Shown here: positions 1 to 64,000 of the stretch, one piece after another
Position numbering within the stretch: position 1 is the stretch's first letter
How the letters are laid out: each line of letters starts with the position of its first letter
Made by a program: the position numbers and the translations under genes
Assembly: GCA_965249275.1 (NCBI GenBank)
Contig: CBDFLQ010000005.1
Span: forward strand, 323,030-387,029
Length of the DNA: 64,000 nt
Reading direction: 5' to 3'
DNA from: Dehalococcoidia bacterium
GTDB taxonomy: Bacteria > Chloroflexota > Dehalococcoidia > Plut-88900
The notes under the pieces: model-generated
Databases searched by the model: none
Told to the model about the DNA's origin: nothing
Seen by the model: only the letters and a program-made list of their open reading frames with translations

Positions 1-277
1 CGGGTAGGGGATAGGCGAACGTGACGGAATGGCATTACGGGACCGCCCCCGCTCGACCCTTCGACTAAGCTCAGGATGAGCGCCCCTCACCGGGGAAGGG
101 CAATTGGGTGGACGGCTAGAAAGTCCATGGTGTATGGGTCGGTGCTTGAGATTCCTCGCGGGGCCCCGGAATGGTGGGGGGTGAGGTAGGGTAGAGCGGA
201 GGCTGTGCCCACCCGCGCCACGACATAGCCCTATGCCGTTGACACTTAGTTCACACAGTTCCGGACACTATGGACGC

Positions 278-1273
278 CTAGCACCACGGAAACTCACCAT
301 CCCTATTATTTGCCCTACTTCTCAAACTGTTCGGTATGCAGCCACTCAAGTCATTGTCGCTGAGGTCCAGCCATTTCAGGTTGGCGAGGTTGCCCAACTC
401 CGCCGGTATCTCTCCACTCAATTCATTGTTGCTGAGGCCCACATACTCCAGGTTGGCGAGGTCACCCAACTCCGCCGGTATCTCTCCACTCAATTCGTTG
501 TTTCCGAGTAATAGCCTTTCCAGGTTGGCAAGGTTGCCCAACTCCGGGGGTATTTCGCCATTCAAGTCATTGCCACCTAGGTTTAGCGATTCCAGGTTGC
601 TCAGGTTGCCCAACTCCGCCGGTATCTCTCGATTTATATAGTTGCCACTGAGGTACAGCCATTCCAGGTTGCTCAGGTTGCCCAACTCCGGGGGTATTTC
701 GCCATTCAAGTCATTGTCTCCGAGGTTCAGCTTTACCAGGTTGGCGAGGTTGCCTAACTCCGGGGGTATCTCTCCACTCAATCCAGTCTTACTGAGGTTC
801 AGACTTTCCAGGTTGGCGAGGTTGCCCAACTCTGCCGGAATCTCTCCACTCAATTTATTCAAGCTGAGGTCCAGCAATTTCAGGTTGGCGAGGTTGCCCA
901 ACTCCGGGGGTATCTCTCCACTCAATCTATTCTCATCGAAGTCAAATACTCCTCCACCGAGATCCAGTACTTCCAGGCTGGTAAGGTCACCCAACTCCGG
1001 CGGTATCTCCCCGACCAACTCGTTCTCGGCAAGGAGCAGTTCTGTAACACGGCCTTCCTCATTAGTGGATACGTTGGACCATTTGTGCAGCGGCGCATCA
1101 GTCAGCCAGTATTCTTTGTCTGCCCAGTACTCGCCGGTGGTGGCATGGAAGAGCGCAACTAGCGCTTCTCTATCAGGTTCATCGGGGCCACATGCCGATA
1201 GCGCCGCCATGATAATCAGCCCAAGTAGGCAACAAAGGAGGCCGGTCAGCCATCTTTTCGGTTGCAACTTCAT
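278..1273 (-). CDS. Leucine-rich-repeat lipoprotein (plant-type 24-residue LRRs, eukaryote-like)
   Basis: 331-aa ORF. The signal peptide ends in a lipobox-like LSAC. An LRRNT-like cap (EALVALFHATTGEYW...HKW) is followed by ~10 repeats of LxxLxLxxNxLSGEIPxELGNLxNL. The C-terminus is Cys-containing (GCIP...C). The + strand ORFs across this region are repeat artefacts. Confidence 0.85.
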   Translation of the reverse strand: MKLQPKRWLTGLLCCLLGLIIMAALSACGPDEPDREALVALFHATTGEYWADKEYWLTDAPLHKWSNVSTNEEGRVTELLLAENELVGEIPPELGDLTSLEVLDLGGGVFDFDENRLSGEIPPELGNLANLKLLDLSLNKLSGEIPAELGNLANLESLNLSKTGLSGEIPPELGNLANLVKLNLGDNDLNGEIPPELGNLSNLEWLYLSGNYINREIPAELGNLSNLESLNLGGNDLNGEIPPELGNLANLERLLLGNNELSGEIPAELGDLANLEYVGLSNNELSGEIPAELGNLANLKWLDLSDNDLSGCIPNSLRSRANNRDGEFPWC

Positions 1274-1616
1274 GGTTCCGCCTACGCCGTCTTATGCCCA
1301 ATTCCTGTGATCATTGTACATACCGTCGGTGACATACGCCCCTTGCACCCCCACCCCCGAAATTCCCACCCTTGCCACCATCATTATTCCTTTAGCAGGA
1401 ATGCATCCCCTCCCCCGTAGGTTCAATCCCTCGTGGAGATGGGATCACGACTCGGCTAGGGCGATTCGGGTGCTCCAGCCGGCGCCTCGCACTCCTCCGA
1501 GGCCACCCCCACCCCGGCTGGCACGAAGATTGCCGCAGAGACATCCGGAAACTCCTTCAAATGCACCCCTTCGCCCTCGGTATATCAGCCAGGTTGGGTT
1601 CCGCGATTAGCAGATC

Positions 1617-2465
1617 TTAGCACCGCGGTAACTCACCGCCAATCCATGCCTTACCTATCAAACTGCGTGGTATACAGCCACTCAGTTTGTTGCCTGCGAG
1701 GCCCACATCCTCCAGGTTGGCGAGGTCACCCAGCTCCCGCGGTATCTCCCCACTCAATTCATTGTTGCTGAGGCCCAGCGATTTCAGGTTGGCAAGGTCA
1801 CCCAACTCCGCCGGTATCTCGCCACTCAAATTATTGGACCTGAGATCTAACCTGACCATGCTGATCATATTGCCCAACTCTCGCGGTATCTCTCCACTCA
1901 ATTCATTGTGGCTAAGGAACAGCCGGCCCAGGTTGACAAGATCGCCCAATTCCGCCGGTAACTCTCCACTCAATTCATTTTGCTCAAGAACCAAGTCCTG
2001 CAGGTGGAAGAGGTTTCTCAACGCTGCCGGTATCTCCCCGCTCAAGTTATTGTCATGGAGAGTCAGAAATTTCATTTTGATCGGGTTTCCCAACTCCGCC
2101 GGTATCTCTCCACTCAATTCATTCTCACTGAGGTCCAGCCAGAACAGTTTGGTCAGATTGCCCAGCTCCGGCGGTATCTCCCCACTCAATCCATTCCTCC
2201 TGATGTGCAGTTGTGAAACACGGCCTTCCTTAGTAGTTACGCCGTACCATTCGCCTATCGGCGCATCGCTCAGCCAGTTTTCATTGTTACGCCAGCTCGG
2301 GCCATCCGTTGCGTTGTACAGTGCAACTAGCGCTTCTCTATCCGTTTCGGGCGACGTGGTCGCTGTCGGTCGCGTGTCGGAGCCACAGGCGGTCAGAAGA
2401 CCCACTAGCACCAAGCCAACTAGCAAGAAACGCAAATGAACTAGAACCATGTACACATGAGTCAT
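1617..2465 (-). CDS. Leucine-rich-repeat lipoprotein, paralog of 278..1273
   Basis: 282-aa ORF. Signal peptide with LTAC lipobox, DREALVALYNATDGPSW cap, ~8 LSGEIPxELG repeats and the same GCIP...C tail. The real start may be the internal Met 5 codons downstream. Confidence 0.85.
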   Translation of the reverse strand: MTHVYMVLVHLRFLLVGLVLVGLLTACGSDTRPTATTSPETDREALVALYNATDGPSWRNNENWLSDAPIGEWYGVTTKEGRVSQLHIRRNGLSGEIPPELGNLTKLFWLDLSENELSGEIPAELGNPIKMKFLTLHDNNLSGEIPAALRNLFHLQDLVLEQNELSGELPAELGDLVNLGRLFLSHNELSGEIPRELGNMISMVRLDLRSNNLSGEIPAELGDLANLKSLGLSNNELSGEIPRELGDLANLEDVGLAGNKLSGCIPRSLIGKAWIGGELPRC

Positions 2466-2614
2466 TATAAACCCCCTCCCCCCATAGTCGGGCCAACTGC
2501 TCCATGAATCGGCGGGCCGGTTATACGTGGAGTTTGGGCGTTTTGGTACAATACCTTCGTGCTTACTGATTAGCCCATCTTGATTCTCACGCCTTATCTC
2601 CCGGAGACCGACCC

Positions 2615-3205
2615 ATGGACAGGATTCCCAGCGCCCTTGAGAGGGCCCTCGAAAGAGTAGAAAAGCTCGGCAGGGCTTCTGCTGAAGACCTTGAAAGGTC
2701 CCGGCTTGTAGAAGAGGGTCAGAAGCTGGCTGCTCTGTACCTGAACGGCGAGGCCAACCTGCGGACCGAGTTGAACAAGTACGAGGATAGCCCCGAGCGG
2801 GCAGGCCTGGCAGAAGGGATTGAGGAAGTCCTGATTCGAAATCTCGCCCTGCCCACCACAGACGCCGCTAAGGACCGCAACAAGCTAGCCATGGACGGAC
2901 TCAAGATGACCAAAAAGGACCCGGGCGCGGTGGAGAACATATTCAGCAAGATGCGGCAGATATTCAACCACTACACGGGGCAAGGGGAGATGCAGCGCAA
3001 AGAGGCCCAGGAAAACCTGAAGCGGGATATGCAAATGCGGCTGTCCCAGATGGCCCGACAGCAGGGCATGCCCCCAATCGACCTGCAGCACATCGAGAGA
3101 CACCCGCAATTTCAGATGGAGTGGCGCAAGGCCCGGGCTCAAATGGAGGCCCAGTACGACCTATACATGAAGGAGTACAAGGAGCAACTCTCGGCGCTGG
3201 CCTAG
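2615..3205 (+). CDS. Hypothetical protein (charged, probably helical/coiled)
   Basis: 196-aa ORF with coding-like composition. I recognise no motif. Tightly followed by 3221..3922. Confidence 0.6.
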   Translation: MDRIPSALERALERVEKLGRASAEDLERSRLVEEGQKLAALYLNGEANLRTELNKYEDSPERAGLAEGIEEVLIRNLALPTTDAAKDRNKLAMDGLKMTKKDPGAVENIFSKMRQIFNHYTGQGEMQRKEAQENLKRDMQMRLSQMARQQGMPPIDLQHIERHPQFQMEWRKARAQMEAQYDLYMKEYKEQLSALA

Positions 3206-3220
3206 CTCCGATACCCGGCC

Positions 3221-3922
3221 ATGGACGCAGACTTCGACCCCAAGGACGACCGCATCGGATACGCCATCGAGAACACGCACTTCCTGCGCGTCCCGCGGCA
3301 GCACCTCTCCACATTCGGGACCACCAACGTGCGCTACTTCCTGCTGACCACGCCCGCCTACTCGGGGGTCGTGCAGTCTTCCGAGGACACCGTGATCCGG
3401 GAAGGGCGCGTAATCTCGGAGCAGCCGAGGGTGGTAACTCCGGGGTACATGCTAAACCTGCAGGGATTCGGGGACGGGGCTCGGGACTATTTCGAGCGCC
3501 TGATCAACGAGCAGGGGCCCAACGTGCCCGGCATCCTCTACCACTACCGCAACGAGCAGGAGAACCTGAACATCGTCAGCGGCACCGTGTTGTCGGTAAT
3601 GGACAGGATCGAGAAGGACGTGGGGGACGACCCGCTGGTCGGGATCATTCGTGGCATAGACGAGATGTGGGACGTATCGCTGTTGAAGTTCATCCACGAC
3701 CTCACATCCCGCTCGCTGGAGGGCAACGTACGTGAGCTGCAGGGGTCTGGGCTGCTGGGTGTTGACTCCTCGGGGGCGACCGGGGACGCTCGACGGCGCA
3801 TCGAGGATATGTTCATGCGGGTTGCCAAAAAGTCGGCCGACCCCGACGATCTGCGCCGGGAGCTAGAACGCTGGGGCCTCTTCTCCGAGTACGAAGACCG
3901 CTTCCTCAGGATGTTCAGGTAA
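3221..3922 (+). CDS. Hypothetical protein
   Basis: 233-aa ORF starting 16 nt after the previous stop, so probably an operon. No recognisable motif. Confidence 0.6.
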   Translation: MDADFDPKDDRIGYAIENTHFLRVPRQHLSTFGTTNVRYFLLTTPAYSGVVQSSEDTVIREGRVISEQPRVVTPGYMLNLQGFGDGARDYFERLINEQGPNVPGILYHYRNEQENLNIVSGTVLSVMDRIEKDVGDDPLVGIIRGIDEMWDVSLLKFIHDLTSRSLEGNVRELQGSGLLGVDSSGATGDARRRIEDMFMRVAKKSADPDDLRRELERWGLFSEYEDRFLRMFR

Positions 3923-3927
3923 GCCGG

Positions 3928-4242
3928 TCAGCCAGCCTTCTTACACAGCTCGCAGCCGCACAGCGATCTTAGCAACGCGAAAGAGTAGATTCCCGTTTCG
4001 TGGGCATCACTCCAGAGGAGTTGGACGGCGTAGCGCCCGATCTCGATGAAGTCCAGGATTTCGATGTCAGAGGACACCGAGTCGGGGTCAAGGATTCGGC
4101 GACCCGACCACTCGTCGATGCAGTTGGCGCACTTGCACTCTTCCCGGAGCCCTTTGAAAGGGTACACGCTCCTGTGCTCCTCGTCCCACTGCACCGCCAA
4201 ACCCTCTCCCGTGAGTTCAATTAATCTTGGCTCTTCTATCAT
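3928..4242 (-). CDS. DUF971 (gamma-butyrobetaine hydroxylase-like N-terminal) domain protein
   Basis: 104 aa. The pattern L.V.W.D.H.S.Y....LR..C.CA.C and the C-terminal CxxC are typical of DUF971. Overlaps the upstream SDR stop by 4 nt. Confidence 0.7.
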   Translation of the reverse strand: MIEEPRLIELTGEGLAVQWDEEHRSVYPFKGLREECKCANCIDEWSGRRILDPDSVSSDIEILDFIEIGRYAVQLLWSDAHETGIYSFALLRSLCGCELCKKAG

Positions 4243-5000
4243 TGAGAATTGTACCCTCCGTCTATTAGAAAGCTGGCTCCGGCCACGTATTCAGCATCGT
4301 CGGAGGCTAGGTAAAGGGCGAGCTTGGCGACGTCCTCGGGCACACCCATCCGGCCCACGGGTATGCCATCTGCGTATTTGGCAGCGATGGCTGGGGAACG
4401 AGAGACGCGTCGGGAGCCGGGGGTGTCGATCACACCGGGGACGATGCAGTTAACACGTATCCCACGCTCGCAATACTGGCTACTAGCGGTTTTGGTCAGC
4501 TGGACTATGCCAGCCTTGGTGACTGAGTAGGGCAAAGAGAAGGTGCTCCCCCGGAGCACGACTGCCGATGAGATGTTGATGATGGCCCCACCGCCGCCTT
4601 TCAGCATGGCGGGTATGGCGTACTTGCAACTTAGGAAAGGCCCCTTCAGAAACAACCCCAGTCCCGAGTCCCACTCCTCTTCAGTTACCTCGGCGACGGG
4701 GCCGGTCTCAGTTTGGCATGCAGCGCCGTTCACCAGGATATCGAGGCTGCCGTGCCGGGCCAGGGTGTCATCCATGAGGGTCTTCACCTGTGCTGAGTCG
4801 GTGACATCAACGCGGCGGAACTCGGAGCCTGCCCCCATCTCCTTAGCCTCGGTCACCGCTTGCTCCCCACCTGCTTCGTCTACGTCGGCGATTATGGTAA
4901 ATGCGCCTTCCTCGGCAAAGAGGAGAGCCGTGGCTCGGCTGATGCCCGATGCCGCACCCGTGACTATGGCCACCTTCCCAGCAAGCTTGCCGTTCATCAT
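4239..5000 (-). CDS. Short-chain dehydrogenase/reductase (FabG-like SDR)
   Basis: 253 aa. TGAASGIS Rossmann motif, a NISS-type motif, and YSVTKAG (the YxxxK catalytic motif). Confidence 0.9.
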   Translation of the reverse strand: MMNGKLAGKVAIVTGAASGISRATALLFAEEGAFTIIADVDEAGGEQAVTEAKEMGAGSEFRRVDVTDSAQVKTLMDDTLARHGSLDILVNGAACQTETGPVAEVTEEEWDSGLGLFLKGPFLSCKYAIPAMLKGGGGAIINISSAVVLRGSTFSLPYSVTKAGIVQLTKTASSQYCERGIRVNCIVPGVIDTPGSRRVSRSPAIAAKYADGIPVGRMGVPEDVAKLALYLASDDAEYVAGASFLIDGGYNSQ

Positions 5001-6239
5001 CTATCGCAGGTAGCCGAGGGCTGCGAGGGCGTAGATCTTCGCCGAGCTGATAAGGTCGTCCACCGGGACCCGCTCGTTGGGACCGTGGGCCATGCTGAGG
5101 AGGCCCGGGCCGAAGGCAGAGATGGTCGGGGTTCGGGCGATGGTCTGGAAGTAGGGTGCATCCGTGCCGCCTGTGAAGCCACCTATTTGCGGCTTGAACC
5201 CGAGCACCCGGTCTGTGGCATCGAGTATCGAGTCCACCAGAGGGTGATTAGCCGGTATCTCTGCCCCGTCAATCCAGCCCTGGCCATCGGCGAGGACCAT
5301 CTCGACGTCGAGGTCGGGATCTTCCTTGCGGAGCTTGTCCAGGAAGCCGTTGAGGTCTTCCATCACCGTGTCACGGGTCATGCCGGGGAGGAGCCGGATG
5401 TCGTTCTTCGCCTCCATGTAGCCGGGGATGATGCAGTAGTTGACGCCGCCGTTCATAGTCTCGGCGAGGTTAATGGTGATTCCCTGGGGGTAGAGGGGGT
5501 GGGGTTCGTGTCGGATGACCAACTCCTCCGACATCCGGTAGAGCACCTTTGCCAGTTTAACCCCTGCATTCACGCCGTTCCTGATGTCAGACTGGCTGCT
5601 GTGCATCTGGGTGCCCTTCACCATCAACGTGAAGCAAATCGCACCCCGGCAGGCGGTGGCCAGGAAATCGAGGCCCGACTCCATTCCAGACGGCTCACCG
5701 ATGAGGCAGGCGTCGGCCTCCGCCAAGCCCTCGCGGGCCATGTACTCGGCGCCGTAGTGACCGCCGTTCTCCTCGTCGGAGGTGAAGGCCAGGACCAGCT
5801 CCCCATTGAAGGGAGCTCCCGTCTCCTTGATGGCGATGGCCCCGTACAGCATGGCGGCTATGGGGCCCTTCATGTCGGCCGCTCCTCGGCCGTAGAGTTC
5901 ACCGTCGATGATCTCTGCGCCGTAGGGGTCGGCGCGCCAATGGGAGCGCTCATCCTCTCCGACCGGTACGACGTCGGTGTGGCCGTTGTAGATGAGTCTC
6001 TTGCCGGACCCCTGGCCCTTCAGGGTGGTAATGACACTGGGCCGCTCCGGGTCGGAGGCAATGGTTATCGTGTCTCCCAGCGAATAGCGGTCTATGACCT
6101 GTTTCAGTGCCTCCGCGACTTCCCTCTCGCCGCCCGGGGGGTTCTCCGAGGGTCGCTGCAGGAGGGCCTGGGCCAGCCCAACGAGCTCGTCACGCCTGGC
6201 GTCGATGGCATCCAGAATCCGGGACTCGTTCATCGTCAT
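5001..6239 (-). CDS. M20 family metallopeptidase (ArgE/DapE-like deacylase)
   Basis: 412 aa. HTDVVPVG and GRGAADMKG motifs. The long + strand ORF 4860..6299 is its antisense shadow. Confidence 0.85.
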   Translation of the reverse strand: MTMNESRILDAIDARRDELVGLAQALLQRPSENPPGGEREVAEALKQVIDRYSLGDTITIASDPERPSVITTLKGQGSGKRLIYNGHTDVVPVGEDERSHWRADPYGAEIIDGELYGRGAADMKGPIAAMLYGAIAIKETGAPFNGELVLAFTSDEENGGHYGAEYMAREGLAEADACLIGEPSGMESGLDFLATACRGAICFTLMVKGTQMHSSQSDIRNGVNAGVKLAKVLYRMSEELVIRHEPHPLYPQGITINLAETMNGGVNYCIIPGYMEAKNDIRLLPGMTRDTVMEDLNGFLDKLRKEDPDLDVEMVLADGQGWIDGAEIPANHPLVDSILDATDRVLGFKPQIGGFTGGTDAPYFQTIARTPTISAFGPGLLSMAHGPNERVPVDDLISSAKIYALAALGYLR

Positions 6240-6718
6240 CCCTCCTTGAAAGGTTGTTTGGGGTTCGGGGCTTGGGGGAGAGTATATATCAGGCGGTAAA
6301 TCTTATGATTATCTCTGAATGTTTCTGATTGCTTCCGTGGCTGTTTGATTGATCCGGGGAGAATGTTCCCGCGGGCCTCGGGGGGATGAGCGTCGGGAAA
6401 AGGCGGGAATGCGTTGAAAGGCATAGGGCATTATAGGGAGGTGGGGTGGGGGTGGGGCAAGGGGTTCATGTCACTCGCCGAGGCGAGTCTTCGACTCTCC
6501 TCAGCGAGCCTACGGCCCCATCCCCTTTCACGCGGGAGGGGACACCCCCCGCTTGACCCTTCGAGTGCGTCAGGGTGAGCGGCCCCTCCCTGGGATTCAC
6601 ACCATGTCATACCTGCGGTTCTAAAGTCACAAACGAAGTGCACCACCTGATGAGGGTGCGTCGTGGGAAGAGGTGTTGGGGGTGGATAGGCCGTACTTCG
6701 TGAGCGCGCAAGTCCTAG

Positions 6719-7914
6719 GAAACCTCTGAACAAGTCTAAGGGCATAGGTAATAGGTAAGATAGGGAGAGTAAGGCCAAAGCTGAGGTGAGATTTGATGGA
6801 GCAGCCGACATTTGCAGACTTGGAATACGAGGGCAAGAAGCGAAAGACCCGCCGGGAGATATTTCTGGAGCGGATGGAGGACCTGGTTCCATGGGGAAAG
6901 TTAGAGGAGCGAATCCGGCCCTACTATTCCAGGGCGGGCCGTGGACGGAGGCCCTACGAGTTGTCGGTGATGCTGCGGATACACTGCGTGCAGCTGTTCT
7001 ACAACCTGAGCGATCCGGGCATGGAGGACATGCTCTACGAGGTGGAGTCGGTGAGGCGGTTCGCAGGTCTGAGGCTGTCCGGCCCCTTGCCTGACGAGAC
7101 TACGATACTGAACTTCCGCCATCTGCTGGAAGAGCAGGAGTTGGGTCGGGGGCTGTTCGAGGAGATCAACCGTCATCTGGAGTCTCGGGGACTGAGGCTC
7201 AGGGAGGGTACGATTGTGGATGCGAGCATCATCGAGGCGCCGGCGTCTACGAAGAACCGTGCTGGAGAGCGAGACCCCGATATGCACCAAGTGAAGAAGG
7301 GGAAGGAGTGGCACTTCGGTATGAAAGTGCACATTGGTGCAGACGCTGACACGGGGGTGGTGCACAGTATGAGTACGACAGCTGCGAACGTGCATGACGT
7401 GACGGAGGCGCACCGGCTGCTGCATGGAGGGGAGAGGCGAGTGTGGGGAGATGCGGGATATCAGGGAGTGGAGAAGCGGGCGGAGAATCGGGATATGGAT
7501 GTGGAGTGGCGGGTGGCGATGAGACCTGGACGGCGTCGGAAACTGAGGGCGGGGAGCTGCGAGGCCTTAGCGGAGAAGAGCAAATCATCCATCAGGGCTA
7601 AGGTGGAGCATCCGTTCCTGTACGTGAAACGGCACTTCGGCTACGCCAAGGTCCGCTACAGGGGCTTGTACAAGAACACGCAACGGGTGGCGATGCTGCT
7701 GGGGCTGGCCAACTTGGTAAGGGCCGAGCGCCACTTAGCGGTGTGACGGAGGAGCAGTGTGGTCAAATCCGGGTCGATGGTGACTGGATGCCCTGACAGG
7801 CCAGAACATAGGATGCAAATAAGCCACCGAGACGCAACATTACGACCCAACCTCTCCCCAAAACTCCATGCAAGACAACCTAAGCTGGTTTACAGTGAGT
7901 TGTTCAGAGCTTCC
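6719..7914 (+). mobile_element. IS5-family insertion sequence, copy 1 (1196 bp)
   Basis: Imperfect terminal IRs GGAAACCTCTGAACAAGTC / GGAAGCTCTGAACAACTC. Flanked by CTAG at 6715-6718 and 7915-7918. As far as compared, identical to the copy at 16952..18147. Confidence 0.9.
6793..7746 (+). CDS. IS5-family DDE transposase
   Basis: 317 aa. N-terminus QPTFADLEYEGKKRKTRREIFL...RPYELSVMLRIHCVQLFYNLSD closely parallels the E. coli IS5 transposase. Confidence 0.95.
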   Translation: MMEQPTFADLEYEGKKRKTRREIFLERMEDLVPWGKLEERIRPYYSRAGRGRRPYELSVMLRIHCVQLFYNLSDPGMEDMLYEVESVRRFAGLRLSGPLPDETTILNFRHLLEEQELGRGLFEEINRHLESRGLRLREGTIVDASIIEAPASTKNRAGERDPDMHQVKKGKEWHFGMKVHIGADADTGVVHSMSTTAANVHDVTEAHRLLHGGERRVWGDAGYQGVEKRAENRDMDVEWRVAMRPGRRRKLRAGSCEALAEKSKSSIRAKVEHPFLYVKRHFGYAKVRYRGLYKNTQRVAMLLGLANLVRAERHLAV

Positions 7915-7999
7915 CTAGATTCCTCGCGGAGCCGCGGAATGACACGGGGGGGGCAGGGGAGATGGGTGGGGACGGGGGCGGATGTGAGAAAATGCATAT

Positions 8000-8617
8000 G
8001 TGAACGAGATGGATATAGACGTTCCCCGACCAGCGCCGGAGGACGGAAGGAACTTCTTGCGGGCGCGATGGAAGATTATTGTGCCGCTGCTTCTCTTATT
8101 TGCCGGGTTGGTGGCGGTGTTGGTGTGGGGGGCGCTGGACAAGGACTCGGCCACGGGGGGGAGCGGGGCGACCAGGCCGGGCAAGGAGGCTCCCGCATTC
8201 TCGTTGGAATCATTCTCTGATGGGATGGTGTCGCTGGCCGATTTCGAAGGGCAGCCGGTGATCATCAACTTCTGGGCGTCGTGGTGTGCACCGTGTCGAC
8301 AGGAAATGCCGGCACTGGAGGCGACCTGGCAGCTGTTCCGAGAGCGGGACTTGGTCATTGTGGGTATCAATTTGCCTAAAAGTGACCCCGAGGAAAGCGC
8401 CCGAGCATTTCTGGACGAGTTCGGCATAAGTTATCCAAACGTCTTCGACACGAGAGGGTTTACGGCTATCGACTACGGGGTGTCGGGGATACCGGTTACA
8501 TTCTTCGTGGACAGGGAGGGTGTCGTGACCCGGAGGTTTGTGGGGACGCTTACTGAGGGTTCGTTGATGGTGTGGGCGGAAGAGTTGGTGGGGGGTGGGG
8601 AACCCTCACCCCCTTAG
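8000..8617 (+). CDS. TlpA/ResA-like membrane-anchored thiol:disulfide oxidoreductase
   Basis: 205 aa. One N-terminal TM helix and a thioredoxin-fold WASWCAPC active site. GTG start at 8000, or ATG at 8009. Confidence 0.85.
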   Translation: MNEMDIDVPRPAPEDGRNFLRARWKIIVPLLLLFAGLVAVLVWGALDKDSATGGSGATRPGKEAPAFSLESFSDGMVSLADFEGQPVIINFWASWCAPCRQEMPALEATWQLFRERDLVIVGINLPKSDPEESARAFLDEFGISYPNVFDTRGFTAIDYGVSGIPVTFFVDREGVVTRRFVGTLTEGSLMVWAEELVGGGEPSPP

Positions 8618-8713
8618 TCCCCCTCTCCCTTAGGGCCTTCAAGGGAGAGGGGGAGAAAAGAATAGGGGCACCCATCTGCGCAAAGCGCAGATGGGTGCCC
8701 CTAATTCGATACC
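8598..8713. repeat. Two-hairpin interspersed element (family D), possible intrinsic terminator
   Basis: Hairpin 1 is CCCCCTCTCCCTT...AAGGGAGAGGGGG. Hairpin 2 is a perfect 18-bp stem (8664-8681 / 8685-8702). The conserved tail is CTAATTCGATACC. Overlaps the last ~20 nt of the TlpA-like gene and extends past its stop. Confidence 0.7.
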
Positions 8714-8894
8714 TGGAAACCACATCCAGAATCCACTTGACCCTTCGACTGTGCTCAGGGTGTGTGGCCCCGCCTCCCCAGGGGTGGGATAGGACCCGAC
8801 ACCACTCCGTCCCTGGATTCCTGATTTCTACAGGAATGACGAATAAGGGCGAGTTTGAACAGGGGGTCGGGGGAGATATAGAATAGGGCTAGTC

Positions 8895-9860
8895 TTGGAG
8901 GAGGCCTTTGCTTTGACGGAACCCTTAGATATAGCGCGTAAAATCCAAGAAAACGTTGAGAAGGTCATTATCGGGAAGACGGCGGCGGTCCGCCTGGCGC
9001 TGATCGCGCTGATGTGCAACGGGCATATATTGATCGAGGACGTGCCGGGGGTGGGGAAGACGATGCTGGCGAAAAGCCTGGCAAAGAGCGTCGGGTGCAG
9101 CTTCAAGAGGATCCAGTTCACCCCCGACCTGCTCCCCTCCGACATCACGGGCGTCTCGATATACAACCAGAAGACAGAGACGTTCCAGTTCATGCCCGGT
9201 CCCCTGATTGCCCAGGTAGTGCTGGCCGACGAGATAAATCGGGCCACGCCGAAGGCTCAGTCGGCGCTGCTGGAGAGCATGGAGGAGATGCAGATCACCG
9301 TGGATGGCGTTTCCCACATCTTGCCCAGGCCGTTCCTGGTGATGGCCACGGAGAACCCGCTGGAATACGAAGGCACCTTCCCGCTTCCGCAGGGGCAGAT
9401 GGACAGGTTCCTGATGCGGATCAGCCCAGGGTACCCGACCGCGGCACAGGAGCTTTCGATCATCGACAATCAGAGGTTTATACACCCTATAGAGACCATC
9501 TCGGCGGTAAGCACCCCGGAAGAGATAATCACGCTGCAGGACGAGGTGCGAAAAGTCCATGTGGACCTCAGTTTGAAGAGGTACATAGTTTCGATAGTGG
9601 ACGCGACCCGGCACGATCGGGACGTGTACCTGGGGGTGTCGCCGCGGGGGTCTTTGGGGCTGTTCCGGTCGTCGCAGGCGAAGGCATTCCTGGAGGGCCG
9701 GGACTACGTTCTGCCGGATGACATCAAAGAGCTGAGCAAACCCGTGCTGGCACACCGTCTTATCACGAACCCCGGGGCCCGGTCCAGGGACATCACCGGG
9801 GCATCGTCCGTGGCGAAGATACTGGAGTCGGTGCCTATACCGGGCGTAAAGGTCGGGTGA
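8895..9860 (+). CDS. MoxR-family AAA+ ATPase
   Basis: 321 aa. Walker A EDVPGVGKT and Walker B-like ADEINR. TTG start. First gene of a MoxR-DUF58-transglutaminase operon. Confidence 0.9.
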   Translation: MEEAFALTEPLDIARKIQENVEKVIIGKTAAVRLALIALMCNGHILIEDVPGVGKTMLAKSLAKSVGCSFKRIQFTPDLLPSDITGVSIYNQKTETFQFMPGPLIAQVVLADEINRATPKAQSALLESMEEMQITVDGVSHILPRPFLVMATENPLEYEGTFPLPQGQMDRFLMRISPGYPTAAQELSIIDNQRFIHPIETISAVSTPEEIITLQDEVRKVHVDLSLKRYIVSIVDATRHDRDVYLGVSPRGSLGLFRSSQAKAFLEGRDYVLPDDIKELSKPVLAHRLITNPGARSRDITGASSVAKILESVPIPGVKVG

Positions 9861-9906
9861 GGGGCGCCTTTCGGACGCCCATCCAGGTCGTTCTCAAAGG
9901 ACTTCC

Positions 9907-11151
9907 GTGAAGTTCAACCGCAAACTGCCCGCCATGACCCGGCTGCGGGTCGTCATTATCCTGATCACCATCATCACTCTGATGGCGGTGTCCACCAACT
10001 ACGGCCTCTACTACAAGATGTCCTACATCCTGGCCCTGCTCCTGGTCCTAAGCTACGGTTGGACTTGGCTGAACGGGAAGTGGGTGACCGTTACCGTAAA
10101 GAGGAACGTGGTTGCCGCGCGGGCGGGGGAGTGGCTGGAGGAACAACTGACGATAACCAACCGCTCGCGAGTTGTCCCGGTGGTCTGGATGGAGGTGGAC
10201 GAGAAGAGCGACATGCCGGAGCACGGTGGAGAGATGGTAATCAGTCTTCCCAGCGCGAGATTCGGGCAGTGGAGCCTCTGGACACACTGCACGCAGAGGG
10301 GCAAGTACCAGCTCGGGCCCCTAGCCGTAATCAGCAGCGACCCCTTGGGCCTGTTCCAGAAGAGCCGATGGTTCGGGAAACCGCAACCCTTTACCGTTTA
10401 CCCGTCCCTGGTCAGCCTGCCCAGTTTTGCGCTGCCGTCCAGCGACCTGCCGGGCGACTCCACATCCCGGCAGCATACGCAGGTGGTCACGCCAGCCGCG
10501 TCGGGCATTCGGGAGTACATGCCCGGCGACAGCTACAGCCGGGTGCACTGGAGAAGCACGGCACGAACCGGAAAGCTGATGGTCAAAGAGTTCGAGCAGG
10601 AGGAGTCGGCGAAGGTGTGGATCGTGTTGGACATGGAGGAAAGAGTGCACCGGGGCTCGGGGCCGGAGAGCAGCGAGGAGTACGCGGTCACGGCGGCAGC
10701 CTCAATAGCCGACAAGTACCTTCAGAGGGGACTGCCCGTGGGAATAACCGCGGTTGGCAACATCAAGCTGAACCTTGCTCCCAAGCCGGGAGTCAACCAG
10801 TTCGACCTGATAATGGACGGCCTGGCGGAGATCAAGGCCGAGGGGAAAGTGCCCCTTGCCGACGTGCTTAGAGACAGCGAAACCGTCTTCAATCGATACT
10901 GTACGCTGGTCATAGTGGCGCCGGGGCCGGAGGAGGAGTGGATGGGAACGGTGCAGCGGTTGTCACAGAAGAGGATACAGTCGGCGGTGGTGGTGCTGGA
11001 CATCGAGAGCTTCGGGAGTGGGGTGAACGGGACAGCCAAATTGGCGGGCGGTGGACCTCTGGCCGGGGGGCAGATCCCAACATGCGTGTTGGCGATGGGA
11101 GAAGACTTGAGCGAAGCGCTGGCGATGGACTACGTGGGAAAGGCGGTGTGA
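9907..11151 (+). CDS. DUF58 (vWA-like) domain protein
   Basis: 414 aa. N-terminal TM helices. REYMPGDSYSRVHWRSTARTGKLMVKEFE is the DUF58 signature. Confidence 0.85.
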   Translation: MKFNRKLPAMTRLRVVIILITIITLMAVSTNYGLYYKMSYILALLLVLSYGWTWLNGKWVTVTVKRNVVAARAGEWLEEQLTITNRSRVVPVVWMEVDEKSDMPEHGGEMVISLPSARFGQWSLWTHCTQRGKYQLGPLAVISSDPLGLFQKSRWFGKPQPFTVYPSLVSLPSFALPSSDLPGDSTSRQHTQVVTPAASGIREYMPGDSYSRVHWRSTARTGKLMVKEFEQEESAKVWIVLDMEERVHRGSGPESSEEYAVTAAASIADKYLQRGLPVGITAVGNIKLNLAPKPGVNQFDLIMDGLAEIKAEGKVPLADVLRDSETVFNRYCTLVIVAPGPEEEWMGTVQRLSQKRIQSAVVVLDIESFGSGVNGTAKLAGGGPLAGGQIPTCVLAMGEDLSEALAMDYVGKAV

Positions 11152-11401
11152 GGGATTTGGTGAAGCGCATATGTTGTTTTCCCTCAAGGATCACCCTCAC
11201 CTCTTCGACAGGCTCAGGGCAGGCTCTAGCCCTCTCACGCCTTGGCGCATCTACGACCCGTCGAGGGAGAGGGGACAGGACGCCCCCCGCTCGACCCTTC
11301 GACCCTGCTTCGGCCTCTGCGGATCCTCCTCAGGCGGATGTTCCATCTTCGACAGCACGAGCGGCCCCACGCACCGCGGAATGGATTGAGAAGGGTAGCG
11401 A

Positions 11402-13885
11402 ATGGCAGTAGCGGCGCCTAATCTGAAGAAGCACACCCCGGACTTCGAGCCTCTGGGTGGCCTGCCGCGCTCGCAGTACGGGCCCAAGGAGGGGTGGCTT
11501 ACCTTCGTCATAGTGCTGCTGCTGGTGCTGTCGGTGGTTTGGTCGGTGGAGACGGCCCACTGGCTGGATGGGATGCCTTCTTACAGCATGACGTCGATTA
11601 TTGCGGTGCTCACAGGGATGCTGCTTGCCAAGATAAAAACACGGGCAATATTCCTGCACGGGGGCAGCATCCTGTTCGCATACGTTTTGATGGTCTGGCA
11701 GACACGGTATCTGACTCCGGACGGGTGGTTCATAGCCAAGACCAGCGACATGGTGAGCAGGTTCCAGGTATGGGTGACGGCGGCGGAGTCGGGGGGGATA
11801 AGCGCGGACCCATTGCCCTTCGTGATCATCGTATTCATATTCACATGGATTGTCACTTACGTGGCGTCGTGGTTCGTGTTCCGGTCGCTGAGGTTCTGGC
11901 CGGCGGTAATCCCTGCAGGTCTCGCGCTGTTTCTGAACCTGCTCTACCTCCCCGAGAAGTTCTGGGTGTTCTTCTACATGTTCATCCTGATGGTGATCCT
12001 GCTTTCCATGAGGATGTACTTTCTGCGAAAGAGGGCGGCGTGGGACCGGAAGGAGGTGCCCTACGTCAGGGGCATTTCGCCGGCGTTCGGGTTCACGACG
12101 CTGCTGCTGGCAGGGGTGATGATGCTGTCCGTGGTGCTGGTGCCTCGCACGGACTTCGGGCCCGACGTTATGAAGAAGGGCTGGACGGTCATGAGCATCC
12201 CGTGGAAGGCCATGGAGACCGAGCTAGGCAGGGTCTTGTCCTTCTTACCGGCACAGATACCATATACGATCCACAAGTTCGGGGATGCGTTCCCGTTCAG
12301 GGGGGCGAGCAATCTCGGTGACCACGTGGTGATGCAGATATCGTCGGACCAGCCGGCTTACTGGAGAGCAGCGACCTTCGACGTCTACACGCCAAAGGGG
12401 TGGCTGACGGGAGAGAGGGTCGACCTAAACAAGGCATTCCTGCCGGGAGAGGACGAGGAGATAGCCGTCTACAGCGGAACGGAGCTTTTCGAGCAGTCGG
12501 TGGAGATGGGTGTTAGCTCGGATGCGATCTTTGCGGGCGCGAACCCGCTGCACGCTAATCGGAGGTTCGAGATAGAGATCTCGCCGCCTATGACGTTCGA
12601 GATAAACCTGTCCGAGCCGACGGACTTCGAGGCATTTCCTGAAGAGCTGAGGCTCGTGGCCCGGGCCATAAGGGCGGATGCCGAAAGTGGCACGCTCACC
12701 TTCACCAGGGCTCTGGAGGCAATGCCGGAGGATACGATAATCCAGGAGATCGTGCGGGACGGAAGCAGGGCCAGCAAGGTCATCCTGTCCCGGAAGCCGC
12801 CCAACCCACCCGACATCACGGCACTCCGTCCCCACAAAGACCTGAACCCCACCGACACTTATGACGCCATCTCCTACACCTCCACGGCGTCGGAGGAGGC
12901 GTTGATAGAAGCGGGAACGGACTACCCGTCCTGGGTGACGGACAGGTACCTGCAGCTGCCGGACGATTTGCCGCAGAGGGTGCGGGGACTGGCGGAGGGG
13001 CTGACGGACAACAGGGACAATCCCTACGACAAGGCGATAGCGATCAGGAACTGGCTGAGGATCATACCGTTCTACACGACGGACATAGAAGCGCCACCGG
13101 AAGAAGCGGACGGAGTGGACTACTTCCTGTTCGAGACCAAGAGGGGGTACAGCAGCTATTTCTCGTCGTCGATGGTGGTGATGTTGAGGGCGGTTGGGAT
13201 ACCTTCACGGTTGGCGGTGGGGTACTCGACGGGCGGGTGGGACGATGAGACGAGCCGATACGTAGTAATCAGCGCCAACGCCCACTCGTGGCCCGAGGCT
13301 TACTTCCCGGACTATGGGTGGATCGCCTTCGAACCCGTCCCTCAGAACGACGTGATAATACGCGGTGGGTTCATCAAGGGAGATGAAGAGGAAGGCATCG
13401 AAGACGTGGCCCGTTTGATGCAGGGCGGCGACCCGCCGGGCGTGGGACAGGACAACCTCAGCCCCGTTGGAAGGCTATCTCTGGGGCCGATTCCGGGCTG
13501 GGGAATTGTGGCAGTCGTCTCTGTAATAGCCGGGGTGGCGCTAGTTTTCCTAACCCTAATCGTGTGGTTGGCGTACGGACTTAGAAAACTGGGGGTTTCG
13601 GCGCAGGTCTACGGGAAGATGGCAAGGATGGCGAGACTTGCGGGTCACGGGCCACGGGCCACGGACACACCAAGGGAGTTCGCGTTGAACCTGGCGGTGG
13701 CAATGGACTCAGTGGACGGCCACATCGAACGGATTGGTGAGGCGTATGGGGCTCGGAATTACAGGTCGACACCACTGTCGGAGAGCGAACGGGAGTCGTT
13801 GGCCGGGGACTGGGACGCACTGCGACGGCAGCTATTCATCTGGTCCATCAAACGCAGGCTGACCGGTTGGAGAAACAGAGAATGA
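11402..13885 (+). CDS. Transglutaminase-like membrane protein (TgpA-type)
   Basis: 827 aa. Multiple N-terminal TM helices. Transglutaminase core region (GYSSYFSSSMVVMLRAVGIPSRLAVGY...NAHSWPEAYF...GWIAFEP). C-terminal TM helix plus a DUF4129-like tail. Confidence 0.85.
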   Translation: MAVAAPNLKKHTPDFEPLGGLPRSQYGPKEGWLTFVIVLLLVLSVVWSVETAHWLDGMPSYSMTSIIAVLTGMLLAKIKTRAIFLHGGSILFAYVLMVWQTRYLTPDGWFIAKTSDMVSRFQVWVTAAESGGISADPLPFVIIVFIFTWIVTYVASWFVFRSLRFWPAVIPAGLALFLNLLYLPEKFWVFFYMFILMVILLSMRMYFLRKRAAWDRKEVPYVRGISPAFGFTTLLLAGVMMLSVVLVPRTDFGPDVMKKGWTVMSIPWKAMETELGRVLSFLPAQIPYTIHKFGDAFPFRGASNLGDHVVMQISSDQPAYWRAATFDVYTPKGWLTGERVDLNKAFLPGEDEEIAVYSGTELFEQSVEMGVSSDAIFAGANPLHANRRFEIEISPPMTFEINLSEPTDFEAFPEELRLVARAIRADAESGTLTFTRALEAMPEDTIIQEIVRDGSRASKVILSRKPPNPPDITALRPHKDLNPTDTYDAISYTSTASEEALIEAGTDYPSWVTDRYLQLPDDLPQRVRGLAEGLTDNRDNPYDKAIAIRNWLRIIPFYTTDIEAPPEEADGVDYFLFETKRGYSSYFSSSMVVMLRAVGIPSRLAVGYSTGGWDDETSRYVVISANAHSWPEAYFPDYGWIAFEPVPQNDVIIRGGFIKGDEEEGIEDVARLMQGGDPPGVGQDNLSPVGRLSLGPIPGWGIVAVVSVIAGVALVFLTLIVWLAYGLRKLGVSAQVYGKMARMARLAGHGPRATDTPREFALNLAVAMDSVDGHIERIGEAYGARNYRSTPLSESERESLAGDWDALRRQLFIWSIKRRLTGWRNRE

Positions 13886-14394
13886 AGTACGCAGTCTTAG
13901 AGACGCCGATGGGGTGGATGGGGGTGGTGGCCTCGGAGGCGGGGGTGCGGAGACTAACGATTCCGCTGCCGACACCCGACGAGGCCATGAGCGATATCCA
14001 GCACGATCTTGGCGGTGCGGAGCTCGACAACGACTATTTCATCGAATTGGAAGAGAAGCTGCAACGGCTCTTCTCCGGGGAAGACGTACTCGTGGAAGAT
14101 GCAGACCTGGACCTGCCCCAGGCCCCTGAGTTCACCCGGGCCGTTTGGAAGGCCACTAGGGAAATCCCTCACGGGGAGACGCGCAGCTATGGCGACCTGG
14201 CAGCGGCGGTGGGACGGCCGCGAGGGGCTAGGGCGGTGGGGCAGGTGATGGCGTCCAACCCCGTGGCGGTATTGATCCCGTGCCACCGAGTCATCGCCAG
14301 CGACCGGGGGCTGGGTGGATACGGCGGCCACATCGAGATGAAGAAGCGGCTCCTGAGACTGGAGGGGGCTGAAGGGGTGCGGGGCCTTTCCTGA
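13882..14394 (+). CDS. ogt: Methylated-DNA--protein-cysteine methyltransferase
   Basis: PCHRVI active-site motif. ATG at 13882 overlaps the upstream stop (ATGA). The ORF track offers a TTG at 13867. Confidence 0.9.
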   Translation: MKYAVLETPMGWMGVVASEAGVRRLTIPLPTPDEAMSDIQHDLGGAELDNDYFIELEEKLQRLFSGEDVLVEDADLDLPQAPEFTRAVWKATREIPHGETRSYGDLAAAVGRPRGARAVGQVMASNPVAVLIPCHRVIASDRGLGGYGGHIEMKKRLLRLEGAEGVRGLS

Positions 14395-14410
14395 GCATCC
14401 TCTACAACTC

Positions 14411-16411
14411 GTGACTACTACACCAGGTCCCAATCCCGCGGACATCCAACCGCACTTTCCACTGCTGTTCAGCCCCATAAAGGTGGGAGGTCTCACACTC
14501 CGCGGCAGGATAGTGAACACGGCCCATGGGACGGGGTTCACAAAAGACCACCTCTTCACCGACCAGCACGTGCATTACTACGCGGAGCGGGCTCGGGGCG
14601 GGGCGGCGATGATTATCACTGAGAGCGCCTCGATACACCCAACGAGCAACATCGGGACTCAGGACACGCTCTGGGGATTCGAACGGGCCATCATCCCGTC
14701 CTATCGGAAGATTGCGGAAGCGGTGCACCAGCATGGGGCAAAGGTGGTAGTGCAGCTTAGCCACCAGGGCCGGCAGGGAGGCTCTGTAGAAGGGTTGCCG
14801 AGGTGGGCGCCGTCCCCGGTCGCGTCTCGAGAGTCGAGCTACGGCAACAACGAAGTCCCCCACGAAATGGACTCTTCGGAGATAGAGGAGTTGGTGAGGG
14901 CCTTCGCCCTATGTGCGGCATTCGCGGAGGAGGGCGGGTTTGACGGTGTGGAGCTTCACGGGGCGCACGGTAACCTGATCCACCAGTTCCTTTCGCCACT
15001 GACGAATCATCGGACGGACGAGTATGGGGGCGGGCTGGACAACAGACTCCGGTTTGCGCTGGAAGTCTTCAGGGCGGTGCGGGGAAGGGTGGGGCGGGGG
15101 TTCGTAGTCGGGATGCGGATAAGCGGTGACGAGTTCGTGGACGGGGGACTGGACCTGAGGCAGATGAAGGAGGCGGCAAGGCGGCTGACGGCGGAAGGGC
15201 AGGTGGACTACCTGAACGTGAGCAACAGCACCTATTCCGACCTGGGAAGCATGGCGAACCACATGCCGTCCATGTACTACCGACCAGCGCCGTTTGCCCA
15301 CCTCTGGGAAGGAATAAAGAACTCGGTGAGCGTTCCAGTGCTGGGTATGGGTCGGATAAACACCCCCGGGCTGGCGGAAAAGCTGCTTTCGGAGGGTAAG
15401 ACCGACCTGATCGGAATGGTCAGGGAGCTCATCGCCGATCCCCGGCTGCCGGAGAAGGCTATGGCTGGAGCGGTGGAGAAGATCAGACCGTGCATCGGGT
15501 GTATGCAGAGCTGCATTGGGCGGAGGACTAAGGGGAACTACATCACCTGCATCCACAACCCGGTCACGGGCAGGGAGTGGAAGTGGGGCGAGATATCGCC
15601 TGCGGCGGTGATCAAGTCGGTGCTGGTGGTGGGTGGGGGGCCGGGAGGACTGGAAGCGGCGACGGTGTCGGCGCGGCGTGGGCATCGGGTGACGTTGGTC
15701 GAGAAGAGTTCTCGGCTGGGGGGTCAGGCGCTAACCGCCTCCCGTGGCCCGATGCGAACCCAATTCGGAGAAATAGCCACGTTCGGAGAGGCCGAGGCCC
15801 GAAGGGCGGGGGTGGATATACGGCTGGATACGGAGGCAACGGTGGAGTCGGTGCTCGAATTCGGGGCCGACGTTGTGGTGGTGGCGACCGGGGCAGAGAC
15901 GTACTTGGGAATGGAAGATTCGGCATCGGGGCCTGTTCTGATGACGTCTAACGAAGTGCTCGATGGAGACGTACCGCACAACCGCAACGTGCTGGTGGTC
16001 GATACCCAGGGCATGCATCCCGGGAGCGATGTTTCGGAGTTGCTGCTGGACCACGGGAACAAGGTCGAGATGGCGACCACGGCTCCCTACGCGGGCTCTA
16101 ACCTCCAGCCGATGGTGTGGCGGGTAATTTATGAACGGCTGCTGTACAAGAGCCTTGAGGTGTCGGCGTTTACGGAGGTGGTGGGGCTTGGGGAGGGGTC
16201 GGTGACATTGAGGAATACTGTCACGGGGCAGGAGGAGAGTCGGGATGGGGTGGATGTGGTGGTGTTCGCCGACAACCGGCGGGCGGTCGATGGGCTGTAC
16301 AAGGGGCTGAAGGGTCGGGTGGCGGAGCTATATGCAGTCGGGGACTGCCTGGCTCCGCGTACTGTTGAGCAGGCAATGTACGAAGGGCACGAGGTGGGTC
16401 GGGGGATTTGA
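14411..16411 (+). CDS. NADH:flavin oxidoreductase / 2,4-dienoyl-CoA reductase-like (OYE + 4Fe-4S + FAD/NAD domains)
   Basis: 666 aa. N-terminal OYE TIM-barrel motifs, the Cys cluster RPCIGCMQSCIGR, then the VVGGGPGGLEAA dinucleotide fold. Confidence 0.85.
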   Translation: MTTTPGPNPADIQPHFPLLFSPIKVGGLTLRGRIVNTAHGTGFTKDHLFTDQHVHYYAERARGGAAMIITESASIHPTSNIGTQDTLWGFERAIIPSYRKIAEAVHQHGAKVVVQLSHQGRQGGSVEGLPRWAPSPVASRESSYGNNEVPHEMDSSEIEELVRAFALCAAFAEEGGFDGVELHGAHGNLIHQFLSPLTNHRTDEYGGGLDNRLRFALEVFRAVRGRVGRGFVVGMRISGDEFVDGGLDLRQMKEAARRLTAEGQVDYLNVSNSTYSDLGSMANHMPSMYYRPAPFAHLWEGIKNSVSVPVLGMGRINTPGLAEKLLSEGKTDLIGMVRELIADPRLPEKAMAGAVEKIRPCIGCMQSCIGRRTKGNYITCIHNPVTGREWKWGEISPAAVIKSVLVVGGGPGGLEAATVSARRGHRVTLVEKSSRLGGQALTASRGPMRTQFGEIATFGEAEARRAGVDIRLDTEATVESVLEFGADVVVVATGAETYLGMEDSASGPVLMTSNEVLDGDVPHNRNVLVVDTQGMHPGSDVSELLLDHGNKVEMATTAPYAGSNLQPMVWRVIYERLLYKSLEVSAFTEVVGLGEGSVTLRNTVTGQEESRDGVDVVVFADNRRAVDGLYKGLKGRVAELYAVGDCLAPRTVEQAMYEGHEVGRGI

Positions 16412-16447
16412 GGTGGGTGGGGATGGGTTGCGCCCCACCACCCCACT

Positions 16448-16572
16448 GGGGGAACCCTCACCCCCTTGGTCCCCCTCTCCCTTAGGGCCTTCAAGGGAGA
16501 GGGGGAAAGAAGAATAGGGGCATGCATATGCGCTTTAGCGCATATGCATGCCCCTAATTCAGTACCGGGGGA
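16448..16572. repeat. Two-hairpin interspersed element (family D), copy 2
   Basis: Same flanks and first hairpin as 8598..8713. The second stem (16516-16555) has a different sequence but is again perfect. Begins ~37 nt after the stop of the FadH-like gene. Confidence 0.7.
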
Positions 16573-16825
16573 GGGGAAAAGGAGGAGAGATTGGGGATTG
16601 GGCGATGTTGTGGGGCCTAGTTCGGTGCAGGTGGGGAGGGGAAAGGAAGAGAGGTTGGGGTTGGCGAATGTTATGTGGCTAGTTCGGTGCGGGGAAGGGG
16701 GAAAGGAAGAGGGGTTGGGGGTTGGGCGTCGCTATGTGGTCAATTCAGTACGGGGGAGGAGGGAAAAGGGGCGAGGTTGGGGATTTGGTGATGTTGTGTG
16801 GACTAGTACGAGAGGGAGGGGATGG
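16555..16825. repeat. Degenerate tandem repeat, ~62-63 bp unit, ~4.3 copies
   Basis: Unit starts at 16555, 16618, 16680, ~16742 and 16804. Consensus TARTTCRGTRC..GGGGRAGGGGAAARGRAGAG.TTGGGG.T.GG.G.TGTT.TGTGG. G-rich on the + strand. Confidence 0.8.
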
Positions 16826-16951
16826 ATTCACGACTCGGCGCACGCTAAAGGCGCATCCTCCCAAGGCGGACGTTCCGCTTGCAGCATCTTTGTCCGGCTC
16901 GGGGGGCGGGATGACGAGGGGAAGGCAGATAGGTGATGGGGCAAGTCCTAG

Positions 16952-18147
16952 GGAAGCTCTGAACAACTCACTGTAAACCAGCTTAGGTTGTCTTGCATGG
17001 AGTTTTGGGGAGAGGTTGGGTCGTAATGTTGCGTCTCGGTGGCTTATTTGCATCCTATGTTCTGGCCTGTCAGGGCATCCAGTCACCATCGACCCGGATT
17101 TGACCACACTGCTCCTCCGTCACACCGCTAAGTGGCGCTCGGCCCTTACCAAGTTGGCCAGCCCCAGCAGCATCGCCACCCGTTGCGTGTTCTTGTACAA
17201 GCCCCTGTAGCGGACCTTGGCGTAGCCGAAGTGCCGTTTCACGTACAGGAACGGATGCTCCACCTTAGCCCTGATGGATGATTTGCTCTTCTCCGCTAAG
17301 GCCTCGCAGCTCCCCGCCCTCAGTTTCCGACGCCGTCCAGGTCTCATCGCCACCCGCCACTCCACATCCATATCCCGATTCTCCGCCCGCTTCTCCACTC
17401 CCTGATATCCCGCATCTCCCCACACTCGCCTCTCCCCTCCATGCAGCAGCCGGTGCGCCTCCGTCACGTCATGCACGTTCGCAGCTGTCGTACTCATACT
17501 GTGCACCACCCCCGTGTCAGCGTCTGCACCAATGTGCACTTTCATACCGAAGTGCCACTCCTTCCCCTTCTTCACTTGGTGCATATCGGGGTCTCGCTCT
17601 CCAGCACGGTTCTTCGTAGACGCCGGCGCCTCGATGATGCTCGCATCCACAATCGTACCCTCCCTGAGCCTCAGTCCCCGAGACTCCAGATGACGGTTGA
17701 TCTCCTCGAACAGCCCCCGACCCAACTCCTGCTCTTCCAGCAGATGGCGGAAGTTCAGTATCGTAGTCTCGTCAGGCAAGGGGCCGGACAGCCTCAGACC
17801 TGCGAACCGCCTCACCGACTCCACCTCGTAGAGCATGTCCTCCATGCCCGGATCGCTCAGGTTGTAGAACAGCTGCACGCAGTGTATCCGCAGCATCACC
17901 GACAACTCGTAGGGCCTCCGTCCACGGCCCGCCCTGGAATAGTAGGGCCGGATTCGCTCCTCTAACTTTCCCCATGGAACCAGGTCCTCCATCCGCTCCA
18001 GAAATATCTCCCGGCGGGTCTTTCGCTTCTTGCCCTCGTATTCCAAGTCTGCAAATGTCGGCTGCTCCATCAAATCTCACCTCAGCTTTGGCCTTACTCT
18101 CCCTATCTTACCTATTACCTATGCCCTTAGACTTGTTCAGAGGTTTC
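16952..18147 (-). mobile_element. IS5-family insertion sequence, copy 2 (inverted relative to copy 1)
   Basis: Same 1196-bp element, with CTAG at 16948-16951 and 18148-18151. The transposase protein is identical to copy 1. Confidence 0.9.
17120..18073 (-). CDS. IS5-family DDE transposase
   Basis: 317 aa, identical to 6793..7746. Confidence 0.95.
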   Translation of the reverse strand: MMEQPTFADLEYEGKKRKTRREIFLERMEDLVPWGKLEERIRPYYSRAGRGRRPYELSVMLRIHCVQLFYNLSDPGMEDMLYEVESVRRFAGLRLSGPLPDETTILNFRHLLEEQELGRGLFEEINRHLESRGLRLREGTIVDASIIEAPASTKNRAGERDPDMHQVKKGKEWHFGMKVHIGADADTGVVHSMSTTAANVHDVTEAHRLLHGGERRVWGDAGYQGVEKRAENRDMDVEWRVAMRPGRRRKLRAGSCEALAEKSKSSIRAKVEHPFLYVKRHFGYAKVRYRGLYKNTQRVAMLLGLANLVRAERHLAV

Positions 18148-18320
18148 CTAGATTCCTCGCGGAGCCTCGGAATGACAGTGTCGTTGGTGTGTCGACTGGA
18201 ATGGACGAGGTCGGGGGTAGAGCGTGGTACAGAGTATAGTCGGCGCCTTTGGGGAATCCGCTTGTGTACTGGTGATGGGCACTGTCGCATGAGGGGCGCT
18301 TGGTCGGATAGACTTCGCTT

Positions 18321-19196
18321 ATGAACGCTCTGCCCCTGGGGTTGATGTTGCTGTCCGCCTCTTTCCATGCGACGTGGAACCTGCTGCTAAAACGCTCCGA
18401 TAACCAGGAAGCGTTTGTGTGGGGGATAGTCGTTAGTGGAAGCGTGATGTTCGTGCCCTTGGGCATCGTTCTGTTCTGGCTCTACCCGATAGATCCTCCG
18501 GGATACTTGTTCGCGCTGGTTTCCACGGGGTTTCAGAGTTTCTATTTCGTAATGCTGGGGCGGGCCTACTCCCGAGGTGATCTCTCACTGATCTATCCCG
18601 TAGCCCGAGGCATTGGTCCCATGCTGGTCCCCGTTCTGGCAGTGCCATTGCTAGGGGAAAGAGTGGCGTGGCCTGCCGTAATGGGCATCGCCCTTATCGT
18701 CGGTGGCATATATGTCGTTTCCTGGTGGGGCCGATTCCGGCAGATCCTTGCCAGGCCGTCCAGGTTGTTGCGGGAACGGAGCGTCGGCTTTGCCGTGCTC
18801 GCGGGGATGGCGATCGCCGGTTACTCGCTGGTGGACAAGCGCGGCGTGGAGCACGTTCAACCTTTCCTCTATATGTACATGCAGACTATTGGGGGCGCTA
18901 TAGCCCTTGCTCCGTACGTAATCCGCAGGCATGGTCTGGCCTCGGTAAAACGGGAGTGGAGAACGAACACCAGGGCAGTTTTGGCAGCGGGTCTGCTGGT
19001 TTTTGTCGCCTACGGGCTAGCGTTGACGGCATTCTCCCTGGCGCAGGTCAGCTACATGGCTCCGGCTCGGGAGTCCGGAATAGTGATAGGGGTTCTATTG
19101 GGAGTCTTCGTGCTGAAGGAATCGTTTGGCAAAGGTCGACTACTGGGCTCGGGTTTCATTGTGGGGGGGTTGGCCTTGATTGCGCTGTCTCCTTAG
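18321..19196 (+). CDS. EamA/DMT-family transporter
   Basis: 291 aa, ~10 predicted TM helices with a duplicated 5-TM pattern typical of DMT permeases. Confidence 0.8.
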   Translation: MNALPLGLMLLSASFHATWNLLLKRSDNQEAFVWGIVVSGSVMFVPLGIVLFWLYPIDPPGYLFALVSTGFQSFYFVMLGRAYSRGDLSLIYPVARGIGPMLVPVLAVPLLGERVAWPAVMGIALIVGGIYVVSWWGRFRQILARPSRLLRERSVGFAVLAGMAIAGYSLVDKRGVEHVQPFLYMYMQTIGGAIALAPYVIRRHGLASVKREWRTNTRAVLAAGLLVFVAYGLALTAFSLAQVSYMAPARESGIVIGVLLGVFVLKESFGKGRLLGSGFIVGGLALIALSP

Positions 19197-19231
19197 GCTC
19201 GCGTCGGTGCGCCCTTGGGGAGGCCTTACGG

Positions 19232-19456
19232 TTAACAGGGCACAGGCTCGTCTACCTCTTCGCCTTCAATGGCGGTGAGGGCCTCTTCGAGCATGTGCTC
19301 CTGGACGAGGATGCCGCAGGGTCGGATGGAGACGCCAAGAAAGGCGCTGGTGTCGCCGGGATTGAGGCGAAATGGAATACCGTTGTAGGAGAGGAGGCCA
19401 CCCCACATTTCGGCGATGATCTGGTCGGGGGCGGTGGCTACTAGGACCCACTTCAT
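19232..19456 (-). CDS. DUF2007-like small protein
   Basis: 74 aa. The W..V....D...A....G.L...GIP pattern resembles the DUF2007 family. Lies immediately downstream of dnaE. Confidence 0.5.
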   Translation of the reverse strand: MKWVLVATAPDQIIAEMWGGLLSYNGIPFRLNPGDTSAFLGVSIRPCGILVQEHMLEEALTAIEGEEVDEPVPC

Positions 19457-19477
19457 TTTCGGGCGACCTTTCCGGGT

Positions 19478-22400
19478 CTAGGCCCCGGCTAGTGTGATGG
19501 CGTCATCGCCGAGGCGGGGGGAGAGGAGCTTGACGAGGCGGGGGGAATACTCCACCTGGACGCCGGGGACCTCCAAGTGAGTGATTCGGGAGCGTTCTTC
19601 GATTTGGAGGAATAGGGCACTGGGGCCGGGACACTGCCTGGCTATGGTTAGGGCGTCTTTGAGCATCTCGGCGTCCTGGGTGTCGTCTCCCGTGGCGCGG
19701 ATTTTGAGCCAGACTTCGCCGGGGGTGGTTGGAGGGGGATGGATTCCGGCCTCCGCAGGAATGACGGTGGGGGTGGGGTGAGCGGCACCATTTTCCGATT
19801 CCCGATTGGTTGAAACTGGTGCAGGTTCAGGATAAGCGGGCGGGGCTTCCCCATTCCGCTCGGTTGATCCTTCGATCCGCCTCGGCGGACCTGCGGCAGG
19901 GCGAGGGGAATCCTCACCGCTCCGATTGGCAGGCTCAGGGAGAACGGCTCCATTTGCTGTTGGTTCAATAGATGGTTCGACGCCGGAGGGAATGGATTCA
20001 CGCCCCGGCGCACGCCGAGGCGCATCTTCGACATCTTCAACGGGCTCGGGGGCCGGAATGACGGGAGGAGTTTCGGACTCGTCGTCTTCGGTGGGGAGAT
20101 CGAACTTTTGGACGGAGTTGCAGTGGACGGAAACACGGTCACCGTTTCGGAGGCGGACCCTACCTTCCACTTTGAGAATCGATCCATCAACCCAGAGGGC
20201 CTGGGTCCTTTGGTAGACCTCTTTCCAACCGACGACCTCAATGGAGCCGGAAATGTCCTCCATGACCGCAGCGCCGAAGGGGTCGCCTCTTCTTGTGGTG
20301 CCAGTTCTAAAGGAGGACAGCTGCCCGACCAGTATCACCTTTTGCCCATCCTGCTCGGGGCTGATATCTCCGCACATGTTGGGCTCGATGTCGCCGAGAT
20401 TGCGGTTAATGCGCGAAATGGGACTTTCGGCGAGGCTTGCGCCGAGCAGCTCTTTCTCCCAGGTCTCGGATTCGCCGGGCTGAATTCTTATCCGTTCAAG
20501 CTCAAGCTCGGGGAGGGGGGTTGCGACGGACGCACCCCATAGGTCGAACATAGTCGTTTGGCCTGAGTTTTTCAAGTCCGATTCCCTCTGGGACATGGAG
20601 AGGATACGGTCGATTCCCCCAAGCAGGGAGCCTCGGTCTTCCAGGGAGTCCAGGGCCCCGACTTTTATTAGGCTCTCCAAGGCCCGCTTGTTGAGGTTGT
20701 GCAGGTTGGCCCTGCGGCACATGTCCTCGACGGACTTGAACGGGCCATCTTCCTGCCGGGCCTCGACGAGGGGGCGTACTGCTCCATCGCCAACGTTCTT
20801 GACCGCAGATAGGCCGAACCTGATGGAGCTGGACCCGTTGTCGCGCTCCATGGTGAAGTCGATGTCGGACATGTTGATGTCGGGGCGGAGGACCTGGATG
20901 CCGAGCTTGCGGCACTCTTCCACTGCCGAGGAGGTGTGATCGGACTGGCTGGGGTGGCAGGTGAGGAGGGCGGTCATGAACTCCACGGGATAGTTGGCCT
21001 TCAGATAGGCAGTCCAGTAGGAGATCATGGCGTAGCTGACGCTGTGGGCCTTGTTGAATGCGTAGCCGGCGAAGGGCAGTATCAGTTCGAACATGTACTC
21101 GGATAAATCCTGGGGGAACCCCTTGGCCTTGGCCCCTTCCAGGAACCGTTGCCGCTCCTCTGCCATGAGGGAGGCTATCTTCTTTCCCATCGCCTTCCGC
21201 ACCACGTCGGCCTGACCGAGACTGTAGCCGGCAAACATTCGGAGGATAAGGAGCACCTGGTCCTGGTAGACGATGACGCCGTAGGTCTCCTCGAGGATGT
21301 CGGAGAGGGCGGGGTGGGGGTAGGTGACCTCGGCGCGCTGGTGCTTGGCTTCGATGAAGCGGGTTATGTGCTCCATAGGGCCGGGTCGGTAGAGGGCGAT
21401 CATGGCAGCCACGTCATTGACGGAGGTCGGCTTAAGCTGCTTGATGTATCTACGCATCCCCGAGCTTTCCAGCTGGAAGATGCCGGTGGTCTCTCCGCTG
21501 GAGAGGTGGTCGAAGGTCCTTTTATCGTCGAGGGGGATGTCGTTAAGGGACATCCTGGCGCCCCCGCTCTTGGCGATGATGTCCAGGGCCTTGCCAAGGA
21601 TGGTGAGGTTAATGAGGCCGAGGAAGTCCATCTTCAGGAGGCCCAGCTTGGCGATGGGGTCCATCGAGAACTGGGTTACGGCTATCTCCTCACCGTCGCT
21701 GCGGGATGCGCGCTGGAGAGGAACGTAGTTGGTGAGGGGTTCCTGTGAGATGACGATGCCCGCGGCATGGGTGCTGGCGTGTCGGGCCACGCCTTCCAGC
21801 TTCTGGGCGGAGTCGACGAGCTTGCGGACAGCGTGGTCCTGGTTGTAGGTGCTGCTAAGGTCGGGGCTGGCCTTCATGGCTTCGTCGATGGACTTGACCC
21901 CGAATGGCACCTGCTTGGCCACGTTGTCGACGATAGAGTAGGGCATTCCAAGGGCGCGCCCGACGTCCCTTAGGGCGGCGCGTGCGCCAAGGGTGCCGAA
22001 GGTAACGATCTGGGCGACGTGCTCGGCCCCGTACTTGCGGGTGACGTAGGCAATGACTTCGTCCCGACGGTCGTCCTGGAAGTCCAGGTCGATGTCGGGC
22101 ATTTCGTTGCGCTCGATGTTGAGGAAACGCTCAAATACGAGCCCGTACTCGAGGGGGTCGATGTCGGTGATGCCGAGGCAGTAGAGGACTACGCTGCCGG
22201 CGGCGCTTCCCCGGACGCCGAACAGGATGCCGTTCTCCCTGGAATAGGAAGTAATGTCCATGACGACCAAGAAATAGTTAGCGAACTGGGTCTTCTTGAT
22301 GACGTCCAGCTCGTCGAGCAGGCGGCGGCGGGCGTTCTCTCCCGCTCCGGGGTAGAGGCGCCGGAAGCCCTCTTCGCAAAGGGTTGCAAGATAGTCGTCG

Positions 22401-23266
22401 GCGTCTTCGCCGTGGGGGGTGGGGTAGTGGGGGAGGCGCAGGCGGTCGAACTCGATGGAGAGGTCGCACATATCGGCGATGCACATTGTGTTCTCAAGGG
22501 CATCGGGCAGGTCGGAGAAGAGCTGGCGCATCTCCTCGGGTGTCTTGAGATAGAGGGAGTCGTCGGACATCTTCAGACGCTTCTCGTCCTGGACGTTGGT
22601 GTTGGTCTGGATGCAGAGAAGGATGTCCTGGACACTGGCCTCGTCGCGGTGGATGTAGTGAACGTCGTTGGTGGCGACCAGGGGGATTTCGAGATCATGA
22701 CTGAGGCGGAGGAGGCCCTCGTTGATAGGGGTAAGCATGTCGAGGTCGTGGCGCTGGATCTCCAGGTAGTAGTCCTGGAAAACTTCACGGTACCAGCGGG
22801 CGGCGGCATAGGCGTCGTCCATACGGCCTTCCAGGATGGCGCGCGGGACCTCGGCGGTGGGGCAGCCGGAGAGGACTATGAGGCCCTCATGGTGCTGTTC
22901 GAAGAGGGCCCTGTCCATGCGGGGCTTGTAGTAGAAGCCCTCCATGTTGGCCTTGGTGACCAGCTGTATGAGGTTGCGGTAGCCGGTCTCGTTCTTGGAG
23001 AGGACGGTCAGGTGGTAGGGTGACTTCTCGGAGGGGGTCTTGGTACGGCGGTTGCTGTGGGCGACGTAGACCTCACAACCGATGATGGGTTTGACGCCGG
23101 TCTTGCGGGCAGCGGAATAGAAATCGATGGCGCCATAGAGGTTGCCGTGGTCGGTTAGGGCCATGCTCTCCATCCCCAGGTCCCGGGCCCGCTGCATAAG
23201 GTTTGGGATGCGGCAAAGGCCATCCAACAGGCTGAATTCGGAATGGAGATGAAGGTGTGTATACAA
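19478..23266 (-). CDS. dnaE: DNA polymerase III alpha subunit, with a repeat-derived C-terminal insertion
   Basis: 1262 aa. PHP domain start MYTHLHLHSEFSLLDG, polymerase core and OB fold. A 124-aa low-complexity insert precedes the last 80 aa. Confidence 0.95.
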   Translation of the reverse strand: MYTHLHLHSEFSLLDGLCRIPNLMQRARDLGMESMALTDHGNLYGAIDFYSAARKTGVKPIIGCEVYVAHSNRRTKTPSEKSPYHLTVLSKNETGYRNLIQLVTKANMEGFYYKPRMDRALFEQHHEGLIVLSGCPTAEVPRAILEGRMDDAYAAARWYREVFQDYYLEIQRHDLDMLTPINEGLLRLSHDLEIPLVATNDVHYIHRDEASVQDILLCIQTNTNVQDEKRLKMSDDSLYLKTPEEMRQLFSDLPDALENTMCIADMCDLSIEFDRLRLPHYPTPHGEDADDYLATLCEEGFRRLYPGAGENARRRLLDELDVIKKTQFANYFLVVMDITSYSRENGILFGVRGSAAGSVVLYCLGITDIDPLEYGLVFERFLNIERNEMPDIDLDFQDDRRDEVIAYVTRKYGAEHVAQIVTFGTLGARAALRDVGRALGMPYSIVDNVAKQVPFGVKSIDEAMKASPDLSSTYNQDHAVRKLVDSAQKLEGVARHASTHAAGIVISQEPLTNYVPLQRASRSDGEEIAVTQFSMDPIAKLGLLKMDFLGLINLTILGKALDIIAKSGGARMSLNDIPLDDKRTFDHLSSGETTGIFQLESSGMRRYIKQLKPTSVNDVAAMIALYRPGPMEHITRFIEAKHQRAEVTYPHPALSDILEETYGVIVYQDQVLLILRMFAGYSLGQADVVRKAMGKKIASLMAEERQRFLEGAKAKGFPQDLSEYMFELILPFAGYAFNKAHSVSYAMISYWTAYLKANYPVEFMTALLTCHPSQSDHTSSAVEECRKLGIQVLRPDINMSDIDFTMERDNGSSSIRFGLSAVKNVGDGAVRPLVEARQEDGPFKSVEDMCRRANLHNLNKRALESLIKVGALDSLEDRGSLLGGIDRILSMSQRESDLKNSGQTTMFDLWGASVATPLPELELERIRIQPGESETWEKELLGASLAESPISRINRNLGDIEPNMCGDISPEQDGQKVILVGQLSSFRTGTTRRGDPFGAAVMEDISGSIEVVGWKEVYQRTQALWVDGSILKVEGRVRLRNGDRVSVHCNSVQKFDLPTEDDESETPPVIPAPEPVEDVEDAPRRAPGRESIPSGVEPSIEPTANGAVLPEPANRSGEDSPRPAAGPPRRIEGSTERNGEAPPAYPEPAPVSTNRESENGAAHPTPTVIPAEAGIHPPPTTPGEVWLKIRATGDDTQDAEMLKDALTIARQCPGPSALFLQIEERSRITHLEVPGVQVEYSPRLVKLLSPRLGDDAITLAGA

Positions 23267-23432
23267 AGATAAATGCCCCGCCCGGCACCTCCGATTATAT
23301 CATCGGCACCCCCTGAAACGGCGCTGAAGAGGGGTTGTTTTCGGTGATTTCGGAGCAGTAGGAGAGCCTCGTTGACACCCCAAAACCGCTTTGCTAATCT
23401 CGACGCACTTTTGCTGTGCGAGGTTATGAAAA

Positions 23433-24371
23433 GTGATACTGGTTACGGGAGCGACGGGCTTTATCGGGAGGCGGATAGTGACGCGGCTGGTGGAGCGAGG
23501 AGAAGAGGTGAGACGGCTGGTGAGGCCGGTGCCCAACCCTCGAGCCTCGGGGCTACCGGCGGTCCACTTCGTCACGGGGGACGTGACCGATCCCGACTCT
23601 CTGCGGGCTGCCTGCGACGGTGTAGATATGGTAGTCCACACCGTTGCGGTAATCAGGGAGAAGGGCCGGACCACGTTCGAGGCAATAAACGTGCAGGGGA
23701 CGCAAAACGTGGTGGAGGCGGCAGTGCAGGCCGGCGTGCGCAAGATAGTCCACCTGAGTGCGATTGGTGCGGGGCCCGACCCTCAATATCCTTATCTGAG
23801 GTCGAAATGGGAGGGCGAGGAAGCAGTAGTCAACTCTAAATTGAGACACGTTGTATTGCGGCCCTCGCTGGTGTTCGGGCCTGGGGACGAGTTTATAAAC
23901 GCCCTGGCTGCAACGATCAGGGTCGGGCCGGTGGTCCCGTTTATCGGGTCGGGAAATACGAAGTTTCAGCCGATACACGTTGAGGACGTGGCACGGTGCG
24001 TGGACAGGGTGCTGATTGACGGCACCTACACCGGAGAGACCATCGAGATCGGTGGGCCGGACATCCTCAGCTACCGGCAGATAACGGACACGATCATCCG
24101 GAGGTTTGGCCGCATGCGGATTAAGGTGAGAGTACCAACTTCCATGATGCGTGCGGCGCTTCCGTTCCTGAAGATAGCCTCGCCTCACCCGCCGATCACT
24201 CGGGTTCAGTTGGACATGCTGAACATCGACAATGTGTCGGCGCACAGGTCCGTGGAAGCCAACTTCGACTTTCAGGCCCGCCCGCTAGATGGGAACATCG
24301 ACTACATCCTGGACATGGGATGGAAGGAAGCCCTGTCCATAACGCTGGGACTCCGGCCCGCGAGAAGGTGA
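23433..24371 (+). CDS. NAD(P)H-binding atypical SDR (NmrA/NDUFA9-like)
   Basis: 312 aa. ILVTGATGFIGRRIV Rossmann motif. GTG start. Confidence 0.8.
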   Translation: MILVTGATGFIGRRIVTRLVERGEEVRRLVRPVPNPRASGLPAVHFVTGDVTDPDSLRAACDGVDMVVHTVAVIREKGRTTFEAINVQGTQNVVEAAVQAGVRKIVHLSAIGAGPDPQYPYLRSKWEGEEAVVNSKLRHVVLRPSLVFGPGDEFINALAATIRVGPVVPFIGSGNTKFQPIHVEDVARCVDRVLIDGTYTGETIEIGGPDILSYRQITDTIIRRFGRMRIKVRVPTSMMRAALPFLKIASPHPPITRVQLDMLNIDNVSAHRSVEANFDFQARPLDGNIDYILDMGWKEALSITLGLRPARR

Positions 24372-24450
24372 CGGGGGGAACGCAAGTTTGACGTCCCCGG
24401 ACACCCAGGGCTGTGTATGTTAGGCCCGACCTACATTTGGAAGGCTCACT

Positions 24451-25155
24451 ATGACCTTACGTTTGCGTTCCATAGCCATACCGTTGGCGCTAATCATTTC
24501 ACTGCTCGCGGTCTGGTTACTTCTCCAGCCGGAGCGGAGCTACGCGTGTTCGTGCATATGGCCGGACTCACCATCAGAAGAATTAGCGAACTCTGCGGCA
24601 GTATTCATGGGCAGAGTCGTCTCGGTACGCGAATTCGAACGAGGAGACAACAGTGCAAACAGTCTTGATCCGACGACTGTGGAGTTCGATGTTCAAACTG
24701 TCTGGAAAGGGTCGAATTACAGCACTATGTTCCTCACGACCTTTCGAGACGAGTCCGCCTGCGGTTTCCAGTTCAGAGAGGGGGAGACTTACGTTGTCTA
24801 TTCGCACGACGGTTCGACCGTTAACATCTGTAACCGGACGCGTAGACTGTCGGATGCGGCGCCAGATCTGGCCGAGCTGGGGGAGAGACGCATGCCTGCT
24901 GAAGGTACAATAGCACCTACTCCTGTTTTGTCGGAGTACTGGCGCAGACTTTCAGAGGCAGCGGATGATACGACCGAGCAAGGAGAAGGAGATGCGCTGG
25001 CTCAGAGTACAGTCACTCCAACTCCCGTTTCGTCGCAGAACGAGAGCGGTGGTGGATGTGGTCGTTCAGCTGACAGGCCTGATATATCCGCCATAGGGCT
25101 GATGGTTGGCTTCGCTTTGCTCGGACTGAGAAAGAAACCGTCCGGCACGAGTTGA
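24451..25155 (+). CDS. Secreted TIMP/NTR-like (OB-fold) protein with C-terminal Gly/Cys motif + TM anchor
   Basis: 234 aa. Signal peptide, then a mature N-terminus CSCIWPDSP...AAVFMGRVVSV. Later motifs are VWKG, ESACGF and VNICN, in the same order as the TIMP N-domain. The tail is GGGCGRSADRPDISAIGLMVGFALLGLRKKP. Confidence 0.55.
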   Translation: MTLRLRSIAIPLALIISLLAVWLLLQPERSYACSCIWPDSPSEELANSAAVFMGRVVSVREFERGDNSANSLDPTTVEFDVQTVWKGSNYSTMFLTTFRDESACGFQFREGETYVVYSHDGSTVNICNRTRRLSDAAPDLAELGERRMPAEGTIAPTPVLSEYWRRLSEAADDTTEQGEGDALAQSTVTPTPVSSQNESGGGCGRSADRPDISAIGLMVGFALLGLRKKPSGTS

Positions 25156-25391
25156 CCCGCGCCGACCTTGAACCGAATGCCCCCCCAATTACCGGGACCC
25201 TGAGTCTGGAGACTCGGGGTCTTTCATTAAACGCTATCGGTAACAAATGCAACGGAGGCCTGTTGTAGCTGAAGTTGCACGACCTGTTCGAAAGGAGTCG
25301 AAGAGAAAGTGATCCAACAGGACAACTCGCCGATGGCCGACCTGACGGGTAAAATAGAATGAACGCTGTCGGCTGCGGTTAAGGAGACCTC

Positions 25392-26726
25392 TTGGACTAT
25401 CGCTCCGCCCTGAAATACATACTGGGGCTCACCAACTACGAAAAGTCGTTGAAGGAGCTTTACTCGCCGGGGAATGTGGACCTGGAGAGGGTGAGGGAGC
25501 TGCTGAGGCGGCTCGGTTCGCCGGAGTCGGGGTTGGGGATTGTGCACATCGCCGGGACGAAGGGTAAGGGAAGCACGGCAGCGATGATTTCTTCCGTCCT
25601 GCAGAAGGCCGGGTACCGAGTCGGGCTATTCACCTCCCCCCACCTCCACACATTCCGGGAGCGGGTGCAGATAAACAGGGAGCCTATCTCGGCGGAGGAC
25701 TTTGCGGGGGCGATGGAGAAGGTGAAACCCCACGTCGAGGAGATCAACGCTGTCGGGGAGCATGGTTACATCACAACCTTCGAGGCGCTGACCGCTATGG
25801 CGTTGCTCTACTTCGCTGAGAAACAGGTGGAAGCCCTGGTATTCGAGGTCGGGGTGGGGGGGAGGTTGGATGCCACGAACGTGGTCACTCCTGAGGTGAG
25901 CGTCATCACGTCGATAAGCCGGGACCACACCGAGCTGCTGGGCGAGACTCTGCCGGAGATAGCCGGAGAGAAGGCGGGGATAATCAAGGAGGGGGTCCCG
26001 GTGGTGGTCGCGCCTCAAGTGCCAGAGGTGGAAGAGGTGATTGGGTCGATAGCGCTGGAGCGGGGCTCGGAGATGGTGAACGTGGGCCGGGAGTCGGTGT
26101 GGAGGGCGTTGGGGCACGACGACCGGGGGCAAAGCCTGCTGGTACGAGGTTTCGAGAATGAATACAGGATCTCGATGCCTCTTCTCGGGGACCATCAGCA
26201 GGAGAACGCTGCGGCGGCTATAGCGGCACTGAGCGTGCTTCGACAGAAGGGGTGGCACATCTCAGAGGCTGACGTGCTGGACGGATTCGCCGACCTGCGT
26301 TGGCCGGGTCGGATGGAAGAGCTCGGGCGACGGCCTTTGGTTATAGCCGACGGGGCGCACAACGGGGACTCGGCGAGGAGGCTGCGGGAGGCGCTGCTGA
26401 AGTACTTCGAATTTGGGAAAGTGGTGCTGGTGGTGGGGGTGTCGGCGGACAAGAACGTGGATGACATAGCCTCGGAACTTCTGCCCCTGGCGTCGACGGT
26501 GATATTGACGAAGTCTCGGCACATGAGGGCGGCAGACCCAGCCGACATAGCGGGGGCCTTCACCCGACCTGATATAATCGTCGAGGCTACGGGGAGCGTG
26601 AAAGAGGCGCTGGAAAGGGCGCGGGAGATAGCCTCCGAGGAGGACCTGATCTGTGCCACTGGCTCGCTGTTCGTGGTGGGAGAGGCGATAGAGGCGGTGA
26701 AACGGGTGCCTGTGGAGACTTATTGA
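25392..26726 (+). CDS. folC: Folylpolyglutamate synthase / dihydrofolate synthase
   Basis: 444 aa. HIAGTKGKGST P-loop and Mur-ligase architecture. TTG start preceded by AAGGAG. Confidence 0.9.
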   Translation: MDYRSALKYILGLTNYEKSLKELYSPGNVDLERVRELLRRLGSPESGLGIVHIAGTKGKGSTAAMISSVLQKAGYRVGLFTSPHLHTFRERVQINREPISAEDFAGAMEKVKPHVEEINAVGEHGYITTFEALTAMALLYFAEKQVEALVFEVGVGGRLDATNVVTPEVSVITSISRDHTELLGETLPEIAGEKAGIIKEGVPVVVAPQVPEVEEVIGSIALERGSEMVNVGRESVWRALGHDDRGQSLLVRGFENEYRISMPLLGDHQQENAAAAIAALSVLRQKGWHISEADVLDGFADLRWPGRMEELGRRPLVIADGAHNGDSARRLREALLKYFEFGKVVLVVGVSADKNVDDIASELLPLASTVILTKSRHMRAADPADIAGAFTRPDIIVEATGSVKEALERAREIASEEDLICATGSLFVVGEAIEAVKRVPVETY

Positions 26727-26926
26727 ATGGGGCTCTCTAGGAACACTTTCACCCTCACCCTCACCCTCACCCTAGCCCTCTCCCATCGAGGGAGAGGGGA
26801 CTGGACCTCCCCGCCGCCCCTCGGAATGAGGATTATGCAAAGGTCTCATCGACGGAGAGGGGATGGGACCTTCCCCGAGTATCCGGGGAGGCAGGTTGTG
26901 CAGGCTTGTAAGGAAGGCACACTCAG

Positions 26927-28216
26927 TTGACGACTAGTCCATCGGAAATTCGACCTCAGTTGACCGACTATAGGGGCCGACCGCGGGTGGTGGTGACGGG
27001 TCTGGGGGCGGTGACGCCGTTGGGGCGGACGGCCCAGGACTTCTGGAAGAACCTGGTGGATGGAGTGTCGGGGATAGGGCCGATGACGCTGTGCGACACG
27101 ACGAACTATCCGACCAAGATTGCCGGGGAGATACCGGACTTCAACCCGAGGGACCGGCTCGACGCCCGGGACGCGCGGCGGATGTCGAGGTTCAGCCAGA
27201 TAGCGGTGACGGCGGGGCTTATGGCCGTCGAGGACTCTGGGCTGAATATGGAGTCGGAGGACCCGTCGAGGCTGGGAATCGTGCTTGGCAACGGGTGCGG
27301 GGGCTTTCCGGATATCGAGGACGGGGGTCGAACAGTCGAGACCAGAGGCGGGATGCGGCTCAGCCCATTCTTCTTCCCGATGATCCTTCCCAACATGGCC
27401 ACATCGCAGGTGAGCCGGATACTGGGGTTGAAGGGGTTCACGAACACGGTCACAACATCGTGCGCGGCGGGGACACAGGGGGTGGGAGACGCCCTGGAGG
27501 TGCTCAGGCGGGGCTCGGCGGACGTGATGGTGGCCGGAGGCACGGAGGCGGGGATCAGCCAGCTGGGGCTCGGGGGGTTCAGTGTGATGAGGGCGCTCTC
27601 CACCAGCAACGAGGTACCGTCGAAGGCCAGCAGACCCTTCGACGCGAAGAGAGACGGGTTTGTGCCGGCGGAGGGCGCGGGCATCCTGATAATGGAAACG
27701 CTGGAGCACGCTCTAGGCAGGGGTGCAAACATCCTCTGCGAGGTCACGGGCTACGGGGTCTCCTCCGACGCTTTCCACATGGTGCAGCCGGACGACGAAG
27801 GTTCCGGCGCGGCTCGGGCAATGAGCTGGGCCATCGAGGATGCCAACGTCCGGCCCGACGAGATCGACTACATAAACGCTCACGGGACGTCGACGCCGCT
27901 TAACGACTCGGTGGAGACGCGGGCGATCAAGAAGGTGTTTGGGGAAGCGGCGTACAAGGTGGCGATAAGCTCGACGAAGTCGATGATCGGGCATGCGCTG
28001 GGCGGGGCGGGGGGCATGGAGTCGGTGGCGTGCGTGATGACGATAGTTGACGGGGTGATGCACCCGACGATCAACTACGAATACCCGGACCCCGAGTGCG
28101 ACCTGGACTATGTGCCTAACGAGGCGCGCCGGCAGACGGTGGGGAAGGTGCTGTCGAACAGCTTCGGGTTTGGGGGGCAGAATGCGTGTCTCGTGTTTGA
28201 GGGGTACGAGGGGTAG
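26927..28216 (+). CDS. fabF: 3-oxoacyl-ACP synthase II
   Basis: 429 aa. Active-site TSCAAG. HGTSTPLND and STKSMIGHALGGAG motifs. Confidence 0.9.
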   Translation: MTTSPSEIRPQLTDYRGRPRVVVTGLGAVTPLGRTAQDFWKNLVDGVSGIGPMTLCDTTNYPTKIAGEIPDFNPRDRLDARDARRMSRFSQIAVTAGLMAVEDSGLNMESEDPSRLGIVLGNGCGGFPDIEDGGRTVETRGGMRLSPFFFPMILPNMATSQVSRILGLKGFTNTVTTSCAAGTQGVGDALEVLRRGSADVMVAGGTEAGISQLGLGGFSVMRALSTSNEVPSKASRPFDAKRDGFVPAEGAGILIMETLEHALGRGANILCEVTGYGVSSDAFHMVQPDDEGSGAARAMSWAIEDANVRPDEIDYINAHGTSTPLNDSVETRAIKKVFGEAAYKVAISSTKSMIGHALGGAGGMESVACVMTIVDGVMHPTINYEYPDPECDLDYVPNEARRQTVGKVLSNSFGFGGQNACLVFEGYEG

Positions 28217-28412
28217 GATAGCCTCGATATCACTCTCACCCTAGCCCTCTCCCATCAAGGGAGAGGGGATTGGACCCCGCCCATTCCGTTCTTGAGACCC
28301 TTCGACTCGGCTCAGGGCGAGCGGAATACCCCACACCTCTGTAAAAGTAGATGACAATGGACCAGGCGCGTCACGCCTGGTCCATTTGCATTTCTCAGGA
28401 AATGGCGAGCGG

Positions 28413-28661
28413 TTAGCTCTTTACGTATTCGACGCGGGGGAGCATGGGGTCGAACATGCGCTCGAGGGCCATGGTGTGGCTGCACATGTTCCAGGAGGTG
28501 AAGAAGCCGCAGTCGCATCTGAGGATGCCGTCGTCATAGGTGACGTTGTGGCGCTGGTGGGCACCTCGGAAGCTAAGGCTGAAGTTGTTGAACTGCACCC
28601 TGTCGGGCTCTTCAGCGTAGGCCTTGGCCTTCTGTATCTTACCTATGAGACTTGACTGCAT
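28413..28661 (-). CDS. SWIM zinc-finger small protein
   Basis: 82 aa. CDCGFFTSWNMCSH fits the CxCx(n)CxH SWIM signature. Confidence 0.65.
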   Translation of the reverse strand: MQSSLIGKIQKAKAYAEEPDRVQFNNFSLSFRGAHQRHNVTYDDGILRCDCGFFTSWNMCSHTMALERMFDPMLPRVEYVKS

Positions 28662-28914
28662 GTGCTCTCCTCACGGGTTCACTCTGCTGCGGACTCCCAA
28701 GGAATCTTGCGCCGGGCCCCGGGGCCTATTCGATTTTACCTCCCACCCTAACCTCGGTCAACGCGCGCAGGGCGTATGGGGCGGTTGCCATATGACTATC
28801 GAAAGAGTCACGGACAATCAAATGGGAACGGCTTTGTGTTTGATTGTTTGCGGGCAACAGGCACGATTTTTGATTGTTCCTTCTGCGCCGGGACTCTCGT
28901 TCTACATCGGGGGG

Positions 28915-29517
28915 GATATTCAGTTGGGCTTGGGTTTTGGCTGGTTTGTTGGGGAGGGAGTAGGCGATGGAAGGTCGGTGACTCTTGGGCAGGGGCGGGA
29001 GGCCAACCTGCGATGACCCCACGTGTCTTTTAGCTAGGCGGACGAGGTGAGTGGGGTGTTCTCGTCCACAAGACGCTTGGCTCGACCATTCGGAGGAATG
29101 GGAGCACGAACCCGCTGCCGTCGTCTACCGAACGGAACTCTCGGATGGTGACGACGGTGGAGTCCCATAAGGGCTCGATGGCCCTTAGCAAGCCCTGCAT
29201 AGGCGGGCTGTTATATTTCGCTGAGCTATGCGCATAGCTTAGACTCGAACGCGCCGGGTGAAGGGTGCGTCGAGTAGGCCGGTCTCGCAAGCCTACATGC
29301 TGCTTAGAGTCGATGGACCTCCCATCGCCTGATGGGTGGGGGAAGGTTGAGCCGGGGCCTTAGGTATGAGGAGATGGCGGCTTTCGCTTGAGCCGTGGGG
29401 CGGTGTGGGCCGCCCTTTGGGATGGGCTGGGACGTTGAGTCCTCGTGTGGGCCGGGGATGGTGTTCCCCCTGGGTTGTGGTTCCTCCTTGGGTTTTGGGT
29501 GAGTGACGGGCCAGTCG
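28915..29517 (-). ncRNA. Candidate large structured ncRNA, copy E1 (unclassified family)
   Basis: Has its own TTGACC-N18-TATATT promoter. The ~180-nt 5' domain and the C/A-rich 3' tail are conserved with 48306..48939. A 15-bp long-range helix (28962-28976 / 29316-29330) closes a 339-nt hairpin-rich insert. No reading frame is conserved between the copies. Confidence 0.45.
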
Positions 29518-29523
29518 AGGATG

Positions 29524-29553
29524 AATATAGTACATGTGTACAAGTCTGGTCAA
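29524..29553 (-). promoter_or_regulatory. Sigma70-type promoter of E1
   Basis: On the minus strand, TTGACC (29553-29548), 18-nt spacer, TATATT (29529-29524). The hexamers and the 18-nt spacing are identical at 48946..48975. Most of the spacer and ~20 nt upstream are also conserved. Confidence 0.6.
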
Positions 29554-29662
29554 GGGGTTGGTGTCACTTTCGGGCCTCACTCAGCTATGACGTCTATTGG
29601 CCTGGACGCACTGAGGCTCCTACAATGAAGGCCGAGCGGCAGTATCCTGACTGCATCAGATC

Positions 29663-30460
29663 ATGATTGCTTCCAATCTTCAAAGGGTTGTCCACAACGC
29701 GCTTGGCCCGGAACCCGACTCACGGGTCGGCAAAGTCCTATCGGTGTCCCTGACTGCCCTAATTGTCTTGAACATCACCGCTCTGGTTTTCGAAACAGTC
29801 GATGAGATTCACGACCTATCGCCGCGGGCCTTTGGGGTCTTCGAGGCCGTGTCAGTGGGCGTGTTCACAATCGAGTATCTGCTGCGGGTTTGGAGCTGTG
29901 TCGCCGACCCAAGATATTCCCACCCGATATCAGGACGATTGAGATTCATCGCATCTCCCCTAGCCCTCGTAGACTTGATAGCCATACTCCCTTTCTACGC
30001 AGCCCTACTCAACCTTTTTGGGCTGGACTTCAGAGTATTGCGGGCAGCCCGACTCATGGGACGCGCAGCTAGGTTGGGGCAATATTCCTCCGGTCTACGA
30101 ACCCTTGGACGAGTCGTGCAAGCCAAGAGAACCGAACTGGTAACGGTAATAATGGTGCTATCGCTTCTCCTGCTGCTGTCATCCTCCTTGATGTTCTACG
30201 CCGAAAATGACGCTCAACCTGACGTCTTCTCCAGCATACCGGAGACCATGTGGTCGGGAATCATTACTCTGACTACAGTCGGCTATGGCGACGCATACCC
30301 GATAACGGCGGTGGGACGTACGCTAGCGGGGTTGATGGCGGTCTTGGGAATAGGTCTTTTCGCCCTACCCGCCGGTATCCTGGGGTCGGGCTTCATTGAA
30401 GAGGTGCAGCATCGGGTGGGGCGGGGTAAGACGTGCCCTCATTGTGGGGAGCAACTATAA
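29663..30460 (+). CDS. Ion-transport (voltage-gated-like) potassium channel
   Basis: 265 aa. TM helices including an Arg-rich S4-like segment (RVLRAARLMGRAARL). TTVGYGD selectivity filter. Confidence 0.85.
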   Translation: MIASNLQRVVHNALGPEPDSRVGKVLSVSLTALIVLNITALVFETVDEIHDLSPRAFGVFEAVSVGVFTIEYLLRVWSCVADPRYSHPISGRLRFIASPLALVDLIAILPFYAALLNLFGLDFRVLRAARLMGRAARLGQYSSGLRTLGRVVQAKRTELVTVIMVLSLLLLLSSSLMFYAENDAQPDVFSSIPETMWSGIITLTTVGYGDAYPITAVGRTLAGLMAVLGIGLFALPAGILGSGFIEEVQHRVGRGKTCPHCGEQL

Positions 30461-30552
30461 CGAATAATCCCACGAAATCTAAGCAATGAGGGACGGGGAC
30501 CAAAATCAAGTAGAGGCGACCGTTCAACCTCTGTGCGGAAGGATACAGAGTA

Positions 30553-31041
30553 ATGGTATTTAAGTGGATCAAAGATATATTTGTAGGCGACTCTGGTGAC
30601 GAGCCCACAAAAAGGGGTAGCTCTCAACGCATGAACATCGACATAGCATCCTTTAGCCGGGGCGATTATGTGGTTGACATTGTTGGGGAGTCTCACTACG
30701 TTGATGCACTTAAACGCGCCAAACAAGGAGCAGAAAAGGACGGGAGCAAGAACGTTGTCACCACTGTCCTTGTGCGAGAGCCCGACAACAAGTTCGATAA
30801 GAACGCGATACAAGTATGTGCAGTTGTGAACGAAGAAATGGAACCTGTAGGATATCTGAGTCGCAACACAGCTCGGGACTACCGCAAGGCCGTAGACCTG
30901 TGGCAAAGAAAGGGATACTTCGTCAGCTGCAAGGCTGCATTATTCAGCAGTGAGGGAAGGAAGGCCAATATAGGCGTTTGGCTGGACTTACCCACCCCCG
31001 ATGAGATCGAAAAGGACTATGCTCAGCAATTCCCTGGCTAA
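30553..31041 (+). CDS. HIRAN-domain protein
   Basis: 162 aa. IVGESHY...VLVREPDNKFDKNAIQV......VGYLSR matches the HIRAN pattern. The gene is AT-richer than its neighbours. Confidence 0.6.
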   Translation: MVFKWIKDIFVGDSGDEPTKRGSSQRMNIDIASFSRGDYVVDIVGESHYVDALKRAKQGAEKDGSKNVVTTVLVREPDNKFDKNAIQVCAVVNEEMEPVGYLSRNTARDYRKAVDLWQRKGYFVSCKAALFSSEGRKANIGVWLDLPTPDEIEKDYAQQFPG

Positions 31042-31549
31042 ACTAAGGCATCCAGCGACAGCTCTCTGCCTATTGATAGAAGAATTCCTTTGGGACTTTG
31101 GCCGCGTCTAGCGAAGGAAGGCGACCAGCCGGTCACCCCTACGTGGAAGGAAGCCATTCCAATTGGACAATGCTTCGACGGAATCAGGATGCGTGGCCCC
31201 TTGGCTTGGACTCACGCCAGCACAGCGTCTTCGGCAGGGTCGGGGATGATGGGGAGGGTGTAATGAGAGACGTGTGTGGGCAAGTCCTAGATTCCTCGCG
31301 GGACCTCGGAATGACAGGGGAGAATAGGGTGGGGTGGCGTCGGGCGGACGCGACTGATTGGCAGCGCGGGGCCTCCCCCCGCTCGACCCTTCGATCCGCC
31401 TCGGCGGACTTTCAGCTAGCTCAGGGTGAGCGGCCCCACCCAGGGCAACAACGAGGGTTTGCCCCTACGGGGGAGGGGATGGATTCCGGCTCGGGGGCCG
31501 GAATGATCCACCTAAGGCGGACAGGCTCCCCTAGGATGGAATGGGGGGG

Positions 31550-33025
31550 TTAGGGGTAGAAGAGTTTTTCGGCGGCTTTGGTTAGGTCTGGGCGGAAGTT
31601 GGGGTGGGCGATGTTGATTAGCTCTCGGGCGCGTTCTCTGTTGGACTTGCCTAAAAGCTGAGCAACGCCGTACTCGGTGATGATGGTGTCGGCGAAGGTG
31701 CGGGGTACGCTGACTATGGTGCCTTCCTCGTGCTGGGGGACGATTCTCGAGGATATGCCACCCAGGGCCGTAGACCTGAGCAGGGTGATGCCTCGGCCAC
31801 CCCTGGACATAACCGCTCCCATCTGGAAGTCGAACTGACCGCCGGTGCCGCTCATCAGTCGACCCCCGAAAACGGTCTCGGCGTTAATCTGGCCGGTCAG
31901 GTCGACGGAGAGGGCGTTGTTTATGGAGACCATGTTGTCGTTGAGGGCGGCGGTGGTGGCTTTAGCGACGTAGTCGACATCAAGCTGCTCGATGAGGGGG
32001 TTCTCGTGAGCGTAGTCCAGCTCTTTGTAGGTGGACCCGAGCAGTGCCCCGAATATGGCCTTGTCCTTGTGGAGCGTCTTGCGGGCCCCGGTGATCACGC
32101 CCCGCCTTATCAGGTCGATCACACCCGGAATGCCCATTTCAGAGTGCCAGCCCAGGTCTTTCCTGTCGTCGAAGGCGCCGACAGTGGCGAGGAAGCGGCT
32201 CGGGGTTCCGGTACCGATCTGCAGGGTGGTTCCGTCTTTCACGAGCTCCGAAACGTAACCAGCGATTGTCTTGGCGTCCTCTGAGGGCTCGATCCAGCAC
32301 TGGTACGCAGCGAAACGCTGGATCTGCTTCACGTCTCTCGACACCAGGTGAGGGAGGTGTTCGGAACGGTCTCGGGGGTCCATGTTGGGGACGAACTCGT
32401 CCAGGAGCGCACGCACATCTTCGTCTTCCACCGAGGCCAGCAAGTCCGAAGCCTGGGCATCGGACAGCTGAACGGGCGTGTTCTCGACGAACTTGTCTAT
32501 CTCCGAGACGTGGACGTAGTTGTGCCCGTAGGTCCGAATCTGCGAGCTATCTACCTGGGCGATGACCTTCTTCGAACGCCTGACAAAGCCACGCTTGTTC
32601 CAGAGGTGCCCGCCGAAGCTGCAGTAGCCGTTGGCGTCGGGGGGAGAGGTGACGACCATGAAGACGTCCATGGGGGGCACGTCGCCGAAGTCGGTCGAAT
32701 AGCGCTGGAACTGGGTGGAGAAGATCATGGGGATGTAGTCGACGATGCGGCGGTCGAGGGCGGAGCGGCCCATCTCTCCGAGGATCTGCTCGATGGTCAC
32801 GGTGAAAGAGTCGCTCCAGCTGGGGTCGAACCAGCCGGGGTCTTCGATGGGAGCGTCGCAGGTTATCAGGATGTCCTTAAGCTCGTCGCGGCGCGCGGCA
32901 AGGGCGTGGATTAGGGAGTCGGGGTGTGGGTAGATGGGGATGTAGACCCGGTCGCCGGAGTTGACGAGTTGGACGGCCTCCTCGGGGGAGACTAGGTTGC
33001 GGTTATAGTGGTCTTGCCAGGTCAC
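31550..33025 (-). CDS. Acetyl-CoA hydrolase/transferase family protein (4-hydroxybutyrate CoA-transferase-like)
   Basis: 491 aa. Family-typical N-terminus and the C-terminal GGQxDF-type motif (SGTGGQFDFQMGA). Confidence 0.8.
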   Translation of the reverse strand: MTWQDHYNRNLVSPEEAVQLVNSGDRVYIPIYPHPDSLIHALAARRDELKDILITCDAPIEDPGWFDPSWSDSFTVTIEQILGEMGRSALDRRIVDYIPMIFSTQFQRYSTDFGDVPPMDVFMVVTSPPDANGYCSFGGHLWNKRGFVRRSKKVIAQVDSSQIRTYGHNYVHVSEIDKFVENTPVQLSDAQASDLLASVEDEDVRALLDEFVPNMDPRDRSEHLPHLVSRDVKQIQRFAAYQCWIEPSEDAKTIAGYVSELVKDGTTLQIGTGTPSRFLATVGAFDDRKDLGWHSEMGIPGVIDLIRRGVITGARKTLHKDKAIFGALLGSTYKELDYAHENPLIEQLDVDYVAKATTAALNDNMVSINNALSVDLTGQINAETVFGGRLMSGTGGQFDFQMGAVMSRGGRGITLLRSTALGGISSRIVPQHEEGTIVSVPRTFADTIITEYGVAQLLGKSNRERARELINIAHPNFRPDLTKAAEKLFYP

Positions 33026-33137
33026 GGGAGTCTAACTTTCTTGGTGGGCCGTTTAGCTAACTTCGTAGGCTGCTCATTTGAAGCCCAGTTTCACCCTCAC
33101 CCTAGCCCTCTCCCGTCGAGGGAGAGGGGACAGGACC

Positions 33138-34439
33138 GGTACAGACCGGGCAGAAAGGTAACACATAAACCGGGGACATGGGTAACACATCGTGGGATTG
33201 TATTAGGCAATCCCAGAGGAGGAAGATGTGTTGCCTTGGAAAGACACGAGCATAGAATCGGAGCGGTTGCAGTTCATCGAGCGTCACACTGCGGGAGAGG
33301 AGACTATTGCTGAGCTGTGCCGCCGGTCCGGGATCAGCCGCAAGACGGGCTACAAGATAATCGGCCGATACGAGGCGTATGGTGAGGACGGTCTACTTGA
33401 CCTAAGCCGGGCTCCTCACAGCCATCCCAACGCCACTTCCATAGAGGTGGCTAAGCGTATCATCGAGGCGAAGCGCACCCATCCCACATGGGGCCCGAAG
33501 AAGATCGTCGCCTGGTTGCATTCCATCGAGCCCTACGTGCCCTGGCCTTCCTCCAGTACTGCGGGCGCCATACTGGACCGTGTGGGTCTGGTGAGGCGGC
33601 GCAAGCGGCGGCGCAGGGCTACACGCTGGGGCGAGCCCTTCGCCCACGCCCGGCACCCCAATGACGTGTGGGCCATCGACCTGAAGGGCTGGTTCCGCAC
33701 GGATGACGGAATGCGGATAGACCCCCTTACAGCCCAGGACGCCATGTCCCGCTACTTACTGGTATGCGACCCTCTCGACCGCCCTGCCGGCCCGGAAGTC
33801 AAGCGCTCTCTGGAGAGAACCTTCCGAGAGTACGGCATCCCTCGGGCCATACGCACCGACAATGGTCCGCCCTTCGCCAGTGTGGGTCTGGGCAGCCTCT
33901 CACCACTCTCAGCATGGTGGGTCAAGCTCGGGATCGTACCCGAACGCATAGAGCCCGGTCACCCCGAACAGAATGGACGCATCGAGCGCCTTCACCGGAC
34001 CCTCAAGGCCGAGACCGCAACACCTCCAAAGGCCAACTGGAGACGACAACGCAGAGCCCTCGAACGCTTCAGACACACCTACAACTTCGAGAGGCCACAT
34101 GAGGCCCTGGGGCAGCAACCACCAAGCCGGCTGTACACGCCCTCGATCAGACCCTATCCCACACGTATCAGCTCGCCCGAGTACAACGCCGGTGTCACCG
34201 TACGTAGTGTCCGCAGCAACGGACAGATCAAGTGGAAGGGAGATATGCTCTACGTGAGCGAGTCCCTCAAGGGCGAACCCATCGGCCTGGTCCAGATAGA
34301 CGAACGAACCTGGTCCATACAGTTCGGGCCACTCATCATCGGACTCCTTGATGACCCCACCAGAAGGGTCGACAAAACCCCAGTCAAAGTGTTACCTATG
34401 TCCTCGGTCTAACTGTTACCCATGTCCCCGGTCGTACAG
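33138..34439 (+). mobile_element. IS481-family insertion sequence, copy A (~1.3 kb)
   Basis: Sequence shared with 44943..46244 starts at GGTACAGACCGGG and ends at CCGGTCGTACAG. The ends are imperfect IRs. Boundaries are good to +/-3 bp. Confidence 0.85.
33228..34412 (+). CDS. IS481-family transposase (HTH + rve integrase core)
   Basis: 394 aa. N-terminal HTH, then a DDE core (WAIDLK...IRTDNGPPF...HPEQNGRIERLHRTLK). Confidence 0.9.
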   Translation: MLPWKDTSIESERLQFIERHTAGEETIAELCRRSGISRKTGYKIIGRYEAYGEDGLLDLSRAPHSHPNATSIEVAKRIIEAKRTHPTWGPKKIVAWLHSIEPYVPWPSSSTAGAILDRVGLVRRRKRRRRATRWGEPFAHARHPNDVWAIDLKGWFRTDDGMRIDPLTAQDAMSRYLLVCDPLDRPAGPEVKRSLERTFREYGIPRAIRTDNGPPFASVGLGSLSPLSAWWVKLGIVPERIEPGHPEQNGRIERLHRTLKAETATPPKANWRRQRRALERFRHTYNFERPHEALGQQPPSRLYTPSIRPYPTRISSPEYNAGVTVRSVRSNGQIKWKGDMLYVSESLKGEPIGLVQIDERTWSIQFGPLIIGLLDDPTRRVDKTPVKVLPMSSV

Positions 34440-34553
34440 ACCCCCCGCTCATACTTCGAGTGCCTCAGCACGAGCGGCCCAGGCCCCACCATGAGAAGTT
34501 AGGCAAAGGTTACGCCTCGGCGCATCTGCGACTCATTGAGCAAGGAGGGGATG

Positions 34554-35192
34554 CTAGTAGCGGACTCGGCCGGGGAAGGTTAGGTTCCAGAAGGTGGCGG
34601 TGGGCTTGACCTCGAAGAGGTGCCAGAAGTTCTTGATGTTGTTGGGGTAGACTTCGCGCTCGAAGCGCTCCCAGTCTTCCTTGGAGTCCCAGCCCGTGAC
34701 CTGAGAGCCGACCCTATCCTCCTCGGTCGAAAGGAGGACGCATACGAACCGGTTCCCGGGGGCTGCCACCAGTGGAGCCATGACCTCTCCCCTGTAGTGG
34801 CCGGCCACCGTTTCCACCTGCCCCTCGTGGAGCTTGAAGCGGCTGGTCCTGACGTACATAGGCGAGGGGTTGGCGAGGGAGTTTTCGTTGATCTGGAGGG
34901 TGCCGGGCCACCTGGTCTCCCAGTAATTCACCTCGAAAGGCCCGTCGAAACCGTCCTTCCATCGGGCGTAGAGGGTGGGACGCACCTCGCTTTCGAAGTG
35001 GTCGCAGTCTTCCTTGGATTCCCACGCGCTGACGAACAACCCGTTCTGCTCATCATCGGGCGAGGTCATGACGGCGAAGAGTCGGTTGCCGGGGGCTGCG
35101 GTAATGGGGCCCATCATCTGTTCACGGATGCCGGATTTTAGGTCGGCGAGGCCCTCGGGGGTCAGGCGGTACCTGCTGGTGCGTACGTACAT
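34554..35192 (-). CDS. Hypothetical protein with two ~105-aa alpha+beta-barrel (ABM/Dabb-like?) modules
   Basis: 212 aa. Internal duplication (MYVRTSR[YF].L...APGNR....W.SKED...FE.EV.P appears twice). Paralogous to 35215..35850. Confidence 0.7.
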   Translation of the reverse strand: MYVRTSRYRLTPEGLADLKSGIREQMMGPITAAPGNRLFAVMTSPDDEQNGLFVSAWESKEDCDHFESEVRPTLYARWKDGFDGPFEVNYWETRWPGTLQINENSLANPSPMYVRTSRFKLHEGQVETVAGHYRGEVMAPLVAAPGNRFVCVLLSTEEDRVGSQVTGWDSKEDWERFEREVYPNNIKNFWHLFEVKPTATFWNLTFPGRVRY

Positions 35193-35214
35193 GGCTCTCC
35201 GTCCAGTCTTTCGA

Positions 35215-35850
35215 TTAGAAATTGGCGATCACGGGAAACTTGATGGTCCAGAAGGTGGCTACAGGAGGCTCTTCGAAGACGTGCTCCACCTTTCCGAAGA
35301 TCTCCGGGAACACGTTGTTGAGATAGTTGTCGCAGGCCTCCTTGGAGTCCCATCCCGAAACCTGGGACCCGACCCTTTCCTCCTCCGCCGAATGGAGCAC
35401 GAAGAGGAATCGGCTGCCCGGCTGGGTCACCACGGGCTGAACAACTTCCTCATCGAAGTTGTTATATACGTGAGAGACGCCCTCGGGCTTGAACTTGAAG
35501 CGGCTGGTGCGGAGGTAGCAGTTCGGGCCGGCGGCCTGCAGCGGGTTGAACTCGAGCCTGCCGGGCCAGTTAATCTCCCAGAATTTCGGGGTGGGGGGCT
35601 CGTCGAAGACCCACTTCCACTCCTCCCACACGGCGGGGTAAACCTCGTTCAGGTAGCGGTCGCAGGCTTCCCTCGAGTCCCAGCCGCTCATTTGCCGGAC
35701 TTCGAGAGGGTTGTCGGCGTTCATGAGGACGGCGCAGAAGCGGCCGCCGGGGCTGTCGAGTATCGGGCCGGCCACGTTGGTCTGATAGCCCTTTTCTACG
35801 GAGGGAATGGACTCCGCCTTAAGTAAGGCCCGTCTATCCATAACGAACAT
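35215..35850 (-). CDS. Hypothetical protein with two ~105-aa alpha+beta-barrel (ABM/Dabb-like?) modules
   Basis: 211 aa, with the same duplicated module (GWDS[KR]EACD.YLN.V[FY]P) as the neighbouring gene. Confidence 0.7.
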   Translation of the reverse strand: MFVMDRRALLKAESIPSVEKGYQTNVAGPILDSPGGRFCAVLMNADNPLEVRQMSGWDSREACDRYLNEVYPAVWEEWKWVFDEPPTPKFWEINWPGRLEFNPLQAAGPNCYLRTSRFKFKPEGVSHVYNNFDEEVVQPVVTQPGSRFLFVLHSAEEERVGSQVSGWDSKEACDNYLNNVFPEIFGKVEHVFEEPPVATFWTIKFPVIANF

Positions 35851-35915
35851 ATTAAGCTCCCTGGCGCCTGAGTCTCGGGATTAGAATGGCGGGGTCATTG
35901 TAGCACGGGGGTTGG

Positions 35916-37580
35916 TTAGCCGGGCCCCGGCTCCGGGGCCGCTTCCTTAGCGAAATGGTGCCTCTTACGCAGCGGTATCTCCTTCAACCCAACCAGGACT
36001 ACGGCACCGAGCACCGCAAACACCGCCGCCACGATGAAAACCTCCTGAATCGACGATGCCAGGCTCTCTCTCATGGCCTCCACCACCGACTCCAGAACTG
36101 CGCTCTCGCCGAGCCCTTCCAGCCGCTCCTCCAGCATGGTGCGGGCCTCAGGGCTGATGAGGGCGTTGGGGTCACCGAGGTCTTCGGTCAGCGCTGTGCC
36201 CATCAGCTCACGGGTCTCGGGGGAGAGGTTGGCGGCGAGGTGGGTCGAGAGCCGTGAGGCCAGCAGCGAGCCCATCACCGCCACGCCCAGTGAACCGCCG
36301 ATACTCCTGAAGAACTGGACGAAGGCGGTGACCAGCCCCATGAGTCCGTAGGGAAACGCATTTTGCACCACTATGGTGAACAGGGGGAAGGTTATTCCCA
36401 GTCCCGCGCCCACTATCACCATGTTCCTGGCCATCACGCCGCTGGACGTGGTGCTGTCCATCGTCGCCAGCAGAATCACCCCTGTCGTCATCACGCCCAT
36501 GCCGAGCAGGGCGAGGTATCTATAGCGGCTCCAACGGGACAGGGCCAGCCCTGCCAAGGTGCTGCTGACAACCGCGCCGAGCATCATCGGCGTGAGCACC
36601 AGCCCCGAGTTGGTGGCGGAGTCACCGAGTACACCCTGCCCGAAGAGGGGGACGAATATGATGATCCCGAACATAGTCATTCCGCTGAAGAACGTTGACA
36701 CTGCGACCACGGTGAATATCCGGTTCTTAAAGAGCGAGAGGGGGAGGAGCGGTTCCGGGGCGCGGGTCTCGATTAATAGGAACATCAGGAGCATCGCGGC
36801 TCCAAAAGCCAGCGACACAATGACCTGAGGCGAGCCCCACGGGTATTGCTGCCCGGCCAGGGAGACGCCCAGCATCAACGGGAGCAGCCCACCGATCAGT
36901 GCTGCAGCGCCCCAGTAGTCGACCTTCTGGTTTATACCTGTCCGGGACATCGCTGGCATGGCGGCGATGAGGGCAATCAGCGCTGCGCCGCCCACGGGCA
37001 GGTTTATGTAGAAAATCCAACGCCAGCTGAGGGTGTCGGTGAGGTAACCGCCGACGAGGGGGCCGACGATGCTGGCTATCCCAAAGACGGCGCCGATTAA
37101 CCCCTGCCACTTTCCTCGCTCGGCGGGAGGGAAGATGTCACCGATGACGGTGAAGGTGTTGGACATCAAGACAGCCGCCCCGGCCCCCTGAACTCCCCGG
37201 AAGATGATGAGCTGCAGCATGTTCTGGGATACGCCAGCCAAGGCCGAGCCCAACAGGAACACCGCTATCCCGATAATGAACAGCAGCCTTCGGCCGTAGA
37301 TGTCCGACATCCGGCCCACAACCGGCACCAGGGAAGTCGACATTACGAGGTACGCGGCAACAACCCACGATATCTGACTGATGCCACCGAGGTCGGTGAC
37401 GATTCGCGGCAAGGCCGTCGCCACGATGGTCATGTCGAGGGCGGCGAGGAACAGGCACATCATCGTGCCGAGGAGGATGAAGACGATGCGGGTTCTACTG
37501 AGTCTTCCGACAGAGGACAAGGCCGACGTCGCGTCTGACTGCTCGGTGGGTCCAGTCTTTTGCGCGTCCGACTTGTTCAT
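35916..37580 (-). CDS. MFS transporter, DHA2 (EmrB/QacA, 14-TMS) type
   Basis: ~14 TM helices with an MFS signature region ([12 protein letters not shown]). The ORF extends to 37688, but the Met at 37580 (MNKSDAQK...) is the more plausible start. Confidence 0.85.
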
Positions 37581-37830
37581 ATCTCTCCGGCTGCTGAAGC
37601 GGGTAAGGGCCACAGCGATGCTACGACGCCGGGGTCGGCAAGTCAAAATCCGAATTGCCGGTGCTATCATGCGGCCAAAGTCAGCCACATTGAGACCTTT
37701 GCATAATTACGTATTGCTTCTGTTGTACTATCCAGATCACACGACTTCCACCCCCCGCTCATACTTCGAGAGCCTCAGCACGAGCGGCCCCGGCCCCTCC
37801 AACACTAGTTATGAAAAGGTGTCCGACGGG

Positions 37831-39396
37831 ATGCAGAGTCTCTTCAAAGAAATTCCGAGGCTGGTACTGCATAACGCTAACGTGATAACCCTGAACCCGA
37901 GCGCGCCGCGGGCCACGGGGGTTGTGTGCGAGGGCGGGGTGATCACATCAACATCGGACGTGGACGTACGACTGGCACTCCGATCCGGGGAGTACGATGA
38001 GATTGACTGTGAGGGGCGTACAGCGCTTCCCGGTTTCATCGATGCTCACGTGCATTTTTTGGCCTATGCCTCGTCTCTGACCAGTGTCGACTGTTCGCCC
38101 CAGGCTGTAGCCTCCATCCTCGACATCACAGCCGCCCTCAGCGAGCGTGCCAAGAGAACCCCGGAGGGCGAATGGGTGCGGGGGGCGGGTTATGACGAGT
38201 TCCGGCTCCGAGAGAAGCGGCATCCGACCCGTTGGGACCTCGATCCTTGCCTTCCCGACCATCCCGTCAAGCTCGGGCATAGGTCGGGGCACGGGACGGT
38301 GTTGAACAGCCGGGCTTTGGACTTGGCCGGGATCAGTATTGAGACACCCGAACCAATCGCCGGTTTTATAGACCGGGACATCAACACGGGAGAGCCCACG
38401 GGCCTGTTCATAGATTTAGACGACTGGCTGGACGAGCGGCTCGGGCCCCAGCCTCGGGGCGAGGAGATGGAACCTGCCGCCCGTCAAGCCGCCGAGGTCT
38501 TCCTATCCAAGGGAATCACTTCCTTTCACGACGCATCTCCGTGCAACTCCCTCAAACGGTGGAGCTTCTTTCAGTCGTTGGTCTCGGGCCCCGGGCCTTT
38601 CCCCCGTGCAACCATCATGCCCGGCTTCCAGCACTTGAGGGAGTTCGTCGGGGCGGGGCTAGGGTTTGGGGAGGGGGATGACAGGCTGCGGGTCGGGCAT
38701 TGCAAGATCGTGCTATCACAGGCGGGTGGGACACTGCAACCTTCGCCTCTGGAGCTCAGGGAGGCCGTGCGGGAGGCGGCGGCGGTCGGGTTCCCGGTGG
38801 CAATTCACGCCGTGGAGGAGGCGGAGGTAGAGGCCGCCATCAAGGCCATTGAGTCCATCGATGCTCCCGGCCTGGCTCACCGGATTGAGCATGCGTCCAT
38901 CTGTCCCCCGTCCCTCATAGCGAGGATGAAGGCGAGGAACGTAACCGTCGTGACCCAACCCGCCTTCGTCTACCACAGTGGGGACAGGTACCTTGCCGAG
39001 CTGCCCGAAAGAGACATCGCCAACCTCTATCCGCTAAGGGCATGGTTGGACTCGGGGCTCAGTGTTGCAGCCTCGTCGGATGCTCCGGTGACGCCACCCG
39101 ACCCGCTTCTCGGGATCCAGGCCGCAGTATTGCGCAGGGCTCGCACGGGCCAACCGGTCTCCCGAGAGCAAGGGGTATCCATAGCTGAGGCGATGGCCCT
39201 TCACGGTGGCACGGCATCTCATTACGGGGGTCTCGGGGGCCGGGTTGGTGTGGTCAGGAGGGGCGATTTGGCAGATTTTGTCGTGCTGGACCGGGACCCG
39301 ATGAGTGTTCCGGCTGAGGAGATCGGTGGGATAGGGGTGTGGGTGACGGTTGTCGGGGGGTGGGGTGGCCTTCGGGGCCCGGTAGGGGAGGGGTGA
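37831..39396 (+). CDS. Amidohydrolase-3 family metal-dependent hydrolase
   Basis: PGFIDAHVHF metal-binding motif and a C-terminal DAP..P region. The ORF-track start at 37381 overlaps the MFS gene and repeat sequence, so I use the ATG at 37831 (MQSLFKEIPRLVLHNANV). Confidence 0.8.
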   Translation: MQSLFKEIPRLVLHNANVITLNPSAPRATGVVCEGGVITSTSDVDVRLALRSGEYDEIDCEGRTALPGFIDAHVHFLAYASSLTSVDCSPQAVASILDITAALSERAKRTPEGEWVRGAGYDEFRLREKRHPTRWDLDPCLPDHPVKLGHRSGHGTVLNSRALDLAGISIETPEPIAGFIDRDINTGEPTGLFIDLDDWLDERLGPQPRGEEMEPAARQAAEVFLSKGITSFHDASPCNSLKRWSFFQSLVSGPGPFPRATIMPGFQHLREFVGAGLGFGEGDDRLRVGHCKIVLSQAGGTLQPSPLELREAVREAAAVGFPVAIHAVEEAEVEAAIKAIESIDAPGLAHRIEHASICPPSLIARMKARNVTVVTQPAFVYHSGDRYLAELPERDIANLYPLRAWLDSGLSVAASSDAPVTPPDPLLGIQAAVLRRARTGQPVSREQGVSIAEAMALHGGTASHYGGLGGRVGVVRRGDLADFVVLDRDPMSVPAEEIGGIGVWVTVVGGWGGLRGPVGEG

Positions 39397-39878
39397 GGCA
39401 GGGCCAAGGGTACAAATTGAAGGTGGTACTTTCAAATTGTACTGCGGTCGTCCGATGGCTATCAGAGAATCTGCGCCCATGTCTCCAAAATCTACCTGAT
39501 TAGTCCCAAAACCAAGGTCGATTGGGGGGCAAGCGCCCTAGATTCCTCGCGGGGCCTCGGAATGACAGGTAAATGGGTAGGCTCTACCCTTTAGAGGGAC
39601 TTTTGGCTTGTGTGGTAAGAAAAAACGCCGATGTTTCGGAACACCCTCACCCTAGCCCTCTCCCATCGAGAGCCCTTTGCGTAACTGGGGTTTGCAGCTT
39701 CTCTACCAGCCAGATCGCCTAATCTCCACCCCCGCTCATACTTCGAGAGCCTCAGCACGAGCGGCCCCGGCCCCTCCAGCACAGGTTATGCAGAGGTCTC
39801 ATCAATGGAGAGGGGATGGGACGCCTCTCAATGTGCCTTTTGGAGGACTACGAAAAGGTGGAGCAAGGCCGGATATCT

Positions 39879-40853
39879 CTAGTTCTTCCTGATGAGAACG
39901 TAGGGCGGGAGCTCCATGAGGGCTTTGCGGTATTGGGTGTCGGGGAGGGGGGAGAGGGCATCCTCGGCTTTGCGGCAGAAGTCGGTGGCGATGGCGTAGG
40001 AATCCTCGATAACCGAGGAGTTGTTGATCATCTCCAAGGCTCGTTGCAGGGGCTTGTCGTCCCCCGGGGCCTGGAAGATTGCCTTCACCGGGTCCTCGTC
40101 GGGGTACCTTTCCTGGAGCAGCAGAGCCGGCAGGGTGAGTACACCATGGGCCAGGTCTGCCCCAACGGGTTTGCCGACTTCCTTTTCCGTCCCCTGGAAG
40201 TCGAGAATGTCGTCGATTATCTGGAAGGCCATGCCCAGGCAGTAGCCGAAGGTGTGGAACCTTTCGACCGTGTCTTCGGGAGCGCCGCTCAGTATGGCCC
40301 CGGACTCCGCCGCAGTGGTGAAGAGCGACGCTGTCTTCTGACGGATCCTCTCATAGTAGTCGTCCCTCCCGGTCGTCCAGTCGAAGGCGCCTAGTCGTTC
40401 CTGAAGCTCGCCGCGGGAGAGGTACATTATCGTCTCGGAAAAGAGGCGTATGACCCTGACGTTCTCGGTGGCGCAGACGAACGTCGCAGACTTGGCGAAG
40501 AGGTAGTCACCGACCAGAACCGCAGCGTTGTCTCCCCAGAGGTTGCTGATGGTCGGCTTTCCGCGTCGGATGGCCGCCTTGTCTATGGTGTCGTCGTGGA
40601 CAAGGGTGGCGATGTGGAGAAGCTCGACGGCGCAGGCCATGAGCCGGGGTGAGGCGGGATCGTGGTCATGGAACTTGGAGGAGAGGATGGTGATGGCGGG
40701 CCTCGTGCCCTTGCCTATGCTCTTCAGAGCGTGAGCGAGCATAGCCGCCAGGCCGGGAAAGTCCTCTTCGGCGATGGCAACCAAGTCTGACCTGACCAGG
40801 TTAAGCTCTTCCCTGATCGGTTTGTAGATAGACAGCGACTTGGCAGAGGGCAT
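39879..40853 (-). CDS. Polyprenyl diphosphate synthase (hepta/octaprenyl type)
   Basis: 324 aa. Two Asp-rich motifs, LVHDDTID and QIIDDILD. Confidence 0.9.
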   Translation of the reverse strand: MPSAKSLSIYKPIREELNLVRSDLVAIAEEDFPGLAAMLAHALKSIGKGTRPAITILSSKFHDHDPASPRLMACAVELLHIATLVHDDTIDKAAIRRGKPTISNLWGDNAAVLVGDYLFAKSATFVCATENVRVIRLFSETIMYLSRGELQERLGAFDWTTGRDDYYERIRQKTASLFTTAAESGAILSGAPEDTVERFHTFGYCLGMAFQIIDDILDFQGTEKEVGKPVGADLAHGVLTLPALLLQERYPDEDPVKAIFQAPGDDKPLQRALEMINNSSVIEDSYAIATDFCRKAEDALSPLPDTQYRKALMELPPYVLIRKN

Positions 40854-40868
40854 GGGCAGACGTTGTCC

Positions 40869-42539
40869 TTAGCCCGAGACCTGTTCCAGCCTGGCGGTCT
40901 CCACCTCGGCCACTTCGTCTTCCAGCTTGGTGAACAGGGGTGAAGGCTTCTGAAGCTCGCGTCCAGGGACGGGGGCCTCGATCTTCCACTCAGAGCGCTC
41001 GTCCAACTCACCCAGGCCCAGGTAGCCGTGCAGCATCCGGGAACTGAAGGGCAAGAACGGATAGAGCATGGTCTTCAGGGCCGTGACAACGGAGATAGCA
41101 CACCAGAGAGTCGTGGCGGCGGCGTCCTTGTCTTCCTTGACCTGCCGCCACGGAGCCTTACGGTCGAGGTAGCGGTTCGCCTCCTGGGCCAGGCCTACTG
41201 CCTGCCTGATGGCCTCCTTGAAACGGCACCGGTATAGAAGATCGTCAACTTCGGCGAAAGTCTGGTTGATCTTGTCGAGCATATCCGTTTCGTCGGAAGA
41301 GAGGGGTCCGGGCGACGGGACCTTGCCATCGAAGTTCCGGTAGGTAATTGTCAGCACCCGGTGCACGAGATTGCCGTAGGTGCCGACAAGCTCGCCGTTG
41401 TTCCTACGCACGAACTCACCCCATGTAAAGTCGGAGTCCGAGGTGTCGGGCATGTTGGCCGAGAGGTAGTACCTCATTAGGTCGGGGGGGAAGTTGTCCA
41501 GGTAGTCGTTGAGCCAAACGGCCCAGTTACGGCTGGTGGAAAGCTGCCTGCCGTCGATGTTCAGGAACTCGTTGGCGGGGACGTCATAGGGGATAGCCCG
41601 GCCGCCGTAGCCGAGCAGGATCGCCGGCCAGATGATCGTGTGGAAGGGGATGTTGTCCTTGCCGATGAAATAGTATGTCTTCGCGTCATCTCCCCAGAAG
41701 TCCCGCCACTTCTCGGGCGTGCCGCGGTTTTTGGCCCACTCTATGCTCGCCGAAAGGTAGCCGATTACCGCTTCGAACCAGACGTATATTCTTTTGTCGT
41801 CGAGACCCGGCAAGGGAATTGGGATTCCCCAGTCAATGTCCCGGGTGATGGCCCTGTCTTTCAACCCGTCCTTGAGCATCTGGAGGGTGAAGTTCTGCAC
41901 GTTGGTGCGCCAGTGGTCCTGGGTCTCGACCCATTCGATAAGCCGGTCCTGAAAGGCGCTCAGCTTAAGGAAGTGGTGCTCCGACCTGCGAATCTCCGGC
42001 GTAGCGCCACAGACCCGGCACTTCAGGTCCAGGAGGTCGGTGGGATTGAGAGGTTTGCCGCAGGCATCACACTGGTCGCCGCGGGCCCCGGTGTTGGCGC
42101 AATAGGGACACGTGCCTTCCACGTAGCGGTCGGGGAGGTAGCGGTTGCAGCTGGGGCAGTGGGGGAGCATCATCCCATCTTTGTAGATGTACTCCTTGGA
42201 AAGAAGGTCCAGGAAGATATCCTGCACGACCTCCTGGTGGTTCTTAGTCCGGGTAGTGGTGAATAGGTCGAAGGAGATGCCCATCCGGTCCCAGGACTCG
42301 AGGAACAGGGCTTGGAACTTGTCCACGATCTCCTGGGGGGATACGCCTTCTTTCTCAGCGCGGAGGGTAATTGGGGTGCCGTGCTGGTCGCTGCCCGAGA
42401 CCATCAGGACCTCGTTGCCCTTGGCGCGATGGTATCGGGCGAAGATGTCTGCGGGGAGGTAGGCCCCGGCCAAGTGGCCCAAGTGTAAAGGGCCGTTGGC
42501 GTAGGGCCAAGCGACTGCTACTAAGATGCGTTCGGACAA
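40869..42539 (-). CDS. metG: Methionine--tRNA ligase
   Basis: 556 aa. HLGH (HIGH-class) motif, zinc-knuckle cysteines and a KMSKS-region equivalent. Confidence 0.95.
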   Translation of the reverse strand: MSERILVAVAWPYANGPLHLGHLAGAYLPADIFARYHRAKGNEVLMVSGSDQHGTPITLRAEKEGVSPQEIVDKFQALFLESWDRMGISFDLFTTTRTKNHQEVVQDIFLDLLSKEYIYKDGMMLPHCPSCNRYLPDRYVEGTCPYCANTGARGDQCDACGKPLNPTDLLDLKCRVCGATPEIRRSEHHFLKLSAFQDRLIEWVETQDHWRTNVQNFTLQMLKDGLKDRAITRDIDWGIPIPLPGLDDKRIYVWFEAVIGYLSASIEWAKNRGTPEKWRDFWGDDAKTYYFIGKDNIPFHTIIWPAILLGYGGRAIPYDVPANEFLNIDGRQLSTSRNWAVWLNDYLDNFPPDLMRYYLSANMPDTSDSDFTWGEFVRRNNGELVGTYGNLVHRVLTITYRNFDGKVPSPGPLSSDETDMLDKINQTFAEVDDLLYRCRFKEAIRQAVGLAQEANRYLDRKAPWRQVKEDKDAAATTLWCAISVVTALKTMLYPFLPFSSRMLHGYLGLGELDERSEWKIEAPVPGRELQKPSPLFTKLEDEVAEVETARLEQVSG

Positions 42540-42762
42540 TGCATAAGCCCTCGGGGGAACAGGATGATTCTAGCACGGGGTGGGGGGAGGGGCAATTCTC
42601 AGACCACCGTTGCTGCTCTCAGCAATCAGCAGCGTACGTCACTATCCCCGCTCATACTTCGAGAGCCTCAGCACGAGCGGCCCCACCCCAGGGATGGATT
42701 CACGCCTCGGCGCATCTTCGACCGGCTCCGGGGCCGGAATGACGGACCTCTGACCGTGTGGG

Positions 42763-42807
42763 GGTGATGCATGACGATTGACGTCATGCATCACCGTATT
42801 GTATATT
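42763..42807 (+). promoter_or_regulatory. higBA-1 promoter with overlapping 14-bp inverted-repeat operator
   Basis: GGTGATGCATGACG-attga-CGTCATGCATCACC spans 42763-42795. TTGACG at 42778-42783, 18-nt spacer, TATATT at 42802-42807. The ATG lies only 9 nt downstream, so the mRNA is leaderless or nearly so. Confidence 0.6.
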
Positions 42808-42815
42808 GAGTCGGC

Positions 42816-43100
42816 ATGATTCTTGGATACAGTGACAGCAGGACCCGGCGGTTTGCAGAGGGATTGTTCGTTCCTGCGTTCCAAGGTTTTGAGAAGCAAG
42901 CGGCAAAGCGGTTATCCATTTTGAACGCGGCACCGTTCCTGGACACCTTGAGAAAATTGCCAAGCAATCGTATAGAGGCCCTAAGGGGAGCGAGAGACGG
43001 GCAATATTCGATCAGGATTAACCAGCAATGGCGCATCTGTTTCACATGGGCGGGAGGTGATGAAGGGCCTTATGACGTTGAAATCGTGGACTATCACTAG
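42816..43100 (+). CDS. higB: HigB-type (RelE/ParE superfamily) toxin
   Basis: 94 aa. Typical ...G.YSIRIN.QWRICF.W......DVEIVDYH ending. Confidence 0.85.
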   Translation: MILGYSDSRTRRFAEGLFVPAFQGFEKQAAKRLSILNAAPFLDTLRKLPSNRIEALRGARDGQYSIRINQQWRICFTWAGGDEGPYDVEIVDYH

Positions 43101-43117
43101 AAGGGGAGAATAGGGAC

Positions 43118-43405
43118 ATGTTTAGTCGGTCGGTTCATCCGGGAGAAATACTCAAGGACGAATTGGAGGAGTTCGGCGTGAGCCAGGCGGCTTTCGCCCG
43201 CCAGATCGACGTGCCGCCGAATCGGGTCAGTCAGATAATCACCGGGAAGAGGTCGGTAACTGGGGATACGGCGTTGCGGTTCGGGCACTGGTTCGGGATC
43301 GAGCCTCAGTTCTGGCTAAATCTCCAAAGCCAGTTTGACTTGGCTACGGCAGAACGTAGAGCTGGGGCAGAAATCAAGGCTCTACCCAAGGCGACTCGGG
43401 AATAA
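43118..43405 (+). CDS. higA: HigA-type HTH antitoxin
   Basis: 95 aa. HPGEILKDELEE.G.SQ...A..I.VP.NR.SQI..GKR..T.DTALRF...FG..P.FWLNLQ is the HigA signature. Confidence 0.9.
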   Translation: MFSRSVHPGEILKDELEEFGVSQAAFARQIDVPPNRVSQIITGKRSVTGDTALRFGHWFGIEPQFWLNLQSQFDLATAERRAGAEIKALPKATRE

Positions 43406-43619
43406 CGGAGGGGCGGGAGGGGATGGGAGGTCTCCTCAGCATCAGCGGCGAATGTTACCCCCTCCCCGCTCATACTTCGACGGGCTCAGCACGAGCGGCC
43501 CCACCCCAGGGATGGATTCACGCCTCGGCGCATCTTCGACCGGCTCGGGGGGCGGAATGACGGAACGTGGATGTGAGATATAAAGAGGACGTTGCGCAAC
43601 CCCATTTGCCCACCTTCCC

Positions 43620-44966
43620 TTGCGGCGTTATCCTTGCCTCCGACCCAGGGAGGCCCCTTTGCCAAGCAATACACGCTACCGTTCAGTTAGAGGCACGGAA
43701 GACATCCTGCCCGACGCCCAGCCAAGATGGCGCAGTGTCCGGGACACTATGGTTTCCGTCTGCGAGCGGTATTCGTACGGCCAGATAGATACGCCGATCT
43801 TCGAGGACTACAACCTTTTTGTGCGGGGAGTCGGGGAGGTGACGGATATCGTGGAGAAGGAGATGTACCTGATCCCCGACAGATCGGGCAGCGACACCCT
43901 GGCCCTCCGCCCTGAGGCCACCGCCGCCGTCTGCCGCGCCTACCTCCAGCACGGTCTCCACACCCGGCCTCAGCCCATACGCCTATACACGGTCATGGCC
44001 CCGATGTTCCGCTACTCCAGGCCGCAGTCGGGGCGGCTCAGGCAGTTCCACCAGCTGAACGTCGAGGCGATAGGAGACCCTGACGCGACTGTCGACGCGG
44101 AGATTCTTGGGCTCTGCTGGCAGGTGTTCGCAGAGCTGGGCCTGACGGGCCTCACCCTCCAGCTGAACAGCATCGGCGATGCCGCGTGCCGTCCCGCATA
44201 CGTGCAGGCGCTCAAGTCTTACTACGGAGAACGGGTCGAGCAGCTGTGCCGGGACTGCACGGCGCGGCTGGACAGGGCGCCACTACGGCTGCTCGACTGC
44301 AAGGAAGAGAGATGTCAGCCATTTATCGAAGGGGCGCCCCGCAGCCGCGACCTTCTCTGCGCCGAGTGCGAGGCCCATTTCGCCGACCTGGTCGGCTTTC
44401 TGGAAGCGATGGACGTGCCCTTTGTGCTCGACCACCGGCTGGTCCGGGGGCTGGACTACTACACCCGCACGGTATTCGAGGTACAGACTGAGGCAGAAGG
44501 GGGTCAAAACGCACTCGGGGGTGGGGGGAGGTACGACGGGTTGATAGAGGAGATTGGCGGTAAGCCTACGCCGGGTGTCGGGTTTGCGATGGGCATCGAG
44601 CGGATAATTCTCAACCTGGAGAAGCAGGCCGTGGCGGCTCCCGAGCCACAATTGCCCTCGGTCTTCGTGGCCTACGTCGGGCAGAAGGCAAGGGAGCGGG
44701 CGGTCGTGCTGTCCGCGGAGCTGGTTAGGGCGGGTGTTGCGAACGTGCTCGGTCCTGCATCGAAGAGTCTGAAGGCGCAACTGCGGCAGGCGGGGGGGAT
44801 GGGGGTGCCTTACGTGGCGATCATCGGAGAGGATGAGGCGGAGCGGGGGGTGGTGACGCTGCGGAATATGTCGGAGAGGACGCAGGAGGAGGTTGGGGTG
44901 GGGGGGCTTGTCTCCGCGCTGCATCACTCGGGATCACCCTCACTGTACGACCGGGGACATGGGTAA
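43620..44966 (+). CDS. hisS: Histidine--tRNA ligase (C-terminal codons supplied by the IS481 end)
   Basis: Class II aaRS motifs, a HisRS-typical N-terminus (VRGTEDILP) and an anticodon-binding domain. The start is uncertain. The last ~8 codons and the stop lie inside IS481 copy B. Confidence 0.9.
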   Translation: MRRYPCLRPREAPLPSNTRYRSVRGTEDILPDAQPRWRSVRDTMVSVCERYSYGQIDTPIFEDYNLFVRGVGEVTDIVEKEMYLIPDRSGSDTLALRPEATAAVCRAYLQHGLHTRPQPIRLYTVMAPMFRYSRPQSGRLRQFHQLNVEAIGDPDATVDAEILGLCWQVFAELGLTGLTLQLNSIGDAACRPAYVQALKSYYGERVEQLCRDCTARLDRAPLRLLDCKEERCQPFIEGAPRSRDLLCAECEAHFADLVGFLEAMDVPFVLDHRLVRGLDYYTRTVFEVQTEAEGGQNALGGGGRYDGLIEEIGGKPTPGVGFAMGIERIILNLEKQAVAAPEPQLPSVFVAYVGQKARERAVVLSAELVRAGVANVLGPASKSLKAQLRQAGGMGVPYVAIIGEDEAERGVVTLRNMSERTQEEVGVGGLVSALHHSGSPSLYDRGHG

Positions 44967-46244
44967 CAGTTAGACCGAGGACATAGGTAACACTTTGACT
45001 GGGGTTTTGTCGACCCTTCTGGTGGGGTCATCAAGGAGTCCGATGATGAGTGGCCCGAACTGTATGGACCAGGTTCGTTCGTCTATCTGGACCAGGCCGA
45101 TGGGTTCGCCCTTGAGGGACTCGCTCACGTAGAGCATATCTCCCTTCCACTTGATCTGTCCGTTGCTGCGGACACTACGTACGGTGACACCGGCGTTGTA
45201 CTCGGGCGAGCTGATACGTGTGGGATAGGGTCTGATCGAGGGCGTGTACAGCCGGCTTGGTGGTTGCTGCCCCAGGGCCTCATGTGGCCTCTCGAAGTTG
45301 TAGGTGTGTCTGAAGCGTTCGAGGGCTCTGCGTTGTCGTCTCCAGTTGGCCTTTGGAGGTGTTGCGGTCTCGGCCTTGAGGGTCCGGTGAAGGCGCTCGA
45401 TGCGTCCATTCTGTTCGGGGTGACCGGGCTCTATGCGTTCGGGTACGATCCCGAGCTTGACCCACCATGCTGAGAGTGGTGAGAGGCTGCCCAGACCCAC
45501 ACTGGCGAAGGGCGGACCATTGTCGGTGCGTATGGCCCGAGGGATGCCGTACTCTCGGAAGGTTCTCTCCAGAGAGCGCTTGACTTCCGGGCCGGCAGGG
45601 CGGTCGAGAGGGTCGCATACCAGTAAGTAGCGGGACATGGCGTCCTGGGCTGTAAGGGGGTCTATCCGCATTCCGTCATCCGTGCGGAACCAGCCCTTCA
45701 GGTCGATGGCCCACACGTCATTGGGGTGCCGGGCGTGGGCGAAGGGCTCGCCCCAGCGTGTAGCCCTGCGCCGCCGCTTGCGCCGCCTCACCAGACCCAC
45801 ACGGTCCAGTATGGCGCCCGCAGTACTGGAGGAAGGCCAGGGCACGTAGGGCTCGATGGAATGCAACCAGGCGACGATCTTCTTCGGGCCCCATGTGGGA
45901 TGGGTGCGCTTCGCCTCGATGATACGCTTAGCCACCTCTATGGAAGTGGCGTTGGGATGGCTGTGAGGAGCCCGGCTTAGGTCAAGTAGACCGTCCTCAC
46001 CATACGCCTCGTATCGGCCGATTATCTTGTAGCCCGTCTTGCGGCTGATCCCGGACCGGCGGCACAGCTCAGCAATAGTCTCCTCTCCCGCAGTGTGACG
46101 CTCGATGAACTGCAACCGCTCCGATTCTATGCTCGTGTCTTTCCAAGGCAACACATCTTCCTCCTCTGGGATTGCCTAATACAATCCCACGATGTGTTAC
46201 CCATGTCCCCGGTTTATGTGTTACCTTTCTGCCCGGTCTGTACC
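44943..46244 (-). mobile_element. IS481-family insertion sequence, copy B (inverted relative to copy A)
   Basis: Shares the sequence of 33138..34439. Inserted inside a family-C repeat (ATCACCCTCAC | IS | CCACCCTAGCCCTCTCCC). Confidence 0.85.
44970..46154 (-). CDS. IS481-family transposase
   Basis: 394 aa, identical to 33228..34412. Confidence 0.9.
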   Translation of the reverse strand: MLPWKDTSIESERLQFIERHTAGEETIAELCRRSGISRKTGYKIIGRYEAYGEDGLLDLSRAPHSHPNATSIEVAKRIIEAKRTHPTWGPKKIVAWLHSIEPYVPWPSSSTAGAILDRVGLVRRRKRRRRATRWGEPFAHARHPNDVWAIDLKGWFRTDDGMRIDPLTAQDAMSRYLLVCDPLDRPAGPEVKRSLERTFREYGIPRAIRTDNGPPFASVGLGSLSPLSAWWVKLGIVPERIEPGHPEQNGRIERLHRTLKAETATPPKANWRRQRRALERFRHTYNFERPHEALGQQPPSRLYTPSIRPYPTRISSPEYNAGVTVRSVRSNGQIKWKGDMLYVSESLKGEPIGLVQIDERTWSIQFGPLIIGLLDDPTRRVDKTPVKVLPMSSV

Positions 46245-46592
46245 CACCCTAGCCCTCTCCCATCGAGGGAGAGGGGATAAGACCCGCCCCAATTCCGCTC
46301 TTGAGACCCTTCGACTCTGCTCAGGGCGAGCGGAATACCCCTACCCTAGGAATGGAAACGCCGTACTTCGTGTGCCGGTCCAAAGGCCGGGATGACGGGT
46401 AGGGACCACGAGGGACGGTTCTGAAGAGAGGTTAGTGGATGGGCAAGTCCTAGATCCCTCGCGGGGCCGCGGGATGAGAAGGGGTTGGGGGTGGTTTCTT
46501 CGGGACGCACTCCGTACCGGTTAGCGTGGAGGACTTGGGGGCGTGCTATACTCTAGCCTCGCCGGAGGAGCCGGCCCTCGCCTCGTTGAGCC

Positions 46593-48218
46593 ATGACTAA
46601 ACTCCGAGCAGCTCTCGCCCAGATCAACACCACCGTCGGCGACCTGCGAGGCAACACGGCCAAGATTCTCGAGTATATCGACCGGGCCCGGGCCGAGGGC
46701 GCCGATCTCGTAACCTTCCCCGAGTTGACTATCACGGGCTACCCCCCCGAAGACCTGCTCTATAAGCACAACCTTATTCGCGATAACCGCGAGCGTCTCG
46801 ACGAGGTTATCGAGCATTCGGTGGGGATTGCCGTGGTAGTCGGGTTCGTCGATAGGGATGGGGAGCTTTTCAACGCCGCAGCGGTGATACAGGACCGGCG
46901 GCTTCTCGGCATCTATCACAAGATCCACCTGCCCAACTACAGCGTCTTCGACGAAAAGCGGTATTTCCAGTCGGGCAGTGAATGTCCGGTCTTCGACATC
47001 AACGGGACGTGCGTCGGGGTGAACGTGTGTGAGGACATCTGGTTCGAGTCGGGGCCGACCAACGTCCAGAGCAAGGCCGGGGCGCGGATCATCATGAACA
47101 TCAACGGCTCGCCCTATCACCGGGGCAAGGGCCGGTTCAGGGAGCAGATGCTGGCCGACCGGGCACGGGACAACGGGGTCTACGTCTTCTACACCAACCT
47201 GGTCGGGGGGCAGGACGAGCTGGTATTCGACGGAGGAAGCTGCGTCTTCTCTCCGTCGGGGGATGTGCTGGCGCGAGGCAAGCAGTTCGAAGAGCACCTG
47301 CTTATGGTGGATATCGATCCCGACGCCACTCACCCCGCCGTCGACCCTGCACCCGAGCCCGCTCTCGCCGACCTGGAAGAGGTCTACGAGGCACTGACAA
47401 TCGGGACGCGGGACTACGTTCGAAAGAACGGCTTCGAGAAGGTCGTAATCGGGCTGTCGGGGGGGATCGATTCCACATTGACGGCAACCATCGCAGCGGA
47501 CGCCCTTGGGCCTGAGAACGTGGTCGTCGTGACAATGCCGTCCCGGTACTCGTCGGAAGGGTCGATCGCAGATTCTGACATCCTGGCGAAGAATCTCGGA
47601 GTGAAGCTGTGGAACATCTCGATTGAGGACATGTTTCAGTCGAGCCTCGACTCGCTGGACCCGCTGTTTGCGGGCACGGGGTCGGGCGTCGCGGAGGAGA
47701 ACCTGCAGGCCCGGATGCGGGGCAACCTGCTGATGGCGATCTCCAACAAGTTCGGGTGGCTGGTGCTGACCACGGGCAACAAGAGCGAGATGGCGATGGG
47801 CTACGGCACGCTGTACGGCGATATGGCCGGGGGGTTTGCGGTGATCAAGGACGTGCCCAAGGTGCTGGTCTACGAGCTGGCCGAGACCCGCAACGCCCGG
47901 GGCCCGAGCCCGGTTATCCCTCAGAGCGTTATCGACAAGGAGCCCAGCGCAGAGCTGCGCCCCGACCAGAAGGACACCGACAGCCTGCCTCCCTACAGCG
48001 TTCTTGACCCGGTGCTGGAGGCCTACGTGGAGCAGGACAAGTCTCCGGCGGACATCATAGGCATGGGGTTCGACGAGGAGATGGTGAAGCGGGTGATCAA
48101 GGCGGTGGACCGGAACGAGTACAAGCGTCGGCAGGCGGCGCCTGGGGTGAAGATCACGCCGAGGAACTTCGGGCGGGACCGCCGGATGCCGATTGTGAAT
48201 TGGTATCGGGGGTTTTGA
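46593..48218 (+). CDS. nadE: Glutamine-dependent NAD+ synthetase
   Basis: 541 aa. N-terminal nitrilase/CN-hydrolase domain plus a C-terminal NAD synthetase domain with SGGIDS. The 814-aa minus-strand ORF here is spurious. Confidence 0.95.
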   Translation: MTKLRAALAQINTTVGDLRGNTAKILEYIDRARAEGADLVTFPELTITGYPPEDLLYKHNLIRDNRERLDEVIEHSVGIAVVVGFVDRDGELFNAAAVIQDRRLLGIYHKIHLPNYSVFDEKRYFQSGSECPVFDINGTCVGVNVCEDIWFESGPTNVQSKAGARIIMNINGSPYHRGKGRFREQMLADRARDNGVYVFYTNLVGGQDELVFDGGSCVFSPSGDVLARGKQFEEHLLMVDIDPDATHPAVDPAPEPALADLEEVYEALTIGTRDYVRKNGFEKVVIGLSGGIDSTLTATIAADALGPENVVVVTMPSRYSSEGSIADSDILAKNLGVKLWNISIEDMFQSSLDSLDPLFAGTGSGVAEENLQARMRGNLLMAISNKFGWLVLTTGNKSEMAMGYGTLYGDMAGGFAVIKDVPKVLVYELAETRNARGPSPVIPQSVIDKEPSAELRPDQKDTDSLPPYSVLDPVLEAYVEQDKSPADIIGMGFDEEMVKRVIKAVDRNEYKRRQAAPGVKITPRNFGRDRRMPIVNWYRGF

Positions 48219-48305
48219 GGGGAGGGGGTGATTCGCGATTGAGCGGAATTCCCCGCCCCAGATCCCTCGTGGAGCCTCGGGATGACATGGGGGCAAGCCC
48301 GCTGA

Positions 48306-48939
48306 GATATTGAGTTGTGGTGGGAGCTTGGTTTTGGTTGTTGGGAGGGGGCAGGCGATGGAAGGTCCGTGACTAGAAACCAGGCCGGGGGTTGCTGCCG
48401 AGCCGTCGGCACCGGGCTGGATTATCCCCACACGTTGCCGGCTGTGGTCAGGGTTGTGTGGGGCAGATCCCAAATCGTGAGCGGCACATGACCGGACCGC
48501 TGACGTGGAAGATGCCGCCTGAGGCGGTCTTTCAGAACCGGCGTCCCGGTGCATCCGCCGGGTAGACGGGTGGCAGGGACGGCGGGACAAACAAGGACAC
48601 GAGGGCCTTGCTAAACCGGTGGTCGGTTGACCTACCGGGAAAACCGGCACGCAATGGGCCGGGGTAAACGCACCCGATGATGGGGGGCGTTGAATCGGCA
48701 GGGGCGTCGTTGGACGGGGCCTGCCGAGCATAGTCTGTGGATCTTCCATCGCCTGGGTTGCGGGGGAAGGTGAGCCTGGGCCTTTGGTATGAGGAGATGG
48801 CGGCGTTTGCTTGAGCCGGGCACTGCTGATGCAGAGCCACGGGATGGGCTTAGACGTTGAGTCCTCCGGTGGGCCGGGGCTGTGGTTCCCCCTGGGCTGT
48901 GGTTCCTCCTTGGGTTTAGGGTGAGTGATTGGCCAATCG
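48306..48939 (-). ncRNA. Candidate large structured ncRNA, copy E2 (same family as 28915..29517)
   Basis: Same promoter, 5' domain and 3' tail as E1. The closing helix 48353-48367 / 48740-48754 encloses an unrelated 372-nt insert. A hairpin at the equivalent position has a different sequence but remains paired. Confidence 0.45.
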
Positions 48940-48945
48940 GGGGTG

Positions 48946-48975
48946 AATATAGTACAGATGTACAATTCGGGTCAA
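48946..48975 (-). promoter_or_regulatory. Sigma70-type promoter of E2
   Basis: On the minus strand, TTGACC (48975-48970), 18-nt spacer, TATATT (48951-48946). Confidence 0.6.
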
Positions 48976-49045
48976 GGGGTTCGTGTCACTTTTGGGGGGG
49001 AGGGGTTATCCTAATCCATCAAGGGATAGGGGAGAGGACAGATAA

Positions 49046-52000
49046 TTGAAGGACAGCACACACGAACAAACGCTAAACGTCGCACTGGGCGAAGTTCTCA
49101 ATGAACTACGGCGAAGCTGGAATGCCCGTAGCGAACGGACGGGGAACGTGCTAGTAGAAGGTGGCCGCCCCGACATCCTAGTGGAAGAGGCGAGCGGATG
49201 GCCTATCGTCATTGAGGCTGAACGCAGCAATCATACAGAAGCAGAGGCTGACGCCAAGGCGCGGTTAGGGCTTACGGTCGCCAATACCGGAAGGCAGATA
49301 GAAACAGCGATCGCCCTTGTCTACCCCTCCGAACTTCACACGCTTGACGGTTCCGCACTGCGCAAAGAGATAGGCCAAACCCAAGAGTTGGAATATGCAC
49401 TGTACACCCGCCGAGCTGAAGAAGAACCGGAGCGTTTACCCACGCAAGGATGGATAAAGGGTGGGGTGCGGGACCTGGCGATGCTGGTACAGCGGGCGGC
49501 GGTGCCTCCACCCAGGATCGAGGCTCTGGCTACTGAACTAGAGAATGGAGTGCGGATTGCAGGGGACGAATTTACGCGGAGGCACAAATACGGAGGTGAA
49601 TTGGGAGCGCGAGCAGCTAAGGTTCTGGGTCAGGATGATGATGCCGAAGGCCAGACACGCAGAATGGTTATGACCGTTATAGCTAATGCACTAGTTTTCC
49701 ATGAGTCCCTGGCAGAGGCCGAATTCCTAATTGAAGAGAGCGAGGGAGGCCCTGAACGCGCAGTGCGACCCGTCGCCCACTTCCGTCCCGGAGGTTTGTT
49801 TGCCCACGCTGACCTTTGCTTGGAATGGGAACGCATCCTGCGCATCAACTACTGGCCCATTTTCTGGTCCGCCAAAGAGATGCTGGGCCTAATGCCCACC
49901 CACACGGCCCACGCAGTGCTAGACCGGCTCTGGCATACCGGACAGAAGCTGGTTGCGGGCGGTGTAACACGGTCTCACGATCTGACGGGGATAATCTTCC
50001 AAAGGCTCATTGCCGACCGCAAGTTTCTTGCGACCTACTATACCCGGCCTGAAGCAGCGGCGCTCCTGGCGGCTCTGGCTTTGCCCGCGGACAACCCACT
50101 GGGCGGGGCAAACTGGGGAGACGAGGAGACACTAGCCAGTGCACAAATTGGAGACTTTACCTGTGGGACGGGAACCCTGCTCTCGATGGCGTACCAGAGG
50201 ATGACTTTGCTCCACGAATTGCACGGCGGTGACCCTCGCAAGCTTCACAGGCCGATGATGCGGCACGGGCTGGTAGGCCTAGACGTCCTTAACATCGGCG
50301 TTCACTTGACGGCGGCTATGCTGGCGGGAAGCCATCCCGATACTCCGTTCGATGGGGAATGCCTATTGACAATGCCCTATGGCAAGCAAGGCGACAAAAG
50401 TGTTGCTATAGGGTCCCTGGAATTGCTGGCACCATTTGTACAATCGTCGTTTATTGACACTGCAACGGCGGTGTCGGCAGGGGGCAGGTCTCCTGAAGCT
50501 GTTCAAGACATAGTGGATCGGACAGGGAATGGGAAGTTCGATCTGGTAATTATGAACCCACCCTTTGTGCGGTCCACTGGAATGGAAGGTGAGAAGCTAG
50601 CCAAAGGCAATTCGGCATTCGCAGGCCTAAAGAATGACAAGCCCACACAAAAGAAGATGCAAAAGCGCCTAGTCTCCCTTAGGGGGAGTGCGCCACTTGG
50701 TACTGGGAACGCGGGGCTTGCAGCAGATTTCTTGGATGTTGCATTGCGCAAAGCCAGGCAAGACGGGATCATTGCTCTGGTGCTACCGCTCAGCGCAATT
50801 AGTGGTGTGGTATGGGAGATGGCTCGCAAGACAATCTTCAAGGAATGCACGGATATCGTCACAGTAACCATAGCAGGTGCTCGTTCTGATGAGTCCTCTT
50901 TCTCTGCCGATACAGGCATGGCCGATTGCTTATTGATTGCTCGCAAGGGTGGGGAAGACGATGAGAAAAGGGGTATTTTCGTAGTGCTGCACAAAAGCCC
51001 GAGGTCAGCAGTTGAAGCCGAATTACTTGCAGCTGAGATCGCGAGAGTTCGACAACCCGGCCGCATGGCGACGGTGGAGCACATGGATGGTGAAAGCACA
51101 ATTATCATAGGAGGGCAAGAATACGGAGTGGTTCTTGATGCTCCACTTCCTGAGTCCGGGCCGTGGCCTTTGGTGGGGATTCGGGATGCGGAGGTCGCCC
51201 ATGTAGCTTGGACTCTCGAGCGAGGGGCTTTGGTGCAACTTGGGCGGCCTGGACACGAGTCTTTGAAGTTGCCAATCGTTGCCGTCGGAAAGATTGGTGG
51301 ACGAGGGCCCTATCATGCAGACATCTACTGGAGTCAATCAGATGGAACTCCACGCGGCCCTTTTGAGTTGATTAGACCGGCGGTCAACCCTGTTCCAACA
51401 TATCCAATGCTATGGGCTCACGACGCCAAGAAGGAGCGAAGACTGGTTTTGAAACCTGACTCCGAGGGGCGAATAAAGCCAGCATCGGGAAAGATGACTG
51501 AGGATCGAATCACGGATAAGGCTGCACAAATTTGGGTGACAGCGACACGGGCTCATTACAATCGAGACTTGCAGTTCAATTCGCAATCTTTGATTGTGGC
51601 GATGACTAACCGGCCTTGCATCGGAGGACGGGCTTGGCCATCGGTCATCTTTCAGGACCCGGAGTATGAATATGCATTTGCATTGTGGTGCAACTCTACG
51701 TTGGGCTTACTGATGCACTGGTGGGCAACCAACAAGACGCAATCGGGGCGTGGGACTACTACAGTCACGGGCATCCCTAACATTCCTACGGTAGATGTGC
51801 GAACGCTGACAAAGAAGCAGTTGGGCGAGGCAAAAGACGCTTTCAATGTGATGAAAGGGTTGCGCTTCCTTCCCTTCGACCAGATAGACGGGGATCCGGC
51901 TCGTGCAGAGTTGGACCGACGCCTGCTGGTGGACGTGTTAGGTCTGCCGGAATCGCTAGTGGTTGCTGGAGGACCAATAGACTTGTTGAGGCGCAAGCTA

Positions 52001-52090
52001 GCCCGCGAGCCACAGATTCATGGGGGTAAGAAGTCGCGGGTTGTGTTTCAAGATGATGGGGAACGGTCAGAGCAACGTACGGACCGTTGA
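49046..52090 (+). CDS. Single-polypeptide nuclease-like + gamma-class N6-adenine DNA methyltransferase (type IIG/IIL-like RM candidate)
   Basis: 1014 aa. N-terminal PD-(D/E)xK-like block GRPDILVEE...WPIVIEAER. AdoMet motif I GDFTCGTGTLL, then motif IV FDLVIMNPPF. A ~400-aa C-terminal region is a putative specificity domain. Lower GC than the flanks. Confidence 0.65.
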   Translation: MKDSTHEQTLNVALGEVLNELRRSWNARSERTGNVLVEGGRPDILVEEASGWPIVIEAERSNHTEAEADAKARLGLTVANTGRQIETAIALVYPSELHTLDGSALRKEIGQTQELEYALYTRRAEEEPERLPTQGWIKGGVRDLAMLVQRAAVPPPRIEALATELENGVRIAGDEFTRRHKYGGELGARAAKVLGQDDDAEGQTRRMVMTVIANALVFHESLAEAEFLIEESEGGPERAVRPVAHFRPGGLFAHADLCLEWERILRINYWPIFWSAKEMLGLMPTHTAHAVLDRLWHTGQKLVAGGVTRSHDLTGIIFQRLIADRKFLATYYTRPEAAALLAALALPADNPLGGANWGDEETLASAQIGDFTCGTGTLLSMAYQRMTLLHELHGGDPRKLHRPMMRHGLVGLDVLNIGVHLTAAMLAGSHPDTPFDGECLLTMPYGKQGDKSVAIGSLELLAPFVQSSFIDTATAVSAGGRSPEAVQDIVDRTGNGKFDLVIMNPPFVRSTGMEGEKLAKGNSAFAGLKNDKPTQKKMQKRLVSLRGSAPLGTGNAGLAADFLDVALRKARQDGIIALVLPLSAISGVVWEMARKTIFKECTDIVTVTIAGARSDESSFSADTGMADCLLIARKGGEDDEKRGIFVVLHKSPRSAVEAELLAAEIARVRQPGRMATVEHMDGESTIIIGGQEYGVVLDAPLPESGPWPLVGIRDAEVAHVAWTLERGALVQLGRPGHESLKLPIVAVGKIGGRGPYHADIYWSQSDGTPRGPFELIRPAVNPVPTYPMLWAHDAKKERRLVLKPDSEGRIKPASGKMTEDRITDKAAQIWVTATRAHYNRDLQFNSQSLIVAMTNRPCIGGRAWPSVIFQDPEYEYAFALWCNSTLGLLMHWWATNKTQSGRGTTTVTGIPNIPTVDVRTLTKKQLGEAKDAFNVMKGLRFLPFDQIDGDPARAELDRRLLVDVLGLPESLVVAGGPIDLLRRKLAREPQIHGGKKSRVVFQDDGERSEQRTDR

Positions 52091-52274
52091 GCAAGAAGGG
52101 AGAGCGGCCCCCCGCCCTCTGGATTCCTGATCGGGGTCGGGAATGACGGAGTGGAGCGGAATGCTCCATACCCTTGGCAAGGCTAGCGGTTGACACGATG
52201 GTGTAGAACACATATCCTAACGGCAGGTCGCAAGTAATTGTCCATGGGAAAGGGCGCGTGCTATTATCGCTACC

Positions 52275-53315
52275 ATGACGACGGAAAAGACAAAGGCCCT
52301 GGATTTGGCCCTTGGGCAGATTGAAAAGCAGTTTGGACAGGGGTCTATCATGCGGCTGGGGGACGCCCGCAGCGGCATGGAGGTCGAGGCGATACCAACG
52401 GGATCCCTGGGTCTCGACATTGCCCTCGGGATCGGGGGGGTGCCCAAGGGGCGGATCTGCGAGGTATTCGGCGCGGAGTCGGCAGGGAAGTCTACTCTCG
52501 GTCAGCACCTGATGGCCCAGTCACAGGCCTCGGGCGGCATGGCGGCCTATATCGACGCCGAGCATGCTATGGACCCGTCCTACGCCGCCAAGTGCGGCAT
52601 CATTGTCGACGAGCTCCTCATCTCACAGCCCGACACCGGTGAACAGGCCCTGGAAATCGCCGAGGCCCTGATTCGCTCTAACGCGGTGGACATTGTCGTG
52701 GTGGACTCGGTGGCGGCGCTGGTGCCGAGGGCGGAGATAGAGGGGGAGATGGGCGACACGCACGTCGGGCTGCAGGCTCGGCTGATGTCGCAGGCGCTAC
52801 GAAAGCTTACCGCCGCCACGAGCCGCTCGAATTGCGCCGTGGTCTTCATCAACCAGCTTCGGGAGAAGGTCGGGGTCATGTTCGGGAGCCCGGAGGTGAC
52901 GCCGGGGGGTCGGGCGCTGAAGTTCTATAGCTCGGTGCGGATAGACCTGCGGCGGATTGAGTCGATAAAGCATCAATCGGCGATAGTCGGGAACCGGGTG
53001 CGGGCCAAGGTGGTGAAGAACAAGGTGGCGGCGCCCTTCCGGGTGGCGGAGTTCGACATCATGTTCAATGAGGGGATCAGCCGGGTAGCCGACCTGGTGG
53101 ACCTGGGCGTGCTGTACGGGATACTCAAAAAAAGCGGGGCATTTTACTCGTGGGACGGGACTCGGCTGGGGCAGGGTCGGGAGAACTCGAAGGACTTTCT
53201 CAGGGAAAACAAGTCTATGGCTTTATCCCTCGAGAACCTCATCCGGGAGGCTGCGGAGTTGCCCTTGCTACCAGTGCCGGCGTCGGTGAATGGGGCGGAG
53301 GGGGAGATGTTTTAG
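52275..53315 (+). CDS. recA: Recombinase A
   Basis: 346 aa. [23 protein letters not shown], Walker [10 protein letters not shown]. Canonical RecA throughout. Confidence 0.98.
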
Positions 53316-53541
53316 GGGTGTCCGCGATAGGACCTTCGCGTACCTATACTGTAGGCTTTCCGGAATCACCCTCACCCTAGCCCTCTCCCATCGAGGGAGA
53401 GGGGATAAGACCCTCCGCTCATACTTCGAGAGCCTCCCGCCTCGGCGGATCTATGACAGCACGAGCGGCCCCGCGCCCCCCAACACAGGCAATGCAGAGG
53501 TTACGCCTTAGTGCATCTGCGACTCGTCACGAGAGGGGGAA

Positions 53542-55113
53542 TTACCCCACTACACCCTCACGGAGGTCTCTTATGGCCTCGTGGGCGGCGTTGTGGCCGG
53601 GGGCGCCTCGGACGGTGCCTCCAGGGTGTGTGCCTGCTCCGCAGAGGTAGTAGCCGGAGACCGGGGTACGGTAGTCGCTCATGCCACGTATCGGGCGGGC
53701 ATTGAAGAGCTGGGCGAGGGCGTTCTCGGTGTGGAACATGTGCCCGTGGGTCAGGTAGAGCTTCTCCTCCAGGTCCTTGGGCGACAGGAACTGATAGTCG
53801 ATGATGGCATCCGGGATGTTGGGGGCGTACTGGGCCAGGGTGTCGATACAGCGTTTGCCGAAGATGTCGCGCTCCGTTTCCCAGTCGGTGTCTCGGAGGT
53901 GGTAAGGAGCGTACTGCACGAAAACCCCCATGCTGTGCTTGCCCTCCGGCACGATGGTCGAGTCAGTCGCTGAGTGGATGACGCAGTACATGTAGGGCTC
54001 TCGGGACGTCTTCCCGAACTTGGCGTCGTCCCAGGCGCGTTCGAGATAGTCTACAGAGGGGCAGATCTTGAAAGGACCGATGTGCTGGGGCCCGAGCTCC
54101 TTGCCGGGGATGGCGGTGAAGTCGGGAAGCTCGCTGAGGGCGAGGTTGATCTTGAATACGATGCCCTCGCTTCTCACCGAGGACAACCTACGGCGGAAAC
54201 TCTCGTCCAGGTGGTCGGGTTCCAGGAGGCCGAGGAGGCTGCGCTTGGGGTCGGCGTTGGATAGCACTACGCGGGCATTTAAGACCTCGCCGTTCAGCAG
54301 CTCCACCCCTGATGCCTTCTCATCACGAATGATTACTCGGGCTACCTCGGCTTCCGTGCGCACCTCGGCGCCGTGGCTGCGGGCACAACGGGCCAGGGAC
54401 GCGGTTATCCCGCCCATGCCTCCGGGGACGGCGCCTATGGGGATGCCAAGCTCGGGCCAGTAGTGGAGCATCATGTAGACGCTGCCCGGGGAGTAGGGCC
54501 CGGCCGCCAGACCTACCACCCCATTCGAGCAGATGCTGGCCTTGGCTTCCTCGGTCTCGAAGCGGGCGTCCAGGAAGTCTTTCATCGGACTCACCAATAT
54601 TTCCTGGAAGAAGTAGGCGTCCTCGGGGTCCGAGAACTGCCGGGCGATCTCCTCGACGCTGAGCGGGGGTCTCAGTTCGAGGGGCTTGAGCACAGCGGCG
54701 AGCCTGTCCATGCGCTTACGCAGGTCCAGGAATGCCTGACCGTCCTTTCGGGAGAACTTTGCGAACTCATCGAGAGTCTTGACGGGGTCGCTCCACCAGA
54801 GCATGTAGCGGTTATCGGGGTAGAGCTGCAGGGCCACGGGGTCGTAGGGAACCAAGGGGCCGTAGCCGAACTTGTGGAGCTCGAGGTCGGCGGCGATCTT
54901 GGGTTTAAGTAACCCCCCGACCATAGCAGCGGTCGAGATTCGGAAGCCGGGGAAGGTCTCCTCCGTCACCGAGGCCCCACCCACGACCTCCCTTCGCTCA
55001 AGGACCGCTACTTTCAGGCCAGCCTTCGCCATGTAGTAGGCAGCGACCAGCCCGTTGTGTCCACCGCCGATTATTACTGCATCCCAATCGGTAGCCATAG
55101 CTCGTCCCTCCAA
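53542..55113 (-). CDS. Phytoene-desaturase-family FAD-dependent oxidoreductase (CrtI-like, COG1233-type)
   Basis: 523 aa. N-terminal DAVIIGGGHNGLVAAYYMAKAG dinucleotide fold and a C-terminal GAGTHPGGG-like motif. Confidence 0.8.
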   Translation of the reverse strand: MEGRAMATDWDAVIIGGGHNGLVAAYYMAKAGLKVAVLERREVVGGASVTEETFPGFRISTAAMVGGLLKPKIAADLELHKFGYGPLVPYDPVALQLYPDNRYMLWWSDPVKTLDEFAKFSRKDGQAFLDLRKRMDRLAAVLKPLELRPPLSVEEIARQFSDPEDAYFFQEILVSPMKDFLDARFETEEAKASICSNGVVGLAAGPYSPGSVYMMLHYWPELGIPIGAVPGGMGGITASLARCARSHGAEVRTEAEVARVIIRDEKASGVELLNGEVLNARVVLSNADPKRSLLGLLEPDHLDESFRRRLSSVRSEGIVFKINLALSELPDFTAIPGKELGPQHIGPFKICPSVDYLERAWDDAKFGKTSREPYMYCVIHSATDSTIVPEGKHSMGVFVQYAPYHLRDTDWETERDIFGKRCIDTLAQYAPNIPDAIIDYQFLSPKDLEEKLYLTHGHMFHTENALAQLFNARPIRGMSDYRTPVSGYYLCGAGTHPGGTVRGAPGHNAAHEAIRDLREGVVG

Positions 55114-55266
55114 AGCCCGTGCCGGGCGGATGTGGTCGGGGGTAGGTTAGGAATGGGGGGAGTCGGGTGTCAAGCGGGGTTCCTTACTTCACCTTACATT
55201 TTGCAATTGCAAAGCTGAAGCTCTAGAATGAGGTTCAAATATTTACCTATTACGTAATGCGTTACA

Positions 55267-55545
55267 ATGATTCAAAACTTCACTGATCGAGAATCGAGAA
55301 AATTCTTCGAGGGCTTTCGATTCAGGGCCTTCCAAGACTCTGAGTATCATGCATATCACAGGTTGACGATCTTGGACAATGCAGCTTTCCTGCGAGACTT
55401 GGCAGCTTTACGCAGCAATAAACTGGAGTCACTCTCCGGCATTCGGGAGGGACAATTCAGCATATGGGTCAATCGAAAGTGGCGAATCTGTTTCCGTTGG
55501 GGAGATGAAGGGCCCTATGCAGTGGAAATAGTGGACTACCATTGA
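55267..55545 (+). CDS. higB: HigB-type toxin (second copy)
   Basis: 92 aa. The same family ending, GQFSIWVNRKWRICFRWGDEGPYAVEIVDYH. Confidence 0.85.
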   Translation: MIQNFTDRESRKFFEGFRFRAFQDSEYHAYHRLTILDNAAFLRDLAALRSNKLESLSGIREGQFSIWVNRKWRICFRWGDEGPYAVEIVDYH

Positions 55546-55558
55546 AGAGGTTTCTGGA

Positions 55559-55891
55559 ATGAGCATGACCATATCGAACCGTATGCGGCCCGTGCATCCG
55601 GGCGAGATTCTCAAGGAGGAGCTACAGGAGATAGGCATGTCCGCCAACGCCTTGGCCAAGGCTCTTTGGGTTCCCGCCAACCGCATCACCTCAATACTCA
55701 ATGGCAGCCGAGCTGTGACCGCCGACACCTCTCTCCGACTCTCCCGTTACCTGGGCACGAGCCCCGAATTCTGGCTGAATCTCCAGAAAACGTTCGAACT
55801 GCGCACCGCTCAAATTGCGTCGGAAATGCGCATCAACACGATGATCCAGCCACGCCAAGAAAGTCCGTTACCTACAGCTTCCTCAGATTAG
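55559..55891 (+). CDS. higA: HigA-type HTH antitoxin (second copy)
   Basis: 110 aa. HPGEILKEELQEIGMSANALAKALWVPANRITSILNGSRAVTADTSLRLSRYLGTSPEFWLNLQ. Confidence 0.9.
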   Translation: MSMTISNRMRPVHPGEILKEELQEIGMSANALAKALWVPANRITSILNGSRAVTADTSLRLSRYLGTSPEFWLNLQKTFELRTAQIASEMRINTMIQPRQESPLPTASSD

Positions 55892-55898
55892 CTCTCCA

Positions 55899-56537
55899 AT
55901 GCCCCAGATCACCGATATCCGAGCCCAGAAAAACCGGCGGGACCGAGTCAACGTGTTTATTGATGGGCGCTATGCCTTCGCGCTGGACCAGATATCCATG
56001 TTCGACGCCCGACTCGAGATCGGACAGGATGTTTCGGAGGAACGTCTTGAAGAGCTAGTCGACAAGGCGGGGCTTGACTCTGCAATGTCGGTGGCGCTCC
56101 GATATCTCACCACTCGGCCCCGGAGTGAACGCGAGCTGCGTGACCGGCTCCGGCGTCGGCAGATTGGAGAGGTGGTTATAGACCGCACAGTGGAGCAGCT
56201 TAGGGCTAAGGGGCTGCTCGACGACTTCACATTCGCACAGTATTGGGTCGACCAGCGGGTAACTTTCAGGCCTCGCAGCCGGAGGATGCTGGAGATGGAA
56301 CTGAGGCAGAAGGGTGTCGACGGCGAGGCCATAGAGGGCGTGACCCTGGACATGGACGATGAGGCTGAGGCCTACCGGGCCGCTCAGCGAAGGGCCCGCT
56401 CGCTGCCCGCCGATGACTTCGACGCCTTCTTCAAGAAGCTTGTCGCTCATTTGAAGCGTCGTGGGTTTGGGTATGGCACGGCTGCGAAGACTGCGAGGGG
56501 GTTGTGGGCAGAGGTGACCTCCTCGGGGGAGTGCTGA
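55899..56537 (+). CDS. recX: RecA regulator RecX
   Basis: 212 aa. N-terminal ...RV.VF.DG.YAF.L followed by repeated three-helix modules with the SE.ELR..L motif. Confidence 0.85.
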   Translation: MPQITDIRAQKNRRDRVNVFIDGRYAFALDQISMFDARLEIGQDVSEERLEELVDKAGLDSAMSVALRYLTTRPRSERELRDRLRRRQIGEVVIDRTVEQLRAKGLLDDFTFAQYWVDQRVTFRPRSRRMLEMELRQKGVDGEAIEGVTLDMDDEAEAYRAAQRRARSLPADDFDAFFKKLVAHLKRRGFGYGTAAKTARGLWAEVTSSGEC

Positions 56538-56640
56538 AACGGCCTGGCCCCTTGAGGCATTCATGGTAACAGCCACTGCGCCCGGAGATAGGGATCCCGG
56601 CGCGGGGTCTCCGGATGACGATTCAATCGGCATGTCTGCG

Positions 56641-56757
56641 GGGGAACCCTCTCCCCCTTGGTCCCCCTCTCCCTTAGGGCCATAAAGGGAGAGGGGGAGG
56701 GATGAACAGAGGCAGACGCCTGTGCGTTAGCACAGGCGTCTGCCTCTAGTTCGGTAC
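56641..56757. repeat. Two-hairpin interspersed element (family D), copy 3
   Basis: Conserved first hairpin (CCCCCTCTCCCTTAGGGCC...AAGGGAGAGGGGG). The second stem is a perfect 18 bp (56708-56725 / 56730-56747) with a third, different sequence. The tail is TAGTTCGGTAC. Confidence 0.7.
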
Positions 56758-56781
56758 TTGGGCGGGGGGACAGGAGAAGTA

Positions 56782-57915
56782 CTAGTTGAAGTGGGGAATG
56801 ACTTCTGAGGCGAAGAGGTCTAGGCTGCGCATTACCTGCTTGAAGGTCAGGGCCGGGAAATTCAGGAACAGGGCGAGATGCCGGCAGCCCGTCTCTGATA
56901 TCAGCTCCTCGATCTGCTCCCTTACCGTCTCAGGAGACCCAACGAGGATCAGGTCGTGCTTTAGGTTGAAGTCGAAGTAGCTGAGGTTGTAGTCGTCGTC
57001 GGTTAGCTCGTGCTCGAAGGCCATACGGGTGCGGACCTTGCGGGGGTCGTGCTTGGCCCACTCGCCGAACATGTTGAACCCGTCACGCACGTCATTCACC
57101 GCCTCTTCGTAGGTCTCGGCGATGTAGGTGGGACGCATTACGGCCACCTTCTCGCCTGGCTGGAGGTCCTGGCCCTCGGTCTCCAAGGAGACTTCGTTGT
57201 AAATGCCCCACGCTTCCCTGATCTTCTCATACGACAGTGCCAGGCATATGTTCCCCATTCCCCTGCTTGCGGCGAACCGGTGGGAGGGTATGGAGTCGCC
57301 CATCTGCCACATGGGGGGATGGGGCTTCTGGTAGGGTTTCGGGTGTACTCCGAGGGCAATCAACTCTCCGTCGGGGGAGTGGAATCGGGTGTCGCGGGTG
57401 GAAGTCGAGGGCTCTATCCATCCCGGCTCAGGGAAGCGGTAGAACTCGCCCGAGTAGGTGAATGCATCCTCAGTCCAGGCCTTCTTGACGATGTCGAGGG
57501 ACTCTGCGAAGAGGGCGTAGCTGCGGTCGTGGTCTCGGCGGTCGGCGTCGGGGTGGAACTGGATTGAAGCCCGGCTGTTCAATCCCCGGGCCACGCCGAA
57601 GTCGACGCGGCCCTTGGAAAAATGGTCCAGCAGAGCGACGTCCTCTGCGACACGGAGGGGGTGCCAGTCGGGCAGGATGACACCGCATTGGCCTATGCGA
57701 AGGGTGTCGGTGTGGGCGGCGAGGTCTTGCCCGAGCATCAGCGGGTTCGGCGAAGTCCCGAGCCAGCCATCCCATGCGAAATGGTGCTCGGCGATCCAGA
57801 CCCCCGTGAAGCCGCCCTGTTCCAGCAGCCGGGCCTCGTCCCGCATCTCGTCGACCATTTTGTCCCACGGGTAGACGCTGCCGAGGTGGTAGTAAGGCGT
57901 GCTATCGAATCTCAT
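56782..57915 (-). CDS. LLM-class (luciferase-like) flavin-dependent oxidoreductase
   Basis: WIAEHHF motif and TIM-barrel LLM pattern. The ATG at 57915 (MRFDSTPYY), preceded by GAAGGAAGG, is preferred over the ORF-track start at 57993. Confidence 0.85.
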   Translation of the reverse strand: MRFDSTPYYHLGSVYPWDKMVDEMRDEARLLEQGGFTGVWIAEHHFAWDGWLGTSPNPLMLGQDLAAHTDTLRIGQCGVILPDWHPLRVAEDVALLDHFSKGRVDFGVARGLNSRASIQFHPDADRRDHDRSYALFAESLDIVKKAWTEDAFTYSGEFYRFPEPGWIEPSTSTRDTRFHSPDGELIALGVHPKPYQKPHPPMWQMGDSIPSHRFAASRGMGNICLALSYEKIREAWGIYNEVSLETEGQDLQPGEKVAVMRPTYIAETYEEAVNDVRDGFNMFGEWAKHDPRKVRTRMAFEHELTDDDYNLSYFDFNLKHDLILVGSPETVREQIEELISETGCRHLALFLNFPALTFKQVMRSLDLFASEVIPHFN

Positions 57916-58014
57916 GGGGCCTTCCTTCGCTGCTCTCTTAGGCTCGGGACCTAGGGGTCGAATGTTACCACCAAGGGGGGAGGGGTGGGGCAATCAGCGG
58001 GAGGGTTAAGTAGC

Positions 58015-58371
58015 CTAGTAGAAGATGGAACGGGTGGGGACTAGTCGCCATTGCACCGGGTCGGCTGCAAGGCGCAGGCCTTCAAGGGTGTAGGCCCCCA
58101 GGAGGGGTGGGGTGCCGTCTTCGCCGAATATCACCAATGAGACCTCACTGGCCCCGTCTATGGTGACCCAGACCCGTCCCATCTCCAGCTCAACGATTCG
58201 ACCGTCCGCCAGTTCGAATTCGGCTTTGCCGATTGATGCGACGCCCAACCGGCGCAACATACCGTATGGCAACATGGTATAGGTTGCCCCGGTGTCCACC
58301 GTTGCCTCGATGTCCAGCACCTCTCCGCCGTCCATGCTGGTAATTTGTAACGGCGAGCTAAAAACTCCCAT
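58015..58371 (-). CDS. Retropepsin-like (clan AA) aspartic protease domain protein
   Basis: 118 aa. VDTGAT active-site motif and a single-domain size consistent with homodimeric retropepsin-like proteins. Confidence 0.6.
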   Translation of the reverse strand: MGVFSSPLQITSMDGGEVLDIEATVDTGATYTMLPYGMLRRLGVASIGKAEFELADGRIVELEMGRVWVTIDGASEVSLVIFGEDGTPPLLGAYTLEGLRLAADPVQWRLVPTRSIFY

Positions 58372-58517
58372 ATTGGGAACCTCTTTCTAAGCTATGTCGC
58401 CTGGCTATGTCACCTGATGGCTGGAACTCAATCCAAACCTTACCAAAAGCTGCAGCAAGTTTGCCACACATCTCAATCCCTGTGGTATTTTGAGCATGCC
58501 CAACGGCTCAACTGGAG

Positions 58518-59075
58518 ATGCTTGCCTTGAACATGACAAATGCCGACCAATCCTTTATCCGAAGGATGTACACCGCCGACAACCTACCTGTCTTGCAACG
58601 ACTCCCCGACGCATCAGTCGACCTCATCTACCTGGACCCGCCCTTCAATTCCAACCGGGACTACGCTGCGCCTATAACGGTTAAGAACCCCAAGACCGGC
58701 AAGCGGGAAAAGCACCTGGCCGAGTTCAAGGACACTTGGACTTTCACTGATGACGACGCCGAGTGGTTATATGTTATTAGGTCTGACTATCCCACCGTCT
58801 ATGCAGTGATCGAGTCAGTCAAAACAGCCCACAGCTTCCGCATGGCGGGCTACTTGTGCATGATGGCTGTCCGGTTACTCGAAATGCAACGCATTCTCAA
58901 GCATAGCGGGGCGATATATCTACACTGCGATCCTACCGCATCTCACTATCTGAAACTGCTCATGGACACAGTATTCGGCCCGTCAAACTTCAAGGCTGAC
59001 ATTACTTGGAGGCGAACTAGCAGCCATAACGACGTAAGGCGGAATTACGGTGCATTGGGAGACAACTTATTCTTT
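58518..59075 (+). pseudogene. DNA methyltransferase-HNH gene, 5' fragment (interrupted by transposon)
   Basis: Beta-class order, with motif IV first (DLIYLDPPFNS). The frame runs into the transposon IR and stops after 6 foreign codons (ORF-track end 59093). Confidence 0.85.
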
Positions 59076-59123
59076 GGGAATTATATACAATAAGGCATCA
59101 GGAATTGGCCTGATAAACCATAC

Positions 59124-59525
59124 CTATCGTGGACGACGGCCCAACGTCGAGGTTGTGTGACCTGTTGCCGTGTTATTTTCCGCCGACCACTCCCAATTTC
59201 GGGTCAACTCTTTCAGCCATTGGGCACCTTCGGCAGCATCAAAATCACTCGCACCGCAATCGGGCCAATTGGGGCGACCAGAATAGTTCATCTTCACTCC
59301 CTGCGCCGATGCAATGAACCAGACCGAATCAGCGTCTGTTCGCTCCTTAGAATTATCACGACCCCATTCAACGTACATTGAAAAGGGAGACACATTTACA
59401 TTCGTCGGCCAAACAAAATCGTTCGGAAGATGCTCCAACAGCGCCTCCAGCGCCTGCGTCATCTGATGCATGCTGTCTACCACCCCGTACATGGACCCGC
59501 ATCCCGAAGAACCTTCAATCGTCAT
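59124..59525 (-). CDS. Hypothetical protein (transposon passenger)
   Basis: 133-aa ORF with no recognisable motif. Confidence 0.45.
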   Translation of the reverse strand: MTIEGSSGCGSMYGVVDSMHQMTQALEALLEHLPNDFVWPTNVNVSPFSMYVEWGRDNSKERTDADSVWFIASAQGVKMNYSGRPNWPDCGASDFDAAEGAQWLKELTRNWEWSAENNTATGHTTSTLGRRPR

Positions 59526-59629
59526 AATACTCCTTGCTTACGAACATCTTAGCTATCCAACTGTCTCTTTTTCCCGCGTCTCGCCGTAGGTCTTTACTAC
59601 TCTCTCGGGGTTTGAGAACGTGGGTTGGT

Positions 59630-59718
59630 GGGTAAGTGCCGGAACCGGCAGACGGGCTATCCTGCCAAGATAGTGGCCCTTCGTGGTCGTAGGGGTTCGA
59701 TCCCCCTCTTACCCACCA
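59630..59718 (+). tRNA. Class II (long variable arm) tRNA, Leu-type scaffold, anticodon GCC (isotype/anticodon mismatch)
   Basis: Hand fold. Acceptor GGGTAAG/CTTACCC, U8, D arm CCG-GAACCGGCAGA-CGG, anticodon stem CTATC/GATAG with loop CTGCCAA (GCC at 59664-59666). 17-nt variable arm, T arm AGGGG-TTCGATC-CCCCT, A73, encoded CCA. Confidence 0.7.
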
Positions 59719-59728
59719 ACCCCTCTAA

Positions 59729-59956
59729 TTATCCTCGAGGCGGGAAGGGATCGTTGCCGTAGCTGTCCTTCTCCCTGATCTTCCCGTCCTTGCCATGTAA
59801 GTAATACTCGGCGTCATGGTTTCGAGCAACCTGCCGGCCGTAAGAATCTGCCTCGGCCTGGGTATCGAAGGACTTCGTAATCCTCGATGCTCCGCCCTTC
59901 CGCACAGCCCACTTATCCCCATAGGGAACGGTGTGTTGAGTTTCTTTGCGTGCCAT
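59729..59956 (-). CDS. DUF2188-like small protein (transposon passenger)
   Basis: 75 aa. ...W.V.K.G..R..K.F.TQ.EA...GR..A.N....Y.HG.DG.I pattern. Confidence 0.55.
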   Translation of the reverse strand: MARKETQHTVPYGDKWAVRKGGASRITKSFDTQAEADSYGRQVARNHDAEYYLHGKDGKIREKDSYGNDPFPPRG

Positions 59957-60293
59957 TACATTACCTCTGTTATCTAAGGTGCTACCTCTTTATGGTCCTT
60001 CCCGTCGTCCTGCTCCTCACCCTTCTTGGGATTCGGCCCCTTCACCACCGCCCGTAGCACATCCTCAAACGTGTCGGGTATGTGGAGCCTCTCAAACGGG
60101 CTTCTGTCTTCGCTCTTTTTCATCTTATATAGATTATACCCCCACTTGCCTGAGATTGAAACACCTGTGCGGTATGGCACTATAGAAACTAAGGGGGGGT
60201 AAGTAGACGGTAGACTTTACCCTCCCTACCTGTTGATAATTCCAATATAGAAGAAAGCCTTGGAGGTTAATCACATCTCCAAGACTCTCATCA

Positions 60294-60382
60294 GCCGTAG
60301 TGGTGGAACTGGTAGACACGCCCGGCTTGCACCCGGGTGGACTAATCGTCCGTGCAGGGTTCGAATCCCGCCTACGGCACCA
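60294..60382 (+). tRNA. Class II tRNA, Leu-type scaffold, anticodon UGC (isotype/anticodon mismatch)
   Basis: Hand fold. Acceptor GCCGTAG/CTACGGC, D arm GTG-GAACTGGTAGA-CAC, anticodon stem CCCGG/CCGGG with loop CTTGCAC (TGC at 60328-60330). 16-nt variable arm (GGAC/GTCC stem). T arm GC(A)GGG-TTCGAAT-CCCGC with one bulged A. A73 and encoded CCA. Confidence 0.6.
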
Positions 60383-60598
60383 CTCTTCTTGATCCCTATT
60401 TTCATTATAAACACCTCTTCACCTTCCTGTAAATTCGTTGACGTCTACCCCCTGTGGGTGTACCTTGTCCCCGCTTAGGTAGTCTACCCGTACGCTGAAC
60501 GTTATTTGGGCATGGGGCCGCTCATGCCCCCTTGCCAGTGAAACGGGCCAGGACTGCCTAAGCAACGGTCACCAGCCTAGCTGCAAGGGGGTTCCAAT

Positions 60599-61144
60599 AT
60601 GACAAAAAGCCGAATCGGGTTTTGGCTACTCATCTCTCTAATCCCTATGGGATTACTCACCTTCCTCGGATTCATCATAAGCATTGTTCTATTCATAGGG
60701 TCCAGTAGTGATGAACCAGAGGGAGCCGAAATAGCATGTACCTTTGTCTTCTTTGCTTCGCTCTTCTACTGGTGGGGTGCTCTCTTCACCGGCATCGGAT
60801 TGAAGATATTGTCCAGGCGGGAAAATCAGCAGATGTTTGCTCAAGCTCAGCGATACGCCGAGGTACACGGATGGCAACCCATCTCGCAGTCCGCATGGAG
60901 AGCACTTAAAGCAGACAGAGCTTCCCTTGCTGTAAGTCGAAGCATTCAGGGGACGATGTATACCCTCACTATCGCATCAGGAGTGAACACCACCACTGTC
61001 ACTAACTTCGCTACACCTCTATGGGCACTACAATTTGGTGACTGGTTATGGGAGAGAACGGGGGGCGAAAACATCACCCCAGAGACAGCACAGGCTCAAC
61101 GGCAAGAATGGTCTCAGAACTTGGCAATCATTCCCACCGTCTAG
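60599..61144 (+). CDS. Hypothetical membrane protein (transposon passenger)
   Basis: 181 aa with two N-terminal TM helices. Confidence 0.5.
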   Translation: MTKSRIGFWLLISLIPMGLLTFLGFIISIVLFIGSSSDEPEGAEIACTFVFFASLFYWWGALFTGIGLKILSRRENQQMFAQAQRYAEVHGWQPISQSAWRALKADRASLAVSRSIQGTMYTLTIASGVNTTTVTNFATPLWALQFGDWLWERTGGENITPETAQAQRQEWSQNLAIIPTV

Positions 61145-61159
61145 CCATCCATACGGTAA

Positions 61160-62077
61160 CTACACATTGGTAATTAAGTCGTCGTAGGTTAGTCGCTTGC
61201 CGTGCGTTCCCTTGATCAACCTCTTCATCTGGTCAAGGGTATCCATGGGCCGGTCGTTGTGCCGCCCAGCGAACTCGGTGGCATAGCGGCTCAAGTGTTT
61301 GGGAGAGACATGGTGGTAAGTACCCATAATCCCCCGCTTGAGCATGGCCCAGTGGCTCTCGATGCTGTTGGTCGTAACCTCACCCCTAACGTACTCCCCG
61401 GTGGCATGATCAACCGCTTCGTGCTTCAAGGGAATACCCCTGTAGGAGAGGTGTCCATCACTGTGCAAGGTAGCGTCCGGTTCAACGTTGTCGAGAACGA
61501 ATCCTTGGAGAATGGGTTTCTTCGTAGAGGGAAGCACCTCGGCCTTGATCTGATTAGTTGGCTTATCCAAGAGCCCCGCCACGATGGCCTTACCTTTAGG
61601 CCCTCTCCCCATGCCTCTCCACTTCCCGCCAACGTAGGTCTCATCCACCTCGACAGGCCCTCCGAAGAGTCCCTGCTCTGACTCCCACGCCTTCCGTATC
61701 CTGTGCGCCAAGTGCCAAGCTGATTTTTGGGTAATGTTGAGGTCCCGATGCAATTTCATCGAGGAAACGCCCTTGAGGTTCGTGGTCATGAGGTAAATGG
61801 CGATACCCCACTTGGAGAGAGGAAGGTTGGAACCGTGCATGACGGTGCCAGTTTTGACGGAAAATTCCAGCTGGCAGTAGGTGCAGTGTAAGGGCTTTAC
61901 CTTGCGGTTGGGGCGACGGGTGATCTCCATGCCGCCACAGCGGGGGCATGATATACCGCTGGGCCAACGAGACTCGATGAATAACTGCTCAGCCTTTTCC
62001 TCGGTGGAGAATAATTTAGTGACCTCCAGAAGGGACAAACCCTTCCGATAATGCTTACCTGGGGCGTTCCGTGCCAT
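61160..62077 (-). CDS. IS1595-family (ISXO2-like) transposase
   Basis: N-terminal zinc ribbon (CPRCGG...CTYC), then a DDE domain (VEVDETYVGG...LHSDGHLSY...NSIESHWAMLKR). The ORF extends to 62221, but MARNAPGKHY at 62077 is the likely start. Confidence 0.9.
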   Translation of the reverse strand: MARNAPGKHYRKGLSLLEVTKLFSTEEKAEQLFIESRWPSGISCPRCGGMEITRRPNRKVKPLHCTYCQLEFSVKTGTVMHGSNLPLSKWGIAIYLMTTNLKGVSSMKLHRDLNITQKSAWHLAHRIRKAWESEQGLFGGPVEVDETYVGGKWRGMGRGPKGKAIVAGLLDKPTNQIKAEVLPSTKKPILQGFVLDNVEPDATLHSDGHLSYRGIPLKHEAVDHATGEYVRGEVTTNSIESHWAMLKRGIMGTYHHVSPKHLSRYATEFAGRHNDRPMDTLDQMKRLIKGTHGKRLTYDDLITNV

Positions 62078-62390
62078 GCGCTGATCTCCTACTTCGGCTA
62101 TCCTTGTTGACATAACTATTATAACACATCTCCTAATTTGTGTAAACAATGCCCAAGCAATGGAGAAAACATGGAAAATACTGCTAAAACTTGGACACAA
62201 TTTCAGTGGAAATAGTATCATACGGAGGGCAGGGTACGCAAGGAATTTATGGCACCAGGAGGCACCAATGGTCCCCTATCGGGGAATGAAACTCAGCCGG
62301 CTCCACTTTGAATAGACGTTCTGCAAAAACGTCGTGGGGTTGGCTACAAGAAGGACATTTTAGACCCTTGCATACCCTGCCAATACAACG

Positions 62391-62487
62391 TGAGAGGACA
62401 TGCCTGTTGGTGCAGGCCAGAATTTGCCAAACTCTTGAGAACGTTGGCATATCCAACGTTGCGGTTCGATTCCGATCCTCTCCGCCA
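62391..62487 (+). tRNA. Aberrant tRNA-like gene (non-canonical cloverleaf, anticodon loop TTGCCAA = GCC); possibly a pseudogene
   Basis: 7-bp acceptor GAGAGGA/TCCTCTC flanked by mismatches. 5-bp D stem GCCTG/CAGGC. Anticodon stem AGAAT/ACTCT with one A-C mismatch. 8-bp variable-arm stem AACGTTGG/CCAACGTT. 3-bp T stem with a TTCGATT loop. G73 + CCA. Confidence 0.35.
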
Positions 62488-62875
62488 TCAAATAATTTGT
62501 ATTATCATATAGATGAGGGGAGTAGTGGTAATCCGGTAGACTCTCGATGTTCCCAACATCGGCATTGCTTAGGTAGTGTGTGTCAGACGCTGGCACAGAG
62601 TTTTTACAGAGGAACCATCTACTCTCCTTCAAGATTATACATGTCGCAGTCCCTGGCTGTGTGACAGGAACGCCTTGGTACCAGCGTTGGGCTTTCAACC
62701 TGACTGCGCCTCCATATCTCCTCAATTTGAATGGGAAACAAGATGGACGACCAGACATATGTCACTGTTGGAGGTTTGGCAAGACCTCCTTGATGAATTA
62801 GCGCTCGTGTTCAGCGTCGCTTCATATCTGGTCGTCCATCTCCCACTGCTTGATGCCTTATTGTATATAATTCCC

Positions 62876-63771
62876 TATTCTTTTATACGAAGAGCACTAA
62901 TTTCATATTTAATACTCAATACATGCCTTACTCCAAAGAGCACATGGAGAAATTTTACTCCCACATCGATAAAGACGGCAGAAAGTACAGCACTGACAAT
63001 TTGAGAAGCCCTGCACCCAGACCTAATTTGACTTACGAGTACAAGGGATACAAACCTCACCCCAATGGGTGGACAGTGTCACTTGAGAGAATGAAGCGAC
63101 TCGACGCAGAGGGGCGTCTTCATTTTCCGAAAAAGAAGGACGGTCGAATCCGCATAAAGAAATTCCTTGATGAAATGCCCGGCGTGCCTATGGGCAATAT
63201 ATGGGATGACATCAGACCTATCTCATCTCACTCTGAAGAACGCCTAGGCTACCCTACCCAGAAACCCTTGGCCCTGCTAGAACGCGTAATTAGGGCATCC
63301 ACCAACGAGGGCGATCTAGTTTTGGACCCCTTTGCGGGTTGCGCCACGGCCTGTGTCGCAGCGGAGAAACTGAAACGGCAGTGGATCGGCATTGACGTGA
63401 GCGACCTTGCAGTCAAGCACGTCTTGGAGCGCATCCAGGATGGTTACAACCAGGGCGACTTCCCGGATATCCTTGAAACAGGGTTCCATCCCGACAAGGT
63501 GGATCACTTAGTTATCAGTGGGGAGGCACGCGCCCCGCGCTACCAAGACCGCAAGCCGGAGCTATACGTACACCAGAACGGCAGGTGTGCGGGCTGCCAC
63601 CTCGAACTCCCGGAGCGCCTTCTGGCCGTGGACCATATTAAGCCGAGATCCAAGGGGGGCGCCGACGCTATCGAAAACCTTCAACTCCTCTGCACTGACT
63701 GCAACTCCCGCAAAGGCAACCGGGACATGAAATACCTGTTGGAGTCCCTAAAGAGGGACGGAATAATTTAG
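62876..63771 (+). pseudogene. DNA methyltransferase-HNH gene, 3' fragment
   Basis: In frame with the 5' fragment once the transposon and one TSD copy are removed (…LFF|YTKSTNFIFNTQYMPYSKEH…). Contains PTQKP, AdoMet motif I (DPFAGCATA) and a C-terminal HNH nuclease (CAGCH...DHIKPRSKGG...NLQLLCTDCNSRKGN). Confidence 0.85.
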
Positions 63772-63789
63772 AGGCGAGGGCTTTCCAAT

Positions 63790-64000
63790 ATGACCATAGA
63801 CATTCACAACCACATCTGGACCCGGGAGTATCTTTCCGACCACTGGTGGGATATTTACGCAAACTTTTTCTCTAGCTATATCACCGACTCCCCATTCTCG
63901 GGGACGCCGGAGGAGATAGACCGGAACCTGTTTGCCAAATGCTTTGATCCCGACGGCTCGGAGTGCATAGTGGAGATGGATGAGGCGGGGATAGACGTGG
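63790..64000 (+). CDS. Amidohydrolase-family protein (5' partial, runs off window)
   Basis: MTIDIHNHIW... is the typical metal-binding start (HxH) of amidohydrolase-2/ACMSD-like enzymes. No stop occurs before the window end. Confidence 0.6.
   Translation, partial: MTIDIHNHIWTREYLSDHWWDIYANFFSSYITDSPFSGTPEEIDRNLFAKCFDPDGSECIVEMDEAGIDV

Follow-up and report, generated by a model that had tools for sequence, protein, structure and literature searches.

A candidate lineage-specific family of multicopy, highly structured RNAs with exchangeable cassettes in Dehalococcoidia

What is made from a stretch of bacterial DNA that carries its own promoter, folds into many helices, and contains no credible open reading frame? 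The question is raised by E1, located at 28916-29570 on the minus strand of a 64,000-nt window of Dehalococcoidia DNA (the whole stretch analysed, in which all positions below are given), and by a second copy, E2, at 48307-48992 on the same strand. A preliminary description of this pair proposed a novel large structured RNA. The structured and non-coding character and the promoter are upheld, but the element belongs to a high-copy, dispersed family and is not a rare two-copy RNA. An nhmmer search of the whole 64-kb window finds exactly two copies, and the full architecture recurs in 77 completely extracted copies from related genomes, which places the likeness of E1 and E2 far above chance. 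We propose that E1 belongs to a multicopy, lineage-specific family of genes for highly structured non-coding RNAs of ~0.6-1.0 kb, each transcribed independently, and consider this about equally likely to be right or wrong. E1 is a complete element, with an upstream box, promoter, 5' domain, cassette, and tail, the parts of which are listed here in the order of transcription.

29561..29570, minus strand: A-tract and GTGACAC box, 5' of the -35; left limit of family conservation
29548..29553, minus strand: -35 hexamer TTGACC (promoter scan), kept in all copies
29524..29529, minus strand: -10 hexamer TATATT (promoter scan), after an 18-nt spacer and followed by a GC-rich discriminator
29505..29516, minus strand: 5'-terminal hairpin GAC-UGGCCC-GUC, 2/3 pairs with double changes
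29480..29489, minus strand: Shine-Dalgarno-like AAGGAGGAAC, predicted to be unpaired, no start codon after it
29464..29470, minus strand: P1, 5' strand GGGGGAA
29450..29457, minus strand: P2, 5' strand CCCCGGCC (2 bp, CC/CC internal loop, 4 bp)
29440..29444, minus strand: P3, 5' strand GAGGA, invariant, followed by invariant CUCAACG
29398..29415, minus strand: P4, apical hairpin GGGCGG-CCCACA-CCGCCC, place kept and sequence replaced in other copies
29378..29395, minus strand: P5, hairpin CGGCU-CAAGCGAA-AGCCG
29368..29372, minus strand: P3, 3' strand UCCUC, inside CGCCAUCUCCUC
29352..29359, minus strand: P2, 3' strand GGCCCCGG
29338..29344, minus strand: P1, 3' strand UUCCCCC
29316..29330, minus strand: P6, 5' arm AGGCGAUGGGAGGUC of the long-range helix
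28977..29315, minus strand: exchangeable structured cassette, class 6, 339 nt, ~13 helices
28962..28976, minus strand: P6, 3' arm GACCUUCCAUCGCCU
28916..28961, minus strand: C/A-rich, G-poor single-stranded tail ending CAACUGAAUAU
28761-28733, minus strand: the SWIM-like ORF's own promoter (promoter scan)
48970-48975 and 48946-48951, minus strand: -35 and -10 of E2
48754-48740 and 48367-48353, minus strand: P6 arms of E2

The promoter of E1, TTGACC-N18-TATATT (29553-29524), is the same in E2 (48975-48946), and both are also flagged by a consensus scan. Throughout the family it is made up of an A-tract/GTGACAC box, TTGAC(C/A), a 17-18-nt spacer that in many copies has a TG before the -10, TAnnnT, and a GC-rich discriminator, a near-consensus sigma-70 arrangement that is kept in 77/77 copies. 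The box, as GTGACAC(C/G)AACCCC, occurs at only two sites in the window, those of E1 and E2, compared with 0.14 expected. Transcription of E1 is predicted to start near 29517, and the transcript would then run through the 5' hairpin, the unpaired AAGGAGGAAC, P1-P5, P6 with its cassette, and the C/A-rich tail. At the place of the 5'-terminal hairpin, other copies have GAU/AUC stems or palindromes of 6-10 nt. The motif CCCAAGGAGGAACCACA follows, exact in E1 (29476-29492) and E2 (48898-48914), and its core AAGGAGGAAC (AAGGAGG) is also present in copies that were found via other motifs; ATG, GTG, or TTG lies 4-13 nt downstream in 0/77 copies. This layout resembles STAB-SD, the 5' stabiliser of Bacillus cryIIIA mRNA, in its strong Shine-Dalgarno sequence near the 5' end, its preceding hairpin, and the missing start codon, and differs in that the motif is part of a large conserved RNA and that stabilisation is only predicted here.

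Downstream of this leader, P1-P5 form a conserved, irregular hairpin domain of ~135 nt, within a 5' domain of ~190 nt that E1 and E2 share. Three pairs of P1 covary with the CAGGGAAG/CUUCCCUG subfamily. The place of P4 is taken in E2 by an unrelated hairpin differing from that of E1 by 1 nt in length. P6 of E1 consists of 15 bp, including one G-U, and is 15-20 bp long across the family; its extension covaries (GUCC/GGAC with ACGCC/GCGU), and in one copy, L061, its core carries a compensated U-A to C-G change. The tail extends to ~28916 in E1 and ~48307 in E2. Over 77 copies it is 44% A, 39% C, 9% G, and 7% U, and it is unpaired in the consensus fold, so that by prediction it has a rut-type composition (C-rich, G-poor, unstructured). 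Among unpaired residues, 42% are C, 31% A, and 12% G. Elements of the family measure 650-1000 bp, with ~21 helices in the predicted fold.

Most of what the preliminary description had read from the two copies is borne out by these data. The identical promoter hexamers and the conserved stretch upstream of them are present as described, as are the conserved 5' domain and C/A-rich tail, and the promoter that was called strong is conserved in sequence in every extracted copy. The hairpin GGGCGG/CCGCCC (29415-29398) indeed has an unrelated counterpart 1 nt different in length at the same position in E2, and the 15-bp long-range helix (29330-29316 / 28962-28976) does close a 339-nt insert. The covariation claimed for that position-conserved hairpin, P4, is supported, and P6 too is kept via compensatory changes. 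The insert is full of hairpins, as had been said, but that it is an exchangeable cassette of at least 18 classes had been missed.

Folding energies relative to shuffled sequences give z = -4.5 for E1 and -5.2 for E2. The opposite strand of E1 also folds (z -3.8 vs -4.5), and because folding energy is low on both strands, the assignment of the RNA strand rests on the promoter. In the 5' domain (51 sequences), 97.1% of positions proposed to pair do so vs 93.2% in shuffles (0/500), with 53 double-change cells vs 19 (0/500); controls in which the structure was slid along the alignment reach 41-57%. For the full RNA of the E1 class (8 sequences), 19/134 pairs have compensatory double changes vs 6.0 +/- 1.9 in shuffles (0/500), and 93.9% are paired vs 38-47% when slid. 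These counts are biased in that the sequences counted also served to predict the structures, and independent covariation events are few since a single narrow clade supplies all sequences and a large share of the covariation in the scaffold splits just two subfamilies. Read in this light, the sequence comparison supports the view that helices of both scaffold and cassette are maintained through compensatory substitutions.

Could E1 instead be a degenerate or unusual protein-coding gene, its product read from proline-rich ORFs of the C-rich strand? The RNA strand does have open frames of 80-180 aa, E2 sits within an ORF of 814 aa, and a few gene-calling programs have placed ORFs at these elements. 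Such an ORF would, however, start upstream of the promoter, and no reading frame is found that is conserved, opens with a start codon, and has homologues. The frame shift between E1 and E2 inside the conserved domain, pointed out earlier, is real, and 80/89 gap runs in the alignment (90%) are not multiples of 3. A 95-aa conceptual ORF compared with 5.8 billion proteins matched six ENA MAG ORFs only, none with a Pfam domain; these six calls lie within elements and are spurious. With no homologues outside the elements and with compensatory substitutions in the helices, we consider a coding origin exceedingly improbable, and the original statement that there is no credible ORF holds, as no coding signal is seen.

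Nor does E1 fall into a known RNA family, as had already been suspected. At the gathering threshold, Rfam 15 gives a tRNA elsewhere as the sole hit in the window, a search of the E1 region at E<=10 returns noise only, and nothing is found inside elements at 18 loci at the gathering threshold or at 8 loci with E<=0.1. The families without a match include RNase P, tmRNA, 6S, SRP, group I/II introns, riboswitches, and T-box, along with OLE, GOLLD, ROOL, raiA, and HEARO. The search itself works, because RNase P and 5S rRNA were recovered elsewhere in the searched loci. In the elements of the window and of 21 loci, ARAGORN detected nothing resembling a tRNA or tmRNA apart from one doubtful 'tRNA-Ser' call, antisense, within an L004 cassette. 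For a retron, group II intron, or other reverse transcriptase link, no RT was found beside E1/E2 or in the cassettes, and no Rfam intron or retron hits were obtained. The literature search found no description of the element.

The family is large where it occurs. Four chromosomes hold at least 22, 17, 16, and 13 loci, all lower bounds; the first of these counts is from a single 3.4-Mb Dehalococcoidia chromosome, in which the context differs from locus to locus. E1-type elements are present in the genomes of at least 8 related species. Every homologue belongs to a single narrow Dehalococcoidia clade, to which the family is restricted as judged by sequence search. A pattern scan of metagenomes with AGCCCATCCC...CCATCTCCTC returned nearly all chance matches, with three LXNJ01 contigs genuine among the matches listed, and plasmid, phage, and viral collections gave no matches. 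Element orientation shows no clean pattern relative to chromosome position when replichores are judged by eye.

The most variable part of each element is the cassette closed by P6. Cassettes are 200-540 nt long with many hairpins, that of E2 being class 3; no ORF was found in any of those examined, and their classes are confined to E1-type elements, with none elsewhere. Many loci are orthologous between species, with flanks 80-95% identical, and orthologous loci of different species often have different cassette classes, which indicates that the locus is stable and the cassette is swapped by recombination. Exchange breakpoints fall in conserved scaffold or P6 segments. E2 is itself an example, as its cassette shares 97% identity with that of L049 and its tail and flank share 94-96% with the ortholog L007. 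DNA inversion between the P6 arms is ruled out because cassettes are never inverted. No autonomous master copy bearing an ORF of its own turned up, the long 'inserts' being an IS21-like insertion or variant arms. Integron cassettes and shufflons likewise place a variable unit between conserved inverted sequences and swap it among loci; here, by contrast, there is no integrase or attC, the unit keeps its orientation, exchange looks like homologous gene conversion, and the inverted sequences pair as an RNA helix in which changes are compensated.

High copy number, dispersal, and unrelated contexts are also what a selfish, non-autonomous mosaic repeat would display, whether MITE/BIME-like or spread by recombination. 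Its folded strand, as RNA or single-stranded DNA, would aid its own propagation, with the promoter carried along and any effect on the host incidental. The modular build agrees with this, as do other small repeats and IS elements at the borders and a presence that varies by species; L030, for instance, lies upstream of a gene that in the window is without an element. Past the tail, a 9-bp inverted copy of AGTGACACG is found in 18/77 copies, all with a right extension, although E1 and E2 are without it. Against a selfish origin, neither consistent terminal inverted repeats nor target-site duplications turned up, with no duplication seen at the boundaries, and no copy holds a transposase or RT, the one interrupted copy containing an unrelated IS. 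Same-class copies in one genome are mostly 82-98% identical and down to 65% in looser classes, L067/L070 being the sole identical pair (100%). The many orthologous loci and the absence from plasmid, phage, and viral collections also speak against it, and compensatory evolution in the cassettes argues for long-term selection on the fold. Intergenic DNA could not be aligned between the species compared, and a precise empty site was not found. The preliminary description had envisaged a repeat or mobile-element relic should covariation be lacking; the copy number fits, but compensatory changes are seen. We consider the selfish repeat unlikely.

The genes next to the elements bear on a further alternative. 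E1 and E2 are neighboured by an ion channel, a SWIM-like ORF, FabF, NadE, and a methylase, and the preliminary description had asked whether homologues always lie beside SWIM, channel, or RM genes. This is not the case, as downstream genes across copies are mutually unrelated housekeeping genes. The link to a SWIM gene is incidental, the SWIM-like ORF having a sub-threshold Pfam match (E 0.015) and a promoter of its own. Even so, 54/77 copies (~70%) are directed to the nearest long ORF, often 30-200 nt away, and the element could be a portable promoter with a giant structured leader acting in cis, that is, a promoter and a processed or stabilising 5' UTR for the downstream gene. The C/A-rich tail would then be a Rho-dependent attenuator or translation enhancer, and the fold would serve stability, processing, or attenuation. 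Several downstream ORFs begin so near the tail that no promoter fits between, the same genes retain an upstream element across species, the elements L011 and L026 are closely followed by 5S rRNA and tRNA-Gly genes, and the Shine-Dalgarno-like motif and 5' hairpin are like known mRNA stabilisers. However, 23/77 copies (30%) are not co-oriented with the next gene, such as E2, which is convergent with nadE and runs head-on into its 3' end, as it also does in related genome A. A second, separate strong promoter on the same strand lies between tail and gene in 20/77 copies (at least 26%), E1 included, compared with 0/77 on the opposite strand. The genes have no common function, and because a locus that stays in place switches from one cassette class to another, the cassette is not matched to its gene. 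Neither a terminator/antiterminator nor a Shine-Dalgarno-sequestering platform is seen, and the elements are not always upstream of a gene, co-oriented with it, and adjoining an expression platform. After the tail, GC hairpin repeats are found in 26/77 copies, and scans of E1 and E2 show no canonical terminator on the RNA strand. We judge the cis-acting leader to be rather unlikely.

T-box and riboswitch leaders, which are multicopy, have a conserved core with variable parts, and precede diverse genes including the aminoacyl-tRNA synthetases also found downstream of E1-type elements, differ from this family in other respects. The family has no Rfam match or expression platform, it carries a promoter of its own with a second one often lying downstream, co-orientation is lacking in 30% of copies, and its elements are several-fold larger.

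How a standalone RNA of this kind would work can be outlined from the sequence, with transcription start, 3' end, and RNA stability all predicted. The family RNA may accumulate as a stable molecule, its 5' end shielded by the hairpin and start-codon-less Shine-Dalgarno sequence in the way of STAB-SD. The conserved scaffold could be a handle for a common partner or for self-association, while the cassettes would supply functional diversity. The tail, at times with a GC hairpin repeat after it, might serve as a Rho loading site that ends the transcript or as a protein-binding platform. Homologous recombination among copies would homogenise the scaffold and shuffle the cassettes, and read-through to a co-oriented neighbour would be a side effect shaped by selection. 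The ~70% co-orientation with a nearby next gene also fits a cis role, and no partner protein or target was identified in this analysis. It is a tentative but real possibility that these are paralogous large RNAs, dozens per genome, with a common scaffold and interchangeable folded cassettes shuffled between fixed slots, and as such a new RNA gene system.

Large ornate bacterial ncRNAs of unknown function include OLE, GOLLD, ROOL, and raiA (PMC12286853, PMC5737381). Like them, RNAs of the E1 family span 600 nt or more, contain many helices that covariation supports, lack coding capacity, and offer no function that could be deduced; E1-type RNAs have at least 500 nt, many helices with compensatory changes, and no ORF. 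Unlike them, the family gives no covariance-model match, has dozens of paralogues per genome where theirs are one or few, contains an exchangeable cassette of many classes, lacks a characteristic gene and any phage or tRNA association, and is confined to one clade. Any self-association at the 5' end would, speculatively, echo their homo-oligomers. BIME/REP, pneumococcal BOX, and Neisseria Correia elements are transcribed intergenic repeats of mosaic build that may include promoters. E1-type elements are likewise intergenic, high-copy, and modular, with conserved ends, a variable middle, an RNA fold, possible effects on neighbours, and a role as IS hot spot. They are 3-20x larger than these repeats and are not short (<300 bp), simple palindromes without a promoter; their complex, non-palindromic fold evolves by compensation, every copy has a full consensus promoter, clear TIRs/TSDs were not seen, and loci are stable across species. 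CrcZ, with its A-rich CA motifs, and CsrB/RsmZ are protein-sponge RNAs with repeated unpaired motifs. The family shares with these a strong promoter, long unpaired A/C-rich stretches with AAnAAnAA-like runs, and the lack of coding, and differs in its far higher copy number, its large structured body, and a partner that is only hypothetical.

The E1 family thus combines features that none of the known large RNAs has, namely high copy number, a shared promoter and scaffold, and a swapped cassette with a kept fold. In bacteria, large structured RNAs with no known function are few, and every one of them has led to new biology; we know of no precedent for dozens of large trans-acting RNA paralogues in one bacterial genome. 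For the host lineage, which we take to be abundant, uncultured Dehalococcoidia, the elements make up roughly 0.5% or more of carrier genomes, at present without annotation, and they can mislead gene callers, spurious proline-rich ORFs being already in databases. If cis-acting, they would exceed in size every known portable promoter/leader module and control dozens of housekeeping genes. If trans-acting, they would be the first modular, combinatorial large-RNA family in bacteria. A new RNA gene system of this kind would parallel, at the level of RNA, a multigene family whose members swap domains, and its RNAs might serve as modular particles or adaptors, for instance self-associating via their palindromic 5' leaders, or docking different partners to one shared protein or, by way of the free Shine-Dalgarno sequence, to the ribosome.

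The family profile (nhmmer) detects exactly two copies of the RNA element in the 64 kb, E1 and E2, which align with each other over their full length except in the middle:

28916-29570, minus strand, E1
48307-48992, minus strand, E2

In both copies, the box GTGACAC(C/G)AACCCC lies immediately 5' of TTGACC, which is followed by an 18-nt spacer and TATATT. A conserved region of ~190 nt is common to the two, with the helix arm AGGCGAUGG(G/A)AG before an insert that is unrelated between copies (339 nt in E1, 378 nt in E2), the complementary arm GACCUUCCAUCGCCU after it, and a C/A-rich tail ending in CAACU(G/C)AAUAU. The predicted folding energy is 4.5 SD (E1) and 5.2 SD (E2) below that of dinucleotide shuffles. 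The coordinates and motifs of the preliminary description were all correct, including the replaced hairpin at 29398-29415. Seventy-seven fully extracted copies share a common anatomy, made up of the following parts:

Promoter: A-tract/GTGACAC box, TTGAC(C/A), 17-18 nt, TAnnnT, GC-rich discriminator
Short leader: GAY-N6-RTC hairpin or 6-10-nt palindrome
AAGGAGGAAC: unpaired, Shine-Dalgarno-like
Irregular hairpin domain: ~135 nt, helices P1-P5
P1: CAGGGAAG/CUUCCCUG or GGGGGAA/UUCCCCC
P2: conserved CC/CC internal loop
P3: GAGGA/UCCUC, invariant
P4: apical hairpin, its sequence replaced from copy to copy
P5: small hairpin
P6: long-range helix
Cassette, closed by P6: 197-537 nt
Tail: ~50 nt; A 44%, C 39%, G 9%, U 7%

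The promoter spacer often has TG before the -10, and the P1-P5 helices are separated by the invariant unpaired stretches CUCAACG, AGCCCAUCCCAA, and CAAGC. The leader is a GAY-N6-RTC hairpin of the E1 type in 19 copies and a palindrome in others (GTTCGAAC in 28, GTCTAGAC in 12, CGATCGAAC in 8). In every copy, the ~20 nt at the 5' end of the predicted RNA (e.g., window 29505-29516) hold either a small hairpin whose loop contains a 4-nt palindrome or a perfect palindrome of 6-10 nt (TTCGAA, TCTAGA, CGATCG). It seems that palindromy itself is conserved while the sequence differs between copies, and the leader could serve for RNA dimerisation or as an operator. Past the tail, 26 of the 77 copies have up to three small GC hairpin repeats and 18 have a "right extension," CCGGYGTGTCACTAAYCTACCGAACGAGTRCA; the extension is always found attached to the element and is then followed by a second promoter. 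In three copies of genome OY764147.1 (L019, L064, and L077), P3-P5 is tandemly duplicated, giving two GAGGACUCAACG modules.

The element matches no known RNA family. Rfam 15 at gathering thresholds gave no element match in the window or in 18 related loci, and permissive searches gave none for E1 at E≤10 or for 8 loci at E≤0.1; RNase P and 5S rRNA, detected elsewhere in related loci, served as positive controls. Elsewhere in the window, ARAGORN calls tRNA-Gly(GCC) at 59630-59718 and tRNA-Ala(UGC) at 60294-60382, each unusually long at 89 nt, and Rfam reports a tRNA only at 60294-60382 (47 bits). The C-rich strand carries long open frames, and E2 lies inside an 814-aa ORF. A protein-coding gene nevertheless has a negligible probability, because the frame would start before the promoter, it shifts between E1 and E2 within the conserved domain, gaps are not multiples of three in 80 of 89 cases in the alignment of the E1 cassette class, the Shine-Dalgarno-like AAGGAGGAAC is followed by a start codon in 0 of 77 copies, and the only matches among 5.8 billion proteins searched were six ORF calls, all unannotated, in MAG assemblies. 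The earlier statement that the region holds no credible ORF is thus borne out.

Selection on the fold of both scaffold and cassettes is shown by comparing sequences, with each structure tested on the alignment from which it was predicted. In 51 distinct sequences of the 5' domain, 97.1% of cells pair versus 93.2% with partners shuffled (0/500), and changes on both sides of a pair occur in 53 cells versus 19 in shuffles (0/500), although this covariation mostly splits two subfamilies and so represents few independent events. Sliding the partner by 1-3 columns lowers pairing to 41-57%. For the full-length E1 cassette class (8 sequences from at least five genomes), RNAalifold predicted 134 pairs in 21 helices, and 19 double-change pairs were counted on the same sequences versus 6.0 ± 1.9 in shuffles (0/500), a measure for which the tool's notes describe false positives as rare. 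Pairing there is 93.9% of cells versus 38-47% when slid. The P6 core is almost invariant, with one compensated change from U-A to C-G in the related copy L061, and its inner extension covaries (GUCC/GGAC versus ACGCC/GCGU). The helices and covariation first proposed from two copies are matched by compensatory changes in the 5' domain, the E1-class RNA, and the P6 extension. Paired positions are G+C rich; the composition of the unpaired positions is 42% C, 31% A, and just 12% G. Since the opposite strand folds almost equally well, the RNA strand was assigned from the promoter.

A collection of species-representative genomes was scanned with a pattern made of two blocks of the 5' domain. Among the matches listed were 99 8-kb stretches, 94 of them from eight Dehalococcoidia MAGs, several of which are complete chromosomes of 3.0-3.4 Mb; five stretches from unrelated taxa (L008, L009, L031, L040, and L074) were rejected as chance pattern matches. 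Profile matches per genome number at least 22, 17, 16, 13, 8, 7, 6, and 5, scattered round the chromosomes with a single copy in each 8-kb stretch. The window is 81-95% identical in nucleotide sequence to syntenic parts of these genomes and therefore comes from a related species. The family was not found in plasmid, phage, or viral collections, and among the matches listed from a metagenome scan only three contigs of one project are members. Every member found falls in one narrow clade. Going by their accession series, the eight MAGs may be sponge-associated, as the preliminary description also guessed.

Cassettes cluster into 10 multi-member classes and 8 singletons, several classes occurring in several species with as many as 6 copies of each per genome. 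No cassette was found outside an element, none was inverted, and none contained an ORF. Same-class copies in one genome are mostly 82-98% identical, with values down to 65-70% in classes 2 and 5, whose clustering is loose. At many orthologous loci, species share the neighbouring gene and flanks of 80-95% identity but differ in cassette class. Upstream of one gene, four species have classes 7, 12, 3, and 1; at a locus with two conserved flanks, one species has class 0 and another has class 1. E2 matches the orthologous copy L007 at 94-96% identity in its tail and downstream flank, while its cassette is unrelated to that of L007 and 97% identical to that of L049, elsewhere in L007's genome. By this comparison, the chromosomal slots are old and stable and the cassettes mobile. 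Cassettes, and sometimes promoter-leader segments, would move between slots by recombination via the conserved scaffold and the P6 and tail sequences. One copy, L220, is recombined inside its 5' domain and has a mismatched P2.

It is possible, though unlikely, that the element is a promoter/leader cassette acting in cis on the next gene. Its position is conserved, and 54 of the 77 copies (70%) are co-oriented with the closest long ORF, whose start is typically 30-200 nt past the tail. However, some copies are convergent or divergent, and by strict criteria 20 of 77, E1 among them, have a second strong promoter on the element's strand in the 300 nt past the tail (0 of 77 on the opposite strand). 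Cassette class is also indifferent to the downstream gene. Ten of the co-oriented downstream genes were scanned, and they have housekeeping or metabolic roles with no relation to one another (sulfate permease, CoA-transferase, MFS transporter, MoaA, luciferase-like monooxygenase, amidohydrolase, GlnRS/GluRS, SdhA, LeuRS, and M24 peptidase). Two further copies precede genes for 5S rRNA and tRNA-Gly. The link to a SWIM gene suggested earlier is incidental, since the 82-aa ORF downstream of E1 (28661-28413) has its own promoter (TTGACC-17-TAAAAT, 28761-28733), its SWIM match is sub-threshold (E 0.015, 15.2 bits versus a 19.6 cut-off), and E2 converges on the end of nadE. Divergent from E2 is a 1014-aa ORF (49046-52090, plus strand) with a weak Eco57I-type methylase match; its neighbourhood is variable, as the corresponding region differs in a related genome (L075).

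Other repeats occur in the window:

33119-34438, plus strand, IS481-family insertion sequence, rve/HTH domains
44944-46245, minus strand, IS481-family insertion sequence, rve/HTH domains
8597-8613, 16449-16465, and 56641-56657, minus strand, short repeat module GGGGGTGAGGGTTCCCC
11324-11338, 16856-16870, and 31507-31521, small GC hairpin repeat TCCGCCTNNGGNGGA

The IS481 copies share ~89% identity with those of related genomes, have ends reading TGTACAGACCGGG..., and lie in or beside a small REP-like module, CCCTAGCCCTCTCCC...GGGAGAGGG. In related genomes, GGGGGTGAGGGTTCCCC is very often directly 5' of the element's promoter box and beside IS481 insertions. The TCCGCCTNNGGNGGA hairpin has 5 strand-specific matches at its three window sites versus 0.6 expected; in related genomes it occupies the P5 position within the 5' domain or supplies the one to three hairpins that directly follow the tail (26 of 77), and it may either be mobile, as a miniature hairpin element, or mark the 3' end. 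In each of two genomes, three copies (L035, L059, and L097 in OZ244800.1; L034, L043, and L095 in OZ241876.1) share at least 1.1 kb of 100% identical upstream sequence. The shared stretch resembles an insertion sequence whose end lies a few nt short of the -35 hexamer, which suggests either that insertion was targeted to the left border of the element or that insertion sequence and promoter were co-converted. In L055 (3080-5660), the 5' domain is split by a ~2.6-kb insertion, probably IS21-like because it encodes an IstB-like ATPase on the opposite strand.

Alternatively, the element may be a selfish mosaic repeat, being dispersed, modular, and associated with other repeats and insertion sequences. 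We consider this slightly less probable still than action in cis, as no consistent TIRs or TSDs and no mobilising gene were found, identical same-class copies are almost absent (only L067/L070), and its compensatory evolution is long-term. BIME/BOX/Correia-type mosaic repeats resemble it in copy number, modularity, and intergenic location but differ in their small size, palindromic units, and clear TIRs/TSDs. Large ornate ncRNAs are similar in size, complexity, and mystery, but it matches none of their covariance models and lacks their low copy number. Tests of the element as a riboswitch or T-box leader, as an RT-linked RNA, and as a protein gene were likewise negative.

The reading that best fits the complete conserved promoter, the selected fold, the copy number, and the stable loci with cassette exchange, all established by sequence comparison, is a family of modular genes for stable ncRNAs, each transcribed independently, to which we assign roughly even chances. 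Shine-Dalgarno sequences can protect 5' ends, as in STAB-SD; by analogy, the 5' hairpin and start-codon-less AAGGAGGAAC may guard the 5' end of the predicted RNA. The conserved scaffold would then be a common handle and the cassettes would diversify function, while the G-poor, C/A-rich tail would end the transcript through Rho or bind a protein, and palindromic leaders could permit self-pairing. With a lower probability, these genes are of a categorically new kind, their large RNAs forming a combinatorial family in which domains are shuffled.

Follow-up and report, generated by a model that had tools for sequence, protein, structure and literature searches.

An apparently undescribed family of large, modular RNA genes predicted in uncultured soil Dehalococcoidia

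The window, as we call the whole 64,000-nucleotide stretch of Dehalococcoidia bacterium contig CBDFLQ010000005.1 that was analyzed, carries two copies of an element designated E. The copy of main concern here, E2, takes up the whole gap between nadE and a gene for a 1014-amino-acid (aa) protein, and its paralog E1 has the same layout. The parts of the locus are listed below, with positions counted from the first nucleotide of the window.

28915-29569 (approximate), minus strand: E1, paralog of E2, with a type A core.
46593-48218, plus strand: nadE, one border of the E2 gap.
48306-48995, minus strand: predicted E2 RNA gene, the whole gap between nadE and the 1014-aa gene.
48306-48317, minus strand: end of the E2 3' tail, CAACTCAATATC.
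48306-48349, minus strand: 3' strand of helix P1, CCUCC (48344-48348), followed by a C/A-rich unstructured tail.
48352-48368, minus strand: 3' strand of the closing helix, GGACCTTCCATCGCCTG, preceded by UAGUC at 48371-48375.
48369-48738, minus strand: E2 core of type C, an arm with multiple hairpins, about 370 nt long, inside the closing helix.
48739-48755, minus strand: 5' strand of the closing helix, CAGGCGATGGAAGATCC, continued by GACUA at 48731-48735.
48761-48894, minus strand: conserved 5' domain of about 135 nt, helices P2 to P6.
48905-48909, minus strand: 5' strand of P1, GGAGG, Shine-Dalgarno-like but followed by no start codon.
48946-48975, minus strand: predicted sigma-70-type promoter, TTGACC (48970-48975), an 18-nt spacer, and TATATT (48946-48951).
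48983-48991, minus strand: conserved motif AAGTGACAC, upstream of the -35 box, where similarity between copies starts.
49046-52090, plus strand: gene for the 1014-aa type IIG/IIL-like nuclease-methyltransferase, divergent from E2.

The predicted E2 promoter scores 10 of 12, and its identical counterpart in E1 is at 29553-29524. Every canonical copy in the 9-copy alignment A2 has the -35 box and, where the -10 box aligns, a hexamer resembling one; that position is kept even where the sequence has shifted (TACTAT in copy L018), and GTGACA within AAGTGACAC shows no variation among the nine. A similar arrangement, GTGACA..CCCTTGCCC-N..-TATAAT, is found at 6455-6476 ahead of a peptidase gene, so that the GTGACA motif looks like part of a general promoter form in the host. 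Next to the promoters, GC content is lower, as had been predicted. Further into the element, AAGGAGGAACCA around the 5' strand of P1 is kept in 10 of the 11 canonical copies of alignment A3, and GGAGG pairs with CCUCC of the 3' tail in the RNAalifold consensus; in copy L054 the P1 strand is GGAGA and the tail CUCUCUC. No terminator-like site was found on the E2 strand and no intrinsic terminator at the tail, and the tail region folds no better than shuffled sequences (z = -0.58). The C/A-rich tail resembles a Rho loading site, and termination is probably factor dependent.

The strand of the putative RNA is assigned from the promoter, since counts of wobble pairs (9 G-U versus 6 A-C) do not decide it. 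On the minus strand E is not a leader, because the downstream gene is convergent for E1, E2, L012, and L029. The opposite, G-rich strand might instead be the functional one, forming a long structured leader of whichever gene lies divergently upstream, such as the 1014-aa, restriction-modification (RM)-like gene, the K+ channel gene, or a transposase gene. The indecisive wobble counts would allow this, and by our tally of the copies examined the gene upstream of the E promoter is antisense to E in about 9 of 13. That proportion is close to the 50% that chance alone would give, however; the upstream gene ends beside E in L029, L001, and L054, and the promoter is conserved in both sequence and spacing on the C-rich strand. 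We consider an antisense leader very unlikely.

A protein-coding role was rejected: all copies have stop codons in every frame, the frames shift between copies, and the indels that separate them, some of 2 nt, are not multiples of three. Long open reading frames (ORFs) that do cross E are explained by the low A and T/U content of the strand, since stop codons draw on these bases; the 814-aa ORF across E2 is without a Pfam match and is antisense to nadE. In all copies the composition is 35 to 42% C, 21 to 24% G, and 14 to 17% U, so that many C residues must be unpaired. The whole RNA folds far better than shuffled sequences, with z values of -5.4 for E2 and -4.6 for E1. A single fold of the 5' domain was adopted by all canonical copies folded, and covariance model R1 of this domain gives 123.7 bits (E value, 2e-23) on E2 and 141 bits on E1. 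In E2 the elements of the fold model, all on the minus strand, are as follows.

48886-48892 with 48762-48768: P2, GGGGGAA/UUCCCCC.
48872-48881 with 48773-48782: P3.
48862-48866 with 48791-48795: P4', GAGGA/UCCUC.
48819-48838: P5, a variable hairpin.
48801-48818: P6.
48841-48861: near-invariant stretch CUCAACGUCUAAGCCCAUCCC, unpaired under the P4' model.
48786-48804: conserved stretch GCCGCCAUCUCCUCAUACC.

The last two stretches are the most conserved sequence of the family and form invariant columns in alignments A2, A3, and A5. RNAalifold, unlike the P4' model, pairs parts of the CUCAACGUCUAAGCCCAUCCC stretch; no partner for the invariant unpaired stretch was found within the window.

Several helices persist through changes of sequence. 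The closing helix has 16 to 17 bp in the family and in E2 surrounds about 370 nt; its inner part covaries, with GGUCC/GGACC replaced by GACG/CGUC in L054, L063, and L061. P3 pairing is kept as AGCCCCGGCC/GGCCCCGGCU becomes CGAGACC/GGUCUCG, and P5 is a hairpin of quite different sequence in E2, L001, L054, and L061, although it is missing from L053. In alignment A7, which has 15 rows (14 copies and one weak spurious hit) and was itself fitted to the covariance model, 94% of cells are paired and 11 of the 31 pairs (18 cells) show two-sided changes, compared with 2.3 ± 1.3 pairs in shuffles (0 of 500 reach the observed count) and at most 4 in slid controls. An unfitted MAFFT alignment of the shell has 95.7% of its cells paired and 5 pairs with two-sided changes, versus 1.1 in shuffles (1 of 500 reaches it); both sets of counts come from few, related sequences. 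This pattern of compensatory substitution indicates that the E element is a structured noncoding RNA, as the original prediction had proposed. It matches no Rfam 15 family, with OLE, GOLLD, ROOL, HEARO, group I and group II introns, RNase P, tmRNA, and 6S among those covered. A scan of the window against Rfam 15 at the gathering threshold returned one tRNA only, and when E2, E1, L053, and L054 were scanned at an E value of 10 or less there was nothing for E2 and, for the other three, just weak eukaryotic or viral matches or a 16-nt partial match to Fluoride, far below threshold.

The original prediction described E2 as a conserved shell, common to E1, around an entirely different core, and the shell part of that description stands as given, with promoter, 5' domain, closing helix, and 3' tail all found in both copies at the positions proposed for them. 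The 5' domains of E1 and E2 are 87 to 88% identical over blocks of 156 and 57 nt (alignment A1), and a 19-mer taken from the shell has two and only two occurrences in the window, for an expected number of 0.04; a covariance-model search detected no further copies there. Between the two cores, global alignment judged against dinucleotide shuffles gave no significant similarity (z = 0.8 to 1.1), in agreement with the expected dissimilarity. The reverse complement fails to align as well (z = 0.4), and the difference is therefore not an inversion.

Copies of E outside the window were collected in several ways. The 19-mer had 52 matches in a set of genomes with one per species, and by BLAST only 7 of them were real, in three Dehalococcoidia metagenome-assembled genomes (MAGs): L001, L018, and L029 in OZ240215.1; L012, L023, and L037 in CBDCTF010000007.1; and L022 in OZ244800.1. 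The Actinomycetota and other matches had no BLAST similarity to E beyond the seeded 19-mer region. A first pattern scan of metagenomes had no match, and a second, independent pattern, GAGGACTCANCNTCNNAGCCCATCCC, recovered the divergent copies L053 and L054. A six-frame pseudo-protein query caught two spuriously called ORFs and so found L055, and the regions upstream of homologs of the 1014-aa protein yielded L060, L061 (two genes), L063, and L064. The family thus stands at about 16 related loci, drawn from MAGs and from contigs of metagenomes, with two to three or more paralogs per genome. All loci whose records carry organism titles are from Dehalococcoidia, the titled hosts being a few uncultured soil members of that class, and by these sequence searches the family does not extend beyond a narrow uncultured group. 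No earlier description came up in literature searches, and E is apparently an undescribed, real family of large modular structured RNAs.

The additional copies change how the cores are to be seen. The E2 core is of the same type as those of L018, L055, L022, and L029 in three other genomes, which are 84 to 89% identical to E2 over the whole element, and the E1 core is 82 to 84% identical to those of L037 and L012; type B comprises L023 and L001. Within a type, identity between genomes is 80 to 89% overall, and the cores, judged by this conservation, are under constraint and fall into discrete conserved classes. The term hypervariable cargo, used in the original prediction, does not fit such sequences. 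Nor are the E1 and E2 cores unrelated at the level of the family. Core similarity is significant between E1 and L023 (z = 15 to 17), E2 and L023 (z = 6.6 to 7.2), E2 and L053 (z = 5 to 7.2), and L023 and L064 (z = 22), so that types A, B, and C, the L053 type, and the cores of L060 and L064 are significantly linked via type B. The linked cores share recognizable hairpins, in one of which a C-G pair has become U-A. The core class of L054 and L063 and that of L061a have no detectable similarity to any other core. In its behavior E fits an RNA gene whose inner domains are exchangeable within a conserved shell. An invertible segment as the source of this diversity was rejected, the reverse-complement z values between representatives of five canonical core classes all being below 2.

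Shells and cores have had different histories, as copies of one core type do not group together in their 5' parts: those of L012 (type A) and L023 (type B), both in one genome, are 93% identical, whereas those of E2 and L018, both type C, are 71% identical. Recombination or gene conversion among the paralogs would be expected to produce such discordance. The conserved 5' domain is also not universal. L060 and L064 retain the promoter, a closing helix (AUGGAAGGUCC/GGACCUUCCAU), and a B-like core, and their 5' region is another, longer one that escapes the covariance model; in L061b this longer region occurs together with yet another closing helix, CCAGCGCUCCC/GGGAGCGCUGG. All three keep the promoter, and two of the three keep the closing helix. 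Within cores, sub-domains have been duplicated, as a unit of about 120 nt in L064, a repeated unit of about 40 nt in L061a, and four tandem hairpins of about 50 nt carrying GCGGAUG in L061b.

Fast modular evolution of this kind, several paralogs per genome under one form of promoter, and the many unpaired C residues implied by the excess of C over G would suit sponge or decoy RNAs that, in the manner of CsrB or RsmZ, titrate an RNA-binding protein or the G-rich ribosome-binding sites of mRNAs by means of many C-rich single-stranded stretches or repeated hairpins. However, no motif common to all core classes was found, most GGA triplets of the shell lie inside helices, and a precisely conserved, covarying 5' fold is not typical of sponge RNAs, and we hold a sponge function to be improbable, if still among the better of the alternatives. 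The CsrB and RsmX-Z RNAs do resemble E in having multiple paralogs, a shared promoter form, and modular duplication of hairpin units; E differs in its large conserved 5' fold, in having no repeated loop motif shared by all copies, and in being about three times larger.

The original prediction had likened the cores to guides, decoys, or cassettes, which would here act against foreign DNA or RNA. A conserved scaffold with differing inner segments has that layout, and some neighbors are of defense type, namely, the RM-like gene and a HIRAN protein near E1 with a weak PADLOC match. The searches speak otherwise: BLAST with E2 gave no match in 50,697 phage records or 72,556 plasmids, matches to viral contigs were rejected as chance hits in AT-rich sequence without other shell motifs, and within the window the cores had no match longer than 14 nt elsewhere and nothing above chance. 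Moreover, the cores are long folded domains conserved between species, not short variable spacers. Of all the readings that we considered, a guide or decoy role has the slightest chance of being correct. Among known guide-like systems, the omega RNAs of IscB and TnpB (HEARO), the bridge RNAs of IS110, and retron msr-msd share with E a scaffold plus a differing segment, and retrons also have a closing inverted repeat around the variable part. In E the differing part is instead a folded domain of 330 to 400 nt that is conserved between species, and there is no Rfam match. A retron RNA was rejected, as no reverse-transcriptase domain was present in the scanned flanking ORFs or in the Pfam labels of called genes, and so was an omega or bridge RNA, as no IscB, TnpB, or IS110 recombinase lies beside any copy.

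The surroundings of the E copies are mostly metabolic or housekeeping genes and insertion sequence (IS) elements, namely, IS5 (L012), IS30 (L023), IS1595 (L063), and IS481 (E2 and L022). Apart from the RM-like gene, the scanned flanking ORFs revealed no constant protein-gene partner. The copies tend to mark places where gene order has changed. In the window, E1 and the genes for the K+ channel and the HIRAN protein fill the slot between fabF and an acetyl-CoA hydrolase gene; at L063, which is syntenic, the slot is taken by the RM-like gene, IS1595, and a type Y element, and at L054 an E copy has an ortholog of the K+ channel gene on its opposite side. Rearrangement breakpoints thus coincide with copies of E. 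We propose that recombination between paralogs accounts for E copies bordering on variable DNA. Immediately upstream of GTGACAC is one or the other of two REP-like elements, and even L018 and L055, 95% identical elsewhere, do not have the same one.

A dispersed DNA repeat or a non-autonomous mobile element, in which structure would be incidental and the promoter would come from the repeat, would account for the unrelated contexts between genomes, the frequent proximity of IS elements, and the REP-like repeats that are abundant in E-bearing genomes and abut GTGACAC. Yet transposases are at variable positions and absent at most loci, and the only long inverted repeat in E is the internal closing helix. 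Inspection by eye of the border sequences of 12 copies found no obvious terminal inverted repeats or target-site duplications; a MITE or other non-autonomous transposon was rejected on these grounds. In addition, the compensatory changes and the retention of hairpins argue for selection acting on RNA pairing, and the cores are conserved between genomes. A mobile or repetitive DNA origin accordingly seems distinctly improbable, a shade more so than a sponge.

The one E neighbor that is conserved between genomes is the gene for the 1014-aa protein. Its product contains PD..ExE (PD-(D/E)xK-like), FxGxG, and NPPF motifs that are invariant in 33 homologs, and it has weak matches to Eco57I and methyltransferase profiles. 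A search of PDB sequences found nothing, and the best Foldseek matches of a structure model of modest quality (pLDDT of 61) were BpuSI, DrdV, and PglX, with E values of 4e-8 to 2e-7. In type IIG/IIL enzymes a single polypeptide of about 1000 aa carries a PD-(D/E)xK nuclease at its N terminus, a gamma-class N6-adenine methyltransferase with FxGxG ahead of NPPF, and a recognition region at its C terminus. By its motifs and modeled fold the gene is type IIG-like, as had been suggested from the DNA.

An E-family gene lies divergently upstream of this gene in the window and at L037, L060, L061, L063, and L064, with IS1595 between the two at L063. The pairing is found in 6 of the 7 loci whose protein is at least 79% identical, and an IS truncates the seventh, L067, at the end of its contig. 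The gene, placed by the original prediction in an accessory block, is not a sporadic neighbor; it is conserved next to an E copy across related genomes. The paired loci differ in core type and in the far flank of each of the two genes, and sequence similarity among them does not extend past the ends of the ORF, from which it follows that the pairing is not part of a larger conserved block. These observations could mean that E RNAs work with the type IIG-like enzyme, the shell binding it or controlling its expression and the other copies serving as extra RNA partners. On the other hand, the homologs at L062, L065, and L066, which are 74 to 75% identical, have no E within 13 to 15 kb; most E copies are without an RM-like gene within 8 kb; the intergenic spacer, from 70 to about 375 nt, is not conserved; and the protein has an ordinary BpuSI/DrdV-type look with no sign of an RNA-binding module. 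The E family may also simply be confined to the subclade showing the pairing. A working link to the enzyme is in our estimation unlikely, although it ranks ahead of the sponge. A stronger form, in which the E RNAs are RNA subunits of the enzyme whose gene adjoins one copy in each genome, with the shell docking on it and the core altering its recognition or timing, we consider highly improbable, less so only than an antisense leader or a guide. If it were true, this would be an RNA-modulated restriction-modification system with swappable, paralog-specific cores.

The reading that we favor, and to which we give an even chance of being right, is that E2 is a stand-alone noncoding RNA gene of about 640 nt, a member of a lineage-restricted family, whose product serves in trans as a two-module ribonucleoprotein scaffold or adaptor. 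That the RNA is stable and acts in trans we infer, and the scaffold or adaptor role is suggested by the architecture. An RNA made from its own strong promoter would end in the unstructured C/A-rich tail, probably by factor-dependent termination, and would fold into a Y shape, with the short helix P1 joining both ends. One arm, the conserved 135-nt 5' domain, would display about 40 invariant nucleotides that are unpaired under the P4' model, and CUCAACGUC..AGCCCAUCCC and CCAUCUCCUCAUACC among them may be the binding surface for a partner common to all paralogs. The other arm would be the paralog-specific core of 330 to 400 nt, clamped by the helix of 16 to 17 bp; it evolves fast, as sequences diverge and sub-domains are duplicated or replaced, and may confer a second specificity on each paralog. 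Homologous recombination between paralogs inside the shared shell would reshuffle shells, cores, and chromosomal flanks.

Among known RNAs, E is closest in kind to OLE, GOLLD, and ROOL, with which it shares a length of about 600 to 800 nt, many conserved helices, stand-alone genes, a restricted taxonomic range, and a function that is not deducible from sequence. Many GOLLD and ROOL loci are associated with phages or tRNA genes, whereas E has no such association. It also differs from OLE, GOLLD, and ROOL in having no Rfam 15 match at an E value of 10 or less, several paralogs per genome, interchangeable inner domains, and a very C-rich composition. By analogy of architecture only, RNase P RNA likewise has two domains, one slowly evolving and one more variable; E has no sequence or model match to it, is multicopy, and gives no sign of a housekeeping role.

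Few bacterial noncoding RNAs with conserved folds are known to exceed 500 nt. OLE, GOLLD, ROOL, and HEARO are such classes, each of which led to unexpected biology. The E family is unusual in that several paralogs per genome would present one shell with different large folded domains, in the signs of recombination between shell and core, and in the persistent pairing of one copy with an RM-type gene. With about 16 sequences, a covariance model, and coordinates, it is a defined target in a poorly known soil lineage, usable for metatranscriptomics, structure determination, and searches for partners.

The large noncoding RNA family to which the window copies E1 and E2 belong also has a second, long form, in which the promoter is as in the other copies and the 5' region is distinct. 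Genes of this form lie at the following loci (locus coordinates).

L060, 4750-5624, minus strand: long-form RNA gene with the E-family promoter and a different 5' region
L064, 1330-2140, minus strand: the same arrangement
L061 (gene L061b), ~12050-12950, minus strand: the same arrangement

The long-form 5' region contains AAGGAGUCCCAUG, followed by a candidate open frame of 138 to 251 amino acids that is rich in R, P, and S, and the initial ~80 amino acids of this frame are similar between L060 and L064. In L061b, GCGGAUG is present in four tandem hairpins of ~50 nt each.

Further genes and one small ORF in the window are as follows.

29663-31041: K+ channel gene and HIRAN-domain gene, adjoining E1
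28413-28661, minus strand: small ORF (82 amino acids) with a CxC...CxH (SWIM-like) motif
44970-46154, minus strand: IS481-family transposase gene, between hisS and nadE

An ortholog of the K+ channel gene also adjoins an E copy at L054, in a different orientation, and the HIRAN protein weakly matches the PADLOC candidate PDC-M03B. The small ORF, which gave no Pfam match, shows 82% conservation in L063; it has its own promoter (TTGACC-17-TAAAAT, 28761-28733) and is followed by a hairpin. The transposase gene lies ~2 kb from E2, and a similar IS481-type gene is found at the same approximate distance from the E copy of L022.

For the 1014-amino-acid type IIG-like protein (49046-52090), more than 2,000 homologs were identified, including those at L037 and L060-L067. 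The best 120 of these show 63 to 88% identity and are either ~1014 to 1069 amino acids long or shorter at the N terminus; such uniformity is unusual for a restriction-modification-type gene. The homolog at L066 is within an island that also carries integrase and HicB genes.

Other repeats and RNA genes in the window are as follows.

239-2234: 72-nt tandem repeat in two blocks, 12 registered copies in total, probably a repetitive coding region
8596-8735, 16448-16587, and 56640-56779: copies of a 140-nt repeat
59630-59718: tRNA gene, Gly-GCC, 89 nt (ARAGORN)
60294-60382: tRNA gene, Ala-UGC, 89 nt (ARAGORN)
26761-26812, 28230-28332, 46238-46341, 48240-48287, and 53366-53417: examples of REP-like palindromic repeats
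6455-6520, minus strand: REP-like element ending in GAGTGACATGAACCCCTTGCCC..TATAAT, preceding a peptidase gene

Both tRNA calls, unusually long at 89 nt, fall within a lower-GC stretch (0.51 to 0.54), and only the Ala-UGC call reached the Rfam tRNA threshold, the Gly-GCC call being below it. The 140-nt repeat recurs at 4444-4573 of L022, where the E promoter follows it directly; L055 and L061a also have similar sequence ahead of them. Short REP-like repeats of many families (D2, D3, D5, and D12-D16) occur across the window, one of them (48255-48287) directly beyond the E2 end. The REP-plus-promoter layout of 6455-6520 is also found ahead of several E copies (L018, L037, L060, and L061b). Its presence before both a peptidase gene and these RNA genes points to a dispersed repeat with an outward-facing promoter either inside it or directly beside it.

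Follow-up and report, generated by a model that had tools for sequence, protein, structure and literature searches.

The window, the 64-kb stretch of DNA analyzed here, contains a 3800-bp element at 59076–62875 with a 25-bp terminal inverted repeat at both ends. A repeat search found the repeat, GGGAATTATATACAATAAGGCATCA, exactly twice in the window, at 59076–59100 on the plus strand (cargo side) and at 62851–62875 on the minus strand (transposase side). None of 100 shuffled sequences matched it, and the inverted repeats stretch to 33 nt at 91%. The element is flanked by two copies of an 8-bp direct repeat, TATTCTTT, at 59068–59075 and 62876–62883. The perfect repeats and the duplication described in a sequence-only reading of this DNA were thus reproduced. 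The same reading had called the region AT-richer than the core; G+C content is indeed 51.5% in the element and 51–52% in the two fragments of the gene that it interrupts, versus 59.9% in bases 1–58000. One copy of the element is visible in the window, with about 2.9 kb of passengers and an intact IS1595 transposase gene between its inverted repeats.

The transposase gene (61160–62077, minus strand) encodes 305 residues. Its proposed assignment to IS1595 is borne out by Pfam matches to Zn_ribbon_IS1595 (E = 3.5e-8) and DDE_Tnp_IS1595 (E = 1.8e-30) and by the NCBIfam model transpos_IS1595 (170.8 bits; cut-off 75). Alignment with 7940 relatives covered 97–100% of the length, and D145, D207 and E240 do not vary across 35 sequences. 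The exact transposase sequence was found on a single contig within the collection.

Relatives of the element, 50–61% identical, come mostly from Dehalococcoidia genomes. The end core GGGRATTATATAC is common to 40 related loci. The 24 related elements that could be delimited span 2.35–4.2 kb and all have passengers. The cargo of the present element had been regarded as an exception for a family of about 1-kb elements; the passengers were confirmed, but in this branch they are nothing out of the ordinary. Perfect 8-bp duplications flank 21 of the 23 testable relatives and are AT-rich, with a mean G+C of 19% versus 60% in the surrounding loci. In one genome, four identical 2511-bp copies (L067–L070) each have different duplications. 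The subfamily is mobile and cargo-carrying. Its usual cargo consists of restriction-modification genes, including homologs (about 50% identity) of the very gene that was hit here.

That gene encodes a beta-class N4/N6 DNA methyltransferase-HNH protein. Its N-terminal fragment (58518–59075, plus strand; homologs begin at ATG 58533) matches positions 1–94 of the Pfam N6_N4_Mtase profile, and its C-terminal fragment (62884–63771, plus strand) matches positions 132–216 plus HNH. In silico removal of 59076–62883 gave the predicted in-frame fusion, a 481-aa open frame in which N6_N4_Mtase is matched as a single stretch (profile 1–216) plus HNH, with a DPPF motif followed by the FxGxG-like DPFAGCAT. 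The repaired product shares 99% identity with the uninterrupted protein P0149 and 98% with the uninterrupted P0158, with a gap-free junction, and the two fragments are contiguous in P0149, P0156 and P0158.

The empty site, sought in related genomes, was found in L100 and L099, independent metagenome contigs with an intact methyltransferase-HNH gene and one TATTCTTT. Window positions 56773–59075 align with 2805–5116 of L100 and positions 62876–63998 with 5109–6231, so that the two alignments overlap by exactly 8 bases, which are TATTCTTT. The pattern in L099 is the same. The flanking genes of these contigs also match the window (a luciferase-like gene, an Asp-protease-like ORF and Amidohydro_2). 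The empty site proves that the insertion is clean and recent, as had been proposed, and the insertion is polymorphic, the genomes of close relatives keeping the intact gene at the same site. It is exceedingly improbable that the repeats and duplication are an assembly artefact or that the methyltransferase gene naturally ends here; nothing in favour of either reading was found. An artefact is effectively refuted by the precise empty site seen in two further assemblies, and the perfect repeats, the perfect 8-bp duplication and the same element architecture in more than 20 genomes also speak against it. Full-length homologs that run collinear across the junction argue against a natural gene end at this position.

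The best explanation, with a probability of about 0.9, is that 59076–62875 is an IS1595-family transporter IS (tIS) with one DDE transposase gene, passengers that include tRNA-derived genes, and 25-bp repeats, inserted in the methyltransferase-HNH gene. The transposase, through its N-terminal zinc ribbon and DDE domain, would bind both repeats, and the whole unit would then be inserted where an AT-rich target is cut with an 8-bp stagger. The TATTCTTT duplication would stem from repair of this cut. The insertion split the chromosomal gene.

The tIS is an already named class (10.1101/2021.05.26.445724). Features in common are the one DDE transposase bearing a zinc ribbon at its N terminus, the short inverted repeats, the 8-bp duplication and the internal passengers. 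The element differs in having tRNA-derived genes and structured non-coding RNA domains among its passengers, and in the spacer from inverted repeat to transposase gene, which is non-coding and 773 bp here, 650–800 bp in the close clade and about 85 bp in most relatives. The element presumably belongs to the ISfinder ISNwi1 / 'ISNwi1+' subgroup (ends ggnnatTAT, DDEK + ER4). This IS1595 subgroup with passenger genes is said to have been described by Siguier, Gagnevin and Chandler in 2009 (Res Microbiol 160:232). The element ends, GGGAATTAT, fit the ISNwi1 consensus, and the element size falls inside the subgroup's range of 1.75–4.75 kb. To our knowledge no tIS with tRNA cargo has been described, and none was found in the literature searched. 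The element type and the insertion event are ordinary; the tRNA cargo is the unusual part.

Four protein-coding passengers were found, in agreement with the earlier claim of a DUF2188 protein, a membrane protein and two small ORFs. The DUF2188 protein (75 aa; 59729–59956, minus strand) was confirmed by Pfam PF09954 (E = 4.8e-21) and also matches the PADLOC candidate defence family PDC-S16 (E = 5e-32). The predicted membrane protein (181 aa; 60599–61144, plus strand) shows two hydrophobic segments and has 25 homologs and no Pfam match. Both small ORFs are conserved in relatives. One (133 aa; 59124–59525, minus strand) has 11 homologs at 47–64% identity, which adjoin GmrSD_N, HTH-Peptidase_M78 and DUF4411 genes. 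Searches of Pfam, NCBIfam and PADLOC found no match for it, nor did its AlphaFold2 model (pLDDT 83) match any PDB fold. The other, ORF68 (68 aa; 59974–60180, minus strand), is kept in L001, L002 and L096–L098 at 70–78% identity and has no family match.

The sequence-only reading had listed three tRNA-like genes; two were called by ARAGORN, and the third is degenerate and was detected only below threshold. Gene 1 (59630–59718, plus strand; 89 nt, anticodon GCC, Gly) scored 88.7 bits with model R1 and has a class-II cloverleaf with a long variable arm, 7/5 acceptor/T-stems, A73, an encoded CCA and a Leu-like body. It is most closely related to the tRNA near the transposase gene in L002, whose anticodon is CGC. 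Gene 2 (60294–60382, plus strand; anticodon UGC, Ala) scored 47.2 bits with Rfam tRNA (gathering score 29) and is built on a class-II body of the tRNA-Leu type; it has A73, C3-G70, a bulged T-stem and an encoded CCA. The body is 79% identical to the genuine Dehalococcoidia tRNA-Leu(GAG) in L013. With their Leu-type class-II bodies and Gly and Ala anticodons, tRNAs 1 and 2 are, as judged from sequence, not ordinary.

tRNA-like 3 (62391–62486, plus strand) lies inside the 773-bp spacer and resembles a degenerate tRNA-Sec or allo-tRNA. Rfam tRNA-Sec matched 62392–62482 at 34.6 bits, under the gathering score of 47, and both ARAGORN and model R1 missed it. In the structure predicted by RNAfold, U1 and C72 are mismatched, the D-stem has 6 bp and a loop of 4 nt, the variable arm has 8 bp and the T-stem 3 bp; the end is G-CCA, and the anticodon arm is malformed (loop region UUGCCAA). 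The same slot holds an 88–89-nt tRNA in L001, L002 and L003.

Other parts of the element appear structured. A conserved promoter-like TTGACG and, after it, the structured 5' leader of the gene for the membrane protein occupy 60437–60598 (plus strand; alignments of 6 and 8 loci). In the leader, predicted pairing joins the Shine-Dalgarno AAGGGGG to a CCCCC further upstream. The leader has compensatory changes in six pairs and no Rfam match. Upstream of the transposase gene is a sigma-70-type promoter-like site, TTTACA-17-TATAAT (62118–62146, minus strand), identified by a consensus match at 11 of 12 positions. A promoter-like TGGACA-18-TATCAT at 62192–62221 precedes a conserved 154-nt hairpin domain with a 16-bp closing stem directly upstream of tRNA-like 3 (62228–62381, probably plus strand); among the window, L001 and L002, double changes preserve 8 of its 37 predicted pairs. 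The stretch from tRNA-like 3 to the inverted repeat contains a conserved, structured-looking domain (62545–62745, plus strand) that is 80% identical to L002. Indels of 1 nt and 5 nt relative to L002 rule out coding. Four compensatory pairs were seen across two sequences, and Rfam gave no match.

The tRNA comparison comprised four sequences beside the transposase gene and three at the position that separates ORF68 from the membrane-protein gene. At the tRNA 2 position the anticodon is UGC in the window, AGG in L001 and GCC in L101; bodies are 81–92% identical and flanks 63–88%, with 1–3 of 7 anticodon-loop bases matching. Among related elements, tRNA bodies are conserved while anticodon loops vary. 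In a set made up of seven class-II tRNAs from the cargo and one tRNA-Leu from a host, 96% of the stem cells are paired, and compensatory change occurs at 18 of 22 pairs.

These figures bear on the idea that the genes are hitch-hiking tRNA-Leu copies decaying to pseudogenes, their anticodon differences being neutral drift. Degeneration is plain in tRNA-like 3 and in the L095 copy, and the tRNA 2 block is absent from L096 and L097. Simple codon supplementation would account for the tRNA-Leu(UAA) carried by related elements L001 and L003, as 12% of the Leu codons are TTA in element genes versus 2% in host genes. Nevertheless, drift should break stems, and these stay paired. Moreover, the window and L101 copies share 10 of 10 anticodon-stem bases and differ at 4 of 7 loop bases, and the tRNA body is 89–92% identical versus 63–72% for the flanks. 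Decay therefore seems distinctly unlikely.

The tRNA genes are presumably expressed, and their products could insert leucine at wrong codons or be regulatory or decoy RNAs. Under the first alternative, LeuRS would charge the Leu-type bodies, and anticodons GCC, UGC and AGG would put leucine at Gly, Ala and Pro codons, so that the transposon would spread code-altering or mistranslation-causing tRNAs. The AlaRS identity element is G3:U70, which is absent, and bacterial tRNA-Gly has U73, in place of which tRNA 1 has A73. The A73 and encoded CCA of the Leu-type bodies, the well-formed cloverleaves, the U33 of the window and L101 copies, and the stronger conservation of bodies than of flanks while the loop varies are consistent with decoding. 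If the tRNAs are charged, LeuRS is the likely enzyme, since it does not read the anticodon; PMC11028032 describes leucine aminoacyl-tRNA synthetases as ignoring anticodon bases. In addition, allo-tRNAs whose anticodons are non-cognate show activity in E. coli (PMC5389517). Mistranslation across the proteome should nevertheless carry a cost, L001b has C33 in place of U33, the T-stem of tRNA 2 is bulged, and the sample is very small. Leucine misinsertion is thus considered unlikely, if far from negligible.

As non-decoding RNAs, the genes might instead provide processing signals, regulators of the transposase or of the passenger operon, to which they lie antisense, decoys for anticodon-loop nucleases, or mimics of uncharged tRNA. 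In the window and L001–L003, a tRNA or tRNA-like gene occupies the interval from inverted repeat to transposase gene and runs on the strand opposite to the latter; this slot is also filled in the more distant L056, L021 and L064. The U1.C72 mismatch recurs in all four close transposase-adjacent copies, and tRNA-like 3 lacks a proper anticodon arm, yet its flanks, with their structured domains, are conserved. A strong minus-strand promoter-like site at 60433–60404 would give an antisense transcript through tRNAs 2 and 1, and defence-type cargo is present in relatives. On the other hand, support for the promoters consists of consensus matching, and about 70 of 80 related genome loci are without any tRNA, so the tRNA is dispensable for transposition. 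A non-decoding role is put forward tentatively, as quite possible though short of probable.

Phages and mobile elements carry tRNA genes for codon supplementation or anticodon-nuclease escape. The present case is similar in that the mobile element bearing the tRNA genes is AT-richer than its host and in that the tRNA-Leu(UAA) copies suit its higher TTA use. It differs in that the carrier is a 3.8-kb DDE transposon and in that most copies are body–anticodon mismatched, which supplementation does not explain. The allo-tRNAs (Mukai et al. 2017, PMC5389517) share the long variable arm, body–anticodon mismatch and diverse anticodons; however, their acceptor/T-stems are 8/4 or 9/3 and their identity is mostly Ser, whereas element tRNAs 1 and 2 combine a 7/5 arrangement with A73 and D-arms of Leu type. 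Only tRNA-like 3, through its D- and T-stems, resembles a degenerate allo-tRNA or tRNA-Sec. Mistranslating Leu, Ser and Ala anticodon variants likewise combine a Leu-type body with a non-Leu anticodon and an anticodon-blind LeuRS, but those variants (for example in PMC11028032) are single-nucleotide variants of eukaryotic chromosomal genes or engineered tRNAs, whereas here whole loops or arms differ between bacterial mobile-element copies.

The transposon occupies positions 59076-62875 of the window and splits a methyltransferase–HNH gene into fragments at 58518-59075 and 62884-63771. Its terminal inverted repeat, GGGAATTATATACAATAAGGCATCA, is perfect over 25 bp (91% over 33 nt when extended) and has its sole sites in the 64-kb window at 59076-59100 on the plus strand and 62851-62875 on the minus strand; none of 100 shuffles gave a match. 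An 8-bp target duplication, TATTCTTT, is present on either side of the element at 59068-59075 and 62876-62883. The repeats and duplication reproduce exactly those described in the sequence-only reading, and terminal repeats with an 8-bp duplication are characteristic of IS1595. The length between the outer repeat ends is 3800 bp. The G+C content of the element is 51.5% and that of the methyltransferase fragments is also low, at 51-52%, compared with 59.9% in the first 58 kb, in agreement with the AT-richness noted earlier for this region.

A search for the empty site, as had been proposed from the sequence, was positive in two metagenome contigs. DNA alignment showed that positions 2805-5116 of contig L100 correspond to window positions 56773-59075, and 5109-6231 to 62876-63998. 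As the two alignments overlap by exactly 8 bases, the empty site holds a single TATTCTTT. Contig L099 showed the same pattern, and in both contigs the neighboring genes match the window (a luciferase-like gene, an aspartyl-protease-like ORF, the methyltransferase–HNH gene and Amidohydro_2). The empty site shows that the whole 3800 bp inserted at once. The 3.8-kb element entered an AT-rich site as one unit, with an 8-bp duplication and disruption of the methyltransferase–HNH gene, and closely related genomes differ in whether they carry the insertion; the earlier interpretation as a transposon insertion was right. With an exact empty site in both contigs, an assembly artefact appears effectively excluded as the source of the repeat and duplication pattern.

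The transposase gene (61160-62077, minus strand) encodes 305 residues with a zinc ribbon (PF12760, Zn_ribbon_IS1595, E = 3.5e-8) and an IS1595/ISXO2-type DDE domain (PF12762, DDE_Tnp_IS1595, E = 1.8e-30). The protein scored 170.8 bits against NCBIfam NF033547 (transpos_IS1595; cut-off 75), and these matches bear out its previous assignment to IS1595. Its start coincides with that of its homologs (MA.KAPGKHYRKG), and thousands of proteins align with it over the full length. D145, D207 and E240 are unchanged in 35 of 35 relatives and from this conservation we infer that they are the catalytic acidic residues. E240-x6-K247 and E268-x3-R272 are both present, and these residues and the element ends, GGGAATTAT, would fit the ISNwi1 subgroup of ISfinder, which has the end consensus ggnnatTAT and a DDEK/ER4 signature. 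Members of this subgroup with passengers span about 1.75-4.75 kb in the ISfinder table. The zinc-ribbon/DDE transposase is predicted to recognize the 25-bp ends and to carry out strand transfer; to our knowledge, the choice between cut-and-paste and copy-and-paste transposition is unsettled for IS1595. A near-consensus promoter-like sequence, TTTACA-17-TATAAT, lies just upstream of the transposase gene at 62146-62118.

A transporter IS (tIS) is an IS-like unit with passengers between its repeats that moves as one (10.1101/2021.05.26.445724). Between the repeats of the present element are four protein ORFs and three tRNA-like genes, and the 3800 bp were inserted in one step. The element belongs to the tISs of IS1595, ordinary as a transposon and of normal size for its branch. 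The cargo noted in the sequence-only reading was real, but its contrast with the usual IS1595 size of about 1 kb did not mark the element as exceptional, as its relatives measure 2.35-4.2 kb. Recognition of such units is useful for annotation, since they are easily mis-split into an "IS" and "host genes".

Transposases 50-61% identical to that of the window were found at 80 genome loci, mostly in Dehalococcoidia MAGs, with the end motif GGRATTATATAC common to 40 of them. The 24 elements that were delimited all carry passengers, and perfect 8-bp duplications flank 21 of the 23 testable ones. These duplications have a mean G+C content of 19%, against 60% for the loci in which they lie, indicating a strong preference for AT-rich targets that TATTCTTT also fits. 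One Dehalococcoidia MAG (CBDHDB01) holds four identical 2511-bp copies (L067-L070) with four different 8-bp duplications, and the subfamily has thus been recently active. Passengers recognized by Pfam include a methyltransferase–HNH fusion (L026, L059), a D12 methyltransferase with a NotI-like endonuclease (L041, L044), an NgoFVII-like nuclease (L048) and a KilA-N/P63C protein (L043). In Dehalococcoidia, a large, active IS1595 branch therefore transports genes of restriction-modification and defence as its passengers. In L041 and L044, which are two copies of one element (4902-7916 in locus coordinates) in a single Dehalococcoidia genome, IS1595 repeats flanked by 8-bp duplications enclose what looks like a complete type II restriction-modification pair.

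In silico removal of 59076-62883 restored a 481-residue open frame in the target gene. The repaired protein matched PF01555 (N6_N4_Mtase) over profile positions 1-216 in a single stretch (E = 4.3e-41), followed by PF01844 (HNH, E = 3.5e-14). A DPPF motif at residues 40-43 precedes the FxGxG-type motif DPFAGCAT at 334-341; this motif order and the C-terminal HNH domain are those of a beta-class N4/N6 DNA methyltransferase–HNH fusion. The C-terminal fragment clusters at 90% identity with proteins that are otherwise of 465-478 residues. The uninterrupted proteins of L100 (P0149) and L099 (P0158) share 99% and 98% identity with the repaired protein, respectively, with no gap at the junction. Together with the Pfam matches, they confirm the in-frame joining into a methyltransferase–HNH protein of about 481 residues that had been predicted. 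With continuous homologs and an exact empty site, a natural gene boundary at the junction is effectively excluded. The inactivation of a restriction-modification-type gene by a tIS is thus well documented for an uncultured, Chloroflexota-like genome.

The target gene is itself about 50% identical to the passenger directly following the transposase gene in many relatives. These methyltransferase(-HNH) homologs lie inside the element borders (among others L026, 5996-7447; L037, 6367-7779; L008, 6017-7381; L067-L070, 5993-7202). With a homolog carried by relatives, the target gene might have been part of a decayed tIS. This was rejected because no repeat-like sequence flanks the gene in the window, L099 or L100, and the gene is accordingly a chromosomal copy that stands on its own in all three. 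Its low G+C content suggests that it was itself acquired. Insertion into a homolog of the relatives' usual passenger may reflect chance, given the preference for AT-rich targets, or a preference for genes of this kind. A 118-residue ORF (58015-58371, minus strand) with retropepsin-like aspartyl-protease domains (gag-asp_proteas, Asp_protease_2) lies immediately upstream of the target gene; it is a conserved neighbor in L100, and L097 and L098 have similar ORFs.

While the insertion itself is routine, the tRNA cargo is the interesting part of the element, since anticodon-variable tRNAs of Leu type on a DDE transposon were not found described in the literature searched; the evidence comes from few sequences. 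ARAGORN called an 89-nt "tRNA-Gly(GCC)" at 59630-59718 (tRNA 1) and an 89-nt "tRNA-Ala(UGC)" at 60294-60382 (tRNA 2). Each combines a long variable arm with a 7/5 acceptor/T architecture, A73 and an encoded CCA. Compared with the genuine tRNA-Leu(GAG) of a Dehalococcoidia locus (L013), tRNA 2 is equal at 57 of 72 positions outside the anticodon arm and identical in the D-arm (GUGGUGGAAYUGGUAGACAC). It thus has the body of a tRNA-Leu (class-II cloverleaf, A73, Leu-type D-arm). The tRNA-Leu anticodons NAG or YAA are nevertheless replaced by UGC and GCC in the window, AGG in L001, GCC in L101 and CGC in L002. AlaRS identity depends on G3:U70, and the bacterial tRNA-Gly set includes U73 and C2:G71. 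tRNA 2 has C3-G70 and so lacks the AlaRS determinant, while tRNA 1 has A73 and G2-C71; the identity elements of the amino acids named by the anticodons are missing from both. Around tRNA 1 (59622-59722), the 5' leader GGGTTGGT perfectly complements the discriminator, CCA and trailer (ACCAACCC), extending the acceptor helix to 15 bp. On inspection of the flanks, this complementarity is apparently not kept in the L002 homolog.

The closest described tRNAs are the allo-tRNAs (PMC5389517). Their 12-bp acceptor branch folds as 8/4 or 9/3 and their bodies are mostly Ser-type (PMC5389517), whereas tRNAs 1 and 2 fold as 7/5 with Leu-type bodies, placing them outside the allo-tRNA class. They may nonetheless work similarly.

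The transposases closest to that of the window are at L001, L002 and L003 (90%, 80% and 73% identical). At each of these loci, a long-arm tRNA of 88-89 nt lies upstream of the transposase gene and is divergent from it, with anticodons UAA, CGC and UAA, respectively. At the position of tRNA 2, the anticodon is AGG in L001 and GCC in L101. Among the three tRNA 2 orthologs (window, L001, L101), the bodies are 81-92% identical compared with 63-88% for the 150-nt flanks, while only 1-3 of the seven anticodon-loop positions match. Between the window and L101, the anticodon stem is identical at 10 of 10 positions and the loops read CUUGCAC and GUGCCAU. Across eight class-II tRNAs (seven cargo tRNAs and the host tRNA-Leu of L013), the cloverleaf is 96% paired, with compensatory change in 18 of 22 pairs. 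The tRNAs might be decaying hitch-hikers, but this is unlikely, as the bodies are conserved, the stems intact and the change loop-specific.

A 257-bp block with tRNA 2 is absent from L096 and L097 and present as a degenerate copy in L095, and a tRNA of the tRNA 1 type is found at a different position in L002. This patchy presence and relocation indicate that tRNA units are gained, lost and moved within the elements. Most relatives at 50-61% identity have about 85 bp between repeat and transposase gene, with no tRNA, which speaks against a need for tRNAs in transposition. In L056, L021 and L064, tRNA-like genes occur independently in this spacer. tRNAs of class I (76 nt) that bear GCU, a serine anticodon, lie just upstream of related transposase genes in L007 (4831-4906; 74 bits in Rfam) and L021 (4718-4793; 59 bits). 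They represent a further mismatch of body and anticodon, as bacterial tRNA-Ser is normally class II. Metagenome contigs scanned with the transposase alone yielded no relative, and a scan with an alignment gave only relatives of at most 56% identity, none with a tRNA. Two tRNA-specific patterns had no match in viral contigs, and the sole blastn match of the whole element to plasmids was an 89-nt tRNA stretch.

These comparisons raise the possibility, to which we assign a probability of about 0.2, that an IS1595 transporter clade carries expressed Leu-body tRNAs with anticodon loops under diversifying change, and would spread leucine-inserting missense tRNAs or anticodon-loop decoys against tRNA-targeting nucleases. 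The diversifying change is read from few sequences, with UGC, AGG and GCC at one position and GCC and CGC at another. Taken by itself, a role as Leu-inserting missense tRNAs would agree with a statement in PMC11028032 that LeuRS does not read anticodons, although we regard this role as rather doubtful. Non-decoding RNAs acting in regulation, processing or as decoys are a tentative reading, given somewhat better but less than even odds. If a clade with diversifying anticodon loops is indeed at hand, the transposon would serve as a vehicle for RNAs that perturb the genetic code or counter defences. Were the tRNAs functional, natural missense tRNAs or tRNA decoys would travel on a simple DDE transposon, and the locus would offer a concrete, testable case for the earlier suggestion tying odd long-arm tRNAs to transposable elements.

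Three tRNA-like genes had been proposed from the sequence. Two are those called by ARAGORN, whereas the third, tRNA-like 3 (62391-62486), fell below the Rfam tRNA-Sec threshold and went undetected in a search with model R1, the covariance model used here. Its D-stem has 6 bp and closes a 4-nt loop, the variable arm has 8 bp and the T-stem 3 bp; a proper anticodon arm is lacking. The two tRNA-Sec scores (RF01852), 34.6 bits for tRNA-like 3 and a second of 27.4 bits, both lie below the threshold of 47, and the UCA anticodon is absent. The acceptor stem consists of 7 bp plus U.C. This U1.C72 mismatch, unusual for elongator tRNAs, tops the acceptor stem in all four transposase-proximal tRNA-like genes (window, 62391/62483; L001, 137/53; L002, 1495/1412; L003, 2944). 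The 773-bp spacer around tRNA-like 3 holds a conserved 154-nt hairpin domain (62228-62381) and a conserved non-coding 3' domain (62545-62745), each supported by a few compensatory changes relative to L001 and L002. The conserved tRNA and structured-RNA module beside the transposase gene may help to regulate the element itself. Ahead of the hairpin domain is a promoter-like site (62192-62221) that points into both structured domains. The ORFs at 62576-63004 and 62360-62758 were rejected as genes on account of 1-nt and 5-nt indels in the alignment of the window with L002.

Among the protein passengers, the DUF2188 protein (59729-59956) matched both PADLOC models of PDC-S16, a phage-defence candidate, at full length (E = 5e-32 and 5.6e-31). 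ORF68 (59974-60180, minus strand) and a 181-residue membrane protein are kept in L001, L002 and L095-L098. The last four are decayed relics that lack repeats and retain no more than a 71-residue fragment of the transposase, if any; their cargo module of ORF68, leader, membrane protein and a 92-residue ORF lies at 4448-5893 in L095, 5425-6879 in L096 and 5521-7090 in L097 and L098. The L096 relic also holds DUF2188, and the relics in L095 and L096, as well as locus L101, adjoin SelR, HIT and HD genes. ORF133 (59124-59525, minus strand) has 11 homologs, near GmrSD, HTH-Peptidase_M78 and DUF4411 genes. Its structure model (pLDDT 83) gave only insignificant matches to PDB folds (E at least 0.06, TM below 0.35), and neither NCBIfam nor PADLOC matched ORF133, ORF68 or the membrane protein.

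A structured 5' leader (60437-60598) that is strongly conserved precedes the coding region of the membrane protein and also occurs in L001, L002, L095-L098 and L101-L103. It contains a long helix (CTTAGGTAGTC/GACTGCCTAAG), pairing is predicted between its Shine-Dalgarno sequence and a C-run further upstream, and six pairs covary across eight loci. The leader may be a cis-regulatory RNA. Rfam searches of the leader and the spacer domains returned only tRNA-clan matches and none for those domains. A near-consensus promoter-like sequence, TTTACA-18-TATAAT (11 of 12 positions), lies on the minus strand at 60404-60433, and the predicted transcript from it would run in order through antisense tRNA 2, ORF68, DUF2188, antisense tRNA 1 and ORF133.
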